This document shows, one piece after another, positions 1 to 64,000 of a stretch of DNA of 64,000 bases. Position 1 is the first letter of the stretch. Every line of letters starts with the position of its first letter. The stretch is from a virus (taxonomy: Duplodnaviria > Caudoviricetes), in the IMG/VR virus record IMGVR_UViG_3300032050_000002, one strand, 5' to 3'. Both the position numbers and the translations under genes were made by a program. The notes beneath the pieces are model-generated. The model was not told the DNA's origin. It did not search any database and saw nothing but the letters and a program-made list of their open reading frames with translations.

Positions 1-1092
1 AAATTAGAAGGTTTTTCATCAATTAGACAAGATGTTACAGAGCTTAAGAAAAAAGAGACGGAAATCCGTAATAGAATGAATGCGATTAATAAATCTAACG
101 CGGTTATTGAGTTTGATTTAGAAGGAAACATTATTTTCGCAAATAATTTATTTATAGAAACTATGGGATATTCTCAACAAGATGAACTATTTGGGAAACA
201 TCACAGAATTTTTATAGATGATGAATATGCAAAAAGTGAAGATTACTCTCTTTTTTGGAAAAAATTAAATGAGGGTATATTGTTTTCTGGAGAAATTGTT
301 AGAATCAAAAAAGACGGGTCTTTGGTACATTTACAAGCCACGTATAACCCTATTATTGGTGTGGATGGTAAAATTTATCGTATTATGAAAATCGCAACTG
401 ATGTAACTAATTCTTATGAACAAAAGAAAGAGATTGAGAAGAAAAACACTTACCTAGAACATGCTGCTAAAATATTGAGACATGATATGCACTCAGGAAT
501 TAATACTTATATGCCAAGAGGACTTAGTTCATTAGAACGTAGATTAAAACCTGAAGATATTGAGTTGTTAAAGATTGAATCACCTCTTAAAATGATTAAA
601 GAAGGTCTTAAACACTCACAAAAAGTTTATAAAGGTGTTTATGAGTTCACCAATCTTGTAAAGAAAGATGTTGTATTAAACAAATCTGAATGTAATGTAA
701 AGAATATCCTTAATGATTATTTATCATCGACCGCCTATATAAGTCAAGTCATATTAGAAGATAATTTACCAACGATTGAAATTAATGAAGCGTTGTTTTG
801 TACTGCGGTTGATAACCTAATAAGAAATGGTTTAAAGTATAATGACTCTGAAACAAAGTTTGTTAAGATATATTATGAAGGAGATTTAATTTTAATACAA
901 GATAATGGTAGAGGAATTACTCAAGAAGATTTTAATTATCTGTCTAAACCGTATACAAGAAAAGAAGGTCAAAAAGAATCAGGAACAGGGTTGGGATTAA
1001 ATATTTGTGTTGCAATTTTAGAAGAACACGGATTTACAATTACGTGCGAGAAAAACGAAATTGGGACTAAAATGAAAATAAAAATAAAATAA
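1..1092 (+). CDS. PAS-domain sensor histidine kinase (5' truncated by window edge)
   Basis: Frame is open from base 1 (KLEGFSSIRQDVTE..., the end of an earlier PAS/PAC). PAS repeat AVIEFDLEGNIIFAN...KIATDVT; H-box LRHDMHSG; HATPase boxes NLIRNGLKY, DNGRGI, GTGLGL. Confidence 0.9.
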   Translation, partial: KLEGFSSIRQDVTELKKKETEIRNRMNAINKSNAVIEFDLEGNIIFANNLFIETMGYSQQDELFGKHHRIFIDDEYAKSEDYSLFWKKLNEGILFSGEIVRIKKDGSLVHLQATYNPIIGVDGKIYRIMKIATDVTNSYEQKKEIEKKNTYLEHAAKILRHDMHSGINTYMPRGLSSLERRLKPEDIELLKIESPLKMIKEGLKHSQKVYKGVYEFTNLVKKDVVLNKSECNVKNILNDYLSSTAYISQVILEDNLPTIEINEALFCTAVDNLIRNGLKYNDSETKFVKIYYEGDLILIQDNGRGITQEDFNYLSKPYTRKEGQKESGTGLGLNICVAILEEHGFTITCEKNEIGTKMKIKIK

Positions 1093-1107
1093 AAAAAAAG
1101 AAAAAAA

Positions 1108-1539
1108 ATGATTGATTCAATTTTATTAGTTGATGACGAGGATTTATTCCATTTGGTTTTTGAGGATAGTTGTTCCTTATTAGACATTACATTGTCATTA
1201 AAAAGTTTAAATAGTTCTGATGAGGCGGCTAGGTTATTCGCCGATTGGCAAAAGAACTCAAGTGGTAGACCCGAATGTGTATTCGTTGACCTTAATATTA
1301 TAGGTTCATCCTTTGATGGTATTGAACTTATTCGTAAGATTAATTTTGAATACGGTAATAACGTAGTTATAGGTATTATATCTTCGAGTAACGAATCGGA
1401 AGAACAGGCAAAGGCTATTCAAGCGGGAGCTCAATTTTGGATAATAAAATCTGATGATATTGAACCTCGTTTAGAAGAGTTTAGAAAAGATTACGAAGGT
1501 TATAAAAATAGAACCTCACCTTTTAAGGTTTATAAATAA
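1108..1539 (+). CDS. Single-domain response regulator (receiver)
   Basis: LLVDDED acidic pocket, VFVDLNI phosphoacceptor Asp, ISSS, IIKS conserved Lys; directly follows the kinase. Confidence 0.9.
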   Translation: MIDSILLVDDEDLFHLVFEDSCSLLDITLSLKSLNSSDEAARLFADWQKNSSGRPECVFVDLNIIGSSFDGIELIRKINFEYGNNVVIGIISSSNESEEQAKAIQAGAQFWIIKSDDIEPRLEEFRKDYEGYKNRTSPFKVYK

Positions 1540-2219
1540 TGATTAAACTTAACAAAGAGACTAAATTACAATTAATAGAGTTATATAATACTAAAAATAT
1601 AACTTTGGAGGGAAATATTGCCAAAGTTATTGATACCGAAAACGATGAAGATTTTAAAAACTATATTGAATACTGTGTTAATAAAGATAGGGAGACTAGA
1701 AAGAGGCGTTTGGATATAACAAAACAGGTTCAATTACAAAACAAAGAATTATCTGACCTTAATTTGGAAAATACAAAAATTATGTCCGAATTACAAGAAA
1801 CTTTAAAAAATGTTGAGACTTCCAAAGAGGAGATTCAAAAACAAAATACTGAACTTGTTGAATGGAAAGAAAAAAATGAAAAAATTAGTTTAGAATTACA
1901 AAGTGAAATGGAAAAATCCGAACAAGCAAGACTTGAAGCGGAAAATGCCAAACAACACGCAATAAATGATTTAGATTTACTTCAGAAAAAAACTCAAACA
2001 GAACTTATCGGTAAAATTGTTAAAGTTGCTTTATGGGTAATCGTATCAGTCGGTATTGTAACAACATTAATGTATATTATCTCAATTTTTGCAAATAAAG
2101 ACACTCAAATGATAGGTTCAACATGGTCAAATATGTTTGGTATATTATTAACCAACGCTTTTAGTATCATAGGAACAATAATGGGTGTTAAATACGCTTC
2201 AGAAAAGAAAGAAGATTAA
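1539..2219 (+). CDS. Coiled-coil protein with two C-terminal transmembrane helices, translationally coupled to the response regulator
   Basis: TAATG overlap with the receiver gene; long E/K/Q heptad region; two hydrophobic segments near the C-terminus. Confidence 0.7.
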   Translation: MIKLNKETKLQLIELYNTKNITLEGNIAKVIDTENDEDFKNYIEYCVNKDRETRKRRLDITKQVQLQNKELSDLNLENTKIMSELQETLKNVETSKEEIQKQNTELVEWKEKNEKISLELQSEMEKSEQARLEAENAKQHAINDLDLLQKKTQTELIGKIVKVALWVIVSVGIVTTLMYIISIFANKDTQMIGSTWSNMFGILLTNAFSIIGTIMGVKYASEKKED

Positions 2220-2410
2220 GTTTTCTTTCTTGTTCTTTTTATTGTAGGTTTTTTATCTTCAGTCGGGTATTCTTTTTTATATTTCATATCAACTTCATAT
2301 GGGTTATTACCGTTTTTTTTAGTATCGTATTTCCAAGTTGATACCGTATATTCATCTTCATACACAACTTCCCATTTACGATGATTTTGTTTTTCAATTT
2401 TTGGTTTCAT
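2216..2410 (-). CDS. Hypothetical protein (probably leaderless early gene)
   Basis: ORF track; minus-strand TACATTTG-TAAA-ATG at 2422-2408. Confidence 0.6.
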   Translation of the reverse strand: MKPKIEKQNHRKWEVVYEDEYTVSTWKYDTKKNGNNPYEVDMKYKKEYPTEDKKPTIKRTRKKT

Positions 2411-2582
2411 TTTACAAATGTAATAATTTTTTTTTATATAAATACAAAAGAATATTTGTCAGGTGTATTTTTAATTTTATGACAAAATGACATAACAAAT
2501 AATTTGGCATAGAATTTAATATCTCGCGAACGGACTTGATTCCATAATAAAAAAATAATATAATTAAAAAAAACAGTAAACT

Positions 2583-4433
2583 ATGGGAAAAATTATAGGT
2601 ATTGACCTAGGAACAACAAATTCATGCGTTGCCGTAATGGAAGGTAACGAACCAGTCGTGATTACGAATAACGAAGGAAAAAGAACAACACCATCTATTG
2701 TTGGTTTTGTTAGTGAGGGTGAAAGAAAAATTGGAGACCCTGCAAAAAGACAATCGGTAACCAATCCGAATAAAACAATTTACTCAATTAAAAGATTTAT
2801 GGGCACTAATTTCACAGAGTCTAAAAGTGAGATAGAAAGAGTCCCTTATAAAGTAGTAAAAGGAGATAATAATACTCCAAGAGTTGAAATTGACGATAGA
2901 AAATATTCTCCACAGGAAATATCAGCAATGATTTTACAGAAAATGAAAAAAACCGCTGAAGATTATCTTGGAACTGAGGTTACTGAGGCGGTTATTACGG
3001 TACCGGCTTACTTTAACGATGCTCAAAGACAGGCAACAAAGGAGGCGGGTGAAATTGCAGGACTAACCGTAAAAAGAATTATCAACGAACCTACCGCAGC
3101 CGCCTTAGCCTACGGATTAGATAAGAAAGGTAAAGACCAAAAAATTGTTGTTTTTGATTGTGGTGGAGGAACTCACGATGTATCCGTATTAGAATTAGGT
3201 GATGGAGTGTTTGAAGTACTATCAACGGATGGAGATACTCATTTAGGCGGAGATGATTTTGACCAAGCGATTATTGATTGGTTAGTATCGGAATTTAAAA
3301 CCGAAAATGGGATTGATTTAACTAAAGATTCTATGGCGTTACAAAGATTGAAAGAATCCGCAGAAAAAGCGAAAGTAGAACTATCCTCAACAAGTTCTAC
3401 CGAGATTAACTTACCTTATATTATGCCGGTTGACGGTATCCCAAAACATTTGGTTAGAACGTTAACAAAATCTAAATTCGAACAATTAGTAGATAAATTA
3501 GTCGAAAGAACTATTGAACCTTGTAAATCGGCATTAAAAAATGCGGGATTAAAAACTGAAGAAATTGATGAAATTATTTTAGTTGGTGGAACAACAAGAA
3601 TTCCCGTAATTCAAGACGCAGTTAAAAAATTCTTCGGTAAAGAACCGTCAAAAGGAGTTAATCCTGATGAAGTAGTTGCGTTAGGAGCCGCTATCCAAGG
3701 TGGGGTTTTAGCTGGTGATGTTAAAGATGTTTTATTATTAGACGTTACCCCACTATCATTAGGTATTGAAACAATGGGTGGAGTTTTTACAAAACTTATA
3801 GAATCCAATACAACGATTCCAACTAAACGTTCGCAAGTATTCTCAACTGCCTCGGATAATCAACCAAGTGTTGAGATTCATGTATTACAGGGCGAAAGAG
3901 CGATGGCGAGAGATAATAAAACTATTGGTAAATTTTTCTTAGACGGAATTCCTCCGGCTATGAGAGGTACACCTCAAATTGAGGTTACATTTGATATTGA
4001 TGCAAATGGTATTATTAATGTATCCGCTTTAGATAAAGCAACTAACAAACAACAATCAATCAGAATTGAATCATCTTCAGGGTTGTCAAAAGAAGAAATT
4101 GAAAGGATGAAGAGGGATGCTGAATTAAATGCCGAAAGTGATAAAAAGGCCAAAGAAGATGTGGAGATTTTAAATATAGCGGATAGTACCGTGTTCAATA
4201 TCAAAAAATCTATGACAGATTTAGGTGAAAAAATAACTGAAGAACAAAAAAGTGAGATTAATTCTATAATTGATAAATTAACAGAGTCAATTTCTAAAAA
4301 AGAAATAGATACCGTAACAACTTTAGTTAATGAATTAAATGAAAAGTTTCATAAGATAAGTGAGGAACTTTATAAAACAGAAGAACCTTCAGATATTAAT
4401 CATAACGATGTAGAATTTGAAGAAGTTAAGTAA
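2583..4433 (+). CDS. dnaK: Chaperone DnaK (Hsp70)
   Basis: [33 protein letters not shown]-like, [18 protein letters not shown]; Bacteroidota-style C-terminal DVEFEEVK. Confidence 0.98.
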
Positions 4434-4437
4434 AATT

Positions 4438-4465
4438 AAAAACCCCTCAGTAGAGGGGTTTTTTG
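4438..4465. terminator. Bidirectional intrinsic terminator
   Basis: AAAACCCCTC-AGTA-GAGGGGTTTT hairpin between convergent genes. Confidence 0.8.
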
Positions 4466-4717
4466 TTAATTAGTGTCCTGTGTATTATCGGTTTTTTTTG
4501 TGGTTTTGTCTAAAAACTTTTCTACCACATTACCACCAATACAAACCAAAACAATAACTTTTACCGCATCAACAAGTTCTTCACTTGGTTTAATAGATTC
4601 GTGTTGATACGAATTTAGTAACATAGTTACTGCAATAAATAAAAATCCTAAGAAAGCTATAACTCTCTTAATTGAAGTGTCTCCACCTCCGAACATTGAT
4701 TTGATGAAATTTTTCAT
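4466..4717 (-). CDS. Small two-TM membrane protein, holin-like
   Basis: Two hydrophobic helices and a charged C-terminal tail. Confidence 0.5.
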   Translation of the reverse strand: MKNFIKSMFGGGDTSIKRVIAFLGFLFIAVTMLLNSYQHESIKPSEELVDAVKVIVLVCIGGNVVEKFLDKTTKKTDNTQDTN

Positions 4718-4768
4718 AATTATTATTTTTTATAATAAATATTTACTTTTCATCAAAAGTCTTTTATA

Positions 4769-4903
4769 TTAACGACCTTGACCTCTGTATGATTTTGGTT
4801 TCTGTTCTTTTGGTCCGTAATGTTTTTTTAATTTACCAACTTTCTTTTTACCGAAAGAAATTTTAGTTGATTTAGTTGTTCCTTTTGACTTAGTTGTTGC
4901 CAT
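4769..4903 (-). CDS. 44-aa highly basic protein ending YRGQGR (missed by ORF track)
   Basis: Manual translation: MATTKSKGTTKSTKISFGKKKVGKLKKHYGPKEQKPKSYRGQGR*; TATTTAT motif upstream on the same strand (4929-4923). Confidence 0.75.
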   Translation of the reverse strand: MATTKSKGTTKSTKISFGKKKVGKLKKHYGPKEQKPKSYRGQGR

Positions 4904-5017
4904 AATTTATATATTTTTTAATATAAATATATTGAAATAAAAAAGGGGATAGTAGCGAACTTCCCCTTTTTCTGTTATCGTAACGATAACGGTCCTAAAA
5001 GTCCTCAGTTAAGAGGA

Positions 5018-5521
5018 TTATTTTTCTTTAATCAACATTAAACATCTCTTTAAATATTCTTTAGCTCTTGGAGTTGGGTCAGAGTGATTCAATACCTTTT
5101 CAATATCTTTGACTAATTCTTCACCATGTTCATTTTCTTTATAAAGTTCTATCACTTTATCCATAGCTCTGTGACAATCATTATTTGTCTCATCAAAATA
5201 ATGTTTATTTCTATAATTTCTTAAATGATTTAACAATTCATAAGATAAGTGTTCACCACCATCAGAAATATTTGGATGTAATCTTAGAGTTCTTAAAATG
5301 TCTAAAGTGTCAATCATTCCTTTTATACCCCCACGTCTTTTTTTAACGTTAGATGTATAATCATTGTAATCGTCAGAAGTTCCAACAATTTCATCCAAAG
5401 GCATTGTGTTGTCAGTTAAACATCTTGGTTTTTTTTCTTCTTTTTCTTCACCCATTTCTTCCAATAGGTGTTTTCTGATTACTTTACGAATATCAGATTC
5501 TTTTATCTTAATTTTTTTCAT
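5018..5521 (-). CDS. Hypothetical protein with IKES/LLEE leader
   Basis: ORF track; N-terminus MKKIKIKESDIRKVIRKHLLEE. Confidence 0.7.
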   Translation of the reverse strand: MKKIKIKESDIRKVIRKHLLEEMGEEKEEKKPRCLTDNTMPLDEIVGTSDDYNDYTSNVKKRRGGIKGMIDTLDILRTLRLHPNISDGGEHLSYELLNHLRNYRNKHYFDETNNDCHRAMDKVIELYKENEHGEELVKDIEKVLNHSDPTPRAKEYLKRCLMLIKEK

Positions 5522-5565
5522 AATTAAATATTATTATACACATATAAATATATCTATAATAAGAA

Positions 5566-5760
5566 TTAATCAAGATTTTTTTCGTTAATCTGAACGGTCT
5601 TTTCGAGCCAAATATCAAATATCATAAAATAAACCCACCAAGTTAGTTTTTGAAACTCAACCCCTGAAGAGTCTTTCCACGACACAAATAATAAGTAAAC
5701 AATATTAATCATAATTGCTAACCTTATTATCACTAATATAAAAATAAAAAAGTTTTTCAT
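5566..5760 (-). CDS. Small membrane protein
   Basis: Two hydrophobic segments; start moved to MKNFFIF. Confidence 0.5.
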   Translation of the reverse strand: MKNFFIFILVIIRLAIMINIVYLLFVSWKDSSGVEFQKLTWWVYFMIFDIWLEKTVQINEKNLD

Positions 5761-5761
5761 T

Positions 5762-6187
5762 TTAATGTAATTTAATTTCAAATCTATCTTTCATCTGTTC
5801 GATTTTATCATCAGGAACTCCGTGAACATTCTCTCCATTATGTCTATTTTCAACAATGATAGTAAACACTTTATAACCATATTTTTTCGACAGTTCAAAA
5901 TAATGTGTCATTTCCCACTCCATAGTAAAAGTGTTAGAAACTACAATCTCACGATACCATTGGTCGTTAACCATACTATCTTTCATATAAGTCTCAACTA
6001 AATCCTGACAATACTTATGAGCATCTTTTATCTTAGACCCATCGAACTTATATTCACCTGTTTCTTTATCAATAAAATATTTGTCCGCCTCACACACCAA
6101 AAAATCTGAATTAACCAATTTTTTAGCGAATGTTGATTTACCACTACCAGGTAATCCACGAACTATGTATAAAACTTTTTCATCCAT
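5762..6187 (-). CDS. P-loop kinase (AAA_33 / polynucleotide-kinase-like)
   Basis: IVRGLPGSGKST Walker A, CEADKYF, VVSNTF, HGVP motifs. Confidence 0.85.
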   Translation of the reverse strand: MDEKVLYIVRGLPGSGKSTFAKKLVNSDFLVCEADKYFIDKETGEYKFDGSKIKDAHKYCQDLVETYMKDSMVNDQWYREIVVSNTFTMEWEMTHYFELSKKYGYKVFTIIVENRHNGENVHGVPDDKIEQMKDRFEIKLH

Positions 6188-6227
6188 AATACAATTATAA
6201 GGATATTTATTTGGAAAGACAAATATT

Positions 6228-6809
6228 ATGGAATCAACACCAATGAAATTAGTTAAAAATACAAAGGTATCTGATGAGTTAATGTATCATATTGTTAATG
6301 AAATACCTTTATCTGAAAATATATTTAGAGTTTACTCCGATAAATTTTTTGACCTTATAAATGAAGTTAGAAACTTATATAATAAAAACTTAATTAGTTT
6401 AGGTGAAGATGATATATGGATAATGGAGTCTGATTTAGGTAAAAAAGTGTTACTTGAAAATGGTGAAGAGGTTTGGCTTGACGCTCCAATGTATGAAGAA
6501 GATTTAGAAGAAGTTTTAAATGAGGCAAAACATAGAGGTAAAAATGTAAAATTAGGTAGTCCATTTAGAACGCCAGGAGGACCTAAAAAGTTTGCCGTAT
6601 ATGTTAAAACACCAAAAGGAACTGTTAAAAAAGTTACATTTGGAGACCCTAATTTAAGAATTAAAAATGCTAGTAAGGGTAGAGCAAAATCATTTAGGGC
6701 AAGACACAAATGCGACCAAAAGAAAGATAGGACTACCGCAGGATATTGGAGTTGTAATGTATCAAGATATCGTAAAAAATTGGGGTTAAAGTCTTCAAGG
6801 AGTTGGTAA
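6228..6809 (+). CDS. Conserved phage protein (DUF6321-like basic C-terminal domain)
   Basis: KKFAVYVK...VTFGDP...RAKSFRARHKC...AGYWSC pattern recalled from large phages. Confidence 0.65.
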   Translation: MESTPMKLVKNTKVSDELMYHIVNEIPLSENIFRVYSDKFFDLINEVRNLYNKNLISLGEDDIWIMESDLGKKVLLENGEEVWLDAPMYEEDLEEVLNEAKHRGKNVKLGSPFRTPGGPKKFAVYVKTPKGTVKKVTFGDPNLRIKNASKGRAKSFRARHKCDQKKDRTTAGYWSCNVSRYRKKLGLKSSRSW

Positions 6810-6810
6810 T

Positions 6811-7392
6811 ATGAAAAAAGAAAAATTAATTAATTTTATTAACTATTATTTTAAAGAATTCGGTAATCAACAAATTATCGATGAATACTCTATTGACCAC
6901 GATATTGATATATATGTTCACGACATTAGAAAAGGTAATGACGGTAAATTTTGGATTTTTATTGATAGTGAACCAATAAGATTAGAACATTCTATTGAAG
7001 ATGATGACGGCGAGACTGTTTCTTTTAGTGATGTTGTTTGGGAAGAGTTAAAAACTTGTTTATCCCATCTTGGACTTGACATTTGGAATTTTAGATATTT
7101 TTTTAATAAGAGAACTCTTATGCCTAATGTACCATTCGACCAAATTAGTATTTCTGAAAATACTAAAGTTAGAGTTTTTAAAGAGTCTGTTGAAAGTGAT
7201 GAATTGAAATGGCATAGAGATAGAGAAAATAGAATAGTTGAGGTAATTGAAAGTAATAATTGGTTCTTACAAATGGATAACGAATTACCAAAAAAATTAC
7301 TTAAAGGTAAAAAATATCACATACCTGAAGGCGTTTTCCACAGAGTAATTAAAGGTAAAGGTGACCTAAAAATAAAAGTCACCCTTAAATAA
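6811..7392 (+). CDS. Hypothetical protein with C-terminal cupin-like region
   Basis: ELKWHRDRENR...QMDNELP...IPEGVFHRVIKG. Confidence 0.55.
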   Translation: MKKEKLINFINYYFKEFGNQQIIDEYSIDHDIDIYVHDIRKGNDGKFWIFIDSEPIRLEHSIEDDDGETVSFSDVVWEELKTCLSHLGLDIWNFRYFFNKRTLMPNVPFDQISISENTKVRVFKESVESDELKWHRDRENRIVEVIESNNWFLQMDNELPKKLLKGKKYHIPEGVFHRVIKGKGDLKIKVTLK

Positions 7393-7396
7393 CCCC

Positions 7397-8428
7397 CTAT
7401 TTATTAAAACGATTAAGAGCGTTTTGAGTAATAAAAACATACTCAGAACCCTTAAATTCTTCAAGTGTATTAGAGTTGGTGTAAGACATCGCCGACCTTA
7501 AATAGTCCTCTAAATTCTCAACCCACCCACTTAAAGTGTATTCCACTTTATTTGTTTTACTTATCCCTTCAGATGTTTTTAGTTCTGTTTTACCCCACTT
7601 ATCTTGAACTTCTTTGGTACTCATACCTCTAAAACCCTTATACAAATATTTCTTTAGTAATGGCATTTCTTCCCAAATTATCTTAGAATATGTTTGATTA
7701 ATTGGTATTAGATTAAATAACATTGTTGTAGAACAAGATTCTAAAGTTTTATTTAATACTCCACCCAACATAACATAATCAGCACCTAAAGCCAATGCTT
7801 TTATAATATCATCATAATTTCTAAAACCACCGTCAGCAATTATTTTTGTTTTATAACCACCATATTCTTTAATTCTGTAACATTCTGAGATTAGAGATGC
7901 CATTGGATAATGAACGCCTGTATTTGCCGAAGTTAAACATCCGCTACCACCACCAATACCGACTCTAACATAATCAACTCCAATTTCGCAAAACTTTTCA
8001 AATGTGTTAGGGTTTGCAATATTACCAACCATTATCTGATGTTTATCAGATTTTCTAATTTTAGTAAATCTCTCGGATAATTCGTGTAATTTTTTCATAT
8101 GACCATTTGCAATATCAACCAAAAATCTTGTTGTCTCAGATTCAATACTACCATCTTCATACCAATTAACAACCTCTTCAAAATCTGATAATGATATTGA
8201 ATTAAATGGTTCACTTCTTTCTGAAAATACGCCTCTCGGTAAACAGACCTCTAATGCTTGGTCTAAAAATAAACTACAATTTTCTTCATCAACAACGGTA
8301 TCCATTGGTGAAACCATAATTGGTAAATTACCATTTTCATTATAAGGATTAATTTCTTTTCTTGAATTAACCGAACTAATTGCTTCAGGAACTAATGTAA
8401 TGTCCTTAAAATCAAACTTTTTATTCAT
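7397..8428 (-). CDS. IMP dehydrogenase / GMP reductase family enzyme (no CBS domains)
   Basis: VDIANGH, VGNIAN, VRVGIGGGSGCLTS catalytic Cys loop, IIADGG, GADYVMLG, FRGMS. Confidence 0.9.
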   Translation of the reverse strand: MNKKFDFKDITLVPEAISSVNSRKEINPYNENGNLPIMVSPMDTVVDEENCSLFLDQALEVCLPRGVFSERSEPFNSISLSDFEEVVNWYEDGSIESETTRFLVDIANGHMKKLHELSERFTKIRKSDKHQIMVGNIANPNTFEKFCEIGVDYVRVGIGGGSGCLTSANTGVHYPMASLISECYRIKEYGGYKTKIIADGGFRNYDDIIKALALGADYVMLGGVLNKTLESCSTTMLFNLIPINQTYSKIIWEEMPLLKKYLYKGFRGMSTKEVQDKWGKTELKTSEGISKTNKVEYTLSGWVENLEDYLRSAMSYTNSNTLEEFKGSEYVFITQNALNRFNK

Positions 8429-8507
8429 AATTAACTAATTGATAATCAATTATAATAAATTTTTTTGTAATAACCAAAATTTAATAAAAAATTCGTATCT
8501 TTGTATT

Positions 8508-9065
8508 ATGAAAAGAGGTAGACTATTAATAAGAACAATAATAAGAGATATTGTTAATATTGTTAAAAATAAAAAAACGGGTTTAATTTATCTACCTGAA
8601 GATAATGATTTTTATTCTGTTGGCAGATTCCCTGTTCAAGTTGGAGTTGAGGTGACGTTAAAACATAACCTAAATTCAGACAATTTTATTGTTAACGCTT
8701 ATTATTCTACCGAAGATGATGTAGTTGAGGTATTAGTTATGTTTAACCCAAATACATTAGAAAAAAATATGTATGACTTAATTGGTGAGTTAAATGAAGT
8801 TGTTACGCACGAATTACAACACTCAATACAAAACTATAACGGTGAATTGGATGATAGAGATAATGAAGATTTACCACCATTGGAATATTATCTTTTACCT
8901 GAAGAACTTGATGCTCAATCAAAAGGTTTTAAAAGATTATCAAAATTAACAAAAACACCTGCCGAGATATTGATTAAAAAATGGTTTGTAAAACATTTAG
9001 ATATACACAATTTAACTGATGAAGAACAGAAAATTGTAACCGATTCTATATTGGAAAATATGTAA
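8508..9065 (+). CDS. Hypothetical protein with HELQH zincin-like motif
   Basis: THELQH plus later EELDA; start reassigned to the ATG after TATCTTTG-TATT. Confidence 0.6.
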   Translation: MKRGRLLIRTIIRDIVNIVKNKKTGLIYLPEDNDFYSVGRFPVQVGVEVTLKHNLNSDNFIVNAYYSTEDDVVEVLVMFNPNTLEKNMYDLIGELNEVVTHELQHSIQNYNGELDDRDNEDLPPLEYYLLPEELDAQSKGFKRLSKLTKTPAEILIKKWFVKHLDIHNLTDEEQKIVTDSILENM

Positions 9066-9698
9066 TTATTTTCCTTTAAATCTTCTAACTACCTTAGTTA
9101 TTAATTCTTTTAATACGATACCTGATACAGTTAATACTCCAAATCCTGTTAATCTTGTTACCAATTCTTTTATATCTTTGGAATCTGCACCAGTTTTTGC
9201 CATATCATATAACATAGGTAGTAATGGTAAAATAAATGTGTAACTTAGAATGTTAGTTACTTTGTGTAATGTAATACCTAAACTACCAATAAACTCGACA
9301 AATACTTTTTTAAGTTCTCTACTTTTTCTTAGATATTTTTTAAAAGACTCAGTTAATCCTTTTTCTTTTATTATTGTGGTAATTTTATTTACCAAAGATT
9401 TGTTATCAATATAATAAGAGGCAATAATCCCTGTTAATATTAAACTAATATCTAAATCTGAAAATTCTGGGTTTTGATTAGCAATAAAGTCATTTAAAGG
9501 ACCTACAAATCCCCCAATACTTGCTCCCCAAGTGAGTAAAAATTCTAAATTTAAACCTATTTGAGATGATGATTTACTTATAATATCTTTAACTAAATCA
9601 TAGTTTCTTTTGATAACCTCAGAGAAATTACCTCCACCACCACCTTCATTTATAAGTCTTCTTTTTTGACTTTCAGTTATAATAATTGTAATTGCCAT
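9066..9698 (-). CDS. Hypothetical membrane-associated protein with ITES/LINE leader
   Basis: Start reassigned to MAITIIITESQKRRLINE; several hydrophobic segments. Confidence 0.6.
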   Translation of the reverse strand: MAITIIITESQKRRLINEGGGGGNFSEVIKRNYDLVKDIISKSSSQIGLNLEFLLTWGASIGGFVGPLNDFIANQNPEFSDLDISLILTGIIASYYIDNKSLVNKITTIIKEKGLTESFKKYLRKSRELKKVFVEFIGSLGITLHKVTNILSYTFILPLLPMLYDMAKTGADSKDIKELVTRLTGFGVLTVSGIVLKELITKVVRRFKGK

Positions 9699-9744
9699 AC
9701 GATATATAAATACTTTGAATATATTTATTATTAAAAATAAATTT

Positions 9745-10044
9745 ATGGAAAGAAATCCGAGTTTAAAAGAAGGAGATAGAGTTGTCCTAATACATATGGA
9801 TGGTGAATCACTACCTCCATTCACAAGAGGAGTTGTTGGAGATAATGGTCAAAGAGTTCAAGGAATTGTACAATATAAAATGGAATGGGAAGATGTTGAA
9901 AGCGGTAGAAACTATTCTTTAATAAGTAATGTGGATAAATGGGTATTAGAATCCGATTTTGAAGAAGACCTTAGAAATAGAAGAAAAAAAAGATTAGGAG
10001 AAACTTCCTATAAACGTAATATTTATAGAAAAACAAAATTATGA
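9745..10044 (+). CDS. Hypothetical protein (SH3-like beta pattern)
   Basis: LKEGDRVVLIHM...TRGVV...YKMEWED; start reassigned after TATTTAT. Confidence 0.5.
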   Translation: MERNPSLKEGDRVVLIHMDGESLPPFTRGVVGDNGQRVQGIVQYKMEWEDVESGRNYSLISNVDKWVLESDFEEDLRNRRKKRLGETSYKRNIYRKTKL

Positions 10045-10511
10045 ACGCATACTTTTTTAAAATGACAAATGAGGAAAGAAAAAACATCCTAGACCAACAT
10101 AAAGACCTTTATGATGGTTATGTAACAAGATATAATCAATCAAATGAACAACCTTTATATGTTCAAGACTTTGCAAATGATAAAGCGGGAATCACCGTTA
10201 ATAATAAAGGTGAGGTTGGTGAATATCGTAATATGAGAATAAATGAAGATGCTCATATTAGTTCCGAATTAACTCCATCTCAAAATATCGAGACTAGTGT
10301 CCCATTAGAAGATGATGAATTCACAGGACTTGACACCATAGGAGACGGCGATTATGATTTAGAACACGGAACATTTGGTCATGAAGACAAATCTACTGAG
10401 TTTGAATTAAAATTAGATGATTTAGAAAATTTAGATGAAGAAGAAATTTCATCTTTAACAGAGAGTGTAAATAAAAGTTTAGATATGTTTAAACGTTTTA
10501 AAAACTATTAA
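10041..10511 (+). CDS. Hypothetical acidic protein
   Basis: ORF track. Confidence 0.65.
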   Translation: MNAYFFKMTNEERKNILDQHKDLYDGYVTRYNQSNEQPLYVQDFANDKAGITVNNKGEVGEYRNMRINEDAHISSELTPSQNIETSVPLEDDEFTGLDTIGDGDYDLEHGTFGHEDKSTEFELKLDDLENLDEEEISSLTESVNKSLDMFKRFKNY

Positions 10512-10547
10512 TTTAGTTTATTAAAAAGTTATTTAATATTTTAAATT

Positions 10548-10856
10548 ATGGAAGTTAAAGAATTAGTATCTTTTTATGTTGATGAAACTTCAAATATATT
10601 GGAGGTAACATTTAGAACAATTGATGATAGTGAAGATGAAATAAGACAAGACACTATTGAAATTGAAAATTTGGAAGAATTTGAAACAGGGTTTTTATTT
10701 GAAAAAGTAAGAATAAATGAAGACCTTGATGATGAATTTGATTACGATATGTATGATGATTTAGATAATGGGATAGGATTTGATGAAGTAATTTCATTTT
10801 TAAATGAGTATTATTTAGTTTATCCTAATAGATTACCAAAACCAGAGTTATTTTAA
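10548..10856 (+). CDS. Hypothetical acidic protein
   Basis: ORF track. Confidence 0.65.
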   Translation: MEVKELVSFYVDETSNILEVTFRTIDDSEDEIRQDTIEIENLEEFETGFLFEKVRINEDLDDEFDYDMYDDLDNGIGFDEVISFLNEYYLVYPNRLPKPELF

Positions 10857-10857
10857 T

Positions 10858-11115
10858 ATGGAAAGTGATATTAACTATTTAATAAATTTAATGAAAAAAT
10901 ATACGACAACCGAAAGTAAAGGTGAGGTTGGTGAACAAGATGCTCCTGCGGGAGGTGGAGGAGCGGCAGCTGGAGGTGGAGGAACTGCAGCAGAATATCC
11001 TACAGTAACAAAATGGGAAAGCGGGGTTACAAGAGGCCCCGCAAATCAAATAGGTTTGACAAAATGGAGAGATACTGTAAAAATAAATCGAGGAAAGGCG
11101 AATACTTTACTATAA
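10858..11115 (+). CDS. Hypothetical protein with Gly/Ala linker
   Basis: ORF track; EVGEQDAPAGGGGAAAGGGG. Confidence 0.65.
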   Translation: MESDINYLINLMKKYTTTESKGEVGEQDAPAGGGGAAAGGGGTAAEYPTVTKWESGVTRGPANQIGLTKWRDTVKINRGKANTLL

Positions 11116-11148
11116 CTAGAATATTTATAAAATAAAAATAAAAATAAA

Positions 11149-12048
11149 ATGGGAAAATATAGTTTAAACGAAGGAAATGATGAGTTAATAAGAAGTATAT
11201 TATTAATGAATTATGATACAAAAAAAACATTATCTGAAAATGAACAGAAATTAAAAAATAAAAAATCAATCAATGAAATTGCACCACTTGTAATTCCGGC
11301 GATAACCATAGCAGCACCTTGGCTTTGGGCAGGTGGAGCGGCAGTAGTTGCTGGTGTTGGTGCTTGGATAAATGGTGTTTGGGGTGGGGGAGACTCATTT
11401 GCAAAAACTAAGTCGTTTTTTGAAGGGTGTAATACTGAAATTTATAAAAATTTAAAACCAACATTAGGTAAACAAGAACATAGAGTAGCGGCAGAACAAA
11501 TTTATAACGCTATTGAAGGTGTTGGTACTGATAGACCATCAATAAAATCTGCATTAGTCGGTATGTCAACAGTTTCTGACTTGTGTGCGATGTATAAGTA
11601 TTACCAACAAACTTTTGGAGATTTATTTGATGATTTAGATTCTGATATAGACGGAGAAGATTTCAAAAAATATGTTTGGACAGGAATTGCTCCCCAAATA
11701 GAAGATGCTAAAGAAGACTTAGAAAAGGCAAAATCTGAAGAAACAAATCCTGAGACTAATACCGCCAAAACCGAAAATAATATTGTTAAAAACAAATGCC
11801 CTATTGGTAATGGAACAAGAAAAGAAGTTATTGATTTCCAAACTTATGTTGTTAATACAATTAAAGATACCACAATCTTAGGAAGATATGGAGCAAATGA
11901 AGACGGAATTGATGGAGTTTGTGGTCCTAACACAAGAAGAGCTTGGGAAAAATATAAATCTGATTATGAAAATAATTCCAAAGCCCCTGCGGCTGACGAA
12001 GATGAAGACTCAATTGTTGATGATAATATGAGTGATATTGACAATTAA
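11149..12048 (+). CDS. Protein with hydrophobic segment, annexin-like repeat and peptidoglycan-binding-like domain
   Basis: AAEQIYNAIEGVGTDRPSIKSAL...YQQTFGDLFDDLDSDIDG resembles the annexin repeat; VIDFQ...DGVCGPNTRRAW resembles PG_binding_1. Confidence 0.6.
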   Translation: MGKYSLNEGNDELIRSILLMNYDTKKTLSENEQKLKNKKSINEIAPLVIPAITIAAPWLWAGGAAVVAGVGAWINGVWGGGDSFAKTKSFFEGCNTEIYKNLKPTLGKQEHRVAAEQIYNAIEGVGTDRPSIKSALVGMSTVSDLCAMYKYYQQTFGDLFDDLDSDIDGEDFKKYVWTGIAPQIEDAKEDLEKAKSEETNPETNTAKTENNIVKNKCPIGNGTRKEVIDFQTYVVNTIKDTTILGRYGANEDGIDGVCGPNTRRAWEKYKSDYENNSKAPAADEDEDSIVDDNMSDIDN

Positions 12049-12067
12049 TTATTAAAAATTAAATAAA

Positions 12068-13627
12068 ATGAAATTAAACGAGCAAGTTTCTACCCAAACA
12101 GATATAGATTTATTAAAACAGGCGGTTAGTAATAAATGTATGCCAACATGGTTAACTGATGGAAAAATTGGTAAAACCAAAAGTGGTAAAACAGTTTGGT
12201 ATGGTAAGAGTAGTAAAGGAAGTACTGTAATATTTTTCCCTCCTAAAGATGGTGTTTTAACTGCCAAAAATTTAAAAACAAAAAAAATATCAACTAAAAA
12301 ATGTGTTTTACCATCAGTAGACTCAACCGCAAATCCGGCGGAAACTCAACAAAAATTAACCGACTATCAACAAAAAAGTTTAGATAATTTAATTAAAAAT
12401 AGTAAAACATCTACAGGAGAACCTTTATATCAAATGGAAAAACCAACATTAGATATAATAAATAATTTTGAAGAGGTTAAAGTTAACACATTACCTGGTT
12501 TTGAAAAGGATAATATTCCTGAGAATATTGTTGTTTGGAAAAGAAAAGATGTTGTTAACGCTCAATCAATAGAGTCTGCGGATACCAATGAAATTATTAG
12601 AAAATTAAATCGTTATGTAAAACAAAAAAATTATAATGATAGAGCTTTTTGTGCTAACTTTATAGGTGATTATAATGAACTAAGAAAATTAAATACTAAA
12701 GTAACTGAAAAGGAACTTTTTAGTTGGAAAGATGGTATTAAAGCTTGTAATAGTAGATTTAAATTTTATTTCACGATGGGAATGACTAAAAATCAGTTAG
12801 AGAAAATTTCTAATGATAAGGGTTCTTTTGGAATACCTGATTTATTAGGTAATAAATCTGACGATGAAAATTCAGACGAAACAAATACTGAAAATTCAAC
12901 AAGAAAAGCAATGACCGAGTCCCAACAATTATTAAAAAATATTGTAAAAGAAAATTTAGAAAAAACCGCTATTAGCAAAAGAAAAAAAATAATTTCAGAA
13001 GAAAAAATTATAAATCAAAGATTTATGGTTATTGCTGAAAACGCTAAATTCAATACTAAAAAACAAAAAGAACAATTTTTCAAAAATTTATTATCAGAAA
13101 TTAATGATTTAAATAATCAAAATTATAGTAAAGAATTAATCAATGAAGGTTTTTGGGATATGTTAAAAAGTATTTTTGGATATGGGGCGGACTCAATTAT
13201 ACCATCATTTAAAGAATTTTTAGTAAAATTAATAGTTAAAAAATTAACCCCTATTGACCCTGATGGATGGTTTGGACAATTTATCAGTACTTCTATTGGT
13301 AATCTTAACATATCAGACATTAGTAAATTAACGGATTGTAAATTTTTGTCTAAGTTTTTAACTAAGAGTGTTGTAGAAACTGTTTTAGCCAAAATGCAAC
13401 CTAAAGTCGAAAACGCTGATGCCATTATTACTATAATTAGAAATGGTGTGATGGACGCTATTGATGATACGCAGTTGGCTCAAAATATTGAGAACGGAAT
13501 TGCTAGTTTTATTTGTCCGTCACTTAAAAACGTTAATACCAAAATGTCAAATTTAGTTGATAAAACAAAAGAAACTTTAATGAGCGGAACACAAAGCGCT
13601 CTACAACCTATCCAATCAAAAACATAA
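12068..13627 (+). CDS. Large hypothetical protein with multiple (I/L)xE sites
   Basis: ORF track; LNEQ, ISEE, LINEG. Confidence 0.7.
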   Translation: MKLNEQVSTQTDIDLLKQAVSNKCMPTWLTDGKIGKTKSGKTVWYGKSSKGSTVIFFPPKDGVLTAKNLKTKKISTKKCVLPSVDSTANPAETQQKLTDYQQKSLDNLIKNSKTSTGEPLYQMEKPTLDIINNFEEVKVNTLPGFEKDNIPENIVVWKRKDVVNAQSIESADTNEIIRKLNRYVKQKNYNDRAFCANFIGDYNELRKLNTKVTEKELFSWKDGIKACNSRFKFYFTMGMTKNQLEKISNDKGSFGIPDLLGNKSDDENSDETNTENSTRKAMTESQQLLKNIVKENLEKTAISKRKKIISEEKIINQRFMVIAENAKFNTKKQKEQFFKNLLSEINDLNNQNYSKELINEGFWDMLKSIFGYGADSIIPSFKEFLVKLIVKKLTPIDPDGWFGQFISTSIGNLNISDISKLTDCKFLSKFLTKSVVETVLAKMQPKVENADAIITIIRNGVMDAIDDTQLAQNIENGIASFICPSLKNVNTKMSNLVDKTKETLMSGTQSALQPIQSKT

Positions 13628-13677
13628 ATATAGATTGGAATAAACCGTTAAAAAGAAAGGGGGGGTTTAAATCTACT

Positions 13678-13704
13678 AAAAGGGTGTCGAGAGACACCTT
13701 TTTG
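13678..13704. terminator. Intrinsic terminator
   Basis: AAAAGGGTGTC-GAGA-GACACCTTTTT. Confidence 0.8.
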
Positions 13705-13727
13705 GTTTTTATAATATATCTATAAAA

Positions 13728-14339
13728 TTATATATTTAAACCCCAAACAGACCTAGTGCCTTTAGTTTTTAACTCAATATAGTCAGTAATTTTAAAATCT
13801 GTCAATTCATTAAGACATTTTTTGTTATAAACGTCTATCATAGATTTAATACATGGTGAACCATGTTTAATAAAAGGATGGAAATCAAGATATCTTTTTT
13901 TGGATATTAACATACAGTAAGGATGTATGTACTCATAAATAAACGAATTTTTATCTCTATCAGGTTTTTGATTAAATTCATGTCCAGTACTATCCATAAT
14001 AATTTTTTTACCCACAGAATACCCCTTAAAAACTTTAAACATTTCGTAAACTAACGGTTTTTTTAAAGTAACATCACTATCAATAATCAATAAATAATTA
14101 AATTGTGATGTTCTAATCCCATAATCCATACCAGGTCCATGATGAATATTATAACCAAATCTTTTTACGTTAAAATTAGTATCACTTTCTTCCAAATCTT
14201 TAAAATAAATTTCCCCATTATCACTACCATCTATAACAGTATATTTTGTATTAGGATAAAATTCTCTAACGGTGGAGTATTGTTTATAAATTAACTCCGG
14301 TGTTTTATAATGAACGGTTAAAATTTCAAAATCTTCCAT
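13728..14339 (-). CDS. Glycosyltransferase family 2-like protein
   Basis: ILTVHYKTP, VIDGSD, HHGPGMD, LIIDSDV (DxD). Confidence 0.75.
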   Translation of the reverse strand: MEDFEILTVHYKTPELIYKQYSTVREFYPNTKYTVIDGSDNGEIYFKDLEESDTNFNVKRFGYNIHHGPGMDYGIRTSQFNYLLIIDSDVTLKKPLVYEMFKVFKGYSVGKKIIMDSTGHEFNQKPDRDKNSFIYEYIHPYCMLISKKRYLDFHPFIKHGSPCIKSMIDVYNKKCLNELTDFKITDYIELKTKGTRSVWGLNI

Positions 14340-14923
14340 TAGTTGTGTACAAATAATACTTTATCAATTTTATAAATTGATGGTCTAGTTTTTAAAATTT
14401 CTTCAAAATAAAACCAATCGGCGGCAAATTCAGTAGAATTAAAACCAATATTTTTTGCAACTTTTGTTTTAATTACCGCAGAACCAATATCAATCCATCC
14501 TCTATTTAGTTTCGCATCTAAAAAACCATAATCCGTTTTATTATTGTTATTGATTGTTTTATGAGAATGTACACAATTAAAATAAATAAAATCTTCATTT
14601 CTTGAAAGAACTTCATTTACCATATTTGGGGTATAATAATTATCCCCATTAGTTATTAAAACATATTCGTTATTTACCAAATTCTCTAATCCCCACCCTC
14701 TTAAAATATGACCATATTTTTGAGTTCTATTAGGGTACTCAATAAAAACAATTTTTTCATCTATTAAATAATTATTTTTAGTTAAATCATTTTTTAGCTT
14801 TTCATTAAGTCCGTCATGTATTATAAAAAGTCTCCATCTATTATCTGTTTGAGATTTAATAGAATTAATGAAACATTTTAAATTTTCATCTTGACCGTAG
14901 GTTACAGTAATAATATCTATCAT
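14339..14923 (-). CDS. Glycosyltransferase family 2
   Basis: IITVTY, IIHDG, YGHILR, ITNGDNYY, IDIGSAV, AADW. Confidence 0.8.
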   Translation of the reverse strand: MIDIITVTYGQDENLKCFINSIKSQTDNRWRLFIIHDGLNEKLKNDLTKNNYLIDEKIVFIEYPNRTQKYGHILRGWGLENLVNNEYVLITNGDNYYTPNMVNEVLSRNEDFIYFNCVHSHKTINNNNKTDYGFLDAKLNRGWIDIGSAVIKTKVAKNIGFNSTEFAADWFYFEEILKTRPSIYKIDKVLFVHN

Positions 14924-14984
14924 TATTTTTTTATTTATTATAACAATAATAACATCTATATTATATATATAAATAAAGTATCTT

Positions 14985-17468
14985 ATGAGTAGTAATAAAA
15001 TTATAAATTCTAAATGTGTTGAATTTGGATATGAATTAATATCAGTATTACCTTATGCTTATAAATTATATAAAGAAGGTAATTTATCAGAAACAATATC
15101 GGGGTTTGACACAAAATGCTTGTATTTTTTTAGTCCAAAGCACACAGAAATAAATGAAAAAAGGAGTTGGGATAATGTTTTAAAATTAAAAAATGAAAAA
15201 TTCCCAAATATTAATATTCATAGAAATGAATTAGATTGGGAATACTTTTCTCCTCCACCGTTAAAAGAATTTTATAAAGATAAAAGTATTAAATTTGAAA
15301 AAGAAACTATTGTTATTTTTAATAGGTATAATAACGAATGGGGAGAAAAACCAATTAATTATTTAGATTTAAATACGTTAGATAAATTATTTTCAATGTT
15401 GAATGAAAATTACCAAATAGTTTATTTAAACTTAAATCACGATAAAAGATATTTTGACCATTTTGAACCTTTAGAATTTAATGACTTTAAAATTATAGAA
15501 AAATACCCTTCAATATTAACTTTTAATAAGTTACAGTCATTATATCCCGACTTAACAATTAACGAAATACAATTAAAAATATTTGCTAATTGCGAAAAAT
15601 ACATCTCATCTAATGGCGGACAATTAATATTGTCGGCATATTTTGGAGGGGAAAATATTATTTTTTCAAAAAAATGTAATGAGTTAAATCCTGAAGTTAA
15701 TTCATTTTTTAAATGGTATCACAAATTTAATGATGGAATATTTCACCATGTTGATAATTATGATAATTTAACTGAATTAGTTAAACAGAAATGGGTGGAT
15801 AAAAAACCATTGATTAATATTTTAGTTAGAACATCTGAAAGACCTTTATTTTTTAAAGATTGTATTAAGTCAATTGAAGGTCAAACTTATAAAAATATTA
15901 ACATAATAGCATCTACAGACACTAAAAATACTAAAGATTATGTATTAAAAGAAAGATGTAGACAAATAGAGTGTGATTATATCAATTTAAAGGAGTATGA
16001 AAAACCAAGCGATATAGGTCAGGATTATGGTGTGTTTTTTAAACCAAATCTTTACATGAATGATTTACAAAACGAAGTAAAAAAAGGATATATTATGTAT
16101 TTGGATGATGACGATGTATTTGAAGATACTAAAAGTCTAATGAACATTGTTAATCAAATAAAAACCGAAAAAGATTTGCTTTTTTGGAAAGTAAAATTTA
16201 ATCATACAGTAATACCTTCAGATAAATTTTTTGGTAAAGAACCTGTATTTAGTCAAGTTGATACTATGGGGTTTATGTTTCCTAATGGTTATAAACAAAA
16301 TTGGGAGCCGTTTACAAATGGGGATTATAGAATTTCAAAAAAATTATATAATACAGTTCCAAATAAAATATATATTAATGAAATATTAACCAAAACTTAT
16401 AGAAACGTTAAAAAAGGAAGAGGTTTACGGGACGATAAGACTTTAAAAAATATATCGATAATAATACCGACTTATAACAACGTAGAATTTTTACCTGATT
16501 GTTTTAATTCAATATTAAAATCTATTAAAGATTTAGATTGTGAAGTATTAATTGGAATTGATTCTTGTAAAAAAACAATGGATTATATTAAAAAAAATAA
16601 ATTTGATAGACGATTTAAATTTTACTTTTTTGAAAAAAACTTAGGGCCTTATGTTATAAAAAACACTTTAGTATCAATCGCGTCATCAAGTAAAATATTA
16701 TTTTTTGATTCGGATGATGTTATGTTAGAACATATGATACCTGAAATTATAGATAGTTTAGATAATTTTAAAATGTATAAACCAATGTATTTTGATTTTA
16801 AAAACGAAAATGAAATCAAAAATATTAATACTAATATTAAGACAAACAAATTAGGTGAAGGTGTTTTTGCAATTAATAAAGAAATTTTTTTAGATTTTAA
16901 TGGTTTTGAAGGGTGGAGATGCGCGGCGGATTCCGATTTTATGGCCAGATTTTACAAAAAAAATATTAAATTTTATGTTGGTAAAACAATTTCTTTCTTG
17001 AGGAGAATTCATCCCAATAGTCTAACAGTCCACCCAGAAACAAACTTATCTTCAAAATTAAGAGCTTATTATTATGGTTTAAGTAAAAAAAACAGAACCA
17101 AACATTCTTGTGATATGTTTATCACATCTCCATATATTGAAACGGATATTAATGAATTAAACAATAAAAATAATGAGTTTGAGGAGTATCGTAATAAATC
17201 CAGAAATTTAGTTAACAACATTGTTGGTAATACCCACACAAGAACGGAGATTAATTATGACAAAATAAATGAAGTAATTTCAAAAAAAGGGGTTTATGAT
17301 GTTAAGTCGTCAATCAAACCTATTAGAGAAAATACTCCTAAAAATAGGAACGAATTAATTGAAAAGAAAAAAGGAATTAATTCTGAATTATTAAAAATAA
17401 TACTACCAGACAAACCTGAAAGAAGAAAAAATTTACCTAATATACAGTCAAATAAAAAAAAATTTTAA
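14985..17468 (+). CDS. Multidomain glycosyltransferase (N-terminal GT-like domain plus two GT2 domains)
   Basis: LINILVRTS...MYLDDDD; ISIIIPTYNN...GPYVIKN...FFDSDD...AADSDF. Confidence 0.8.
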   Translation: MSSNKIINSKCVEFGYELISVLPYAYKLYKEGNLSETISGFDTKCLYFFSPKHTEINEKRSWDNVLKLKNEKFPNINIHRNELDWEYFSPPPLKEFYKDKSIKFEKETIVIFNRYNNEWGEKPINYLDLNTLDKLFSMLNENYQIVYLNLNHDKRYFDHFEPLEFNDFKIIEKYPSILTFNKLQSLYPDLTINEIQLKIFANCEKYISSNGGQLILSAYFGGENIIFSKKCNELNPEVNSFFKWYHKFNDGIFHHVDNYDNLTELVKQKWVDKKPLINILVRTSERPLFFKDCIKSIEGQTYKNINIIASTDTKNTKDYVLKERCRQIECDYINLKEYEKPSDIGQDYGVFFKPNLYMNDLQNEVKKGYIMYLDDDDVFEDTKSLMNIVNQIKTEKDLLFWKVKFNHTVIPSDKFFGKEPVFSQVDTMGFMFPNGYKQNWEPFTNGDYRISKKLYNTVPNKIYINEILTKTYRNVKKGRGLRDDKTLKNISIIIPTYNNVEFLPDCFNSILKSIKDLDCEVLIGIDSCKKTMDYIKKNKFDRRFKFYFFEKNLGPYVIKNTLVSIASSSKILFFDSDDVMLEHMIPEIIDSLDNFKMYKPMYFDFKNENEIKNINTNIKTNKLGEGVFAINKEIFLDFNGFEGWRCAADSDFMARFYKKNIKFYVGKTISFLRRIHPNSLTVHPETNLSSKLRAYYYGLSKKNRTKHSCDMFITSPYIETDINELNNKNNEFEEYRNKSRNLVNNIVGNTHTRTEINYDKINEVISKKGVYDVKSSIKPIRENTPKNRNELIEKKKGINSELLKIILPDKPERRKNLPNIQSNKKKF

Positions 17469-17542
17469 ATAAACAAAAATTTTAACATATTTTTTATATA
17501 TATTTTTTTTGGTTATTATAATTAAATATGTATCTTTGTAGT

Positions 17543-18166
17543 ATGAAAACATTAATCAAAACCGCAATAGTGGCTTCTGTACTACTAACATCTTGCGTAA
17601 ACAAGAATACAGAAAAATCTCAAATTGAACTCGCTAATCAAGAAACAAGTGTTCACGTTTGTAATCATTATGAACACCCTATTAATAATAATGGTCAGAA
17701 ATATTATGACCCAAATAAAACTATCATAATCAGAGGATTAGGTTATGTTAGTCAATCTGACTTAGAATACGCGTCAAAAGTTATAAATGAGTTTTATGGT
17801 TATAAATGTGTTATTTCAGAAAATTTAGAAATATCTAACGAACTATATCTTAATGGTAATCAGTCTGTTATTGAAAGTCATGAGGTTATGGTTAAATATA
17901 ATAACCTTAACACAAGAACTATATTTTTAACCAATAAAAACTTATATCGAGGAACATTAGAACTTAGGGGTTATACAACCACTTACGGTAAGGCGGTTGT
18001 TGTTAAAAGTGATAAATCTTATATGAAAGAGACTTTAATACATGAACTTGGACATACTTTAGGTTTACATCACTGTAATAACTTAACTTGTATCATGGCT
18101 ATTTATAATGACCAATACGATAGTGGTGATTTTTGTAATAAATGTAAAAACTTTTTAAATAAATAA
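17543..18166 (+). CDS. Lipoprotein, archaemetzincin-like Zn metalloprotease
   Basis: Lipobox LLTS/C; HELGHTLGLHHCNNLTCIM...FCNKC. Confidence 0.8.
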   Translation: MKTLIKTAIVASVLLTSCVNKNTEKSQIELANQETSVHVCNHYEHPINNNGQKYYDPNKTIIIRGLGYVSQSDLEYASKVINEFYGYKCVISENLEISNELYLNGNQSVIESHEVMVKYNNLNTRTIFLTNKNLYRGTLELRGYTTTYGKAVVVKSDKSYMKETLIHELGHTLGLHHCNNLTCIMAIYNDQYDSGDFCNKCKNFLNK

Positions 18167-18167
18167 T

Positions 18168-18431
18168 ATGGCATACGTATCAGTTGATGTAGAAGTAGAT
18201 GTTGATGCAGGTGAATACTTATCATCTTGTAGTCCAAAAGAAATAAAACAATTAATTAAGTATCTTAAAGAAGACGGTCATTTAGCAAATATTATAGATA
18301 TTTTTCCTGGTCAACACCTATCTTTCTTTGATGAAGAATGGTTTAAAATGTTGGATAAAATGTCCAAAATCAGACAACAAATGGATTCTACTGATATTCA
18401 GACAATTAAAGATATTTTGAACAAATATTAA
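18168..18431 (+). CDS. Hypothetical protein
   Basis: ORF track. Confidence 0.6.
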   Translation: MAYVSVDVEVDVDAGEYLSSCSPKEIKQLIKYLKEDGHLANIIDIFPGQHLSFFDEEWFKMLDKMSKIRQQMDSTDIQTIKDILNKY

Positions 18432-18473
18432 AATAAATTTGGCGGATTAATAAAAACTTCATACCTTTGTATT

Positions 18474-19091
18474 ATGAAAACAAATAAATATAAAACAGCG
18501 TTACTTACGGGAGCAATGGTATTACTATCTTCTGTTAGTGTTTCAGCAACCCCTGACAATCAACCCGAACCCCCTAAAAAAGGAACAAAATTACAAGCAA
18601 TTGTAATCAATGGAGATACCTTACCTGTGGTTAATTTAAGTATGGTAACTATCCAAACTGATATGGTTTTTGCCACAAGAAGACAAAGAGAACAATGGGA
18701 TGTGGTTAAATTCAATGTAAGAAAAGTGTACCCATACGCAATATTAGCATCGGCAAAACTAAAAGAATATGAGGTTGCGTTAAGTAAAATACAAGACGAA
18801 GATGACCGTGATGACTATATGAAATACGCCGAAGACCAATTACAAAAACAATTCGGAGAAGAATTAAAAAAATTGTCGATGAAACAAGGTAAAATATTAA
18901 TCAAATTGATTGATAGACAGACTGGTAATACGTCTTATGAACTTGTTAAAAAACTTAGAGGTAGATTCTCAGCCTTTATGTGGCAAGGTGTGGCAAGACT
19001 TTTTGGGTCAAACTTAAAATCTGAGTATGATGCGAATGGTGATGATAAATTAATAGAACTTGCCATAAGACAAATCGAATCAGGAAATTAA
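18474..19091 (+). CDS. DUF4294 family protein (Bacteroidota-type, signal peptide)
   Basis: GDTLPVVNL...VRKVYPYA...QGKILIKLIDRQTGNTSYELVKKLRG pattern recalled for DUF4294. Confidence 0.75.
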   Translation: MKTNKYKTALLTGAMVLLSSVSVSATPDNQPEPPKKGTKLQAIVINGDTLPVVNLSMVTIQTDMVFATRRQREQWDVVKFNVRKVYPYAILASAKLKEYEVALSKIQDEDDRDDYMKYAEDQLQKQFGEELKKLSMKQGKILIKLIDRQTGNTSYELVKKLRGRFSAFMWQGVARLFGSNLKSEYDANGDDKLIELAIRQIESGN

Positions 19092-19127
19092 TTTGGTGGA
19101 TTAAAAAACATTTTGTATCTTTGTATT

Positions 19128-19328
19128 ATGAAAATAACATTAAACATACCCGATGGAGTTTTAGATAGACTTAAAGAATTAGGAATTACTGACGAAACTA
19201 CACAAGAAGAAATGGTAATTGATTTTATTAATGACACTTTAGACTCTCATTACTTCAATGGAATATCCGATAAATTTAAAAAATGGACATTAAAAAAGGA
19301 TAATATTGAACATTATTTAGAAAAGTAA
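19128..19328 (+). CDS. Hypothetical early protein
   Basis: Start reassigned to the ATG after the -7 element. Confidence 0.6.
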   Translation: MKITLNIPDGVLDRLKELGITDETTQEEMVIDFINDTLDSHYFNGISDKFKKWTLKKDNIEHYLEK

Positions 19329-19840
19329 AAATAAATTTGGCAGATTAGAAAACAATTAGTATCTTTGTATTATAAATAAAAACAATAACAATAACAATAT
19401 GACCACACTAAATAAAATCACAAGAATTACAGAGTTAAAGAAAGAAATGAAAACCCTTAAAAAGGGACTCAAAGAAGAAATGATTGATTTTGTAATTAAA
19501 AGTTTCAAGAATAAAGGATTTACTGTTGACCCAAGAAAAGGATATGAGGAAAGAAGTTTATATAATCCAACATTAAAAGTTTCTGTTCGGATTGTAGGTC
19601 TTAACGAAGTATCAGTTTCAATTAGTGCTCATTTAATGAAAAATGATGGTATGAATTGGGACGATAGACAAAAAATCCATAGTGAAGTTAATTGGAACTT
19701 TACCAAAAAAACTTTTGATAAGTATTACGATACAACTTTCAAATCAAAAGTTGAGAGAATTAAAGAATTTATCTAAAAATAAATTTGGCAGATTAGAAAA
19801 CAATTAGTATCTTTGTATTATAAATAAAAACAATAACAAT
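19326..19840 (+). repeat. 67-bp identical direct repeat (19326-19392 and 19774-19840) carrying a full promoter and leader
   Basis: TAAAAATAAATTTGGCAGATTAGAAAACAATTAGTATCTTTGTATTATAAATAAAAACAATAACAAT in both places. Confidence 0.9.
19399..19776 (+). CDS. Hypothetical early protein
   Basis: ORF track; preceded by repeated promoter cassette. Confidence 0.65.
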   Translation: MTTLNKITRITELKKEMKTLKKGLKEEMIDFVIKSFKNKGFTVDPRKGYEERSLYNPTLKVSVRIVGLNEVSVSISAHLMKNDGMNWDDRQKIHSEVNWNFTKKTFDKYYDTTFKSKVERIKEFI

Positions 19841-20173
19841 ATGACAAAATTAACACAAGAAATCATCGAAAAAATTGAAGACACGACATTAAGAATCCAA
19901 GCGTCTCATAGAGGTGGTGGAGTTGAGATAAGTTTATCAGAATGGGGTTACCCTGGTGAAAAAATGACCGCCTATCAAAACTATTTAGGTGGAGGAATGT
20001 TAGGTAGAATTGGAAATGATTGTACGATTCGTAATTGGAGTGGTGATGATACATTAGTAGAAATTGCGGATAACTTAGCAAGATACTTCCACAACATTAC
20101 AAATCATGAGGACGATGAGTGGGAAAGTGCAACATTTGAACAGAATCAAAATAGACCAACAAGAGCATATTAA
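19841..20173 (+). CDS. Hypothetical early protein
   Basis: ORF track; preceded by repeated promoter cassette. Confidence 0.65.
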   Translation: MTKLTQEIIEKIEDTTLRIQASHRGGGVEISLSEWGYPGEKMTAYQNYLGGGMLGRIGNDCTIRNWSGDDTLVEIADNLARYFHNITNHEDDEWESATFEQNQNRPTRAY

Positions 20174-20174
20174 T

Positions 20175-20459
20175 ATGAAAAATAAAACATTGACATTCGA
20201 GGATTTAGAGTTTAAATCTCACGGAAATATTGGTGGAGCAACTCACGCAAAAATGATTTTTGAAAATGGTCATAAGATTTCAGTAGTAGGTGGTGGAATG
20301 GGGTTGTACGGTGATGGGGTAAATACTTTTGAAATATGGAGAAGTTGTGACGAAGACATTAAAGGTCATCTAACCAAAGAAGAGGTTACAGAACAAATGA
20401 TTGAGTTACAGGGTTTACTTTCGGGACATAATCATAGTGATTTAGGTTATCAAGGATAA
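20175..20459 (+). CDS. Hypothetical protein
   Basis: Start reassigned to MKNKTLTFEDL just after the upstream stop. Confidence 0.6.
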   Translation: MKNKTLTFEDLEFKSHGNIGGATHAKMIFENGHKISVVGGGMGLYGDGVNTFEIWRSCDEDIKGHLTKEEVTEQMIELQGLLSGHNHSDLGYQG

Positions 20460-20465
20460 TAAAAA

Positions 20466-20570
20466 AGGTTGATTGGGGAAAACTGCTCATGCGGGAGAGG
20501 GGACTGAATGAAGTCAAAGTAATGCCAATCGTAAAAGTAGATGTCCACTCACCCATCTTCTACTTTCCTA
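20466..20570 (+). ncRNA. Unclassified structured RNA candidate immediately upstream of tRNA-Cys
   Basis: GATTGG(20471-76)/CCAATC(20525-30) closing two small hairpins, then AAAGTAG(20534-40)/CTACTTT(20560-66); GC-rich relative to the genome. Confidence 0.55.
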
Positions 20571-20575
20571 ATTTT

Positions 20576-20646
20576 GTTCCGATGTCCGATTGGTTAGGAG
20601 AAGGTCTGCAAAACCTTTTAAGTAAGTTCGATTCTTACTCGGAACT
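20576..20646 (+). tRNA. tRNA-Cys (GCA)
   Basis: GTTCCGA/TCGGAAC acceptor, AAGGT-CTGCAAA-ACCTT anticodon arm, TTCGATT T-loop, U discriminator; no encoded CCA. Confidence 0.92.
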
Positions 20647-20660
20647 CAAAAAATAAAAAC

Positions 20661-21527
20661 ATGTTAAAACTTTTTTTCAATGCAGAAAATAATTTCACTT
20701 TTAATTTTTTTAAAAAAAATGTTGAGCATATAGAGGTGGATATTACTAAATGTGACTATATTATTAATGGAGTTATTCCTACAGGGATGATAGATATTGA
20801 TAGGATAAATAATTTATTAGGATTAAATAATATTGATAATAAAAAATACGTTACATTTTTAATATCGGATTGTGAATCTGAATTAAAACTAAAAAAAAAC
20901 ACGATATTGTTCAGAACATCAACAAATAAAAAAAATAAAAAAAATAATGAATTTGTATTACCTCATATAATTGAAGAAGATTTAAAGTTTAAATTTGAAC
21001 CCCTTTTAAAAGAAAAAAAACCAAATATTGGATTTTGTGGTTATTTTTGCGGTGATTTCACTAAAAGAAAAATTACATGCGAAGAATTTAAAAACTCAGA
21101 TTCAATAAATACTAATTTTATTATTAGAGATAAATTTTGGGGAGGTAAACCCGGTGATAAAACTTTGATTGATGAATTTAAAAAAAATATAAACGATTCT
21201 CATTTTACGATTTGTAATCGAGGGGTTGGAAATTTCTCAATGAGATTTTATGAGGTTTTGTCAATGGGTAGAATTCCGATTTTAATTAACGATAATACGT
21301 GTTTGCCTTTTGAAGACGAAATAAATTGGAATGAATATATTTTTATTGAGGATAATCCAAAAAAATTATTAGATTCGGTTTTAAATTTTTGGGAAAATTC
21401 TTCTCAGGAAGATGTGATTAAACGACAAAAAAAATGCTATGATTTATATTTAAATTATTTTTCATCAAATTCTTACGGAAAAAAAATTAATGAAATTTTA
21501 ATTACTCAAAAAAATTTGGCAGATTAA
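20661..21527 (+). CDS. Exostosin-like (GT47) glycosyltransferase
   Basis: IGFCG, FIIRDKFWG, FTICNRGVGNFSMRFYEVLSMGRIPIL, LPFEDEINW. Confidence 0.8.
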   Translation: MLKLFFNAENNFTFNFFKKNVEHIEVDITKCDYIINGVIPTGMIDIDRINNLLGLNNIDNKKYVTFLISDCESELKLKKNTILFRTSTNKKNKKNNEFVLPHIIEEDLKFKFEPLLKEKKPNIGFCGYFCGDFTKRKITCEEFKNSDSINTNFIIRDKFWGGKPGDKTLIDEFKKNINDSHFTICNRGVGNFSMRFYEVLSMGRIPILINDNTCLPFEDEINWNEYIFIEDNPKKLLDSVLNFWENSSQEDVIKRQKKCYDLYLNYFSSNSYGKKINEILITQKNLAD

Positions 21528-21550
21528 AAAACATTTTGTATCTTTGTATT

Positions 21551-21874
21551 ATGAAAAAAACAACAACAACCAAAAATTCACCTGTTAAGGTGTTACACGA
21601 AACTAAATTAGTAGATAAAGATAGAGCAAGACACACAAGAATATTTGAATTTAATGAAAAGAAATTCAAGTTAATTTATGACCTTAGAAATGGTTTAAGT
21701 GATGTAAGTGTATATGTTATGGATTCAAATGGAGAGTTTAAGTTCGCATTAAACAAGTATGACCTTGGATTTGAATTTGGTTTAAGTTATGTTAGTTACC
21801 CTGCGGATAAAGAAAAGGACATTCTAAAGGCAGTTAAATTAGTTGATGAAGTTGTAATTAAAATTTATAGTTAA
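21551..21874 (+). CDS. Hypothetical early protein
   Basis: Start reassigned to the ATG after the -7 element. Confidence 0.6.
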   Translation: MKKTTTTKNSPVKVLHETKLVDKDRARHTRIFEFNEKKFKLIYDLRNGLSDVSVYVMDSNGEFKFALNKYDLGFEFGLSYVSYPADKEKDILKAVKLVDEVVIKIYS

Positions 21875-21875
21875 A

Positions 21876-22400
21876 ATGAGAAAAGAGTTTAATCAATTGG
21901 TGGAAAAAATGAACCGTTACGACTTATATCAAAAATGTGATGAAGTTGGTATGGCTTTAACAGAATTAGAACAAAAGATTGCAGAAGTTGAAAAGCGTTT
22001 AAAGATTGTTGATAAAACGGCAAGGGAAATTGAGCTTGCAATTAGCAAATATACTGAAAGTGTTGATGGTAACGAGGCATTTAAAATGAGTGTTGATAAC
22101 CACGATGTTATTTTAAGGGGTAGTCACGATATAATGATAGCGACCGATTTGGGAGATGATGAACCAATAAAGAATGATTGGTATGGTATGTTTAATAAAG
22201 AAAAAAAAGAAAAAAGTGATGAAAATTTTATTCCTTTAAAGGATGAGATTGATAGGTATAAGGTGGTTGAAGAAATAATATCTAAACTAAAAATGATTGA
22301 TGTTGATGGTGAAACAATGGAATACATTTTAAATAAGGTGGGGATGAGCGAGCAAATGCACTCCCAATTATCAAAAAAATTCACTTTATATGATATATAA
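21876..22400 (+). CDS. Hypothetical protein
   Basis: ORF track. Confidence 0.6.
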   Translation: MRKEFNQLVEKMNRYDLYQKCDEVGMALTELEQKIAEVEKRLKIVDKTAREIELAISKYTESVDGNEAFKMSVDNHDVILRGSHDIMIATDLGDDEPIKNDWYGMFNKEKKEKSDENFIPLKDEIDRYKVVEEIISKLKMIDVDGETMEYILNKVGMSEQMHSQLSKKFTLYDI

Positions 22401-22439
22401 AAATGTTTGACTAAGTGGTAATTAAAATTTATAATTAAA

Positions 22440-22961
22440 ATGAAAAAAATATTATTAACATTAACGATTATAGGAGCATCAATAGTATTTTTGGTTTATC
22501 CATCAAAAAAATTAAATAAAAAAGAGATGGTCGAACAAATGGATAGTTCAGAAGTAGTAAAATCAAGTGCCGAAATTCAAATGTACTATTTCATTAAAAA
22601 ATATTCAAAAGAATATAATATACCTGAAGAATACGCATTTTCATTAGCTTACCAAGAAACAAGATATAACGGAATTGATGATACCTTATATAGACCAAAT
22701 AGAGTTTCAAGTGCGGGTGCTTTAGGTCCCATGCAAATAATGCCGGCAACTGCAAAATATATTTACGGTAAAAAAATACCTAAAAACGAATTAAAAAATA
22801 ATATCGGTTTAAATGTAGAGATTTCAATGAAATTATTAAGACATTTACATGAAAAATATAACGATTGGGGTTTAGTCTTTGGAGCGTATAATACTGGAAA
22901 ACCTTGTGTTAATAGATACGCTAAAGCAATATTAAAATCTAAAGAAAATAAAGATTGTTGA
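22440..22961 (+). CDS. Lytic transglycosylase (SLT domain) with N-terminal TM/signal anchor
   Basis: LAYQETRY catalytic Glu, SSAGALGPMQIMPATA, AYNTG. Confidence 0.9.
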   Translation: MKKILLTLTIIGASIVFLVYPSKKLNKKEMVEQMDSSEVVKSSAEIQMYYFIKKYSKEYNIPEEYAFSLAYQETRYNGIDDTLYRPNRVSSAGALGPMQIMPATAKYIYGKKIPKNELKNNIGLNVEISMKLLRHLHEKYNDWGLVFGAYNTGKPCVNRYAKAILKSKENKDC

Positions 22962-22966
22962 ATAAC

Positions 22967-23038
22967 GCTCCCATAGTCTATCGGTTAGGACACATCCCTT
23001 TCACGGATGAGAGACGAGTTCGATTCCTAGTGGGACTA
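22967..23038 (+). tRNA. tRNA-Glu (TTC), mispaired acceptor and T stems (chimeric or pseudo-tRNA)
   Basis: CATCC-CTTTCAC-GGATG anticodon arm is perfect; acceptor GCTCCCA/TGGGACT has a C:C mismatch; T stem ACGAG/CCTAG has three non-canonical positions. Confidence 0.7.
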
Positions 23039-23055
23039 CAAAAAAAATATTAAAA

Positions 23056-23190
23056 ATGGAAAACGGAGAATGGAATTCAGATGAATATCAAGGTAGAAGA
23101 AAAGACCAGGTTGAGTATGCAAATAAAATTGGTACAATCTGTGTATTATTATCATTATTAATTATATTATTAATCTTTATATTAAACTAA
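23056..23190 (+). CDS. Small single-TM protein (below ORF-track cutoff)
   Basis: Manual translation MENGEWNSDEYQGRRKDQVEYANKIGTICVLLSLLIIILIFILN*. Confidence 0.45.
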   Translation: MENGEWNSDEYQGRRKDQVEYANKIGTICVLLSLLIILLIFILN

Positions 23191-23195
23191 AAAAC

Positions 23196-23435
23196 ATGAA
23201 CACAAAAACAATTGTATTAAAAGGATTATTTTTCCTACTATCAATTATTGTATTATCCACATTAATTGGTTTATCAACTTACTTTACCGTACCCACAAAA
23301 TACGGATTTGTCGAGTATTTTAAAAACTACTACAAATTCTTTTTTGAATTTTTAGGAATGTTACTATTATTCGGAGGAGTAACATTAGTAACAATGTCAT
23401 TATTAATTAAATTATATAACAAATTATTCAAATGA
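23196..23435 (+). CDS. Small two-TM membrane protein
   Basis: Two long hydrophobic segments. Confidence 0.6.
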   Translation: MNTKTIVLKGLFFLLSIIVLSTLIGLSTYFTVPTKYGFVEYFKNYYKFFFEFLGMLLLFGGVTLVTMSLLIKLYNKLFK

Positions 23436-23839
23436 AAGAGAGAATATACCTTGACGATGTAAGAACTCCAATCGATAAAGATTGGATTATCGCAAGAAAC
23501 TATGACGAATTTGTTCGTATAGTAAAAACATATGGTTTAGAAAATATTAAAACAATTTCATTAGACCACGATTTAGGTGATACCGCAATGAAAGAATGGC
23601 ATAAGAATGTGTATCATAATTATACTTTAAATTATGACAACATTACCGAAAAAACTGGTTATGATTGTGCTAAGTGGTTAGTGGAACAATGGATGAACGG
23701 AGAACCTGTGGTTGACGTTTATACTCACTCAGCAAATGCGATTGGTGCTGCTAACATTATGGGGTACATTAATAACTACAGACATATAAATAAATTACCA
23801 CAAAATTGTGTTAGAGTGAATATTGAACATACCGTTTAA
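23432..23839 (+). CDS. Cyclic-phosphate-processing receiver (cREC)-like domain protein
   Basis: IYLDDVRTP, ISLDHDLG, TGYDCAKWL, HSANAIGA. Confidence 0.7.
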   Translation: MKERIYLDDVRTPIDKDWIIARNYDEFVRIVKTYGLENIKTISLDHDLGDTAMKEWHKNVYHNYTLNYDNITEKTGYDCAKWLVEQWMNGEPVVDVYTHSANAIGAANIMGYINNYRHINKLPQNCVRVNIEHTV

Positions 23840-24217
23840 TTAAAACGGTCTGTCTTGTAAACTATTTGAGTCAACAATTTTAAACTGATATTTATAATCT
23901 AATGTAAATAAAAGATTTATTTCATACATAACCTCAGAGAGACAAATATATTCGTGATAACCTAACATATTCTCCAAAAAATAACGACTTGTGACAACCA
24001 ATCTTTTTGGTGTGTCACAACGTCTTTTATCTCGTAATTTAGAATAATCTATTTTTATTGTTATTTCGTATTCTTCCCACTGTTCATCAGGTTTGGACAT
24101 ACTACCACTACTAGAAAATCTACTAACAGTGCCCGAATGTTCTACATCAACAACTTCTTTTATCCAATCTAATTTGGCTGGTAATAACATTTTTATTATC
24201 TTTGTGGGGTCACTCAT
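23840..24217 (-). CDS. Hypothetical protein
   Basis: ORF track. Confidence 0.5.
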   Translation of the reverse strand: MSDPTKIIKMLLPAKLDWIKEVVDVEHSGTVSRFSSSGSMSKPDEQWEEYEITIKIDYSKLRDKRRCDTPKRLVVTSRYFLENMLGYHEYICLSEVMYEINLLFTLDYKYQFKIVDSNSLQDRPF

Positions 24218-24231
24218 AAAATATAAATACT

Positions 24232-24723
24232 ATGAATATATTCTTTTTAGACATGGATGTTAAAAAATGTGCAGAGTACCATTGTGACAAACACGTTGTT
24301 AAAATGGTACTTGAGACCGCACAACTTCTTTGTTCGGCTCATCATATAACAGACCAAGTAACCGACCAAATACCATATAAGTTGGCTCATAAGAATCATC
24401 CGTGTTCTATATGGGTTAGAGAAAGTTTAACCAATTATCTATACCTTTGTGAGTTAGGTTTGGAGTTATGTAAAGAATATAGTTACAGGTATGAAAAACG
24501 ACACAAATCTCAAGAAGTAATAGAATGGTGTGTAACAAATAAGGTAAAAATTTGTGACAAAGGATTAACAGAGCCACCAAAGGCAATGCCCGATGAATAC
24601 AAAGTTAAAGACGTTGTAGAGTCCTACAGGAACTATTATATGGGGGCAAAAAAATCTTTTGCAACGTGGAAAAAAAGGGACACTCCTATTTGGTATAATT
24701 TTGAAAAAAATTTGGCAGATTAA
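24232..24723 (+). CDS. Pyrimidine-dimer DNA glycosylase family protein
   Basis: MNIFFLD...CDKHVVKMVLETAQLL, YKLAHKNHPCSIW, YRNYY. Confidence 0.8.
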   Translation: MNIFFLDMDVKKCAEYHCDKHVVKMVLETAQLLCSAHHITDQVTDQIPYKLAHKNHPCSIWVRESLTNYLYLCELGLELCKEYSYRYEKRHKSQEVIEWCVTNKVKICDKGLTEPPKAMPDEYKVKDVVESYRNYYMGAKKSFATWKKRDTPIWYNFEKNLAD

Positions 24724-24746
24724 AAAACATTTTGTATCTTTGTATT

Positions 24747-25370
24747 ATGAAAACAATAATAAAAACAATAACAATCGCATCAACTGTTTTGTTATCATCA
24801 ATCAGTTGTAGTTTTAAAACAAAACCAGAATCATTTAAAGATGGTGATATAATATTCCACACATCTAAGTCACAACAAAGTAAAATGTTAAAATCCGCTA
24901 CGGGTTCTAATTTAACTCACGTTGGTGTTATTTTTTATAAAAATGGGTTACCTTATGTAATTGAGGCGGTACAACCTGTTAAAGTTACTAGTTTAAACTC
25001 TTTCATTAACAGAGGTGAAAATGCTAAATACAAAGTAATGAGATATGAAACCGAATTAACTAATGAAGATAAAAATAAAATGATTTCTTGGGGTAAAAAA
25101 CAACTAGGTAAACCGTACGATATTAAATTCCAATGGGGAGATAATACGATGTATTGTTCAGAGTTAGTTTGGAAAATGTATAAAAATGCGGGTATTGAGT
25201 TGTGTGAAACTAAAAAATTTTCGGACTTTAATTTAACTAACGAAAAAGTAAGGCAAGCAATAAAAAGTAGATTTAAAAATAAAAATGAATTTAGTTTAAA
25301 TGAAGTAGTGGTTGCTCCTGTTGATATTTACAATAGTGATAAATTAAATTTAATCTATTCTAATTTTTAA
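24747..25370 (+). CDS. YiiX/YebB-like permuted NlpC/P60 cysteine hydrolase, lipoprotein-like
   Basis: GDIIFHTS, THVGVI, GKPYD, YCSELVWKMY; N-terminal signal with SC. Confidence 0.85.
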   Translation: MKTIIKTITIASTVLLSSISCSFKTKPESFKDGDIIFHTSKSQQSKMLKSATGSNLTHVGVIFYKNGLPYVIEAVQPVKVTSLNSFINRGENAKYKVMRYETELTNEDKNKMISWGKKQLGKPYDIKFQWGDNTMYCSELVWKMYKNAGIELCETKKFSDFNLTNEKVRQAIKSRFKNKNEFSLNEVVVAPVDIYNSDKLNLIYSNF

Positions 25371-26461
25371 ACTGAGCCAGAATCAATACCAAATAACTTC
25401 ATTTCCCTTGTCATCATATTAGGAGTTGGGAAACATTTATCGGGTATATTGACTCCTGAAGCCTTAACAACCTCTAAAGCATATGTGCCGCAATTAGCGG
25501 CATCATTGCTAATACTAAAATCAAGAGCACTATAGTCTTTTTCTTTTACACTTTTCGCGTAACTAATACCTTGTGATATATTAGGAGCAACTGTTAACAC
25601 CCAATCCATAGGTAATCTAGGTCCTTCCCCTTCAGTTCTTGATTTAATAATTTTAACAACGTCCTCAATATTTAAAATATTTTCACCATCTATTTTTGCA
25701 ATTTTACCTAAATTTTTACTGACAACAGTACCAAATCCTTTAGTTTTTACACCAGCGTATCTACCAAATTCAAATATCTCAACATTACCATTTGAATTTA
25801 CCGTGGCAACTCCACCGTGACCTAATTTACCATATGTTTTATCATTTCTAAAAGGATTTTCACCTTTAAATAAATCGGTTACAACATCTTTACCCGAAAG
25901 AGATAAGATTTTAATTGCATATGCGGACATTATATCAAATTTTGAATTACCATCCACTTTTGGTTTATACGTTGGAAATGAAAATGTTATGACAAATCCT
26001 TTATCTGTTTTTATTGTTGGTCTTTCTAAAGTACCTTTGTTTTTAGATTTTAATAAACTATCATCTTTATTAACAACTCCAGAACTTTTTGTAGAACAAC
26101 TTCCTTCTTTTTGATATCTTAATAATGCTTTATTTGTGATATTACCAAATCTACCGTCATCACTACCTTTAGGTAAACAACCTAGTTGTATTAATTTACC
26201 TTGTAATATTTTAACATCATCTCTTGTTGATGGTTTTTTGTTTGTCCCATCCCCAAGTTTTAAATTTTTAGGATTAATATCCTCAATAGGTTTACTAACG
26301 TTAGTATCAACAGGTTTAGTTATTTTATTATCAACGCTTTTAGTGCTTGTTGATGGAAAATAAGGTAATTCCTCATTTAATAAATGTTTACTTATAGCGT
26401 TTTTGTGCATTTCAAGAATCCTACTTTTTTCAGATTCATCAATAAATAATTTGTTTTTCAT
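25367..26461 (-). CDS. Leader + peptidoglycan-binding domain + putative His/Cys (permuted papain-like) hydrolase
   Basis: DVKILQGKLIQLG...DGRFGNITNKALLRYQ (PG_binding_1-like); GHGGVA and NCGTYA. Confidence 0.6.
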   Translation of the reverse strand: MKNKLFIDESEKSRILEMHKNAISKHLLNEELPYFPSTSTKSVDNKITKPVDTNVSKPIEDINPKNLKLGDGTNKKPSTRDDVKILQGKLIQLGCLPKGSDDGRFGNITNKALLRYQKEGSCSTKSSGVVNKDDSLLKSKNKGTLERPTIKTDKGFVITFSFPTYKPKVDGNSKFDIMSAYAIKILSLSGKDVVTDLFKGENPFRNDKTYGKLGHGGVATVNSNGNVEIFEFGRYAGVKTKGFGTVVSKNLGKIAKIDGENILNIEDVVKIIKSRTEGEGPRLPMDWVLTVAPNISQGISYAKSVKEKDYSALDFSISNDAANCGTYALEVVKASGVNIPDKCFPTPNMMTREMKLFGIDSGSV

Positions 26462-27831
26462 ACTAAATAAATATTTGGTAATTTGAGAATATTTTCATAA
26501 ATTTGTATTATGAAAACAATAATAATCATAACATCAATTTTGACTATATACATAATCTCTAATTTTTTTTCATATGAAGAAATTTTTGTGGTTAATAGTA
26601 TTCCTCAAAACAATTTTAAAAATTTTAATTACAAGTCTCAAAATATTGACGAGTTAATTAATGAGTCTTTAGATATTACATTAAATGAGTTGTCTTTTGA
26701 CTTAAAAAGTCAATATAATTCTGATGTTAATAAATTAAACGAAACACATGTCGCCCATTGTATTGGGTATTCTAATTATTTTAATTCTGTTTTACATAAA
26801 TTAGTAGTTAATAATAATTTAAAAAATATTAAAATAACTCACGTTAGGGCTAAAGTTAAATTTTTAGGTGCGAATCTTCATGTTATAAACATGAAAGAAT
26901 TTAAAGACCATGATATTTGTGTAGTATACGACAACAATACGAATAAAAAATATATTATTGACCCAAGTCTTTCTGAAGTTTTTGGTAAAATAATTATTAA
27001 ACAGTAATATTAACCGGAAATCCTTTATATTCACCAGTCTCTCTAAAAGCCACTGTATTTCTAATAACACTATAAAGTGTAGATTTGCCATTCCACCAAC
27101 TACCAACTTGGTCAACAAAACTCTTCATAAGGTCTTCTTTAGTTTTGCCTTCAGTATTAAAATCATATGTATCTAAAACAGTAACTTTTGATTTGTCGGG
27201 AGATACTCTGATATTCGGAGGGTCTATTCGTCCAAGAGTATACATAAATTGACCTGCTAATTCAGGTTTAAGTAAACTTCCTTGACCTCCTTTATCTAAA
27301 AGTTTTTTGTTTTCTTTTTCAGACCCGGCTACAGTCATTGATGTTGGTAAATTACCAGCACCAATCTCTTTCCATAAAGGATAGTTTAATCCTCTTTTGG
27401 CGTTTGCGATTGCAACCTTTTTTAGAAATATTTGTTCATCAGCGGTTAAATCTTTAGCGGTAAATGGCTCCGTTCTTCCGACCAAATAATCCATTAAAGC
27501 TCTTATGTGTAAAGGTAATGAAGATTTTTTTGATTGGGGTATGTTATTAATAAATGTTTTCATTTCTAGATATTTATCAATATTTCCACCATATAAATTT
27601 CTTTCAAATTCACCCCCTCTACCTAAATAATCACTGGATAATGGTTTATTAGTGTAATGTAAATCATTAGTTGTATTATCATTTTGAGTTTTAATTCCTA
27701 CCGATTTACAACTTCCTTCTTTTTGATATCTTAATAATGCTTTATTTGTGATATTACCAAATCTACCGTCATCACTACCTTTAGGTAAACAACCTAGTTG
27801 TATTAATTTACCTTGTAATATTTTAACATCA
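26096..27831. repeat. 124-bp identical repeat (26096-26219 and 27708-27831) encoding the shared PG-binding domain
   Basis: Direct comparison of both copies. Confidence 0.9.
26510..27007 (+). CDS. Hypothetical protein with N-terminal TM and possible transglutaminase-like Cys-His-Asp triad
   Basis: HCIGYS, DHDICV, IIDPS. Confidence 0.45.
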   Translation: MKTIIIITSILTIYIISNFFSYEEIFVVNSIPQNNFKNFNYKSQNIDELINESLDITLNELSFDLKSQYNSDVNKLNETHVAHCIGYSNYFNSVLHKLVVNNNLKNIKITHVRAKVKFLGANLHVINMKEFKDHDICVVYDNNTNKKYIIDPSLSEVFGKIIIKQ

Positions 27832-28016
27832 GCGTTTAATGATGGATTTTTTGAGGTTCCGTCGCCAAGTTTTAATTTTTTGGGGTTTATATTTATATTC
27901 TTGTTATTTGGAACATAAAGTGATTCCTCATTTAATAAATGTTTACTTATAGCGTTTTTGTGCATTTCAAGAATCCTACTTTTTTCAGATTCATCAATAA
28001 ATAATTTGTTTTTCAT
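26997..28016 (-). CDS. Leader + peptidoglycan-binding domain + unrelated C-terminal domain (TLG...DTYDFN)
   Basis: Identical N-terminal 31 aa and PG-binding segment to 25367-26461; different C-terminus. Confidence 0.65.
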   Translation of the reverse strand: MKNKLFIDESEKSRILEMHKNAISKHLLNEESLYVPNNKNININPKKLKLGDGTSKNPSLNADVKILQGKLIQLGCLPKGSDDGRFGNITNKALLRYQKEGSCKSVGIKTQNDNTTNDLHYTNKPLSSDYLGRGGEFERNLYGGNIDKYLEMKTFINNIPQSKKSSLPLHIRALMDYLVGRTEPFTAKDLTADEQIFLKKVAIANAKRGLNYPLWKEIGAGNLPTSMTVAGSEKENKKLLDKGGQGSLLKPELAGQFMYTLGRIDPPNIRVSPDKSKVTVLDTYDFNTEGKTKEDLMKSFVDQVGSWWNGKSTLYSVIRNTVAFRETGEYKGFPVNITV

Positions 28017-28079
28017 ACTAAATAAATATTTGTTTTAATCATAAATATTTACTATCTTTGTAAAATAAATCTAATAAAT

Positions 28080-28418
28080 ATGGCAACAAGAGCGTCAATA
28101 GTAATGAAAGAAGAAGGTAAACCAATGTTAGCGGTTTACAAACATTGGGATGGTTATCCTTCAGGACTTGGTAAAAGTTTGGAAGAAATTGTTATGGGGG
28201 GACAGATAACCAATGGTTTGGGTATTAACTCAGAATTAGGTAAAGTGTTTAACGGAGCGGGTTGTTTATTCGCATCAATAATATCAATTTTGAAAGATAA
28301 ACCTGGTGATGTATATATCACAAGTTTAGATAGTGTAGGTAATTCAGGTGAAGAATATATTTATGAGATTGACGTGAACGGAAAAGACGTTCAATTAACT
28401 CATAAAGAAAACAGATAA
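28080..28418 (+). CDS. Conserved phage hypothetical protein (HWDGYP motif)
   Basis: MATRASI...YKHWDGYPSGLG. Confidence 0.7.
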   Translation: MATRASIVMKEEGKPMLAVYKHWDGYPSGLGKSLEEIVMGGQITNGLGINSELGKVFNGAGCLFASIISILKDKPGDVYITSLDSVGNSGEEYIYEIDVNGKDVQLTHKENR

Positions 28419-28879
28419 TGGATGTAAATAAAGAAATAGAAAGAAAATTCTTACTTAGAAGATTCCCAAAGATTGAAGGTGATTATACACGATACAAGAT
28501 TAAACAGTGGTACACTCCTGACGGATTAAGATATCGATTTCAAGTCGATACAAAAACAAATGATGTATTGATTTATAAGACAAAAAAATCCAACATATCT
28601 AAGGGGGTCTTTCAAGAAGATGAAGAACCTATTTCTTTAAAAGAGTTTTTGGAGATTGATTTATCAAAGGTGAGAATATTAGAAAAAATAAGAACGGTAG
28701 TAAAACATAAAGGGTTTGATTTTGAAATAGACGAATTTAAAGATTATGATTTAATAACATTAGAGGTTGAACTTGATGATATTAATGAGAAAATACCGTT
28801 CCCTGAAAATATTAAAAAAGAAATTGTAAAAGAATTGACCGGATTAAAAGAATTTAGTAATTTTGCATTATCAAAATGA
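28418..28879 (+). CDS. CYTH (triphosphate tunnel metalloenzyme) domain protein
   Basis: EIERKFLL, KIRTVV, FEIDEF, TLEVEL. Confidence 0.85.
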   Translation: MDVNKEIERKFLLRRFPKIEGDYTRYKIKQWYTPDGLRYRFQVDTKTNDVLIYKTKKSNISKGVFQEDEEPISLKEFLEIDLSKVRILEKIRTVVKHKGFDFEIDEFKDYDLITLEVELDDINEKIPFPENIKKEIVKELTGLKEFSNFALSK

Positions 28880-29547
28880 TACGAATAGAGCCAGATAGAA
28901 AAGGTAGATTTCCTGATGTGTGGGTAACATCTGATACTCATTATCATCATAGAAATATCTGTAGGGGAGTTACAGGATGGAGACTACCTGACGGCTCAAT
29001 TCCTATCGACCAAACAAGAGACTTTCCAACTATTGAAAAAATGAATTCTATAATTGTTGACAATATCAATAGTGTTGTAAAACAACAAGATATTCTAATA
29101 CATTTGGGGGATTGGTCTTTTGGAGGTTTTGATAAAGTAAGAGAATTTTATGATAGACTTGTTTGTAAAAACATACATTTGGTTTTAGGAAACCACGATG
29201 AACATATTGAGAATAATAAAGATAGTATTCAGGAGTTATTTCTGACGGTGTCAACTTATCAAACCCTTGTTATCGGAAGCAAGAAGTTTGTTCTAATGCA
29301 CTATCCGATAAGCTCTTGGAACGGGTTGAATAAAGGGGTGATGCACCTTCACGGTCATACTCACTTACCTACCGAAATCCGATTCGGGAAAGGAAGGAGA
29401 ATTGATGTCGGCATTGATGGTCATCCCTCGTTCAGACCTTATCACATCTTAAAAGAAATATTCCCTATGTTAGATAGGAGAGAAATTATGTCAGATATGT
29501 TAAACGACCATCATACAGATGATATTGTAAATAAAGACAATGGATGA
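28876..29547 (+). CDS. Calcineurin-like metallophosphoesterase
   Basis: TSDTHYHH, HLGDW, LGNHD, HLHGHTH, IDVGID. Confidence 0.9.
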   Translation: MIRIEPDRKGRFPDVWVTSDTHYHHRNICRGVTGWRLPDGSIPIDQTRDFPTIEKMNSIIVDNINSVVKQQDILIHLGDWSFGGFDKVREFYDRLVCKNIHLVLGNHDEHIENNKDSIQELFLTVSTYQTLVIGSKKFVLMHYPISSWNGLNKGVMHLHGHTHLPTEIRFGKGRRIDVGIDGHPSFRPYHILKEIFPMLDRREIMSDMLNDHHTDDIVNKDNG

Positions 29548-29776
29548 GATTAGTTTAGAGGTTTATCCTGAGATATGTTGTGATTTGTGTAACGATGTTA
29601 TTCACAACCATATTGATTGTCCGGTATGTAATCAAAAATACGCTCCAACCGAAAGTTATTTTGACTTAACTTATGATGACGAATTAACATGCTCAAATTG
29701 TAAAACAGTTTTTGAGAGAGTATCTGAGAATTGGTATTATGATTGTAAGGTAAAAATAAAATTAACAATTCCTTAA
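29540..29776 (+). CDS. Small Cys-rich Zn-ribbon protein
   Basis: CCDLC, CPVC, CSNC. Confidence 0.65.
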   Translation: MDEISLEVYPEICCDLCNDVIHNHIDCPVCNQKYAPTESYFDLTYDDELTCSNCKTVFERVSENWYYDCKVKIKLTIP

Positions 29777-29974
29777 CATAAATAATTGACATATTGAAAA
29801 ACTCAATTATATTTATGATTGTTGACTTCGTGGGTTTTAAGTGGAAGTCACCCAATAAAAGATAGATACAGAAATGGGACTATCAACAAATTACCCTTTG
29901 ACACCTACCTAAACGGTAGGTTTTTTTATTTAAAAAAATTTGGTAAATTCAAAAAAAGTTCGTATCTTTGTATT

Positions 29975-31039
29975 ATGTTAGAGACTCTAAATAGATACTT
30001 TGAAGACGGACTTCTGTATAAACAGACTCACCCTACTCTTCCTTTAACTATATGGAATTACACCGAGAAAGTTCAATACGAGAACTTATGGGATGAAATA
30101 ACCATACAGACCAGAGGTTTGGTAACTGATGATAAGGGAAATATAGTTGCTAGACCTTTTAAAAAGTTTTTCAATTTAGAGGAAAAAAAACATACCGCAA
30201 CCCCTTACTTTGAAGTTTTCGATAAAATGGATGGTTCATTGGGGATATTGTTTAATTATGAGGGAGAATGGATAATGGCAACCAGAGGTTCATTCACCTC
30301 AGACCAAGCGGTTAAAGGATTTGAGTTACTTCAAAAATACGACTATAAAAGATTGGTTAAAGGTTTTACCTACCTATTTGAGATAATATACCCTGAGAAC
30401 AGAATAGTTGTTAATTATGGTTATGAGGATTTAATATTGTTATCTGTAATAGATAATAAAGATGGTTATGAATTAAAGATATTTGATGATTCTATCCATA
30501 TAGAAGGTATAAGATTAAGAAACCTATATAACAATTTAGGGTTTAAATTGGTTAAAAAATACGATGGTATAAAAGACTATAACACCTTAAAAAATATGGT
30601 TAAAGACAATGAAGAAGGTTTTGTGGTTAGGTTTTCAAATGGGGAAAGGGTCAAAATAAAAGGTGAAGAATATATAAGACTTCACAAAATAATGACCAAT
30701 GTATCAACCACCGGTATATGGGAAATATTAAGTACCGGTGGAAACTTTGAGGAAATACTTAAAGATGTTCCTGATGAGTTCTACAATAAAATAAAGGACT
30801 ACGAAAAAGAGTTGAGGTATCAATACTTTTCAATATCAGAATACTGCGGTAAATTACATGACGGATTTAGATATGGTAAATACGGTGATAAAGAAGAACC
30901 CACCAAAAAGGAATACGCTGAATTTGTTATGAAAAACGTAAAACCCGAATTCAGACCTATAATGTTTTTTATGTGGGATAAAAAGAATTATGACCAGATA
31001 ATATGGAAACTCATAAGACCCGAATTTAAAAAACTATAA
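29975..31039 (+). CDS. T4 Rnl1-like RNA ligase
   Basis: RGLVTD, RPFKKFFN, DKMDGSLG (KxDG), TYLFEII, EEGFVV, VKIK; start reassigned to the ATG after the -7 element. Confidence 0.9.
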   Translation: MLETLNRYFEDGLLYKQTHPTLPLTIWNYTEKVQYENLWDEITIQTRGLVTDDKGNIVARPFKKFFNLEEKKHTATPYFEVFDKMDGSLGILFNYEGEWIMATRGSFTSDQAVKGFELLQKYDYKRLVKGFTYLFEIIYPENRIVVNYGYEDLILLSVIDNKDGYELKIFDDSIHIEGIRLRNLYNNLGFKLVKKYDGIKDYNTLKNMVKDNEEGFVVRFSNGERVKIKGEEYIRLHKIMTNVSTTGIWEILSTGGNFEEILKDVPDEFYNKIKDYEKELRYQYFSISEYCGKLHDGFRYGKYGDKEEPTKKEYAEFVMKNVKPEFRPIMFFMWDKKNYDQIIWKLIRPEFKKL

Positions 31040-32155
31040 TTAAAAGAATGGACAAGCGTCAACTGATGTTGATTTTTTTCTTGGATTTTTTGTTGTTTCT
31101 AAATTAATAAAAATTTTAGGTAATTTAATTTTTAAACCTTTTTTTGCTCTTTTTACAAAATTTATTTTGTATTTTGTTGATTTAATTTCTGTTAACTCAG
31201 GTTGTTCATTAGGGTCAGTTTGTTCTTCTTGTGCCGGAACATTAAATATAACATCTAAATCAACGTCCAATTTTTTGTATTGTTCGTAGTTAGGTCTATC
31301 TTCATTTTTTCCAGTCCATTTAGGTCCTGATGTTCCATTTTTGTTTTCACCTAAAAAATTTGTAGTTACTTTGGTAGTTTGATTAACTAAAACACCTAGT
31401 TTAGTTAATTCACTTATGATATAATCTTTTGCGGTTTTATTTCTTAAACTAGATAATTGTTGAAATGTATATTTTTTACCATCAGGAGAAACCCCATTTG
31501 GTAGTGTAGAACAAGAAGTCTCAACATTTATTGATTGTAAAAATGCCTTTGGTTTACCTTCTTGAGGTTCAGGTATGGATTTCAATTTTTCTTGTATTGG
31601 GTCTAAAATATCGGTTTTAACCGCTTGTATAAATTCGTCAGTTACCTCATAATAATTGTCCTTAAAAAATTTAGTACTTGGACTAAGGTTGGCAGGAAAT
31701 ACAAAAGGAACTACCGGAAATTTTGGAGTAACTGGAATCACCGACTCTTTTGGTTGTACTGTGGTGGATGTTGACATTAATACAGTTACAAGGTCCCATT
31801 TTTTTTCAGGGTAAGTTGCATTAAATTGTTCTAATGCCGCAACAGCGTGTCCTTTTTCATTTGGGTCTGCTTTGAATTTTTCCCAAACTTTTTTTGATTG
31901 GGAGTTCATAAGTCCGACCATTGTTGACTCACTATCTTTTAAATATTTATCCCAATCTTGTTGAGGTGTTAAAATCTTATAGTTAGTATCTTGAGTATCA
32001 AACGACATAGATTGACGTTTTGTTCCGGTATCGATTAACGTTTTTCCTCTTCCTTTTGCAATTCTAACAGTTAATTGTTCGTTAATAGAGTTATTTTTAA
32101 AATTAATAAGTTCTTTAACTCTAATTATTTCATTTAATAATGTCTTATTTTCCAT
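31040..32155 (-). CDS. Protein with LLNE/SINE leader and possible OmpA-like peptidoglycan-binding domain
   Basis: FFKDNYYEV...INVETSCS...QLSSLRNKTAKDYI pattern; weak. Confidence 0.45.
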   Translation of the reverse strand: MENKTLLNEIIRVKELINFKNNSINEQLTVRIAKGRGKTLIDTGTKRQSMSFDTQDTNYKILTPQQDWDKYLKDSESTMVGLMNSQSKKVWEKFKADPNEKGHAVAALEQFNATYPEKKWDLVTVLMSTSTTVQPKESVIPVTPKFPVVPFVFPANLSPSTKFFKDNYYEVTDEFIQAVKTDILDPIQEKLKSIPEPQEGKPKAFLQSINVETSCSTLPNGVSPDGKKYTFQQLSSLRNKTAKDYIISELTKLGVLVNQTTKVTTNFLGENKNGTSGPKWTGKNEDRPNYEQYKKLDVDLDVIFNVPAQEEQTDPNEQPELTEIKSTKYKINFVKRAKKGLKIKLPKIFINLETTKNPRKKSTSVDACPFF

Positions 32156-32249
32156 TTTACTTATTTATTTATAATAAATATTAGTGATTTAATAATAATT
32201 AATATTAATAATATATTTATATTTTAAATAACCCTTAAAGTAATAATAA

Positions 32250-32588
32250 ATGGAACAACAATTTTATACTATATTAATAACATTAATAACGGTATTAAGT
32301 TCTACTGCGGCATGGAAATTCTACGAAAGAAGACTTAGTTTAAAGGCTAAAAAAGACGAGGACAGTACAATGGATGGAAGACTTTTCAGAGATGATTTGA
32401 GAGATAGAGTTGTTAAATTAGAGACTTTACTAACAGAATCTTCAAAAGAAAAAGATAAAATGAGAGAAAATATCGTTTCATTAACATCACAAGTTTCAAG
32501 ACTAGAAGTTGAAGTTGAGTTTCTAAGAAAAGATAATGAATCTTTAAGGTCTGAAAATAATTTATTAAGGGCAACATATAAAATATGA
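32250..32588 (+). CDS. N-terminal TM + coiled-coil protein
   Basis: Hydrophobic N-terminus then heptad repeats. Confidence 0.6.
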   Translation: MEQQFYTILITLITVLSSTAAWKFYERRLSLKAKKDEDSTMDGRLFRDDLRDRVVKLETLLTESSKEKDKMRENIVSLTSQVSRLEVEVEFLRKDNESLRSENNLLRATYKI

Positions 32589-33100
32589 AAAAAATATTAA
32601 TAGAAGAATTAATCAAACCAACATCTACGTCAAATGTTAATGTCGGTAAAATCACTTCAATTGAAAAATCAATATTTGATGACATTGATTCATCAGCGAG
32701 TGCCTCCAAAGTTAAAGTTAATTTATTAGGTTCAACTTTATCAGGAATGAGTGTATCGTTAGGATTTACACCTATATCAAATGATAAAACAGAAATAGGA
32801 GCATTAGTTGATACTTTCGCAAATACAATTTCAAGTAAAGGATATAAAAAAGATAATTTACCAAAAGGATATGTTTGGAAAAAAGGTCAAGACAATAGTG
32901 TAAGTTTTGTGATTTATAATAATACAACTGGAGTGAATATTGACCTTAGTAAGATTACCACAGGAGCGTCATCAGAGTTAAATCCTGATGCGGCGGCGTT
33001 AAAAATTATGACCGCTGCGGCGTCTAAAGCAATGCCGGGGGTGATGTCAGAATCAATTAATTATGAGATAATAAGAATTAAAAATTTAATGAGTTTATGA
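32585..33100 (+). CDS. Hypothetical protein
   Basis: ORF track; ends SESINYEIIRIKNLM. Confidence 0.6.
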   Translation: MKKILIEELIKPTSTSNVNVGKITSIEKSIFDDIDSSASASKVKVNLLGSTLSGMSVSLGFTPISNDKTEIGALVDTFANTISSKGYKKDNLPKGYVWKKGQDNSVSFVIYNNTTGVNIDLSKITTGASSELNPDAAALKIMTAAASKAMPGVMSESINYEIIRIKNLMSL

Positions 33101-33666
33101 AATTTAAACATCCTGTAGATACAATGTCTATTGAAAATTTATTACAAAATAAAATAAAATACAATTCACTAAAAGGGACAAAAGTAGTGATGCCTTATAA
33201 AGGTACAATCAAAGATTTTGATTCTAATACTTGTAACGGAAAATTAGAAATTAAACATAAAATAGACGGAAAAAAATATACTTCTGTTTTGTGTGGAGTT
33301 GAATCTGTATCAAAAAGTAGTTCAGAATTATCTGAGGGTGAAGAAATTGCGGAAATGTCAGGAAACAATCTTATTTGGATGTTAGTTGACCAAGCGGGAG
33401 ATACTCAAAATATTTATGATATTTTTAAAGACAAAGATGATAAAAATAGTGAGGAAAATAAATCAAAGGAAAATAAATCAAAAGAAAACAAATCTGTAAA
33501 ACAATCAAAAGATTATGGTTTTAAAGCCGACCCAATAACAAAAAGATTAATTGATTTAACTACAACACCTTTAAAATTAGTAAATAAATTCTTAGGTGAC
33601 AATAAAAACAAAGATGAAGATAAATTGACTGAAGAAATAAATAGAATTAAACAATTACTAAAATAA
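33097..33666 (+). CDS. Degenerate M23-like (duplicated hybrid motif) protein
   Basis: HPVD...VVMPYKGTI...CNGKLEIKH...YTSVLCGV...EGEEIA fits the fold pattern but lacks the HxxxD/HxH metal ligands. Confidence 0.45.
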   Translation: MKFKHPVDTMSIENLLQNKIKYNSLKGTKVVMPYKGTIKDFDSNTCNGKLEIKHKIDGKKYTSVLCGVESVSKSSSELSEGEEIAEMSGNNLIWMLVDQAGDTQNIYDIFKDKDDKNSEENKSKENKSKENKSVKQSKDYGFKADPITKRLIDLTTTPLKLVNKFLGDNKNKDEDKLTEEINRIKQLLK

Positions 33667-33692
33667 AAAAATCCCCTTTTAGGGGATTTTTT
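33666..33692. terminator. Bidirectional intrinsic terminator
   Basis: AAAAAATCCCC-TTTTA-GGGGATTTTTT. Confidence 0.8.
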
Positions 33693-33716
33693 GTTTCTAA
33701 TAGACACGTTTCTCTA

Positions 33717-33896
33717 TTACTTTACTTCTTTTGTTGAGTCCGCCGCAACAACAGTTGCGGTGTCAACAGGTTTAACTGAATTAGTGTCAACCACAACTAC
33801 CGCAGTTGAATCTGTTTTAGGAGCCTCTGACTCACCACCTCCACAAGAAGTTAACGTTACCGTTAAAATTGCTAATACTAAAATTACTTTTTTCAT
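33717..33896 (-). CDS. 59-aa Bacteroidota-type lipoprotein (real ORF is opposite the + ORF listed in the track)
   Basis: Manual translation MKKVILVLAILTVTLTSCGGGESEAPKTDSTAVVVVDTNSVKPVDTATVVAADSTKEVK*; lipobox LTS/C. Confidence 0.8.
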   Translation of the reverse strand: MKKVILVLAILTVTLTSCGGGESEAPKTDSTAVVVVDTNSVKPVDTATVVAADSTKEVK

Positions 33897-33992
33897 TTTT
33901 TAAATTATTGTTTATTTCGTTTAATAAATAGTTGATTAAACCCGATAAGTCAACAAAATTTAATTTTTATTTTAAAAAATTTTATTTTTTTC

Positions 33993-34387
33993 TTGTTAAT
34001 TAAGATTTTTTTATTACCTTTGTAAAACATTTGAGGAAAGGTTAATATTTATAGTTTCTCGAATGAAAAAAAAAGTTTGAGAAAAATTTGGTAAATTAAA
34101 AAATTCTTCTTATCTTTGTAAAACAAATCGGGAATGTCCGATTAGTTCTTTGAAAAAAAAGTTTTAGAAAAATTTGGTAAATCCAAAAATAATTCTTACC
34201 TTTGTAAAAGAAAATCGGAGTAAAAAACTGATAGATTCTTTGAAAAAGAAGTTTAAGAAAAGTTTGACAGAACAGAAAATTTTTCTTAACTTTGTAAAGA
34301 GTTTGAAAGTGGGAATGAGGTCATAAAGATTCCTTACTTAGTAAGGTTATAAAGGTTCCTCACCACAATCAACTCGGTTCTTTGAAA
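33993..34387 (+). promoter_or_regulatory. Four tandem Bacteroidota sigma-A promoters with three hairpin + boxA-like elements
   Basis: -7 TAnnTTTG at 34015, 34111, 34197, 34287; -33 TTTG at 34087, 34173, 34263 (20-nt spacers); (G/A)TTCTTTGAAA at 34145, 34235, 34377. Confidence 0.85.
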
Positions 34388-34394
34388 TATTGAA

Positions 34395-35247
34395 TTATCC
34401 ATTCAGTCCTCGATTATGAGACCTTCGGGTTGATTATGAGGGGATACTGATAAATGATAATCGGCCGTATATGGTCGTTAAATAAACTACGAAAGTAGGA
34501 TAAAGTGGGGTCACCTGTGTTAGTGATTCTGCGGCTCGGGAAACTGAGCTCGAGTATACAAGTGGGATATCATCCGACCTTTAGTACTGAGGGCAACGCT
34601 TTAGGGAAAGTGGTTTGGTGACCGAGCAATGTGGATTGTTAGGTTGAGTTCGGAAGAACAATAAGAATAACTCATAGGAATCCTGTAAAAGGTGTGGTTA
34701 TCCGACCATATTATTGCGGTTTCCAATTTAAAAGTGGACTTAAAACCGAAAGGTAAGATGGAGAACGAGTGGTGTCGCTACCGTCCTTATTAACGACCCG
34801 CCAAGGTTGTGATATGAAGTAAACTTAAAGAATGGAGATGGGGACATTTCACGGAGTAGTTTGGCATTCAGTTGTTCAAAAGATGACTGAACCTAAGGCA
34901 GACCACTACTTCGATTAATCCACGACACGTACTTAAATAAACTAAAAATTTGTTCAAAGGAAAAGTGTCTGTCAGGTATCGATGAAAGGTGACTACATAG
35001 TAATGAGTCGTTCATTGCACACGAAGACCCCAAGTCTGAATGTAATCTTACCAAAAACCTCTAGTTCCGCAAGAACGAGTTGGGGAGGCATCCTCGAAGA
35101 GAGTTGAGTAATAAGAGAGTAATTGATACCTCAAGGAGTGGTTTACCTAAATAACCGTCACTGAGGAATACTTTCCAAAAAAAAGTGGAAATGTGAGGAA
35201 CTAATAATCTCACTAAAGGTTCTCAAGTAATGGTGTATTCTCAGCCA
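34395..35247 (+). ncRNA. Large (~850 nt) ornate structured RNA, GOLLD-like
   Basis: No credible ORF, raised GC, many UUCG/GNRA-capped hairpins (34421-30, 34487-98, 34514-29, 34745-54), long-range AGTGGT(34768)/ACCACT(34902), size, tRNA adjacency and a 3' end (GTATTCTCAG) resembling my recollection of GOLLD. Boundaries approximate. Confidence 0.7.
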
Positions 35248-35265
35248 TGATTTAACAAAAAATAG

Positions 35266-35340
35266 TGCGGGTCAGAGAAATGGTAACTCGTTAGGCTCAT
35301 AACCTAAAGACGGATGGTTCGATTCCATCACCCGCTACCA
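35266..35340 (+). tRNA. tRNA-Met (CAT), initiator-like, CCA encoded
   Basis: GCGGGT/ACCCGC acceptor with unpaired U1:U72, A11:U24, TTAGG-CTCATAA-CCTAA anticodon arm, GATGG-TTCGATT-CCATC T arm, ACCA end. Confidence 0.92.
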
Positions 35341-35400
35341 AGTGACTCCAATAGAAAGTGTTTGACTTTAACACTAAACGATAATGAGTTTAAACTTTTC

Positions 35401-35740
35401 ATCCAAAAACATAAGTTCGGTTGTTATATTGTGTGTTTTATAGTTTTTGTTGTTCACGATTTCATCCTGTGTAAGGAAAAAATGAATACAAAAAAACTGA
35501 TGTTGAGTCCTAAATACACGACTCACCCGTCTAAAGGAAAAAAACTGTACGAAACCGATTTTTTAGGGTGTGGTAGTTTGTGATAACCACAAGGTCTTCA
35601 GGTGATTCAAGAAAGACCGAAAACACACAAACGTAAATTGGTTTAACCAACGTCACAACTCACGTAAGTAGTTACAATATGGTTCACTCACCATAATAGT
35701 AAGGTTTAAAAGTTATCCTTGTGAAAGAAACTTATGGCTT
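35401..35740 (+). ncRNA. Unclassified ~330-nt multi-stem RNA candidate
   Basis: Long-range stems 35410-17/35729-36 and 35429-39/35620-30, possible pseudoknot 35417-22/35553-58, and at least six local hairpins. Confidence 0.65.
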
Positions 35741-35742
35741 AG

Positions 35743-35787
35743 AAGGGAGATATCGATTTAGCCAACGATGTCTCCCTTTTTTATTTT
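35743..35787 (+). terminator. Intrinsic terminator closing the ncRNA cluster
   Basis: AAGGGAGATATCG...CGATGTCTCCCTT followed by a T-run. Confidence 0.85.
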
Positions 35788-35812
35788 GTACTTTTTCATA
35801 TATTTATTTAAT

Positions 35813-36415
35813 ATGAGAAATTTCTTTTTTTATATTCTTTTTAGTTTATCACTATTAAAATCATTTTCTCAATGTAGCGGTAATTTAACTTTTACTTTAA
35901 CTCCATCCCCACCAGTCGGTGGTTATACTCCAGGAACAACAGTTAATGTCTGTGTTACTTTACAAAGTTTTACTCAAACAGGAAGTAATTGGTTTGAAGG
36001 TTTTGATATTAATTTAGGTTCAGGTTGGACTAATGTTACTCCGGTATCATCACCCGCAAATTGTGGTGGAAATAGTACTGGTGGTCAATGGTTATGGATG
36101 ACATCAGTAACATCAGACGCGACCCCATCAGTTACCGTGGGACCCGGATATTTTTTTGATAGAAATAGTGATGGAAATCCTGGAAATGATTATGGTGATA
36201 GTAATGGTTCAAATTGTACTTGGACTATGTGTTTTAGTGTTAGGGTTTCTCAAAATTGTATTCCTCAAAATTTATTAATAGAAGTGGCTGCGGCTGCTGA
36301 CGGAGTTTGGGGTAGTTACACAAGTACAGCATGTGATAATGTTAATTACGTTAATATATACACAGGAACAAGTAGCGCAACTCCTGTTGTTTTAGGTGCT
36401 ATAAGTCATAATTAA
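35813..36415 (+). CDS. Secreted beta-rich protein, C-terminus LGAISHN
   Basis: Bacteroidota-type signal peptide ending SFSQ/C; paired Cys; start reassigned to MRNFF. Confidence 0.75.
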   Translation: MRNFFFYILFSLSLLKSFSQCSGNLTFTLTPSPPVGGYTPGTTVNVCVTLQSFTQTGSNWFEGFDINLGSGWTNVTPVSSPANCGGNSTGGQWLWMTSVTSDATPSVTVGPGYFFDRNSDGNPGNDYGDSNGSNCTWTMCFSVRVSQNCIPQNLLIEVAAAADGVWGSYTSTACDNVNYVNIYTGTSSATPVVLGAISHN

Positions 36416-36426
36416 AAAATAAAAAA

Positions 36427-36996
36427 ATGAAAAAGTTACTCTTAATTCTATTCACAATGTTAACCACAATATCTTTTGCTCAGTTAACAACTAATAACCC
36501 TGATACAATTTGTCCCAATGCTACGGGCTCAATTTATCAAGTCCCATCGTTAGGTGCTGGGTTTAATTATACTTGGACTGTAGTATCTCCAGGAACAATA
36601 ACCGCAGGTGCTGGAACAAATCAAATTACGGTTAATTGGGGTTCATTACCCGCAGGATTAAATACAAACGCGGTAAGTGTAATTGCGACTAATACTGTTA
36701 CAGGATGTCAAAGTCAACCCGTTAATCTAAATGTGTTTGTATTAACATTAACACCGACAATTACTTCAATAGGACCTTTTTGTCAAGGAGCTCCTTGTGT
36801 TAATTTAGTTGGAACTCCGTCAGGTGGTTTATTTAGTGGAACAGGTGTAGTGAGTAATCAATTCTGTCCTACAACAAGTGGAGTAGGTTCTTTTACTGTT
36901 ACTTACACTGTAACTCAAAATGGTTGTAACTTTAGTACATCAACAACAGTTGTTGTTGGTCAAAACCCTGTATTAGCTCCAATACAACATAATTAA
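36427..36996 (+). CDS. Secreted PKD/Ig-like domain protein, C-terminus LAPIQHN
   Basis: Signal peptide ending SFA/Q; YTWTVVSPGTITAGAGTNQITVNW; GTPSGGLFSGTGV...FCP...VTYT. Confidence 0.8.
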   Translation: MKKLLLILFTMLTTISFAQLTTNNPDTICPNATGSIYQVPSLGAGFNYTWTVVSPGTITAGAGTNQITVNWGSLPAGLNTNAVSVIATNTVTGCQSQPVNLNVFVLTLTPTITSIGPFCQGAPCVNLVGTPSGGLFSGTGVVSNQFCPTTSGVGSFTVTYTVTQNGCNFSTSTTVVVGQNPVLAPIQHN

Positions 36997-36997
36997 A

Positions 36998-37567
36998 ATG
37001 AAAAAATTATTCTATATATTTTGTTTTTTATTTCCTTTGTTTGGTTATACACAACAAGTAGTAGAATTGTGTGATGACGGACAAACAACATTTACTTATA
37101 GTTCCCCCCAAAGATTATCAGGTGTTAATGTTTGGACTTTAAATCCTGGTACAGGTAGTAGTGATGTTTTTGTTAATGAGTTTAGATATACTTGGACTGA
37201 AATAGGCGAATATAAATTAAGATTAATTTTTATAACAAATACTGGATGTTATGATAGTACTTTTTATACAATAAAAGTAATTCCTTGTACTCAAACATTT
37301 ATGTGGTTTCCAAATGCTTTTACCCCTACTGGAGATGTTGAAAATGAAACATGGTCACCCAAAGGAATTAATTATACCGACTTACAATATTCAATTTATA
37401 ATAGATGGGGTGAATTAGTTTTTAATTCTAATTCTGAAGATAAACCTTGGGACGGTACATTAAATAATAAACCTTGTCAAACAGATGTTTATATTTTTGT
37501 TTGTTTTTGGAAGGGGATAGACAAACGTAATTACAAAAAATACGGTCATATTAGTTTAATTAGATAA
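36998..37567 (+). CDS. T9SS type-B sorting (gliding-motility-associated CHU_C) domain protein
   Basis: FPNAFTPTGD..NETW, IYNRWGELVF, WDGT, DVYIF, GHISLIR. Confidence 0.9.
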   Translation: MKKLFYIFCFLFPLFGYTQQVVELCDDGQTTFTYSSPQRLSGVNVWTLNPGTGSSDVFVNEFRYTWTEIGEYKLRLIFITNTGCYDSTFYTIKVIPCTQTFMWFPNAFTPTGDVENETWSPKGINYTDLQYSIYNRWGELVFNSNSEDKPWDGTLNNKPCQTDVYIFVCFWKGIDKRNYKKYGHISLIR

Positions 37568-37637
37568 TCTTTATCTTCCACTTAAAATTACTATTTTTAT
37601 TTTACCCTTGAGGTATAAACAATTTAATCTTTGTAAA

Positions 37638-37928
37638 ATGGGACTTACTTATTTTGCTTTAGGAGCTCTGTCGATTGTGGCCGTGATATTTGTTATGGTT
37701 ATAGTTATCGGTACTAATAAAATTTTTAGATTAGAAAAAAAAGTTGAGGATTTTCAAACTCAATATGGAAATGACTTAGAAAGAAGTTATAGAAATTTGG
37801 ATGAATTTCGTCAAAACATTTATCGTGATATGGACGTTAGAATTGGTGGTCTATATAGAAATATGGATGAACAAATTAAAGAATCTAAAAAGTATACGGA
37901 TAAACGAATAGATAAGAGTTTAAACTAA
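37638..37928 (+). CDS. Single-TM + coiled-coil protein
   Basis: Start reassigned to MGLTYFALG; hydrophobic N-terminus. Confidence 0.6.
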   Translation: MGLTYFALGALSIVAVIFVMVIVIGTNKIFRLEKKVEDFQTQYGNDLERSYRNLDEFRQNIYRDMDVRIGGLYRNMDEQIKESKKYTDKRIDKSLN

Positions 37929-37934
37929 AAAAAT

Positions 37935-37962
37935 AAACCCACCATTTAGGTGGGTTTTTTAT
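37935..37962. terminator. Bidirectional intrinsic terminator (also ends tmRNA)
   Basis: AAACCCACC-ATTTA-GGTGGGTTT. Confidence 0.8.
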
Positions 37963-37963
37963 T

Positions 37964-38350
37964 TGGTGGAGATATTGGGAGTCGAACCCAAGTGCTAAAC
38001 ATCCCAAGTATTAAGGACTACATGCTTAGGATAAAGTTTTCTAACTTTCCAAAAATAGTTAATTCGTTCTTCACCATCGTAAATTAACAACCAATGAATG
38101 ACTCGATTTAGGGTTCAGTCATTTTTCCACCTCTATTTAGACTCCTGTTTCTAGGTTATATGTCCACCGACCCAATTGTGTGACTTAATCTAATTAAGCC
38201 ACAGCTACTTCTTCAGTACGAATTAATCCTACAGAAGTAAGTTTGTTGATTACGTTGCCGTATATCGATTTGAATCAGTTTTAACAAGGTTAACTCAGCC
38301 TTGACATGCCCCGAATAGTTGATTATGCTAGTCGATACCATTTTATCCCC
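37964..38350 (-). ncRNA. ssrA: tmRNA, tag (A)GNVINKLTSVGLIRTEEVAVA*
   Basis: 5' GGGGATAAAATGGTATCGAC; 3' GGGTTCGACTCCC...CTCCACCA tRNA-Ala-like domain; resume codon GGC after ATATAC; tag ORF 38259-38194. Confidence 0.95.
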
Positions 38351-38354
38351 ATAA

Positions 38355-38406
38355 TGTTAAAGAACTTTCTGAATACAAATATACAACAAAAACTTGAAAT
38401 AACAAA
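38355..38406 (-). promoter_or_regulatory. tmRNA promoter (TTTG-N19-TATATTTG) followed by boxA GTTCTTTAACA
   Basis: Minus strand: -33 at 38406-03, -7 at 38383-76, boxA at 38365-55. Confidence 0.8.
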
Positions 38407-38433
38407 TTTTTAAGATATTTATTTCATATAAAT

Positions 38434-39555
38434 ATGTCCAATAGATTGCAAAATAACAAAATAAGACGGATTTTTGAGTCTGACGAGCCTCAAACAACCT
38501 ATCAAAAACTATTAAAAATCGCTCAAAGTACGGAAGACCCTAATATTACCTTTGATGAGGAGATTGTTTTTAATTTTACATACAATCAAAGAACACCTAG
38601 AAAAAGTATGATTACTTTAAACTTTGATACTGATGAAGATTATTTCCAACTATTCTATGAAACTGAAGACAATCCAAAATATATGGAAAGAATTATTAAT
38701 GATAGGAGATATTATGATAGGTTTGAATTTGAATCTTCAGATTATATTTGGGAAGATTGGAAAGAAGGATATATACTTATGGATTTTAATGATGAAAATA
38801 TTTTAAAACTTAAAGATATTTTACTAATGGTAAATCCTGAATTGGCGGATTTTAATCCTAATCTAGATGACAAATCCTCATCAATCGCGAGATTTTTACA
38901 CAACACATTTGAGCGTGAAATTGATTATATTTTAGATGAACGTTGGCAATTAGTTAATGATTGTAAAGTACAATCGGAACAGAACAATATTAAAAAAGAT
39001 ATGTGTGATAGGTTATTTAACTATGGTATTTTTAGTAAGGGGGATTGTTTTGAAACTTACGTAACATCAGTTAATATTTTAATATCTTTATACGAAGAAA
39101 CCAAAAATTTTGACGTAGATTTATATGAAATGTTAAAACAAGTGGCAATTAATACACAAGCCCCTGATTATTACGAATATTATTATGAAACAAGTTGTGA
39201 TAATTGGGAGGAAGTTTCCACGGCATTTAATCAAGAGATTTCAAAAAGACTCGATGAAATTTTGGACAGAATTGAAAATAGTGACGAATTTAATTTTAAT
39301 AGAGATTTATTTAAACTGTATAGTAAAGAAGTTTACAATAACTACCAAATTAATAGATGGTATGAATTACCATATAACAAAGAATATTCATTTCGTTTAG
39401 TGAGAGTTGAACCAGCAAACGATAGAATTGTTTTATTTTTTCAAAAACCTAATAGTCAACAAGAAAAAAGAAGTTATAATTTAGAAGGTTTTATTGACTT
39501 TTTACATAATCCGGAACTTTTTGAAAATAAAATTAGGAAAATAAGAAAAATCTAA
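38434..39555 (+). CDS. Hypothetical acidic protein
   Basis: ORF track. Confidence 0.7.
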   Translation: MSNRLQNNKIRRIFESDEPQTTYQKLLKIAQSTEDPNITFDEEIVFNFTYNQRTPRKSMITLNFDTDEDYFQLFYETEDNPKYMERIINDRRYYDRFEFESSDYIWEDWKEGYILMDFNDENILKLKDILLMVNPELADFNPNLDDKSSSIARFLHNTFEREIDYILDERWQLVNDCKVQSEQNNIKKDMCDRLFNYGIFSKGDCFETYVTSVNILISLYEETKNFDVDLYEMLKQVAINTQAPDYYEYYYETSCDNWEEVSTAFNQEISKRLDEILDRIENSDEFNFNRDLFKLYSKEVYNNYQINRWYELPYNKEYSFRLVRVEPANDRIVLFFQKPNSQQEKRSYNLEGFIDFLHNPELFENKIRKIRKI

Positions 39556-39568
39556 CTATCTTTGTATT

Positions 39569-40390
39569 ATGCAAAGAGATTATAACCTACTTAAAACTGT
39601 ATTATCAGTCCCAACCAAAACTTACCAAGAAGATATGATGGTTGAATTTTTAACCAATTGGTTAAAAGAAAATAATTTTTCATTTACCACCGATAATATG
39701 AAAAATATCTATGTTACAAAACAAACTGACAAAGATATTGAATATTTTCCTTGTGTGGTGTCTCATATTGATACGGTTCATAATATAGAACCAATTAATA
39801 TAAAAGAAGAGACATTAGTAAATGAACAAAGAAATTATAAACTAGCCTTAAAAGCTTATAACGATTTAGGTAAACCAACAGGAATTGGTGGTGATGATAA
39901 ATGCGGTGTCTATGCTTGTCTTGAATTATTAAAAGAATTACCAAACATTAAAGTCGCATTTTTTGTGTCAGAAGAAACGGGATGTCACGGTTCAAGAAAT
40001 TCGGACAAAGAATTTTTTAAAAATGTTGGTTACGCAATTCAGTTTGATGCACCAGGTAATACAATGGTTAGCGAATATTGTATGGGAGTTCAATTATTTG
40101 ATAGAGAATCCGAATTTTTTAGTTCTTGTGATAGGATATTAAATGAAAGTTTTAAAAACGCTCCAAGATATCAATCACATCCTTATACCGATGTTTACGC
40201 CTTAAAATCATTGTTCGATTTTTCTTGTATTAATTTTGCTATTGGATATTACAATTATCATACAAGAAATGAATACGTTGTTGTTGAGGATGTCTATAAT
40301 GGAATTAGTGCCGGTAAAAAGTTAATAGAATCTTTGGGTTATAAAAAATATAAAAAAGTTACCAAAGAAAAATCAGTTTTATTTGGATAA
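39569..40390 (+). CDS. M20/M28 family Zn peptidase
   Basis: SHIDTVH, GGDDKCG, SEETG, QFDAPG, YYNYHT. Confidence 0.85.
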   Translation: MQRDYNLLKTVLSVPTKTYQEDMMVEFLTNWLKENNFSFTTDNMKNIYVTKQTDKDIEYFPCVVSHIDTVHNIEPINIKEETLVNEQRNYKLALKAYNDLGKPTGIGGDDKCGVYACLELLKELPNIKVAFFVSEETGCHGSRNSDKEFFKNVGYAIQFDAPGNTMVSEYCMGVQLFDRESEFFSSCDRILNESFKNAPRYQSHPYTDVYALKSLFDFSCINFAIGYYNYHTRNEYVVVEDVYNGISAGKKLIESLGYKKYKKVTKEKSVLFG

Positions 40391-40402
40391 AAAAAAGGGA
40401 GA

Positions 40403-42439
40403 TTATTCTCCCTTTTTCTTTTTAGTCTTCTTTTGTTTTCTTTCTTTTATCTTAATGTCCTTTTCTTCGACATATAATTCATACTCCACATTATCCTCAA
40501 TGTTTCCCTTTAACACTTCCTCAGAAATGTAATCTTCAATCTTATCTTGGATTGCTCTCTTTAGTGGTCTCGCTCCGTACATCTCATCAAAACCAACCTC
40601 AGAAATTAAATTGATAATTGATGGGTCGTATACAAATTTATATTTTAATGTTTCTAATCTATTAAATAATTTATCCAATTCTATTTTAACAATCTTATCA
40701 ATATCTTCTTTAACTAATTTGTTAAATATGATAATCTCATCAACTCTATTTAAAAACTCAGGAGCGAAAAACTTCTGCAATTCTTTTTTAAGAATATCTC
40801 GTTTGTGTTCTTCTTCAACATAGGTGGATGATTTTGATTTAAATCCAACACCAGAACCAAACTCTTGTAATTTCTTAACACCTAAATTTGATGTCATAAT
40901 GATTACACAATTCTTAAAATTAATTTTTCTACCTAATCCATCAGTAATATGACCATCATCTAAAACTTGTAAAAGGGTTGAGAATATATCTTTGTTTGCT
41001 TTCTCAATTTCATCAAATAAGATAACTGAGTATGGTTTATTTTTAACTTGTTCTGTTAATTGACCGCCTTCATCATAACCAACGTAACCCGGAGGTGCCC
41101 CAATTAATCTTGATATTGTGTGTTTCTCTTGGAACTCAGACATATCAACTCTGATTAAATTATCTTCACTTCCAAATATTTCTTTAGCCAATTGTTTTGC
41201 TAAATATGTTTTACCAACACCTGTCGAACCTAAGAAGATAAATGAACCGATTGGTTTATTTGGGTCTTTAATTCCTAATCTATTTCTTCTAATTGATTTA
41301 ACAATTTTATTTACCGCTTCATTTTGACCAACAACTTTACTATTAATAACTTCAGCAAGATTTGTTAAAGTTTTGGTTTCATCAGAGTTTATTTTAGATA
41401 AAGGTATCTTTGTCATATTAGATACTACTTCATATACTAAATCCTCAGTTACTTCTTTCTTTTTAATTTGTAATTCAGTTTCAAATTTCTTCTTTTCTGA
41501 TTCTAACTTATCAAGAATCTTTCTTTCTTTATCTCTTAGTGATGCCGCCAATTCATAATTTTGTTGTTTAACCACATCAAGTTTTTCTTTCTTAACATCC
41601 AAAGCATCTTGTTTTAGTTTTTCAATAACTTCTGGCATTTTAATCTCAACCTGACTTCTTGCCCCAACCTCATCAATAATATCAAACGCTTTATCAGGAA
41701 ATTCTCTATCCGTAATATATCTTTCCGCCATATCAACACATAATTTTAGAATCTCACTTGAATAGATTACGTTATGATAACTTTCATATTTTTCTTTAGC
41801 ATTTTCTAATATCTGTAACGTCTCTTGTTTTGTCGCCGCGTCAACAATAACTTTTTGGAATCTTCTTTCTAAAGCACCATCTTTTTCAAAGTTTTTACGA
41901 TACTCATCTAAGGTCGTAGCACCAATACATTGTATTTCTCCTCTCGCTAATGCGGGTTTAAATATGTTAGACGCATCAAGAGAACCTGAAGAATTACCCG
42001 CTCCAACGATTGTATGAATTTCATCAATAAAAACAATAATGTTAGGGTTAGATTGAAGTTCTTCAATTATAACTTTCATCCTTTCTTCAAATTGTCCTCG
42101 GTATTTTGTTCCCGCAACAACAGAAGTCATATCAAGTAATACAATCTTTTTATCCATTAAGTTTCTTGGACATTCCCCATTGAATATCTTTATAGCCAAT
42201 CCTTCAACAATTGCGGTTTTACCACAACCAGGTTCACCAATAATAATAGGGTTATTTTTCTTTCTTCTTGAAAGAATTTGAGCAATCCTTGAGATTTCTC
42301 TATCTCTACCGATTACAGGGTCTAACTTACCTTCCTCGGCAAGTTTAATTAAATTTCTACTGAAGTTATCAAGAACCGGAGTATTTGATTGGTCTTCCGA
42401 TTTATTCTTTTTTCCTCCACTGTCTGCTGATTCAATCAT
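40403..42439 (-). CDS. clpC: ClpC-type AAA+ unfoldase lacking the N-terminal repeat domain
   Basis: [17 protein letters not shown]-type middle domain ([12 protein letters not shown]), [15 protein letters not shown], ClpP-docking-like VGF loop. Confidence 0.9.
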
Positions 42440-42608
42440 AGTTAGTTGTTTTTAAAAAATATATGAAATTTATTTTAATATTCAACTATTGATATAATGT
42501 CATAAATAAAAAACAATACTGACAATTTGTCACAAATATTTACAAAGAATATATTTTGGTACATATTTAGATATGGGTGAAAAAAATAAACAAAAAAATA
42601 AAAACAAA

Positions 42609-43058
42609 ATGAAAAATTTTAATTACTTTAAAAATTTTGATGAATTAATGAGAGAACTTTTAAATGAGTCGATTAACTACGAATTCCCTTCTAAGTATTT
42701 TGCGGGTAAAACAAAAACTGAAAAAGGAACTGATGAAAATGGTGAATGGGTACAAACAACTTACGTATCTCCTGACGGAAGTTATTCTTACACTAACTTT
42801 GTTAGAGTTGGTAACTCCACTAAAAAAACAGAATCAAAAACAAATTCTAAAACAACTGAATTACAAAAACAATTAAGTAAAGCTGTAGAGGAACAAAACT
42901 ACGAAGAGGCGGTTAAATTAAGAGATAAAATTAGAAAAATTGAAGGTCATAAAGAAAAAATTGATTCTTTAAGGTCTGAGTTAGATTTAGCGGTTAAAAA
43001 CCAAGATTACGAAAAAGCAATCGAATTAAGAGATGAGATTAAAAAATTAGAAAAATAA
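42609..43058 (+). CDS. Protein with two UVR (UvrB/UvrC) coiled-coil motifs, divergent from clpC
   Basis: LSKAVEEQNYEEAVKLRDKI and LDLAVKNQDYEKAIELRDEI. Confidence 0.85.
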   Translation: MKNFNYFKNFDELMRELLNESINYEFPSKYFAGKTKTEKGTDENGEWVQTTYVSPDGSYSYTNFVRVGNSTKKTESKTNSKTTELQKQLSKAVEEQNYEEAVKLRDKIRKIEGHKEKIDSLRSELDLAVKNQDYEKAIELRDEIKKLEK

Positions 43059-43113
43059 TCAAATAAACCCTCGACAAAAATCGGGGGTTTTTTATTTTTA
43101 ATTAAAAAAAGTT

Positions 43114-43356
43114 ATGGCAATATTAAAAGAAGAAATTAATGGAACAAAAATTATTAATGAAATTCAATCATCTAATATTAGAAAAACCGAATACGATACG
43201 GAAAATAAAACATTATTAGTTGAGTTTAATAATGGTATGAAATACGAGTATCAAGAAGTTCCTCATCAGTTATACACCCAATTCAGAATGTCAGAATCTC
43301 AGGGTAAATTCTTTAGCTCAAAAATTGCAAAAACATTTAAATACAAGAAAATATGA
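43114..43356 (+). CDS. KTSC domain protein
   Basis: SSNIRKTEYD...LLVEFNNG..YEY..VP..LY..F..SESQGKFF. Confidence 0.9.
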   Translation: MAILKEEINGTKIINEIQSSNIRKTEYDTENKTLLVEFNNGMKYEYQEVPHQLYTQFRMSESQGKFFSSKIAKTFKYKKI

Positions 43357-43387
43357 TAAATCCTTATTTAAGAATATTTATTTAATT

Positions 43388-45664
43388 ATGGATAATCTTA
43401 AAAGCATTTTATCAAGTTTTAAATTAAAAAATGAACTAAACTCTAAAGTTTGGGAAAAATCCAAAAAAGAAGGATATACATTAAACCCAAAAGTTAGAAC
43501 TAACCTATTAGAAATATCTTACGATTTTATTGAGTCTTTAAAAGTTGATGTTGTTATCAGTGATATAATAATGACAGGTTCTTTGGCTAATTATAATTGG
43601 TCGAACTATTCAGATATTGATTTACATATTATTGCGGATTTCGGACAATTTTCAAAAAACGTGAGGTCTTTATACGAAGAATTATTTAGACTAAAAAAGA
43701 CGGTTTACGGAGCGAAACACGATATTAAAATATTTGGTTATGACGTTGAATTGTACGTTGAGGACGAATCAATAGCTAGAGATGTTAAAGGAGCGGGAAG
43801 GTATTCAATTTTGCATAATGAATGGACCGTAAAACCACCTAAAGAATCGTTCAAAATAAGAGAAAAAGATATTAAAGAAAAGGCTAAAAAATGGATGAAA
43901 ATAATTGATGGTGTTGAAGAAACTATTCAAGATGAGGATATTGAGTCAGCTAAAAAATTATTAAAAAAATATACTGAAAAAATTAGAAAATATAGAGAAT
44001 GTGGATTAGAAAAAGGTGGGGAATATTCTGATGAAAATTTAGTATTTAAAATTTTAAGAAGAAACGGTTATTTAGACAGGTTAAAAGACATGAAAAATAA
44101 ATTAATAGATAAAAAATTATCTATTAAAGAGTCGATAACTACAATTGGAGACGAATTTAAAGTTGATTTAGAAAACGGTCCCGCTAATCACGGAAAAAGG
44201 GCGTTTGGTAATTGGCAATCAGACAATGCTTGGGATGTTTTTGCTCCCGCCGGCACCGTAGTTAATTCATATACCGATGGAGTGGTATCTAAAGTCTACG
44301 ACAATGGTAAAAGGTCTGGTAAAGTTTTTGGAACTCAGATTAATGTAAAAGGTGAAAATGGATATCCTGATATTTTTTACACACATCTTACTAATGTTAA
44401 ACTATCTTCGGGAGATAAAGTTAATGTCGGGGATTATATTGGTGAAATTATACAATGGTGTGTGGATGAAAATTGTTCTAAAAAAATGGATGGAACTCAT
44501 GTTCATATTGGTTTACCGAGAGGAAATCATTTAAAAGATTTAATCAATGATAAGGTATTTAAAGGTGGTGATGGTAAAAATATGAAATATGAAAAACACG
44601 ATAGTTTTTTATCATCTTTATTTAGTTTATTTGGTCTTAGTGGTAAATCAAAAGATAAGAATTTTGAAAAAATTGTTGATGATGTGGGAGACTCTAAATT
44701 TTTAAAATCTATAATTGATATTATAGATTCTGATAAAATTTTAAAGAATATAAAAACTCCAAAATCAAAAATACCTTATGATAAAGATGTTGAGATTATT
44801 CAAACCGCACTACAATTTTTAGGATTTTCATTACCTAAATGGGGAGTAGACGGTTTATTTGGTCCTGAAACACAAAGAGCGGTAGAATCTTTTGAAGAAA
44901 AAAATTCATTAAAAGTGGATGGAGAATTAAATAGCAATGATTTAAAAGTTTTATTAAGTAATCTATCTGAAAAGGGATTTACTGATGAAAAACTAAGCGG
45001 TATTCAGAGAGATTCTGATTTCGTAGTTAATGGTCAAATCGATTTAAGTAAAGGAAAATTTAATGGAGAACAATTAAAAAATATAAATCTAATTATTAAT
45101 GAGCTTAATAATAAAGGTATTACAAATCCATATACTCAAGCAGGTATTTTATCCGTTATAGGTAAAGAATCTAATTTTAATACATATAAAGAAATTGGGT
45201 ATAGTAATACCTCAAATTCAAGAATACGAAATATTTTTGGTAGAAGAGTGTCTAAATATTCTGATTCTGAATTATCAAGATTAAAACAAAATGATGAAGA
45301 TTTTTTTGATGCGATGTATGGGATGAATTCAGGTATGAAATTAGGTAACACAATGCCTGGTGACGGTTGGAGATATGTTGGTAGGGGTATGAATGGACTT
45401 ACGGGTAGAGCAAATTATAGAAAATATGGTAATATGATAGGAGTTGATTTAGAATCTAACCCCGAAAAAGTAGAAGACCCTGAAATTGCTGCAAAGGTGG
45501 CGGTTGCGTTTTTTACAAAAAATAAACCACCTCAAAGTATTCCTAATTTTGAGAACAAACAAGACGCAGTTAACTACTTTGCGGATATTAATGCCGGGGG
45601 TCGTTCATCATTCTCAAGAGAGGCTGCCGATAAATACTCTACAAGTTTTGATGTTATTGCTTAA
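43388..45664 (+). CDS. Fusion: Pol-beta-like nucleotidyltransferase + M23-like peptidase + PG-binding + GH19-like lysozyme
   Basis: TGSLANYNWSNYSDIDLH and DVELYV; WDVFAPAGTVV..., FYTHL, THVHIG; IIQTALQFLG...DGLFGPETQRAV; GKESNF, GDGWRYVGRGMNGLTGRANY. Confidence 0.85.
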   Translation: MDNLKSILSSFKLKNELNSKVWEKSKKEGYTLNPKVRTNLLEISYDFIESLKVDVVISDIIMTGSLANYNWSNYSDIDLHIIADFGQFSKNVRSLYEELFRLKKTVYGAKHDIKIFGYDVELYVEDESIARDVKGAGRYSILHNEWTVKPPKESFKIREKDIKEKAKKWMKIIDGVEETIQDEDIESAKKLLKKYTEKIRKYRECGLEKGGEYSDENLVFKILRRNGYLDRLKDMKNKLIDKKLSIKESITTIGDEFKVDLENGPANHGKRAFGNWQSDNAWDVFAPAGTVVNSYTDGVVSKVYDNGKRSGKVFGTQINVKGENGYPDIFYTHLTNVKLSSGDKVNVGDYIGEIIQWCVDENCSKKMDGTHVHIGLPRGNHLKDLINDKVFKGGDGKNMKYEKHDSFLSSLFSLFGLSGKSKDKNFEKIVDDVGDSKFLKSIIDIIDSDKILKNIKTPKSKIPYDKDVEIIQTALQFLGFSLPKWGVDGLFGPETQRAVESFEEKNSLKVDGELNSNDLKVLLSNLSEKGFTDEKLSGIQRDSDFVVNGQIDLSKGKFNGEQLKNINLIINELNNKGITNPYTQAGILSVIGKESNFNTYKEIGYSNTSNSRIRNIFGRRVSKYSDSELSRLKQNDEDFFDAMYGMNSGMKLGNTMPGDGWRYVGRGMNGLTGRANYRKYGNMIGVDLESNPEKVEDPEIAAKVAVAFFTKNKPPQSIPNFENKQDAVNYFADINAGGRSSFSREAADKYSTSFDVIA

Positions 45665-45730
45665 CTAATTAAAACATTTTATGTATGTTGTATATTTATA
45701 TAATAAAATAATTTTTTAAAAAAATAAAAA

Positions 45731-46984
45731 ATGGGAAATTTAAAACCAATTGGAAGTGAAAAACTTCAAGGTATGGATAAAATTAATAGAATTCTTGAAA
45801 TTGCAAGATATAAGGAAAATAAACCAAACCCTATTAATGAGGATAAATCTATTGAATATCGTAAAACTTTAAGTGATAATAACAATTATCAAATCGTTAA
45901 AGAAAAAAACGGATACGTTATCACTAAAGCAATTAATGAATCTGAGTTTGAATATATTGAACCTATGAAAAATAGAAAATATTATTCTTCGTATTCACAA
46001 GCAATGAAAAGATTAAATTTAATTGCTAAAGAAGTTAATACTAATGTAGGTTACGATAAAAATGTTTCTCTTTTTTACGAAAGTGATAATAATGAAACAA
46101 AATTTTACTTAAAAGTAAATGCTAATGAGCAAGCACCTCCTGCACCAGCACCTGCACCCGCTCCAGCACCTGCACCCGCTCCTGAACCTATGCCTGAACC
46201 ATCACCTGAAGAAACTCCAACTGATGAATTACCTGAACCTGAAATGGATACAGATACTACTCCTGAAGATGATACAGATAAAGAAGAGGTTGTTACATTT
46301 AAAACAATACAAAAATTAACAGGTAAATTAGCACAAAAAATAAGAACGTTAGCTTCTGATGAAGAAAATCCTATGTCTTCAAAAGACATAAAATATGTTA
46401 TAAATTCAATTTTATCCGCACTTGATTTAAATTCTTTAGAACCTGAAGATAAAGAGCAAATTATGGCAAAATTTGAAGGTGAGGAAGATATGGATAATGT
46501 TGGAGGTGATGAGGAATCATCAGTTCCTGATGAGGAAATGCCGGAACCTGAAGAAGTGTCTGCAGAAGCTCCACCAGCTCCTGAAGGAGAAATGAGTGAA
46601 GAATTTGATGAAGACTATACTATGAGAGGTGCTAGAAAAAGAAGAAAAAAAATTCATCCTGATTTAACTGATGAAGAATCTGATGCTATGTCAGAAATGG
46701 TAGAAAGTTTATTTTCTGAATCAAAAGTTGATAGTATTTTAAAAAGTTATTTCAAATACGATAAAAAAGAAAAAGAAGTTATTAAAGAACAAAAAGAAAA
46801 CAAAAAAGAAATAAAAAATAAAATAAAAACTATTTCTGAAAATGTTGTTCAAGAAGTTGCAACTTTAAAATTTATCGAAAAAAATCCAAAAGCAAAATTA
46901 GTTGGTAAAACTTTAAATAAAACAATAGTATTTGAACAAAATAATAAAAGATATTTAATTACTCCAAAGGGACAAGTTAAGTGA
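45731..46984 (+). CDS. Hypothetical (probable head-associated) protein with Pro/Ala linker
   Basis: ORF track; (PA)n run and acidic linkers; several (I/L)xE sites. Confidence 0.65.
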   Translation: MGNLKPIGSEKLQGMDKINRILEIARYKENKPNPINEDKSIEYRKTLSDNNNYQIVKEKNGYVITKAINESEFEYIEPMKNRKYYSSYSQAMKRLNLIAKEVNTNVGYDKNVSLFYESDNNETKFYLKVNANEQAPPAPAPAPAPAPAPAPEPMPEPSPEETPTDELPEPEMDTDTTPEDDTDKEEVVTFKTIQKLTGKLAQKIRTLASDEENPMSSKDIKYVINSILSALDLNSLEPEDKEQIMAKFEGEEDMDNVGGDEESSVPDEEMPEPEEVSAEAPPAPEGEMSEEFDEDYTMRGARKRRKKIHPDLTDEESDAMSEMVESLFSESKVDSILKSYFKYDKKEKEVIKEQKENKKEIKNKIKTISENVVQEVATLKFIEKNPKAKLVGKTLNKTIVFEQNNKRYLITPKGQVK

Positions 46985-47391
46985 ATTATTTAATTTACAT
47001 AAATGAATTAGGTCCTAACTATAAAGGAGATAATATATATGAATTTATTTTTTCTGATACGTTAGAAAATATTTGGGGAGACTCTTGGGAGTCAAAACCC
47101 GCCAATGATTATCCACAACCGCCTGAATTAAATTTTGTAAAAAAAGTTGGGATATTAAAAAATAATTTAGTATCTTTGTCTGTGATTCAAAAATCGGATT
47201 ACTTCTCAATGATTGACGCTATGGATGACGTAATTGCATTAGGATGGGAAAACGAATCTGATAGTATAAATTTTGACATTGATAAAAGATTAGTTTTTAG
47301 GTTTGGAGAAACAGAAGAAACTGTTAAAAATAAACTATACGAAAGAGATTTAATTCTCGAATTTGAAAAAAACGTTGTATATGAAAACTAA
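46981..47391 (+). CDS. Hypothetical protein
   Basis: ORF track. Confidence 0.65.
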   Translation: MNYLIYINELGPNYKGDNIYEFIFSDTLENIWGDSWESKPANDYPQPPELNFVKKVGILKNNLVSLSVIQKSDYFSMIDAMDDVIALGWENESDSINFDIDKRLVFRFGETEETVKNKLYERDLILEFEKNVVYEN

Positions 47392-48292
47392 ACAAAAAAT
47401 GTTAAAATTAATGGAGTATGGTTTAAAACCAAAAACTTTATCAGATTTGTCAGAGTCTCAAATTAATTCATTATATTTGCGATTAATGGAGACAAAGAAA
47501 GAAAATAAAGAAGAAACAAAAACTGAAGTTACTAATTTAACTTTTGACCCTGGAAACAATGGTGACCAACAAAAATTAGCTCAAAAAGGTATACACGTTG
47601 ACCCCACAACTAAAAAAATTACAATGACAACATCGTCAACAGGTGCAATTACTGAAAAGGAGTTGGATGAGTCCTTTGAATCCAAAAAAAAACAAAAACA
47701 TTTCTACTCAAAATGTGGAGATGGAAAAACAAAAGAACAAAAAAAATGGTGTAAAATGGCAAAAGAATTTTCAGACAAAACAAATTTTAAAAAGTTACCA
47801 GAAAAAAAGAAAGAAACTAAAGAAAGTAGTAACTATCAAAATATTGTAAAAAATACCGCGGCACAACTATATAAAAATAATCTTGGTAAAACACTTTCAC
47901 CTCAATTTGAGAGTAAATTAGAGAAGCAAATAACAAAATTATTGGAGGACAACATGAATCCAAAAATGTCTAAAAGAGATTTTATAAAATTGATTTTTGA
48001 AATGGATTACCCGGGAACTAAAGAAAAAGAACCGGACACAAAACCTGTTACAGAACCAACACCTGATATTGATTATGACCCATTTAATGACCCAGACCCG
48101 GATGCCCCTGAAGCAAGAAGTCCTTTAGAGGCTCCACCAAAACCTGATACAAAACCAAAACCTGTTACAGAACCAACACCTGATATTGATTATGACCCAT
48201 TTAATGACCCAGACCCGGATGCCCCTGAAGCAAGAGGAGGAGGATTTTCAATGTTTATGAAACAAGTAATGAATAAAGGAATGTTAAAATAA
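47381..48292 (+). CDS. Hypothetical protein with duplicated 26-aa Pro/Asp-rich segment
   Basis: KPVTEPTPDIDYDPFNDPDPDAPEAR twice; start reassigned to MKTKQK. Confidence 0.65.
   Translation: MKTKQKMLKLMEYGLKPKTLSDLSESQINSLYLRLMETKKENKEETKTEVTNLTFDPGNNGDQQKLAQKGIHVDPTTKKITMTTSSTGAITEKELDESFESKKKQKHFYSKCGDGKTKEQKKWCKMAKEFSDKTNFKKLPEKKKETKESSNYQNIVKNTAAQLYKNNLGKTLSPQFESKLEKQITKLLEDNMNPKMSKRDFIKLIFEMDYPGTKEKEPDTKPVTEPTPDIDYDPFNDPDPDAPEARSPLEAPPKPDTKPKPVTEPTPDIDYDPFNDPDPDAPEARGGGFSMFMKQVMNKGMLK
48039..48235 (+). repeat. 80-bp identical direct repeat (48039-48118 and 48156-48235)
   Basis: Direct comparison. Confidence 0.9.
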
Positions 48293-48299
48293 TATACAA

Positions 48300-49919
48300 A
48301 TGAGTTTAAATCACAGAATAGAAAAAATATTAAAAGTTAAAAACAATCTTGATAATAAATTAATCAATGAAGGTTTAACAAAAAAAGAAAAAAATCTTTT
48401 AGATAAAATTAATGTTCTTACGGAAGACGCGATGTCATTTGACCCTGAAAGTCTTGGCGGAGCAAGACCAAGTAGAACTTTACAATCAAAAATTGAAAGG
48501 GGTGAATTACCTCTTAGTAAATTTGGTTTAACTCAAGCTCAAGTAGATTTTTTTACTTCTGAAGCATTTAAAGATTCGGTTAATAGATTAGAAGAATTAT
48601 TAGGTAGAAGTTCAGGTGTTAGTCGTAGTTTAACAATCGCGAATAGAAATCTTAAAACTGATGCAAGAACCGCGTTTAGTACTTTTATGGGTGTTGTTGG
48701 TGAGTTAATGGGAGAACTGATGTCTTTACAAATGGCAAACAAAGAAGAACTTGAACAGATTGCAACGGAATCTGTTGAGAAAGCTATGGGTATTGATAGA
48801 GAATTTTTTGATAAAAAATTAAAATTAGACGGTAAATTTACTACAGGTTTTTTATCCAAACTAAAAGGGATGAAAAACAAAATTGAAAAAATATCAGATG
48901 AGGAAATTGCAAATAAATTTGCTGATATTGACGCTGAAAAACAACAAAAAATCGAAGACTTAAAAAGAGATATTGAATCCGCCGGAGTTGAGGTTGATGA
49001 AGAAAAAGTTAAGCAGGCAGTAGAGTCAACATTTCAAATATCACCACAAACATTAGAAAAAGCAAAAAATGAATTTTCTGATGAAGTGTCGAGAAGAATG
49101 ATTATCAATATGTTTAGAAGAGGTATGTCATTGTATTATGCAAACGCGTACGATATTTGTGAAGATAAGATAAGAGAATTACCTGATGGAGATAGAATTA
49201 TAGAACTATCAAATGTTATCCAACCTATAATGTTACATATGTATTGGTTATTTGATGATATTGGAGGTGTCGGAGCAGGTGGAGGTGGTCACATTGGTCA
49301 AATTCAAGTTAAGCCACCACAATCTCAAGGTTCAGAAGAAGGAGGGTCGGATGAGGAAGAAGAGGATGAAGAACCTGAAACCCCTAAAAGACCTGAACCA
49401 CCAAAACAACAATCTAAAAGTCAGTCAGGTCCTTTTATAATTCAAGCAAGAGCGGGAACATTACCTTTACTTGTTCATGAATTAGTTAAAGGTGTTATTA
49501 TGTTCTTTACATCTGCCGGAGGTAAAGGAAGTCCTGAACAAAGACAATTAGCGAAAAAGGCATCTACGTCATTGGAAACCGAGGCTTATGATTTGGTATA
49601 TAGTGAAAAATTTTATATTGAATTTTATAAAATTTACAATAAAGTTGTAACCGATGTTACAGAACAAAGAGAATTGACTCCGTTCTTATTAAAGTTCTTG
49701 TCTGAAGAAAATAAGGATGTTCTTTTTAGACTAACAAAATCATTATTTACTTTAGGGTTAGAAGAACCTGAATTTGCGGAAATGTATATTAAAGGTATTG
49801 TTGAGAAGTCAAGAAAACTTAGAAAGAAGATGGAACAAAATCCTTCTTATGTTAAGAAAAAACAATATGGGTCAAGTGAAGATTCTGATTCAGGTTGGGA
49901 TTTTGATTTAGATATTTAA
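48300..49919 (+). CDS. Hypothetical protein upstream of terminase
   Basis: ORF track. Confidence 0.7.
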   Translation: MSLNHRIEKILKVKNNLDNKLINEGLTKKEKNLLDKINVLTEDAMSFDPESLGGARPSRTLQSKIERGELPLSKFGLTQAQVDFFTSEAFKDSVNRLEELLGRSSGVSRSLTIANRNLKTDARTAFSTFMGVVGELMGELMSLQMANKEELEQIATESVEKAMGIDREFFDKKLKLDGKFTTGFLSKLKGMKNKIEKISDEEIANKFADIDAEKQQKIEDLKRDIESAGVEVDEEKVKQAVESTFQISPQTLEKAKNEFSDEVSRRMIINMFRRGMSLYYANAYDICEDKIRELPDGDRIIELSNVIQPIMLHMYWLFDDIGGVGAGGGGHIGQIQVKPPQSQGSEEGGSDEEEEDEEPETPKRPEPPKQQSKSQSGPFIIQARAGTLPLLVHELVKGVIMFFTSAGGKGSPEQRQLAKKASTSLETEAYDLVYSEKFYIEFYKIYNKVVTDVTEQRELTPFLLKFLSEENKDVLFRLTKSLFTLGLEEPEFAEMYIKGIVEKSRKLRKKMEQNPSYVKKKQYGSSEDSDSGWDFDLDI

Positions 49920-49995
49920 TTAACTATTAATAATTTTATTAACCCTCATTTAAGAAATTAAATGGGGGTTTTTAGTATTTATATAAAAATGATTT

Positions 49996-51759
49996 ATGAG
50001 TTTAAGTAAAGAACAGGTTCTAATGGAATATGTAAAGTGTCATAAGGATACTACATACGCATTAAGAACATATCTACAAACATACGATAATACGGTTTCA
50101 AAATACGTACCGTTAGAATTGTTTCCTGACCAAATTTCATTGTTAGAAGACTATGAGAATTACAATGAAAATATTGCATTGAAATATAGACAAGCTGGTG
50201 TAACAACAGTTACCGCGGCATGGGCGTCCAAAAAATTAGTATTGGCTCAAAAAACAAAACCTGAAAAAATTCTTATTATAGCAAACAAACTCGATACATC
50301 TCAAGAGATGGCTAATAAAATAAGGGCGTTTGTTGCTCAATGGCCTAAATGGACGGGTATTGATTTTGCCCCTGAAAAAAATTCACAAAAACATTATAAA
50401 TTAACAAATGGTTGTGAGGTAAAGGCGGTTGCGACATCAAAGGACGCTTTACGTGGTTTTACACCAACAATTCTTATATTTGATGAGGCGGCGTTTATTG
50501 ACGCGGATAGTGATTTTTGGGCGGCTTGTATGGCGTCACTATCAACAGGTGGTAAGGTTATTGTTATTTCAACTCCTAACGGATTTGACCCAATTTACTA
50601 TGAAATTTATGACCAAGCATTAAGAAATTTAAACGATTTTAAAGTATCTGAAATGTTTTGGTTTAGAGACCCAAGATATACAAAAGATTTATATTTTGTT
50701 AAAACTGACGATATTGTTCATTACCTTTTAAATAAAAACGACCATAAGAATGTGGAGATAATTGATTGGTCGGATAAGTCATTTAACAATAGAAATTTTG
50801 AGGAAGCCAAAAAGATAATGCAAGATGGATTCAAACCTTGTTCAGATTGGTTTGAAAAAATGGTTAAAAAATTAAAGTACGACAAACGAAAAGTATCACA
50901 AGAGTTGGAGTGTAATTTCTTAGGTTCTGGTGATAATGTATTTGATTCTAAACTTTTACAAAAAATACATGAAACTTATGTCAGAGAACCTGAAAATAAA
51001 ATGATGGGTAATTCTTTATGGATATGGAGAGAACCCGTTGTTGGTCACAAATATGTAATGGGGGTTGATGTTAGTAGAGGGGATAGCGAAGATTTTAGTT
51101 CATTTCAAATCATAGATTTTGATACAAGAGAACAAGTCGCAGAATACGTTGGTAAATTACCTCCCGACAATATGGCGGAGGTTTGTTATAAATGGGCAAA
51201 TATGTACAACTGTTTTATTGTTGTCGATATTACAGGAGGTATGGGAGTTTCAACATCAAGAAAACTTCAAGAGATGGGTTATAAAAACCTATATATTGAT
51301 GGTGTGGATATGATGAATAAATGGAAATATGTTGCAAATGCCGCAGATAAAATACCTGGAATAAACTTCAATAATAAAAGAGTTCAAATAATTGCTTCTT
51401 TTGAGGAGGCAATGAGACACGATTTTAAAATATATAGTAGTAGATTGTTTAACGAAATGAATACATTCATTTATGTTAACGGAAGACCAGACCATCAAAA
51501 AGGTCATCATGACGATTTAATTATGTCAATTGCTATGGCAACATATGTTGCGGAATCTTCTTTTAGTAGTTTAACAAAAGTAACAGAACAAACAAAGGCT
51601 ATGTTAAATTCTTGGTCGGTTAGTAATACTGAAAGTGTGTCAAATCAATTATCATTTAACCCTGTAATTCCGGTATATAATGAAAGACAGTCAACATCAA
51701 ATAACAGTTATACAAAAGAAGATTATATGAAATACGGTTGGCTATTTGGTCATCGTTAA
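49996..51759 (+). CDS. Terminase large subunit (T4 gp17-like)
   Basis: KYRQAGVTT Walker A region, LIFDEAAF Walker B, ISTPNG, VSQELECNF, GVDVSRG nuclease Asp, HDDLIMS. Confidence 0.92.
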   Translation: MSLSKEQVLMEYVKCHKDTTYALRTYLQTYDNTVSKYVPLELFPDQISLLEDYENYNENIALKYRQAGVTTVTAAWASKKLVLAQKTKPEKILIIANKLDTSQEMANKIRAFVAQWPKWTGIDFAPEKNSQKHYKLTNGCEVKAVATSKDALRGFTPTILIFDEAAFIDADSDFWAACMASLSTGGKVIVISTPNGFDPIYYEIYDQALRNLNDFKVSEMFWFRDPRYTKDLYFVKTDDIVHYLLNKNDHKNVEIIDWSDKSFNNRNFEEAKKIMQDGFKPCSDWFEKMVKKLKYDKRKVSQELECNFLGSGDNVFDSKLLQKIHETYVREPENKMMGNSLWIWREPVVGHKYVMGVDVSRGDSEDFSSFQIIDFDTREQVAEYVGKLPPDNMAEVCYKWANMYNCFIVVDITGGMGVSTSRKLQEMGYKNLYIDGVDMMNKWKYVANAADKIPGINFNNKRVQIIASFEEAMRHDFKIYSSRLFNEMNTFIYVNGRPDHQKGHHDDLIMSIAMATYVAESSFSSLTKVTEQTKAMLNSWSVSNTESVSNQLSFNPVIPVYNERQSTSNNSYTKEDYMKYGWLFGHR

Positions 51760-51773
51760 TATTTATACAAAAA

Positions 51774-52220
51774 ATGGGTTTAATCAGGAGAAATAAATCA
51801 GGTAGGTTTATTGGTGGAAGTAAATTAAACGTTCCGGGGCAAGGGATATATACTGTTGTTAGACAACCTAACGATAAAGAATCGATTAAGTCGCAGATAG
51901 AAAGAATCCCTAGACCAAGTCAAACTCCAACTCCAACAATAACACCAACAATACCTCCAACTCCAACAATAACACCAACAATACCTCCGACTCCAACACC
52001 AACACCAACTCCGAGTTTTACTCCGACACCAACACCAACACCAATAGAAATTTGTTATCTATCAACAGAATTTTTAGATTCAATAATAACTGAAAATGGT
52101 GATAATTTAATTGTAGATTGTCCCGAACCAACACCAGAAATTATTGACGCATTATTAATTGACGGTGAAACTTATTTATCACCAGGTGAAGACGAATATT
52201 TATTGTTTGTTGACCCATAA
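51774..52220 (+). CDS. Pro/Thr-repeat protein (probable virion appendage)
   Basis: (TPTITPTIPP)n / (PT)n; start reassigned to MGLIRR after TATTTATA. Confidence 0.6.
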   Translation: MGLIRRNKSGRFIGGSKLNVPGQGIYTVVRQPNDKESIKSQIERIPRPSQTPTPTITPTIPPTPTITPTIPPTPTPTPTPSFTPTPTPTPIEICYLSTEFLDSIITENGDNLIVDCPEPTPEIIDALLIDGETYLSPGEDEYLLFVDP

Positions 52221-52243
52221 TATAATATTTATAAAGTAAAAAA

Positions 52244-53596
52244 ATGCCAAATTTAACAGGTAAAACAATAGGACAATTAATAACACTAACGGGTATTACA
52301 ATAGATACACTATTTGCCGTAGAATATAGTGGTATAACATATAATATACCATTCTCAACCATAACTCAAACATTTGAGACTGGTTACCTTCCATTGAGTG
52401 GGGGTACTGTAACAGGGGTAACCGTATTTAATTCTGGGGTAACAATAAATCCAGATTTAGATGTTACAGGAAAAACAAAAACAAATACTTTGCAAGTGAT
52501 GTCTGGGGCCAGTCCAGGATATGTACTAACTTCAGATGGTAATGGAAACGCGACTTGGCAACCCACCGTAACAGGAGGAACCGTATATCAACCAGTGACA
52601 TTTAATAGTGGGGTAACATCAACAGAAGTTATAACACCACAAATTAAGACTGATAATGATATTAAATTTAGTTCCACAGTCCCAAATAAAAGGGCAAAAT
52701 TCTCATCAGACGAAAAAACATTTGTTGATTTAACAAGTGGTGAATGGTCAGTTGGTGTTACCACCCCAACTGCAAAAATGCACATTGCGGGAACAACTAA
52801 CGATTCTTCACAATACGCAGTAAAGGTTGAAGATAGTAGTGGAACGACTAATTTTTCCATTAGAAATGACGGATTAGTTACTATGGCGTTGGCTAAAACC
52901 AGTTTTATCGAATCTAATTCACCATTACTTATTAATAATGGTGACCAAGGTAATGTATATTTTGGTTCATTAAGCGCAATAACTGTGGATGTTGATAACA
53001 TTAGAATAGGTGTTGGAACTTTAACCCCAACTGAATCACTTGACGTTACAGGAAATACCAAAATAGGTGGAACACTTAATATTGGAACTATTGGCGGAGG
53101 AAGTCCAATCATTAATTTAGGTTTAGATAACAGTGGAAATGTCGTTACAGGAACAACAGGTTCAATTACTTATAGTGGTGTAGGATTTTCTTTTAGACAA
53201 CAATTAACAAGTGTAAATCCGTCTCAATTATCGACTTATTATACTACTGTCGTTAGTTCGAGTAGTCTTTTTTCAAGTCCAACATTAAACAAATATAATA
53301 TACCTTTTAACTGTACATTAATTGGTTGTACAATCACAACGTACGCTCTTGGTAGCGGAGGTTCGAATGAACTTTCCACCGTTTATTTTAGAATAAACAA
53401 TAACACAGATGTTTTATTATCAAATAATGTTTCATTTAGTGGAACTGCACCATTAATGCAATCGGTAATAAATTCAAGTCTTTCACAATCATTAAATGTG
53501 AATGACGAAGTTCAGATAAAATGGGAAACCCCTAATTGGATGTCAATACCAACATCTTGTGGAATTTTTGTTGACTTACATTTTATAAAAAATTAA
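52244..53596 (+). CDS. Fibre-like structural protein
   Basis: YLPLSGGTVTG, GYVLTSDGNGNATW, VGVGT.TPT..LDV.G repeats typical of fibre proteins. Confidence 0.7.
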   Translation: MPNLTGKTIGQLITLTGITIDTLFAVEYSGITYNIPFSTITQTFETGYLPLSGGTVTGVTVFNSGVTINPDLDVTGKTKTNTLQVMSGASPGYVLTSDGNGNATWQPTVTGGTVYQPVTFNSGVTSTEVITPQIKTDNDIKFSSTVPNKRAKFSSDEKTFVDLTSGEWSVGVTTPTAKMHIAGTTNDSSQYAVKVEDSSGTTNFSIRNDGLVTMALAKTSFIESNSPLLINNGDQGNVYFGSLSAITVDVDNIRIGVGTLTPTESLDVTGNTKIGGTLNIGTIGGGSPIINLGLDNSGNVVTGTTGSITYSGVGFSFRQQLTSVNPSQLSTYYTTVVSSSSLFSSPTLNKYNIPFNCTLIGCTITTYALGSGGSNELSTVYFRINNNTDVLLSNNVSFSGTAPLMQSVINSSLSQSLNVNDEVQIKWETPNWMSIPTSCGIFVDLHFIKN

Positions 53597-53600
53597 AAAT

Positions 53601-53807
53601 ATGAGAATAGAATACGAATACGGTTTATTAAAACCAGACGGAACACCAAGAGAAGGTTGTAATAAAATTACATACAACGATGAGGGTGAAATGATTATGA
53701 AAGAATATTTACCAGATGGTCCACCAAAAGGATTAGCATTAGACGCAATTTTAAAAGCAACTCCGGAAGAATTAGAAGAGATAAAACGAATTCTTGGTAT
53801 TATATAA
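53601..53807 (+). CDS. Small protein following the fibre gene (possible chaperone)
   Basis: ORF track; position only. Confidence 0.5.
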   Translation: MRIEYEYGLLKPDGTPREGCNKITYNDEGEMIMKEYLPDGPPKGLALDAILKATPEELEEIKRILGII

Positions 53808-53874
53808 TTAAATCAATAATTACTTCAGTTTTTAAACTATTTAATTATAAAGATTTAAAGTTAAAATTATTACT

Positions 53875-55701
53875 ATGGAAAATAATAAGAACGAAAAGAA
53901 TTTAACGGTTTGGCAAAGACTACAAAGGGCTATGGGTCCTAACGCTTTGTTAAATCAGGATTATCCCACATATAAGTTTGATAAGGAACAATTACTTAAA
54001 ACAAACTCCAAACAAGAATACGAGAAAGAAAAATTACAAGCTCAACAAACATTTTACTTAGCAAATCAATGGGCGAAAATTGAAAGTAATCTTTATACTC
54101 AAGCAGTTTATTACGAACCAACAAGATTGGCGTCATTTTACGATTACGAAAGTATGGAGTATACTCCTGAGATTTCAACTGCTTTAGACATATACGCTGA
54201 AGAATCCACAACTGTTAATCAAAATGGTTATATGTTACAAATTTATTCAGAATCAAAACGTATTAAATCAATCTTGGCTGACCTATTCAACAATGTGTTA
54301 GATATCAATATTAATCTACCAATGTGGACAAGAAACGCTTGTAAGTATGGTGATAATTTTGTTTATCTTAAATTAGATTCTGAAAAAGGAATTGTTGGTT
54401 GTATGCAATTACCAAACATAGAAATTGAACGTTTGGAGAGAGGTATGCCAGCGAAAACATCCAGACTTGAAGAACCTGAAGAAAACAAAGGTTTAAGATT
54501 TAAATGGAAAACCAAGGATATGGAATTTAATTCTTGGGAAATTGCTCATTTTAGATTATTAGGTGATGATAGAAAATTACCATACGGAACCTCAATGTTA
54601 GAAAAGGCAAGACGTATTTGGAAACAATTATTATTATCTGAAGACGCGATGTTAATATACAGAACCGCAAGAGCCCCTGAAAGACGTGTATTTAAAGTAT
54701 TTGTAGGTAATATGGATGATAAAGATGTTGAGGCGTATGTACAACGTGTTGCTAACAAATTTAAAAGAGACCAAGTTGTGGATTCAAAGACAGGAAATGT
54801 TGATATGAGATTTAATCAAATGGCGGTTGACCAAGATTATTTTATCCCTGTTAGAGACCCGGCACAAGCATCACCAATTGAAACTTTACCAGGTGGTCAG
54901 AACATGGGAGAAATTGCGGATATTGAATACATCCAAAAGAAATTATTAACGGCTCTCCGAGTTCCAAAAGCTTTCTTAGGTTTTGAAGAACCAGTTGGTG
55001 GCGGAAAAGATTTATCATTATTAGATATTCGTTTTGCAAGAACAATTAATAAGATTCAAAAATCAATGATTGGAGAATTAAATAAGATTGCAATTATTCA
55101 TTTATTTTTATTAGGTTTTGAAGATGAGTTAAATAATTTTACACTAACATTAACAAATCCTTCTTCTCAAGCCGATTTATTAAAAATTGATGTTTGGAAA
55201 GAAAAATTATTAGCTTATAAAGACTCCGTAACCGCAATTGAAGGTATTGCTCCGACATCTGTATCTTGGGCTAAAAAACATATACTTGGATTCTCTGATG
55301 ATGAAATTAAACTTGACTTACAACAACAAAGAATTGAGAAGGCCGTTGGTGCTGAATTAACAGGAACTGCGACAATCATTACTCATACAGGTATATTTGA
55401 TAATGTAGATAAATTATATAAAGTTGTTACAGGTTCAACAGCATCTGCAGCAACTCCACCACCACCTCCTGGCGGAGGAGAACCTGGTGGAATGGGAGGT
55501 GAAGAAATGGGTGGAGGAGCTCCACCACCTCCACCGGCACCTGAAGCGGCGGTAACACCTGAGTCATTTAAAAAAGATAATTTAAATATTCTATTAGAAT
55601 CTGAAGGTCTAATTAATGAAGATTCTTACATAGATTTATCAAAGGCGAGAAATTCATTAGGAGAAATAGAAAAACAATTAAGAAATATTCTAAAAGATTA
55701 A
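53875..55701 (+). CDS. Portal protein (T4 gp20-like)
   Basis: PEISTALDIYAEE, HFRLL, EDAMLIYRTARAPERRVF, DYFIPVR, IETLPGG, IEYIQKKL..ALRVPK. Confidence 0.95.
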   Translation: MENNKNEKNLTVWQRLQRAMGPNALLNQDYPTYKFDKEQLLKTNSKQEYEKEKLQAQQTFYLANQWAKIESNLYTQAVYYEPTRLASFYDYESMEYTPEISTALDIYAEESTTVNQNGYMLQIYSESKRIKSILADLFNNVLDININLPMWTRNACKYGDNFVYLKLDSEKGIVGCMQLPNIEIERLERGMPAKTSRLEEPEENKGLRFKWKTKDMEFNSWEIAHFRLLGDDRKLPYGTSMLEKARRIWKQLLLSEDAMLIYRTARAPERRVFKVFVGNMDDKDVEAYVQRVANKFKRDQVVDSKTGNVDMRFNQMAVDQDYFIPVRDPAQASPIETLPGGQNMGEIADIEYIQKKLLTALRVPKAFLGFEEPVGGGKDLSLLDIRFARTINKIQKSMIGELNKIAIIHLFLLGFEDELNNFTLTLTNPSSQADLLKIDVWKEKLLAYKDSVTAIEGIAPTSVSWAKKHILGFSDDEIKLDLQQQRIEKAVGAELTGTATIITHTGIFDNVDKLYKVVTGSTASAATPPPPPGGGEPGGMGGEEMGGGAPPPPPAPEAAVTPESFKKDNLNILLESEGLINEDSYIDLSKARNSLGEIEKQLRNILKD

Positions 55702-55723
55702 TATTTATATAAAAAATATAAAA

Positions 55724-56440
55724 ATGAAATTTGGTATTATAAAATCAAAAATAGAAAAAGTATTATTAGAATCTTACTCTAATAACACATTTAAAGACGA
55801 AATTAAAAACTTTAATTATTTAGTTTTAGCAAATAAAAATTTAAGTAAACTATATTACTTGTATGATGAATTAAACTCCAACAAAGGATTAAATGAATCT
55901 GTTGCGAAAGACTATATTAACGAGTCAATTAAAATTTACGAAAATACCTTAAATAAAATAACTGAATCAGATTTAAAAAAATTAAATATTTGGTTATCTG
56001 ATGTTAAATGTAACAACATTTATGAACACGTTGATAACGTTTTTAATTTAGATGTGTTAAACATAGAATCAAATATCAAAGCAAAAAAAGTTGTTACTGA
56101 GTCATTAAAAAGAACTCCTATTAAAAAACAAGAACCTGTTAATATTCCTATTAGTGCAATGGTTAAGGTCGCAAACAAAACAATCTCAAACTACGTAGAG
56201 AATTTAAATGAGTCTGAAAAACAAGAATTAACAAGACTTCTTAAAGAAGACGACAAAGATTTAAAGTTAAAATTTCAATTAGTTAAAGAAAGTCTTTTGA
56301 CAAAATTAGAGAATATGAAATCATCTGAATCGGACGTAACAATTCATTCAAGAATAGATGAAACATTAACAAAAGTTTCTTCAGAAAAATACGACAAGTT
56401 AACTTACTTTAAGTTAAAGAATTTAAACGAAAATCTTTAA
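55724..56440 (+). CDS. Hypothetical head-module protein
   Basis: ORF track; follows portal. Confidence 0.65.
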   Translation: MKFGIIKSKIEKVLLESYSNNTFKDEIKNFNYLVLANKNLSKLYYLYDELNSNKGLNESVAKDYINESIKIYENTLNKITESDLKKLNIWLSDVKCNNIYEHVDNVFNLDVLNIESNIKAKKVVTESLKRTPIKKQEPVNIPISAMVKVANKTISNYVENLNESEKQELTRLLKEDDKDLKLKFQLVKESLLTKLENMKSSESDVTIHSRIDETLTKVSSEKYDKLTYFKLKNLNENL

Positions 56441-56625
56441 TTTGATTTAAACTTTTTTTGAACGTAAATTGCCTTCTTTAGAGAGTCCCTGTCCTTTACG
56501 GATTTTTTGGTGTACTCTTTTCTCTCAATCAATTCAGATTGTTGTCTTGTCTTAATAATCTTACTTTTGTAAATCTTCAGAGCTTTTTCAAGCGACATAT
56601 TTTTATCTAATTTTACAATAATCAT
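56437..56625 (-). CDS. rpsU: Phage-encoded ribosomal protein bS21
   Basis: MIIVKLDKNMSLEKALKIYKSKIIKT...LIERKEYTKKSV..R..LKKAIYVQ aligns by eye with Bacteroidota bS21 (IDRALKRYK.K..KT...KPSV..R...KA.Y.Q); location in the head module matches described bS21 phages. Confidence 0.85.
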   Translation of the reverse strand: MIIVKLDKNMSLEKALKIYKSKIIKTRQQSELIERKEYTKKSVKDRDSLKKAIYVQKKFKSN

Positions 56626-56720
56626 ATTATACAAATATCGCCAATATAACAATTTTTTTGACAATGATATCATTTATACTTAATTTTTTTAAAAATAAAC
56701 TTTTAAACAAATGAAAATTA

Positions 56721-57182
56721 ATGAAAAAAGGAAAAACCTGTAAAATTCAGGGATTCAAAAAAATGAAATCGGTATATGGAACTGTAGATTCTGTCGATTT
56801 CAAATCTGTATATTTGAATATACAAACTTGGGTATTACCCATAAAACATTCTCTAAATTGGTCAAGGGTTGTTTTAAATATGAGTAGAGAAATAAAACAT
56901 TTAATATTTGAATTATTAGATAAGGATATGTTAAAAGATAATTTTATAGTTGATTTAGATTTAAGAGCAAGCGGAATTGTCGTATCAAAAAAATCATTTT
57001 TAAATCTTGAGATAAATTTTTACTTAAAAGAAGAAATGAATTTTAAATCTGAGAAATTAAAATCATATATGAAAAAGATTTCAAAAGAAATTTCAACCCA
57101 TATTTTTAACAAAAGTGAATATTTTACATTTAGTTTAAAGAAACAACCAAAAGAAAAAGTTGCACAAACTGATAATCTTTAA
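56721..57182 (+). CDS. Hypothetical protein adjacent to bS21
   Basis: ORF track; YGTVDS..KSVYLNIQTW...FIVDLDLRASG. Confidence 0.7.
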   Translation: MKKGKTCKIQGFKKMKSVYGTVDSVDFKSVYLNIQTWVLPIKHSLNWSRVVLNMSREIKHLIFELLDKDMLKDNFIVDLDLRASGIVVSKKSFLNLEINFYLKEEMNFKSEKLKSYMKKISKEISTHIFNKSEYFTFSLKKQPKEKVAQTDNL

Positions 57183-57203
57183 TATTTATATTAAAAAAAT
57201 ATT

Positions 57204-57926
57204 ATGGAATTAAAGATTTTAAAACCCGGACAATCAGGTAAGGGAATCCTTATCGAAGAAGATGCGGGCTATATTTCCCCAACGGATAGTAGAAATATGG
57301 ACATTATTAAAGAGTCCAAAAATATGTTAGACCACTCAAAACCATTTGAGTTTTATGCCGTATTACAGAAATACAATACACCAAATAGAAACGGTAGAGT
57401 TTACCCTGAAAATATCTTAAAAAGAGAGTCTCAGAATTATAAAAAAATGATTGAGAAGGGAACTTCTCTTTCTGAATTAAATCACCCTGAATCATCTTTA
57501 ATTGATTTGGATAGAGTATCTCACATTATTACAGATATTTGGTGGGACGGACCTATTCTAATGGGTAAACTTAAATTATTAACTTCACCAGGTTTTCATG
57601 AAAGAGGAATTGTATCAACAAAAGGAGATATGGCGGCAAACTATTTAAGACAGGGAGTGACTTTAGGTATATCATCAAGAGGAGTTGGCTCACTTAAAAA
57701 AGTTGGTGAACAAAATGAAGTTCAAGATGATTTTGAATTAATTTGTTTTGACTTAGTGTCTTCTCCATCTACACCTGGTGCGTATCTATTCTTAAATCCT
57801 GACGAAAGAACCAAATTTGAAGAGAACATTGAAGAAGAAAAAAAGATGAGAGATACAAATTCTTTGGGAGTTAACGATAAAAGTATTGACTTAATGAAAA
57901 AATTAAACGATTATTTGGGATATTAA
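57204..57926 (+). CDS. Prohead core protease (T4 gp21-like)
   Basis: NRNGRVYP, SELNHP, GISSRGVGS, FDLVSSPSTPGA. Confidence 0.95.
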   Translation: MELKILKPGQSGKGILIEEDAGYISPTDSRNMDIIKESKNMLDHSKPFEFYAVLQKYNTPNRNGRVYPENILKRESQNYKKMIEKGTSLSELNHPESSLIDLDRVSHIITDIWWDGPILMGKLKLLTSPGFHERGIVSTKGDMAANYLRQGVTLGISSRGVGSLKKVGEQNEVQDDFELICFDLVSSPSTPGAYLFLNPDERTKFEENIEEEKKMRDTNSLGVNDKSIDLMKKLNDYLGY

Positions 57927-57938
57927 TATCAAATAATT

Positions 57939-58157
57939 ATGAGTGAAATGGATGAAAAGTATTTTGTAGCGAAAATAACCATCGATATGGTTGACGCTGA
58001 ATCAGGAAAAGTTAAAAAACAAAAAGAAGAAAAATTGGTTAGAGGGTATTCTCCAACCGATGTTGAGGCGAAAGTAACAAAGATTTTTGAGGCTTATACG
58101 CAAGATTGGAGAATCACAGCAATTGTTGAAAGCAAAATTGATGAAGTGATAGAATAA
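57939..58157 (+). CDS. Hypothetical protein
   Basis: ORF track. Confidence 0.65.
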   Translation: MSEMDEKYFVAKITIDMVDAESGKVKKQKEEKLVRGYSPTDVEAKVTKIFEAYTQDWRITAIVESKIDEVIE

Positions 58158-58230
58158 ATCAAATTTCAATGATTTTAAAAGGAGGGAAATAAAATCCCTC
58201 CTTTTTTGTTTTCAGCATATTTATATTAAT

Positions 58231-64000: not shown

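Follow-up and report, generated by a model that had tools for sequence, protein, structure and literature searches.

Polyvalent proteins combine unrelated activities (lysozyme, DD-peptidase, zeta-kinase, GNAT, 2H and NTase domains) in single polypeptides encoded in a late or virion-gene context; they have been proposed to be delivered together with the DNA and to be divided into individual units by a zincin-like metallopeptidase acting in cis (Iyer, Burroughs, Anand, de Souza and Aravind 2017; PMC5512222). In T4, the internal proteins IPI-III and the ADP-ribosyltransferase Alt are cleaved by gp21 and are then ejected (PMC5694885). Podophages with an ejectosome provide a further example in T7 gp16 and in the head-internal gp28 of cyanopodophage A4, which carries LT and M23 domains (PDB 9K2V); these proteins unite a glycosidase with an M23 domain, are packed in the capsid and ejected, and are thought to cut the cell wall at entry (PMC12002296). 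Modular endolysins of Gram-negative jumbo phages join a peptidoglycan-binding domain (PG_binding_1, PGB) to a catalytic domain, and the SPN1S endolysin (PDB 4OK7) is of the GH19 type.

The fusion gene described here shares features with each of these systems and differs from each. It lies in a window of 64,000 nucleotides, the whole stretch of DNA that was analysed (IMG/VR record IMGVR_UViG_3300032050_000002), from a roughly 300-kb T4-like jumbo phage of freshwater whose host is probably a member of the Bacteroidota. No nucleotide similarity to known phages was found, the fused form was not found in the cultured-phage collection, and an NTase-lysin fusion was not found as a described protein in the literature. 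The gene has four parts, a Pol-beta nucleotidyltransferase (NTase) followed by a divergent M23 peptidase domain, PG_binding_1 and a GH19/SPN1S-type muramidase, which are placed as follows.

43388..45664, + strand: whole fusion ORF, ATG start to stop, 758 aa plus stop (759 codons), unbroken frame
43388..44131, + strand: Pol-beta-superfamily NTase module, residues 1-248, NTase core plus four-helix bundle (phrog_36119, AF2 model, invariant residues)
44123..44131, + strand: I246-K-E248, candidate T4 gp21-type cleavage site [LI]-x-E|S at the NTase/cargo junction (conservation, low pLDDT)
44171..44542, + strand: divergent M23 metallopeptidase domain, about residues 262-385 (Pfam M23, conserved residues)
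44783..44947, + strand: PG_binding_1 peptidoglycan-binding domain, residues 466-520 (Pfam)
45092..45661, + strand: GH19-type (SPN1S-endolysin-like) muramidase domain, residues 569-758 (PDB sequence matches)

An in-frame TTG at 43325 overlaps the upstream KTSC gene, and the N-termini of homologues favour the ATG at 43388 as the start. The first-pass annotation had given these same coordinates with a length of 759 aa, a figure that counts the stop codon. It had also named an assembly artefact as a possibility. The probability that two separate genes have been joined by assembly or gene calling is negligible, as the frame is continuous with no stop, 28 fused loci occur in IMG/VR, and no point in favour of an artefact was found. 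Since the identical protein and more than 400 homologous fusions (45-82% identity) are shared by independent JGI, ENA, NCBI and Logan assemblies, the fusion is real.

The N-terminal module has the h-G-[GS], [DE]-h-[DE]-h and third-carboxylate elements, together with the core fold, of the Pol-beta superfamily. Residues 12-245 are covered by phrog_36119 (E 1.7e-37), and AF2 models the module, at pLDDT 93, as a Pol-beta NTase core joined to a helical bundle. NTP_transf_2 (PF01909) matches the fusion protein weakly (E 0.005; 17.7 against a cut-off of 21) and its relatives at or above the cut-off. G64-S65, D76-I-D78 and E121 are invariant in alignments of 52, 90 and 145 sequences, which argues that the NTase is an enzyme rather than a spacer. 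A GS...DxD...D signature had been proposed earlier, of which GS and DxD stand; the third acidic residue, given the invariance of E121 across these 52 to 145 relatives, is Glu and not Asp. The family comprises 3962 clusters, the nearest structure-atlas clusters are all 100% viral, and as far as the structure-atlas search reaches the family is found only in viruses.

Within the superfamily the module may be closest to adenylyltransferases of the DrrA/SidM, GlnE and ANT type. The nearest solved sequence relative is the AMPylase domain of DrrA/SidM, at a profile match of only E 1e-3, and SidM_N of Pfam matches one relative at E 1.5e-5 (24.9 bits against a cut-off of 27). The G-x11-D-x-D spacing is identical, a Y-S-D-[LI]-D stretch is shared, and the fold matches include ANT(4'), AAD(9), CD-NTase and FAM46; the differences are that all scores lie at or below family cut-offs, TM-scores are 0.2-0.3 and the helical lobe is not the same. 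Foldseek matches to CdnE, AAD(9), ANT(4'), FAM46, cGAS and 2RFF are weak and at superfamily level, and VIA on the NTase core gives FAM46B (Z 7.5) and 2RFF (Z 7.0), with the wide VIA search dominated by generic helical bundles, such that no specific NTase family is assignable from the Foldseek and VIA fold searches. For CD-NTases, the top Foldseek match (6WT9) has an E of 2e-4 but a TM-score of only 0.2 and an rmsd of 15 A. RlaP is an RNA-ligase-associated Pol-beta NTase family (PMC7824862); no RlaP-type Pfam family is among the matches at E <= 0.01 for the fusion and its relatives, and an Rnl1-like RNA ligase gene (29819-31039) is 12 kb from the NTase gene and not adjacent to it.

In the C-terminal half, the M23-like, PG-binding and GH19-like domains named by the first-pass annotation are borne out by Pfam and PDB sequence matches. 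Pfam Peptidase_M23 aligns to residues 280-376 (E 9e-9, 35.8 bits against a cut-off of 28.7), and there is a weak sequence match to 9K2V_E. D283, H333, H371 and H373 are invariant, and H268 and D279 nearly so; Asp279 replaces the first His of the canonical HxxxD, and H371-x-H373 is kept. The domain is assigned to peptidase family M23 with a predicted activity. PG_binding_1 matches with an E of 1.7e-11 (44.5 bits against a cut-off of 23). For the last domain, residues 569-711 match the GH19-type SPN1S endolysin 4OK7 (E 5.5e-15), with further PDB matches to 9EOI, 8P8E, 9MS6 and 7R6S, and Pfam Glyco_hydro_19 falls just below its cut-off over residues 660-714 (E 1e-4; 22.6 against 25.5). Both Glu residues of the GHES..QEN motif, which we take to be the catalytic pair, are retained as GKES..YKEI. 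The C-terminal half matches phrog_181, 'endolysin', and has the PGB and GH19-type layout of the jumbo-phage endolysins and 4OK7, from which the fusion differs by the additional M23 domain and the 248-aa NTase. The structure prediction has no confident packing among the domains (pTM 0.35).

Whether the NTase carries variable C-terminal cargo in relatives had been raised as a question by the first-pass annotation; it does, and the swap falls exactly after the Glu of a conserved [LI]-x-Glu. At the locus of the fusion the NTase is a stand-alone protein in 52 of 80 relatives and bears cargo in the others, the repertoire of which includes M23, VanY, amidase (Amidase_2) and lysozyme domains, one of them Phage_lysozyme2 ('phage tail lysozyme'), as well as GNAT, NUDIX, 2H and a zeta-toxin-like domain. 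A canonical HxxxD M23 domain has been swapped in after [LI]xE in some relatives (P0028, P0049 and P0051), and the PG-binding domain comes first after it in others (P0025, P0106 and L040). At least 16 fusion or fission changes are placed on the NTase tree, and some relatives have a reversed architecture with cargo N-terminal to the NTase module. A split form, with a stand-alone NTase followed by a separate lysin gene, was rejected, the next gene always being a homologue of g417 and not a lysin.

The junction itself lies in the linker L-S-I-K-E-S (residues 243-249), with residues 245-252 modelled at low confidence (pLDDT <50). Among the 8 [LI]xE sites of the protein only IKE248 is retained in 30/30 aligned homologues, a junction [LI]xE is present in 119/120 fusions among the matches listed, and stand-alone NTases end 0-2 residues from the junction point. 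Of 27 fused proteins that no longer keep the register, 20 show another, new [LI]xE no more than about 14 aa away (10.5 +/- 2.3 in shuffles), and 17/28 proteins with N-terminal cargo have an [LI]xE ending within -9..+2 of the module start (4.9 expected). These enrichment tests draw on related sequences, so that their effective samples are smaller than the numbers suggest. One relative (P0118) has a duplicated junction site. A hydrophobic P3 residue, often with the Glu, also occurs in stand-alone NTases, 19/52 of which keep the motif, so that part of the motif conservation belongs to the NTase module itself. A tree test for fusion going with [LI]xE gave 9 independent pairs, few of them informative: about 2.5 changed in the direction tested, 0.5 in the opposite direction and 6 not at all. 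In a minority of the same lineage the junction reads S-[LI]-E, which is outside the T4 rule. The idea that junction register (S-h-x-E or S-h-E) tracks protease type was rejected because both registers occur within one ClpC/KTSC/TerL/Portal_T4 lineage. Taken from sequence, IKE248 appears to be an accessible and conserved [LI]-x-Glu site and a candidate substrate for a gp21-type protease.

Such a protease is encoded nearby. The gene order common to the fusion relatives is ClpC, KTSC, the fusion, four genes without an assigned function, TerL, a T4-type portal and the Peptidase_S77 prohead protease, and the elements of this block that bear on the fusion are as follows.

43114..43356, + strand: KTSC-domain gene, 80 aa, directly upstream of the NTase gene (Pfam KTSC, E 5e-18)
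43374..43382, + strand: late-promoter-like motif ATATTTATT, 5 nt before the ATG (ATATTTATW match)
57204..57926, + strand: T4 gp21-type prohead protease (Peptidase_S77), the proposed processing enzyme (PF03420, E 8.6e-23; phrog_207)

In 5/5 long relatives a Peptidase_S77 is encoded at a distance of about 10 kb from the NTase gene, and a homologous 80-aa KTSC gene is directly upstream in 69/73 related loci. At all loci the neighbours of the fusion or NTase gene are KTSC and head genes and never membrane-protein genes. Elsewhere, in S-CRM01 and the Maribacter phages, the stand-alone homologues of the NTase are surrounded by early or middle genes and not by virion genes. In S-CRM01 and Maribacter phage Molly the genes beside the stand-alone NTase have neither KTSC nor any other Pfam domain, which speaks against a KTSC partnership outside this lineage. 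The TATTTAT previously reported ahead of the ORF is present at 43375 and proves to be part of the 9-mer ATATTTATW, which occurs 31 times in the window against an expected 13 +/- 3.4 and, on the coding strand, stands shortly before many head genes, namely those of g417, TerL, g450, g238, the protease, g329 and g501. We regard it as a late-promoter-like motif with a putative promoter function. The first 60 aa of the major capsid protein contain 5 [LI]xE sites, including V-I-K-E and L-I-N-E|A, an [LI]xE-rich N-terminus like the T4 gp23 propeptide.

The phage's relatives appear to have lysis genes of their own. In two of them (G001 and G003) a separate 201-aa Amidase_2 gene is embedded between a holin-like protein of 3-4 TM and small, spanin-like proteins with an N-terminal TM, and a third (G002) has a stand-alone PGB-GH19 gene near dnaK; T4-type lysozyme (PF00959) had no match in five relatives. 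Canonical endolysin genes stand beside holin- or spanin-type membrane proteins, a position that the fusion gene does not share. In further distinction from the jumbo-phage endolysins and 4OK7, the gene belongs to the head block rather than to a lysis cassette. Given the separate amidase cassette of the relatives, the fusion probably does not serve as the main endolysin.

The best explanation for these observations, held tentatively and somewhat short of an even chance, is that the fusion is a head-packaged 'polyvalent' protein split by a protease, an idea of the first-pass annotation that the results bear out in part. For late expression, packaging, cleavage, ejection and the substrate of the NTase we infer the following course. 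The precursor would be made late and built into the prohead, where the gp21-type serine protease (Peptidase_S77, specificity [LI]-x-Glu|) may cut after Glu248 in the flexible linker. Such a cut would yield a murein hydrolase of 510 aa and three domains, together with an NTase whose C-terminus matches the one found in naturally stand-alone NTases, and the two products would be ejected along with the DNA when the next cell is infected. The hydrolase would then open the peptidoglycan, and the NTase, perhaps closest to the DrrA/GlnE/ANT-type adenylyltransferases, may nucleotidylate a host target in a manner that resembles T4 Alt, the injected ADP-ribosyltransferase.

The phage shares with T4 the type of its portal, capsid protein and Peptidase_S77 protease, and the fusion would, like IPI-III and Alt, bring a host-modifying enzyme that is packed in the head, cut at [LI]xE and injected. 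It differs in that the activity is that of an NTase and not of an ADP-ribosyltransferase, and in that T4 removes a short N-terminal targeting peptide whereas the site in the fusion lies between two folded halves. A T4-style N-terminal capsid-targeting peptide is not evident in the fusion, the N-terminus of which is a well-modelled helix (AF2). With polyvalent proteins the fusion shares the joining of unrelated activities in a late or virion-gene context, the proposed delivery and processing, and the vocabulary of lysozyme, DD-peptidase/VanY, zeta-toxin-like kinase, GNAT, 2H and Pol-beta NTase. Unlike them, the NTase fusions are small (2-4 domains), no MPTase-type domain was found in Pfam scans of the fusion and its relatives to process them in cis, and the candidate signal is a T4-type [LI]xE for a separate prohead protease. 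T7 gp16 and A4 gp28 are similar in combining a glycosidase and M23 but have neither an NTase nor a protease-site junction, and belong to podophages rather than to a contractile-tailed T4-like jumbo phage. Contractile-tailed phages usually digest the wall with a baseplate lysozyme and not with head contents, which counts against a packaged hydrolase.

It is unlikely that the protein is never processed and is instead a late, cytoplasmic and bifunctional one, in which a late-acting NTase at work in the infected cell happens to be joined to an auxiliary or second endolysin. The hydrolase would then gain access to the wall only once the holin fires, and the [LI]xE would simply be the conserved C-terminus of the NTase module. 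It is normal for endolysins to build up in the cytoplasm, so the two halves are not incompatible, and the incongruity that the first-pass annotation saw in joining a cytoplasmic NTase to periplasmic hydrolases is a weaker argument than stated. The combination of PGB with a catalytic domain typical of Gram-negative jumbo-phage lysins, the phrog_181 match, the motif kept by some stand-alone NTases, the mostly unchanged tree pairs and the non-structural setting of stand-alone homologues elsewhere are all consistent with such a protein. This account sits poorly with the amidase cassette and separate PGB-GH19 gene of the relatives and with a fusion gene that is always in the head block, and it leaves unexplained both the non-lytic cargo (GNAT, NUDIX, 2H, zeta-toxin-like) and the reappearance of [LI]xE, whether downstream after loss of register or before the module when the cargo is N-terminal.

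Placing the uncut protein in the virion instead, as a lysin on the tail, baseplate or neck with the NTase travelling along as an attachment or enzymatic module, would suit the double-catalytic M23 and glycosidase arrangement typical of virion-associated hydrolases, the use of a 'phage tail lysozyme' as cargo and the late context of the gene. We consider this quite improbable given that the gene lies among terminase, portal, protease and capsid genes rather than tail or baseplate genes, that where the locus encodes the NTase alone there is nothing for it to attach, and that the invariant catalytic residues speak against a purely structural role; the junction motif statistics would also be unexplained. 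That the NTase is a regulatory module of the lysin, which senses a nucleotide or auto-nucleotidylates the hydrolase until release and so sets the timing of lysis or entry, is very improbable. The recurrence of the NTase with many wall hydrolases (M23, VanY, Amidase_2, lysozymes), and a nearest solved relative, DrrA, that modifies proteins, would accord with regulation, against which stand the lack of predicted packing between NTase and hydrolase, the inclusion of non-lytic enzymes in the cargo, and the fact that most relatives have, at this locus, an NTase standing alone without a lysin close by.

The packaged and protease-split reading can be extended to a broader claim, possible but somewhat unlikely, that the virus-only NTase family is the hub of a hitherto unrecognised class of 'polyproteins' that T4-like jumbo phages pack into their capsids. 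Effectors on either side of the module would be interchangeable and would be freed at [LI]xE by the prohead protease, not by a built-in peptidase, and the released NTase would be injected as a DrrA-like AMPylase that modifies a host protein within seconds of the onset of infection, the nucleotidylating counterpart of T4 Alt. The pairing of KTSC and NTase in the head block would call for explanation even if cleavage were disproved. If the packaged reading is true, large T4-like phages would have a simple and general way to load several enzymes as one precursor, and the polyvalent protein idea would come to include a phage NTase hub and a route of processing, both absent from the 2017 survey. 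The M23, PG-binding and GH19 half, with its many natural swaps, would represent ready-made modular lysins for Bacteroidota-type walls. An NTase family of about 4000 clusters would sit at the entry step of infection and, being large and virus-restricted, would be a promising place to look for a new activity in host takeover or anti-defence.

The NTase-lysin fusion is a real and modular protein: independent assemblies within a large protein collection contribute one identical protein and over 400 homologues. Its ORF encodes 758 residues on the + strand, from ATG 43388 to the stop at 45664; a longer start at TTG 43325 overlaps the preceding gene and is unsupported by homologue N-termini.

Pfam matches in the fusion protein (window 43388-45664, +)
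Residues 49-105: NTP_transf_2, weak signal
Residues 280-376: Peptidase_M23, above cut-off
Residues 466-520: PG_binding_1 (PGB), above cut-off
Residues 660-714: Glyco_hydro_19, slightly below cut-off

In PHROGs, residues 12-245 match phrog_36119, a 247-position family with no assigned function, over its full length (E 1.7e-37), and residues 443-713 match an 'endolysin' family. An AlphaFold model of residues 1-250 (pLDDT 93), which rests on 52 relatives, has a four-helix bundle behind a Pol-beta NTase core, and G64-S65, D76-x-D78 and E121 do not vary across alignments of 52, 90 and 145 sequences. D283, H333, H371 and H373 of the M23 domain are invariant among homologues, with the nearly invariant Asp279 standing where HxxxD usually has its first His. 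The C-terminal domain matches the SPN1S phage endolysin, of GH19 type (4OK7, E 5.5e-15), and retains both Glu of its GHES...QEN stretch. These domain matches, the model and the invariant residues uphold the anatomy of the first-pass annotation apart from three small corrections: the protein has 758 rather than 759 residues, the third acidic NTase residue is Glu (E121) and not Asp, and the TATTTAT before the gene is present as only part of a 9-mer, ATATTTATW.

The expectation that the NTase might carry variable C-terminal cargo in relatives is borne out by many architectures.

Architectures among homologues of the fusion
NTase-M23
NTase-M23-PGB
NTase-M23-PGB-GH19
NTase-M23-M23-PGB-Phage_lysozyme2
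NTase-PGB-M23-GH19
NTase-PGB-unknown
NTase-Amidase_2-PGB-VanY

Searched on its own across the library, the NTase module yields 3962 clusters, in which it is N-terminal, C-terminal or internal in proteins of up to 999 aa. Recognisable cargo in 90 fused cluster representatives is mostly wall-directed (PGB 21, M23 12, Phage_lysozyme2 4, Glucosaminidase 3, VanY 2, Amidase_2 1), other cargo being GNAT (5), NUDIX, 2H phosphoesterase and MORN repeats. The nearest structure-atlas clusters are all 100% viral, and one structure-atlas cluster joins the NTase to a zeta-toxin-type domain. At the same locus in 80 IMG/VR relatives the NTase is stand-alone in 52 and fused in 28, the fused state switches at least 16 times on the tree of the module, and an 80-aa KTSC gene lies directly upstream of the NTase gene in 69 of 73 loci. 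The constant unit within the head block is therefore KTSC plus NTase, and the lysin is optional cargo.

The source phage is large, with 29% G+C, and the window encodes TerL, a portal of T4 type, a prohead protease of the Peptidase_S77 (T4 gp21-type) family and a gp23-type capsid protein, for which Flavobacterium, Microcystis and Rhodothermus 'far-T4' phages are among the closest cultured relatives. The gene order, ClpC-like ATPase (-), double-UVR, KTSC, fusion, four genes for mostly acidic proteins without assigned function, TerL, portal, protease and capsid, recurs around homologues on 298-kb, 244-kb and other contigs. In all five IMG/VR relatives examined, some 10 kb separate the S77 protease from the NTase gene; three of these relatives are complete (297-321 kb, two of them with terminal repeats). 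In one relative the T4-type portal gene (L088 10085-13210) holds an intein, its 1041-aa product matching Portal_T4 and Intein_splicing, and in the 298-kb relative a ribosomal protein S21 gene (L001 20734-20928, -) lies between portal and protease. The phage is unusually rich in signalling and chaperone genes. A PAS histidine kinase whose frame runs in from beyond the window start comes first, then a stand-alone receiver, a 226-aa protein that Pfam does not match and full-length DnaK/HSP70 (window 1-2219 and 2583-4433); the ClpC-like ATPase is at 40403-42439, and HSP20 is present in relatives. The window gene g309 (47363-48292) has two near-identical ~30-aa Pro/Asp-rich units, K-P-V-T-E-P-T-P-D-I-D-Y-D-P-F-N-D-P-D-P-D-A-P-E-A-R, in the C-terminal third of its product.

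The window contains 31 copies of ATATTTATW where 13 +/- 3.4 are expected, a 2.4-fold enrichment relative to shuffles. The motif lies on the coding strand a few to ~35 nt 5' of the fusion, g417 (the gene after the fusion), TerL, g450, g238, the protease, g329 and g501, and in the 43-64 kb head region it is nearly confined to the coding strand just 5' of start codons (for example 45692, 51759, 52225, 55701, 57182, 58217, 59226, 59275 and 63912). We infer a candidate late promoter element, related to T4's TATAAATA yet different from it.

The fusion is probably not the main endolysin of the phage. A separate Amidase_2 ORF of ~201-206 aa lies at a distance from the head block in every complete relative; in two of them (G001 and G003) it is flanked on one side by a 3-4-TM protein and on the other by small proteins that have a TM helix at the N-terminus. 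This is a lysis-cassette layout.

Candidate lysis cassettes in relatives
G001:C1 about 163.7-166.6 kb (L091 7693-10601)
G003:C1 about 64.7-67.7 kb (L092 6762-9672)

Each comprises a 3-4-TM protein, the Amidase_2 of 201 aa, another protein of 202 aa and small N-terminal-TM proteins, one or two in number; a small 1-TM protein is present as well in G001 only. G001 has both the amidase cassette and an NTase-PGB fusion, and G002 has a stand-alone NTase and a separate PGB-GH19 gene near dnaK. Four relatives also encode small stand-alone M23 proteins (~230 aa), which lie across the NTase gene from the protease at a distance of 8-13 kb from the former; window ORFs at the matching place (32585-33666) have no Pfam match.

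Stand-alone M23 genes in relatives
G001:C1:280907-281224
G002:C1:297367-297657
G004:C1:8568-8864
G005:C1:120616-120888

The gp21 family prefers to cleave at [LI]-x-Glu. The capsid protein has five [LI]xE in its first 60 aa (window 61909-62088), V-I-K-E and L-I-N-E|A right before the conserved mature start among them, against four in the other 576 aa, and the acidic 501-aa protein beside the capsid gene has four in its first 48 aa (window 59308-59451). This pattern is consistent with a T4-like [LI]xE specificity in this lineage and with gp21-type processing of propeptides and scaffold. The product of g417 (window 45731-46984; homologues in L029, L033, L040, L044, L060, L061, L075 and L083) has a highly conserved ~30-aa N-terminus, M-G-x-L-K-P-I-G-S-E-K-L-x-G-M-D-K-I-x-R-I-[ML]-E-I-A-R-Y, with [LI]xE at residue 23; an acidic, Pro/Ala-rich body of highly variable length (400-584 aa) follows. 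By sequence, the product resembles an internal head protein that bears a T4-style targeting propeptide.

Within the fusion, the candidate site is I246-K-E248 at the NTase/cargo junction, the only one of eight [LI]xE tripeptides retained in 30/30 aligned homologues. The module ends D-K-x-[LYF]-[ST]-[LI]-x-E in 119 of 120 listed fusions: P3 is always L or I, P1 is always Glu, and P2 varies freely among K, N, Q, S, E and R. Differing cargo begins directly after the Glu, and in one protein the site is repeated in tandem. The whole-protein model leaves the domains unpacked (pTM 0.35) and gives residues 245-252 a pLDDT below 50, which places the site in an exposed linker. Natural stand-alone NTases stop 0-2 residues short of this point or a few residues past it, so a cut after E248 would recreate their C-terminus.

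The motif is present in 26/28 fused against 19/52 stand-alone proteins in IMG/VR, and in 145/172 against 22/64 in a wider set, a contrast weakened because the hydrophobic P3 belongs to the module everywhere, many stand-alones retain the Glu, and the phylogenetically independent pairs (nine, six of them without change) are too few to inform it. Two tests are independent of the C-terminus that belongs to the module itself. The strict register is missing from 27 fused proteins, and in 20 of these a new [LI]xE arises no more than ~14 residues further on (10.5 +/- 2.3 expected; 20 reached in 0/2000 composition-preserving shuffles). Of 28 proteins with N-terminal cargo, 17 have an [LI]xE that ends between -9 and +2 relative to where the module starts, whereas the remainder of the same proteins would predict 4.9. 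Both counts overstate independence because the sequences are related. Even so, the motif marks both borders of the module. Against cleavage count S-[LI]-E at the junction in a minority of the same lineage and the fact that no N-terminal targeting peptide is evident in the fusion, and we regard cutting by the prohead protease as roughly evenly balanced.

The closest solved protein to the NTase by sequence is the AMPylation domain of Legionella DrrA/SidM (profile E 1e-3), with identical G-x11-D-x-D spacing and a common Y-S-D-[LI]-D stretch; one relative matches SidM_N in Pfam below its cut-off. Fold matches, all weak, are to aminoglycoside adenylyltransferases, CD-NTases and FAM46. This sequence likeness and these folds give a lead, not a result: nucleotide transfer to a protein or small-molecule hydroxyl is favoured above RNA tailing. 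The neighbouring KTSC domain has been called RNA-binding (PMC7824862) and DNA-binding (PMC9503650).

A literature search found no description of the NTase family, its KTSC pairing or the lysin fusions. Among established concepts the 'polyvalent protein' (Iyer et al. 2017, PMC5512222) comes nearest, with its idea and domain vocabulary in common with the fusion; in that survey Pol-beta NTases were found solely in conjugative-element proteins, and processing was ascribed to a built-in zincin peptidase, which the fusion lacks. T4 gp21 cleaves core and internal proteins within the prohead (PMC5694885), and T4 Alt and the internal proteins are a precedent for injected enzymes cut by gp21, as cyanopodophage A4 gp28 (PMC12002296) is for a head-internal LT and M23 hydrolase. 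The full scenario, in which the fusion would be packaged and injected, we place a little short of an even chance.
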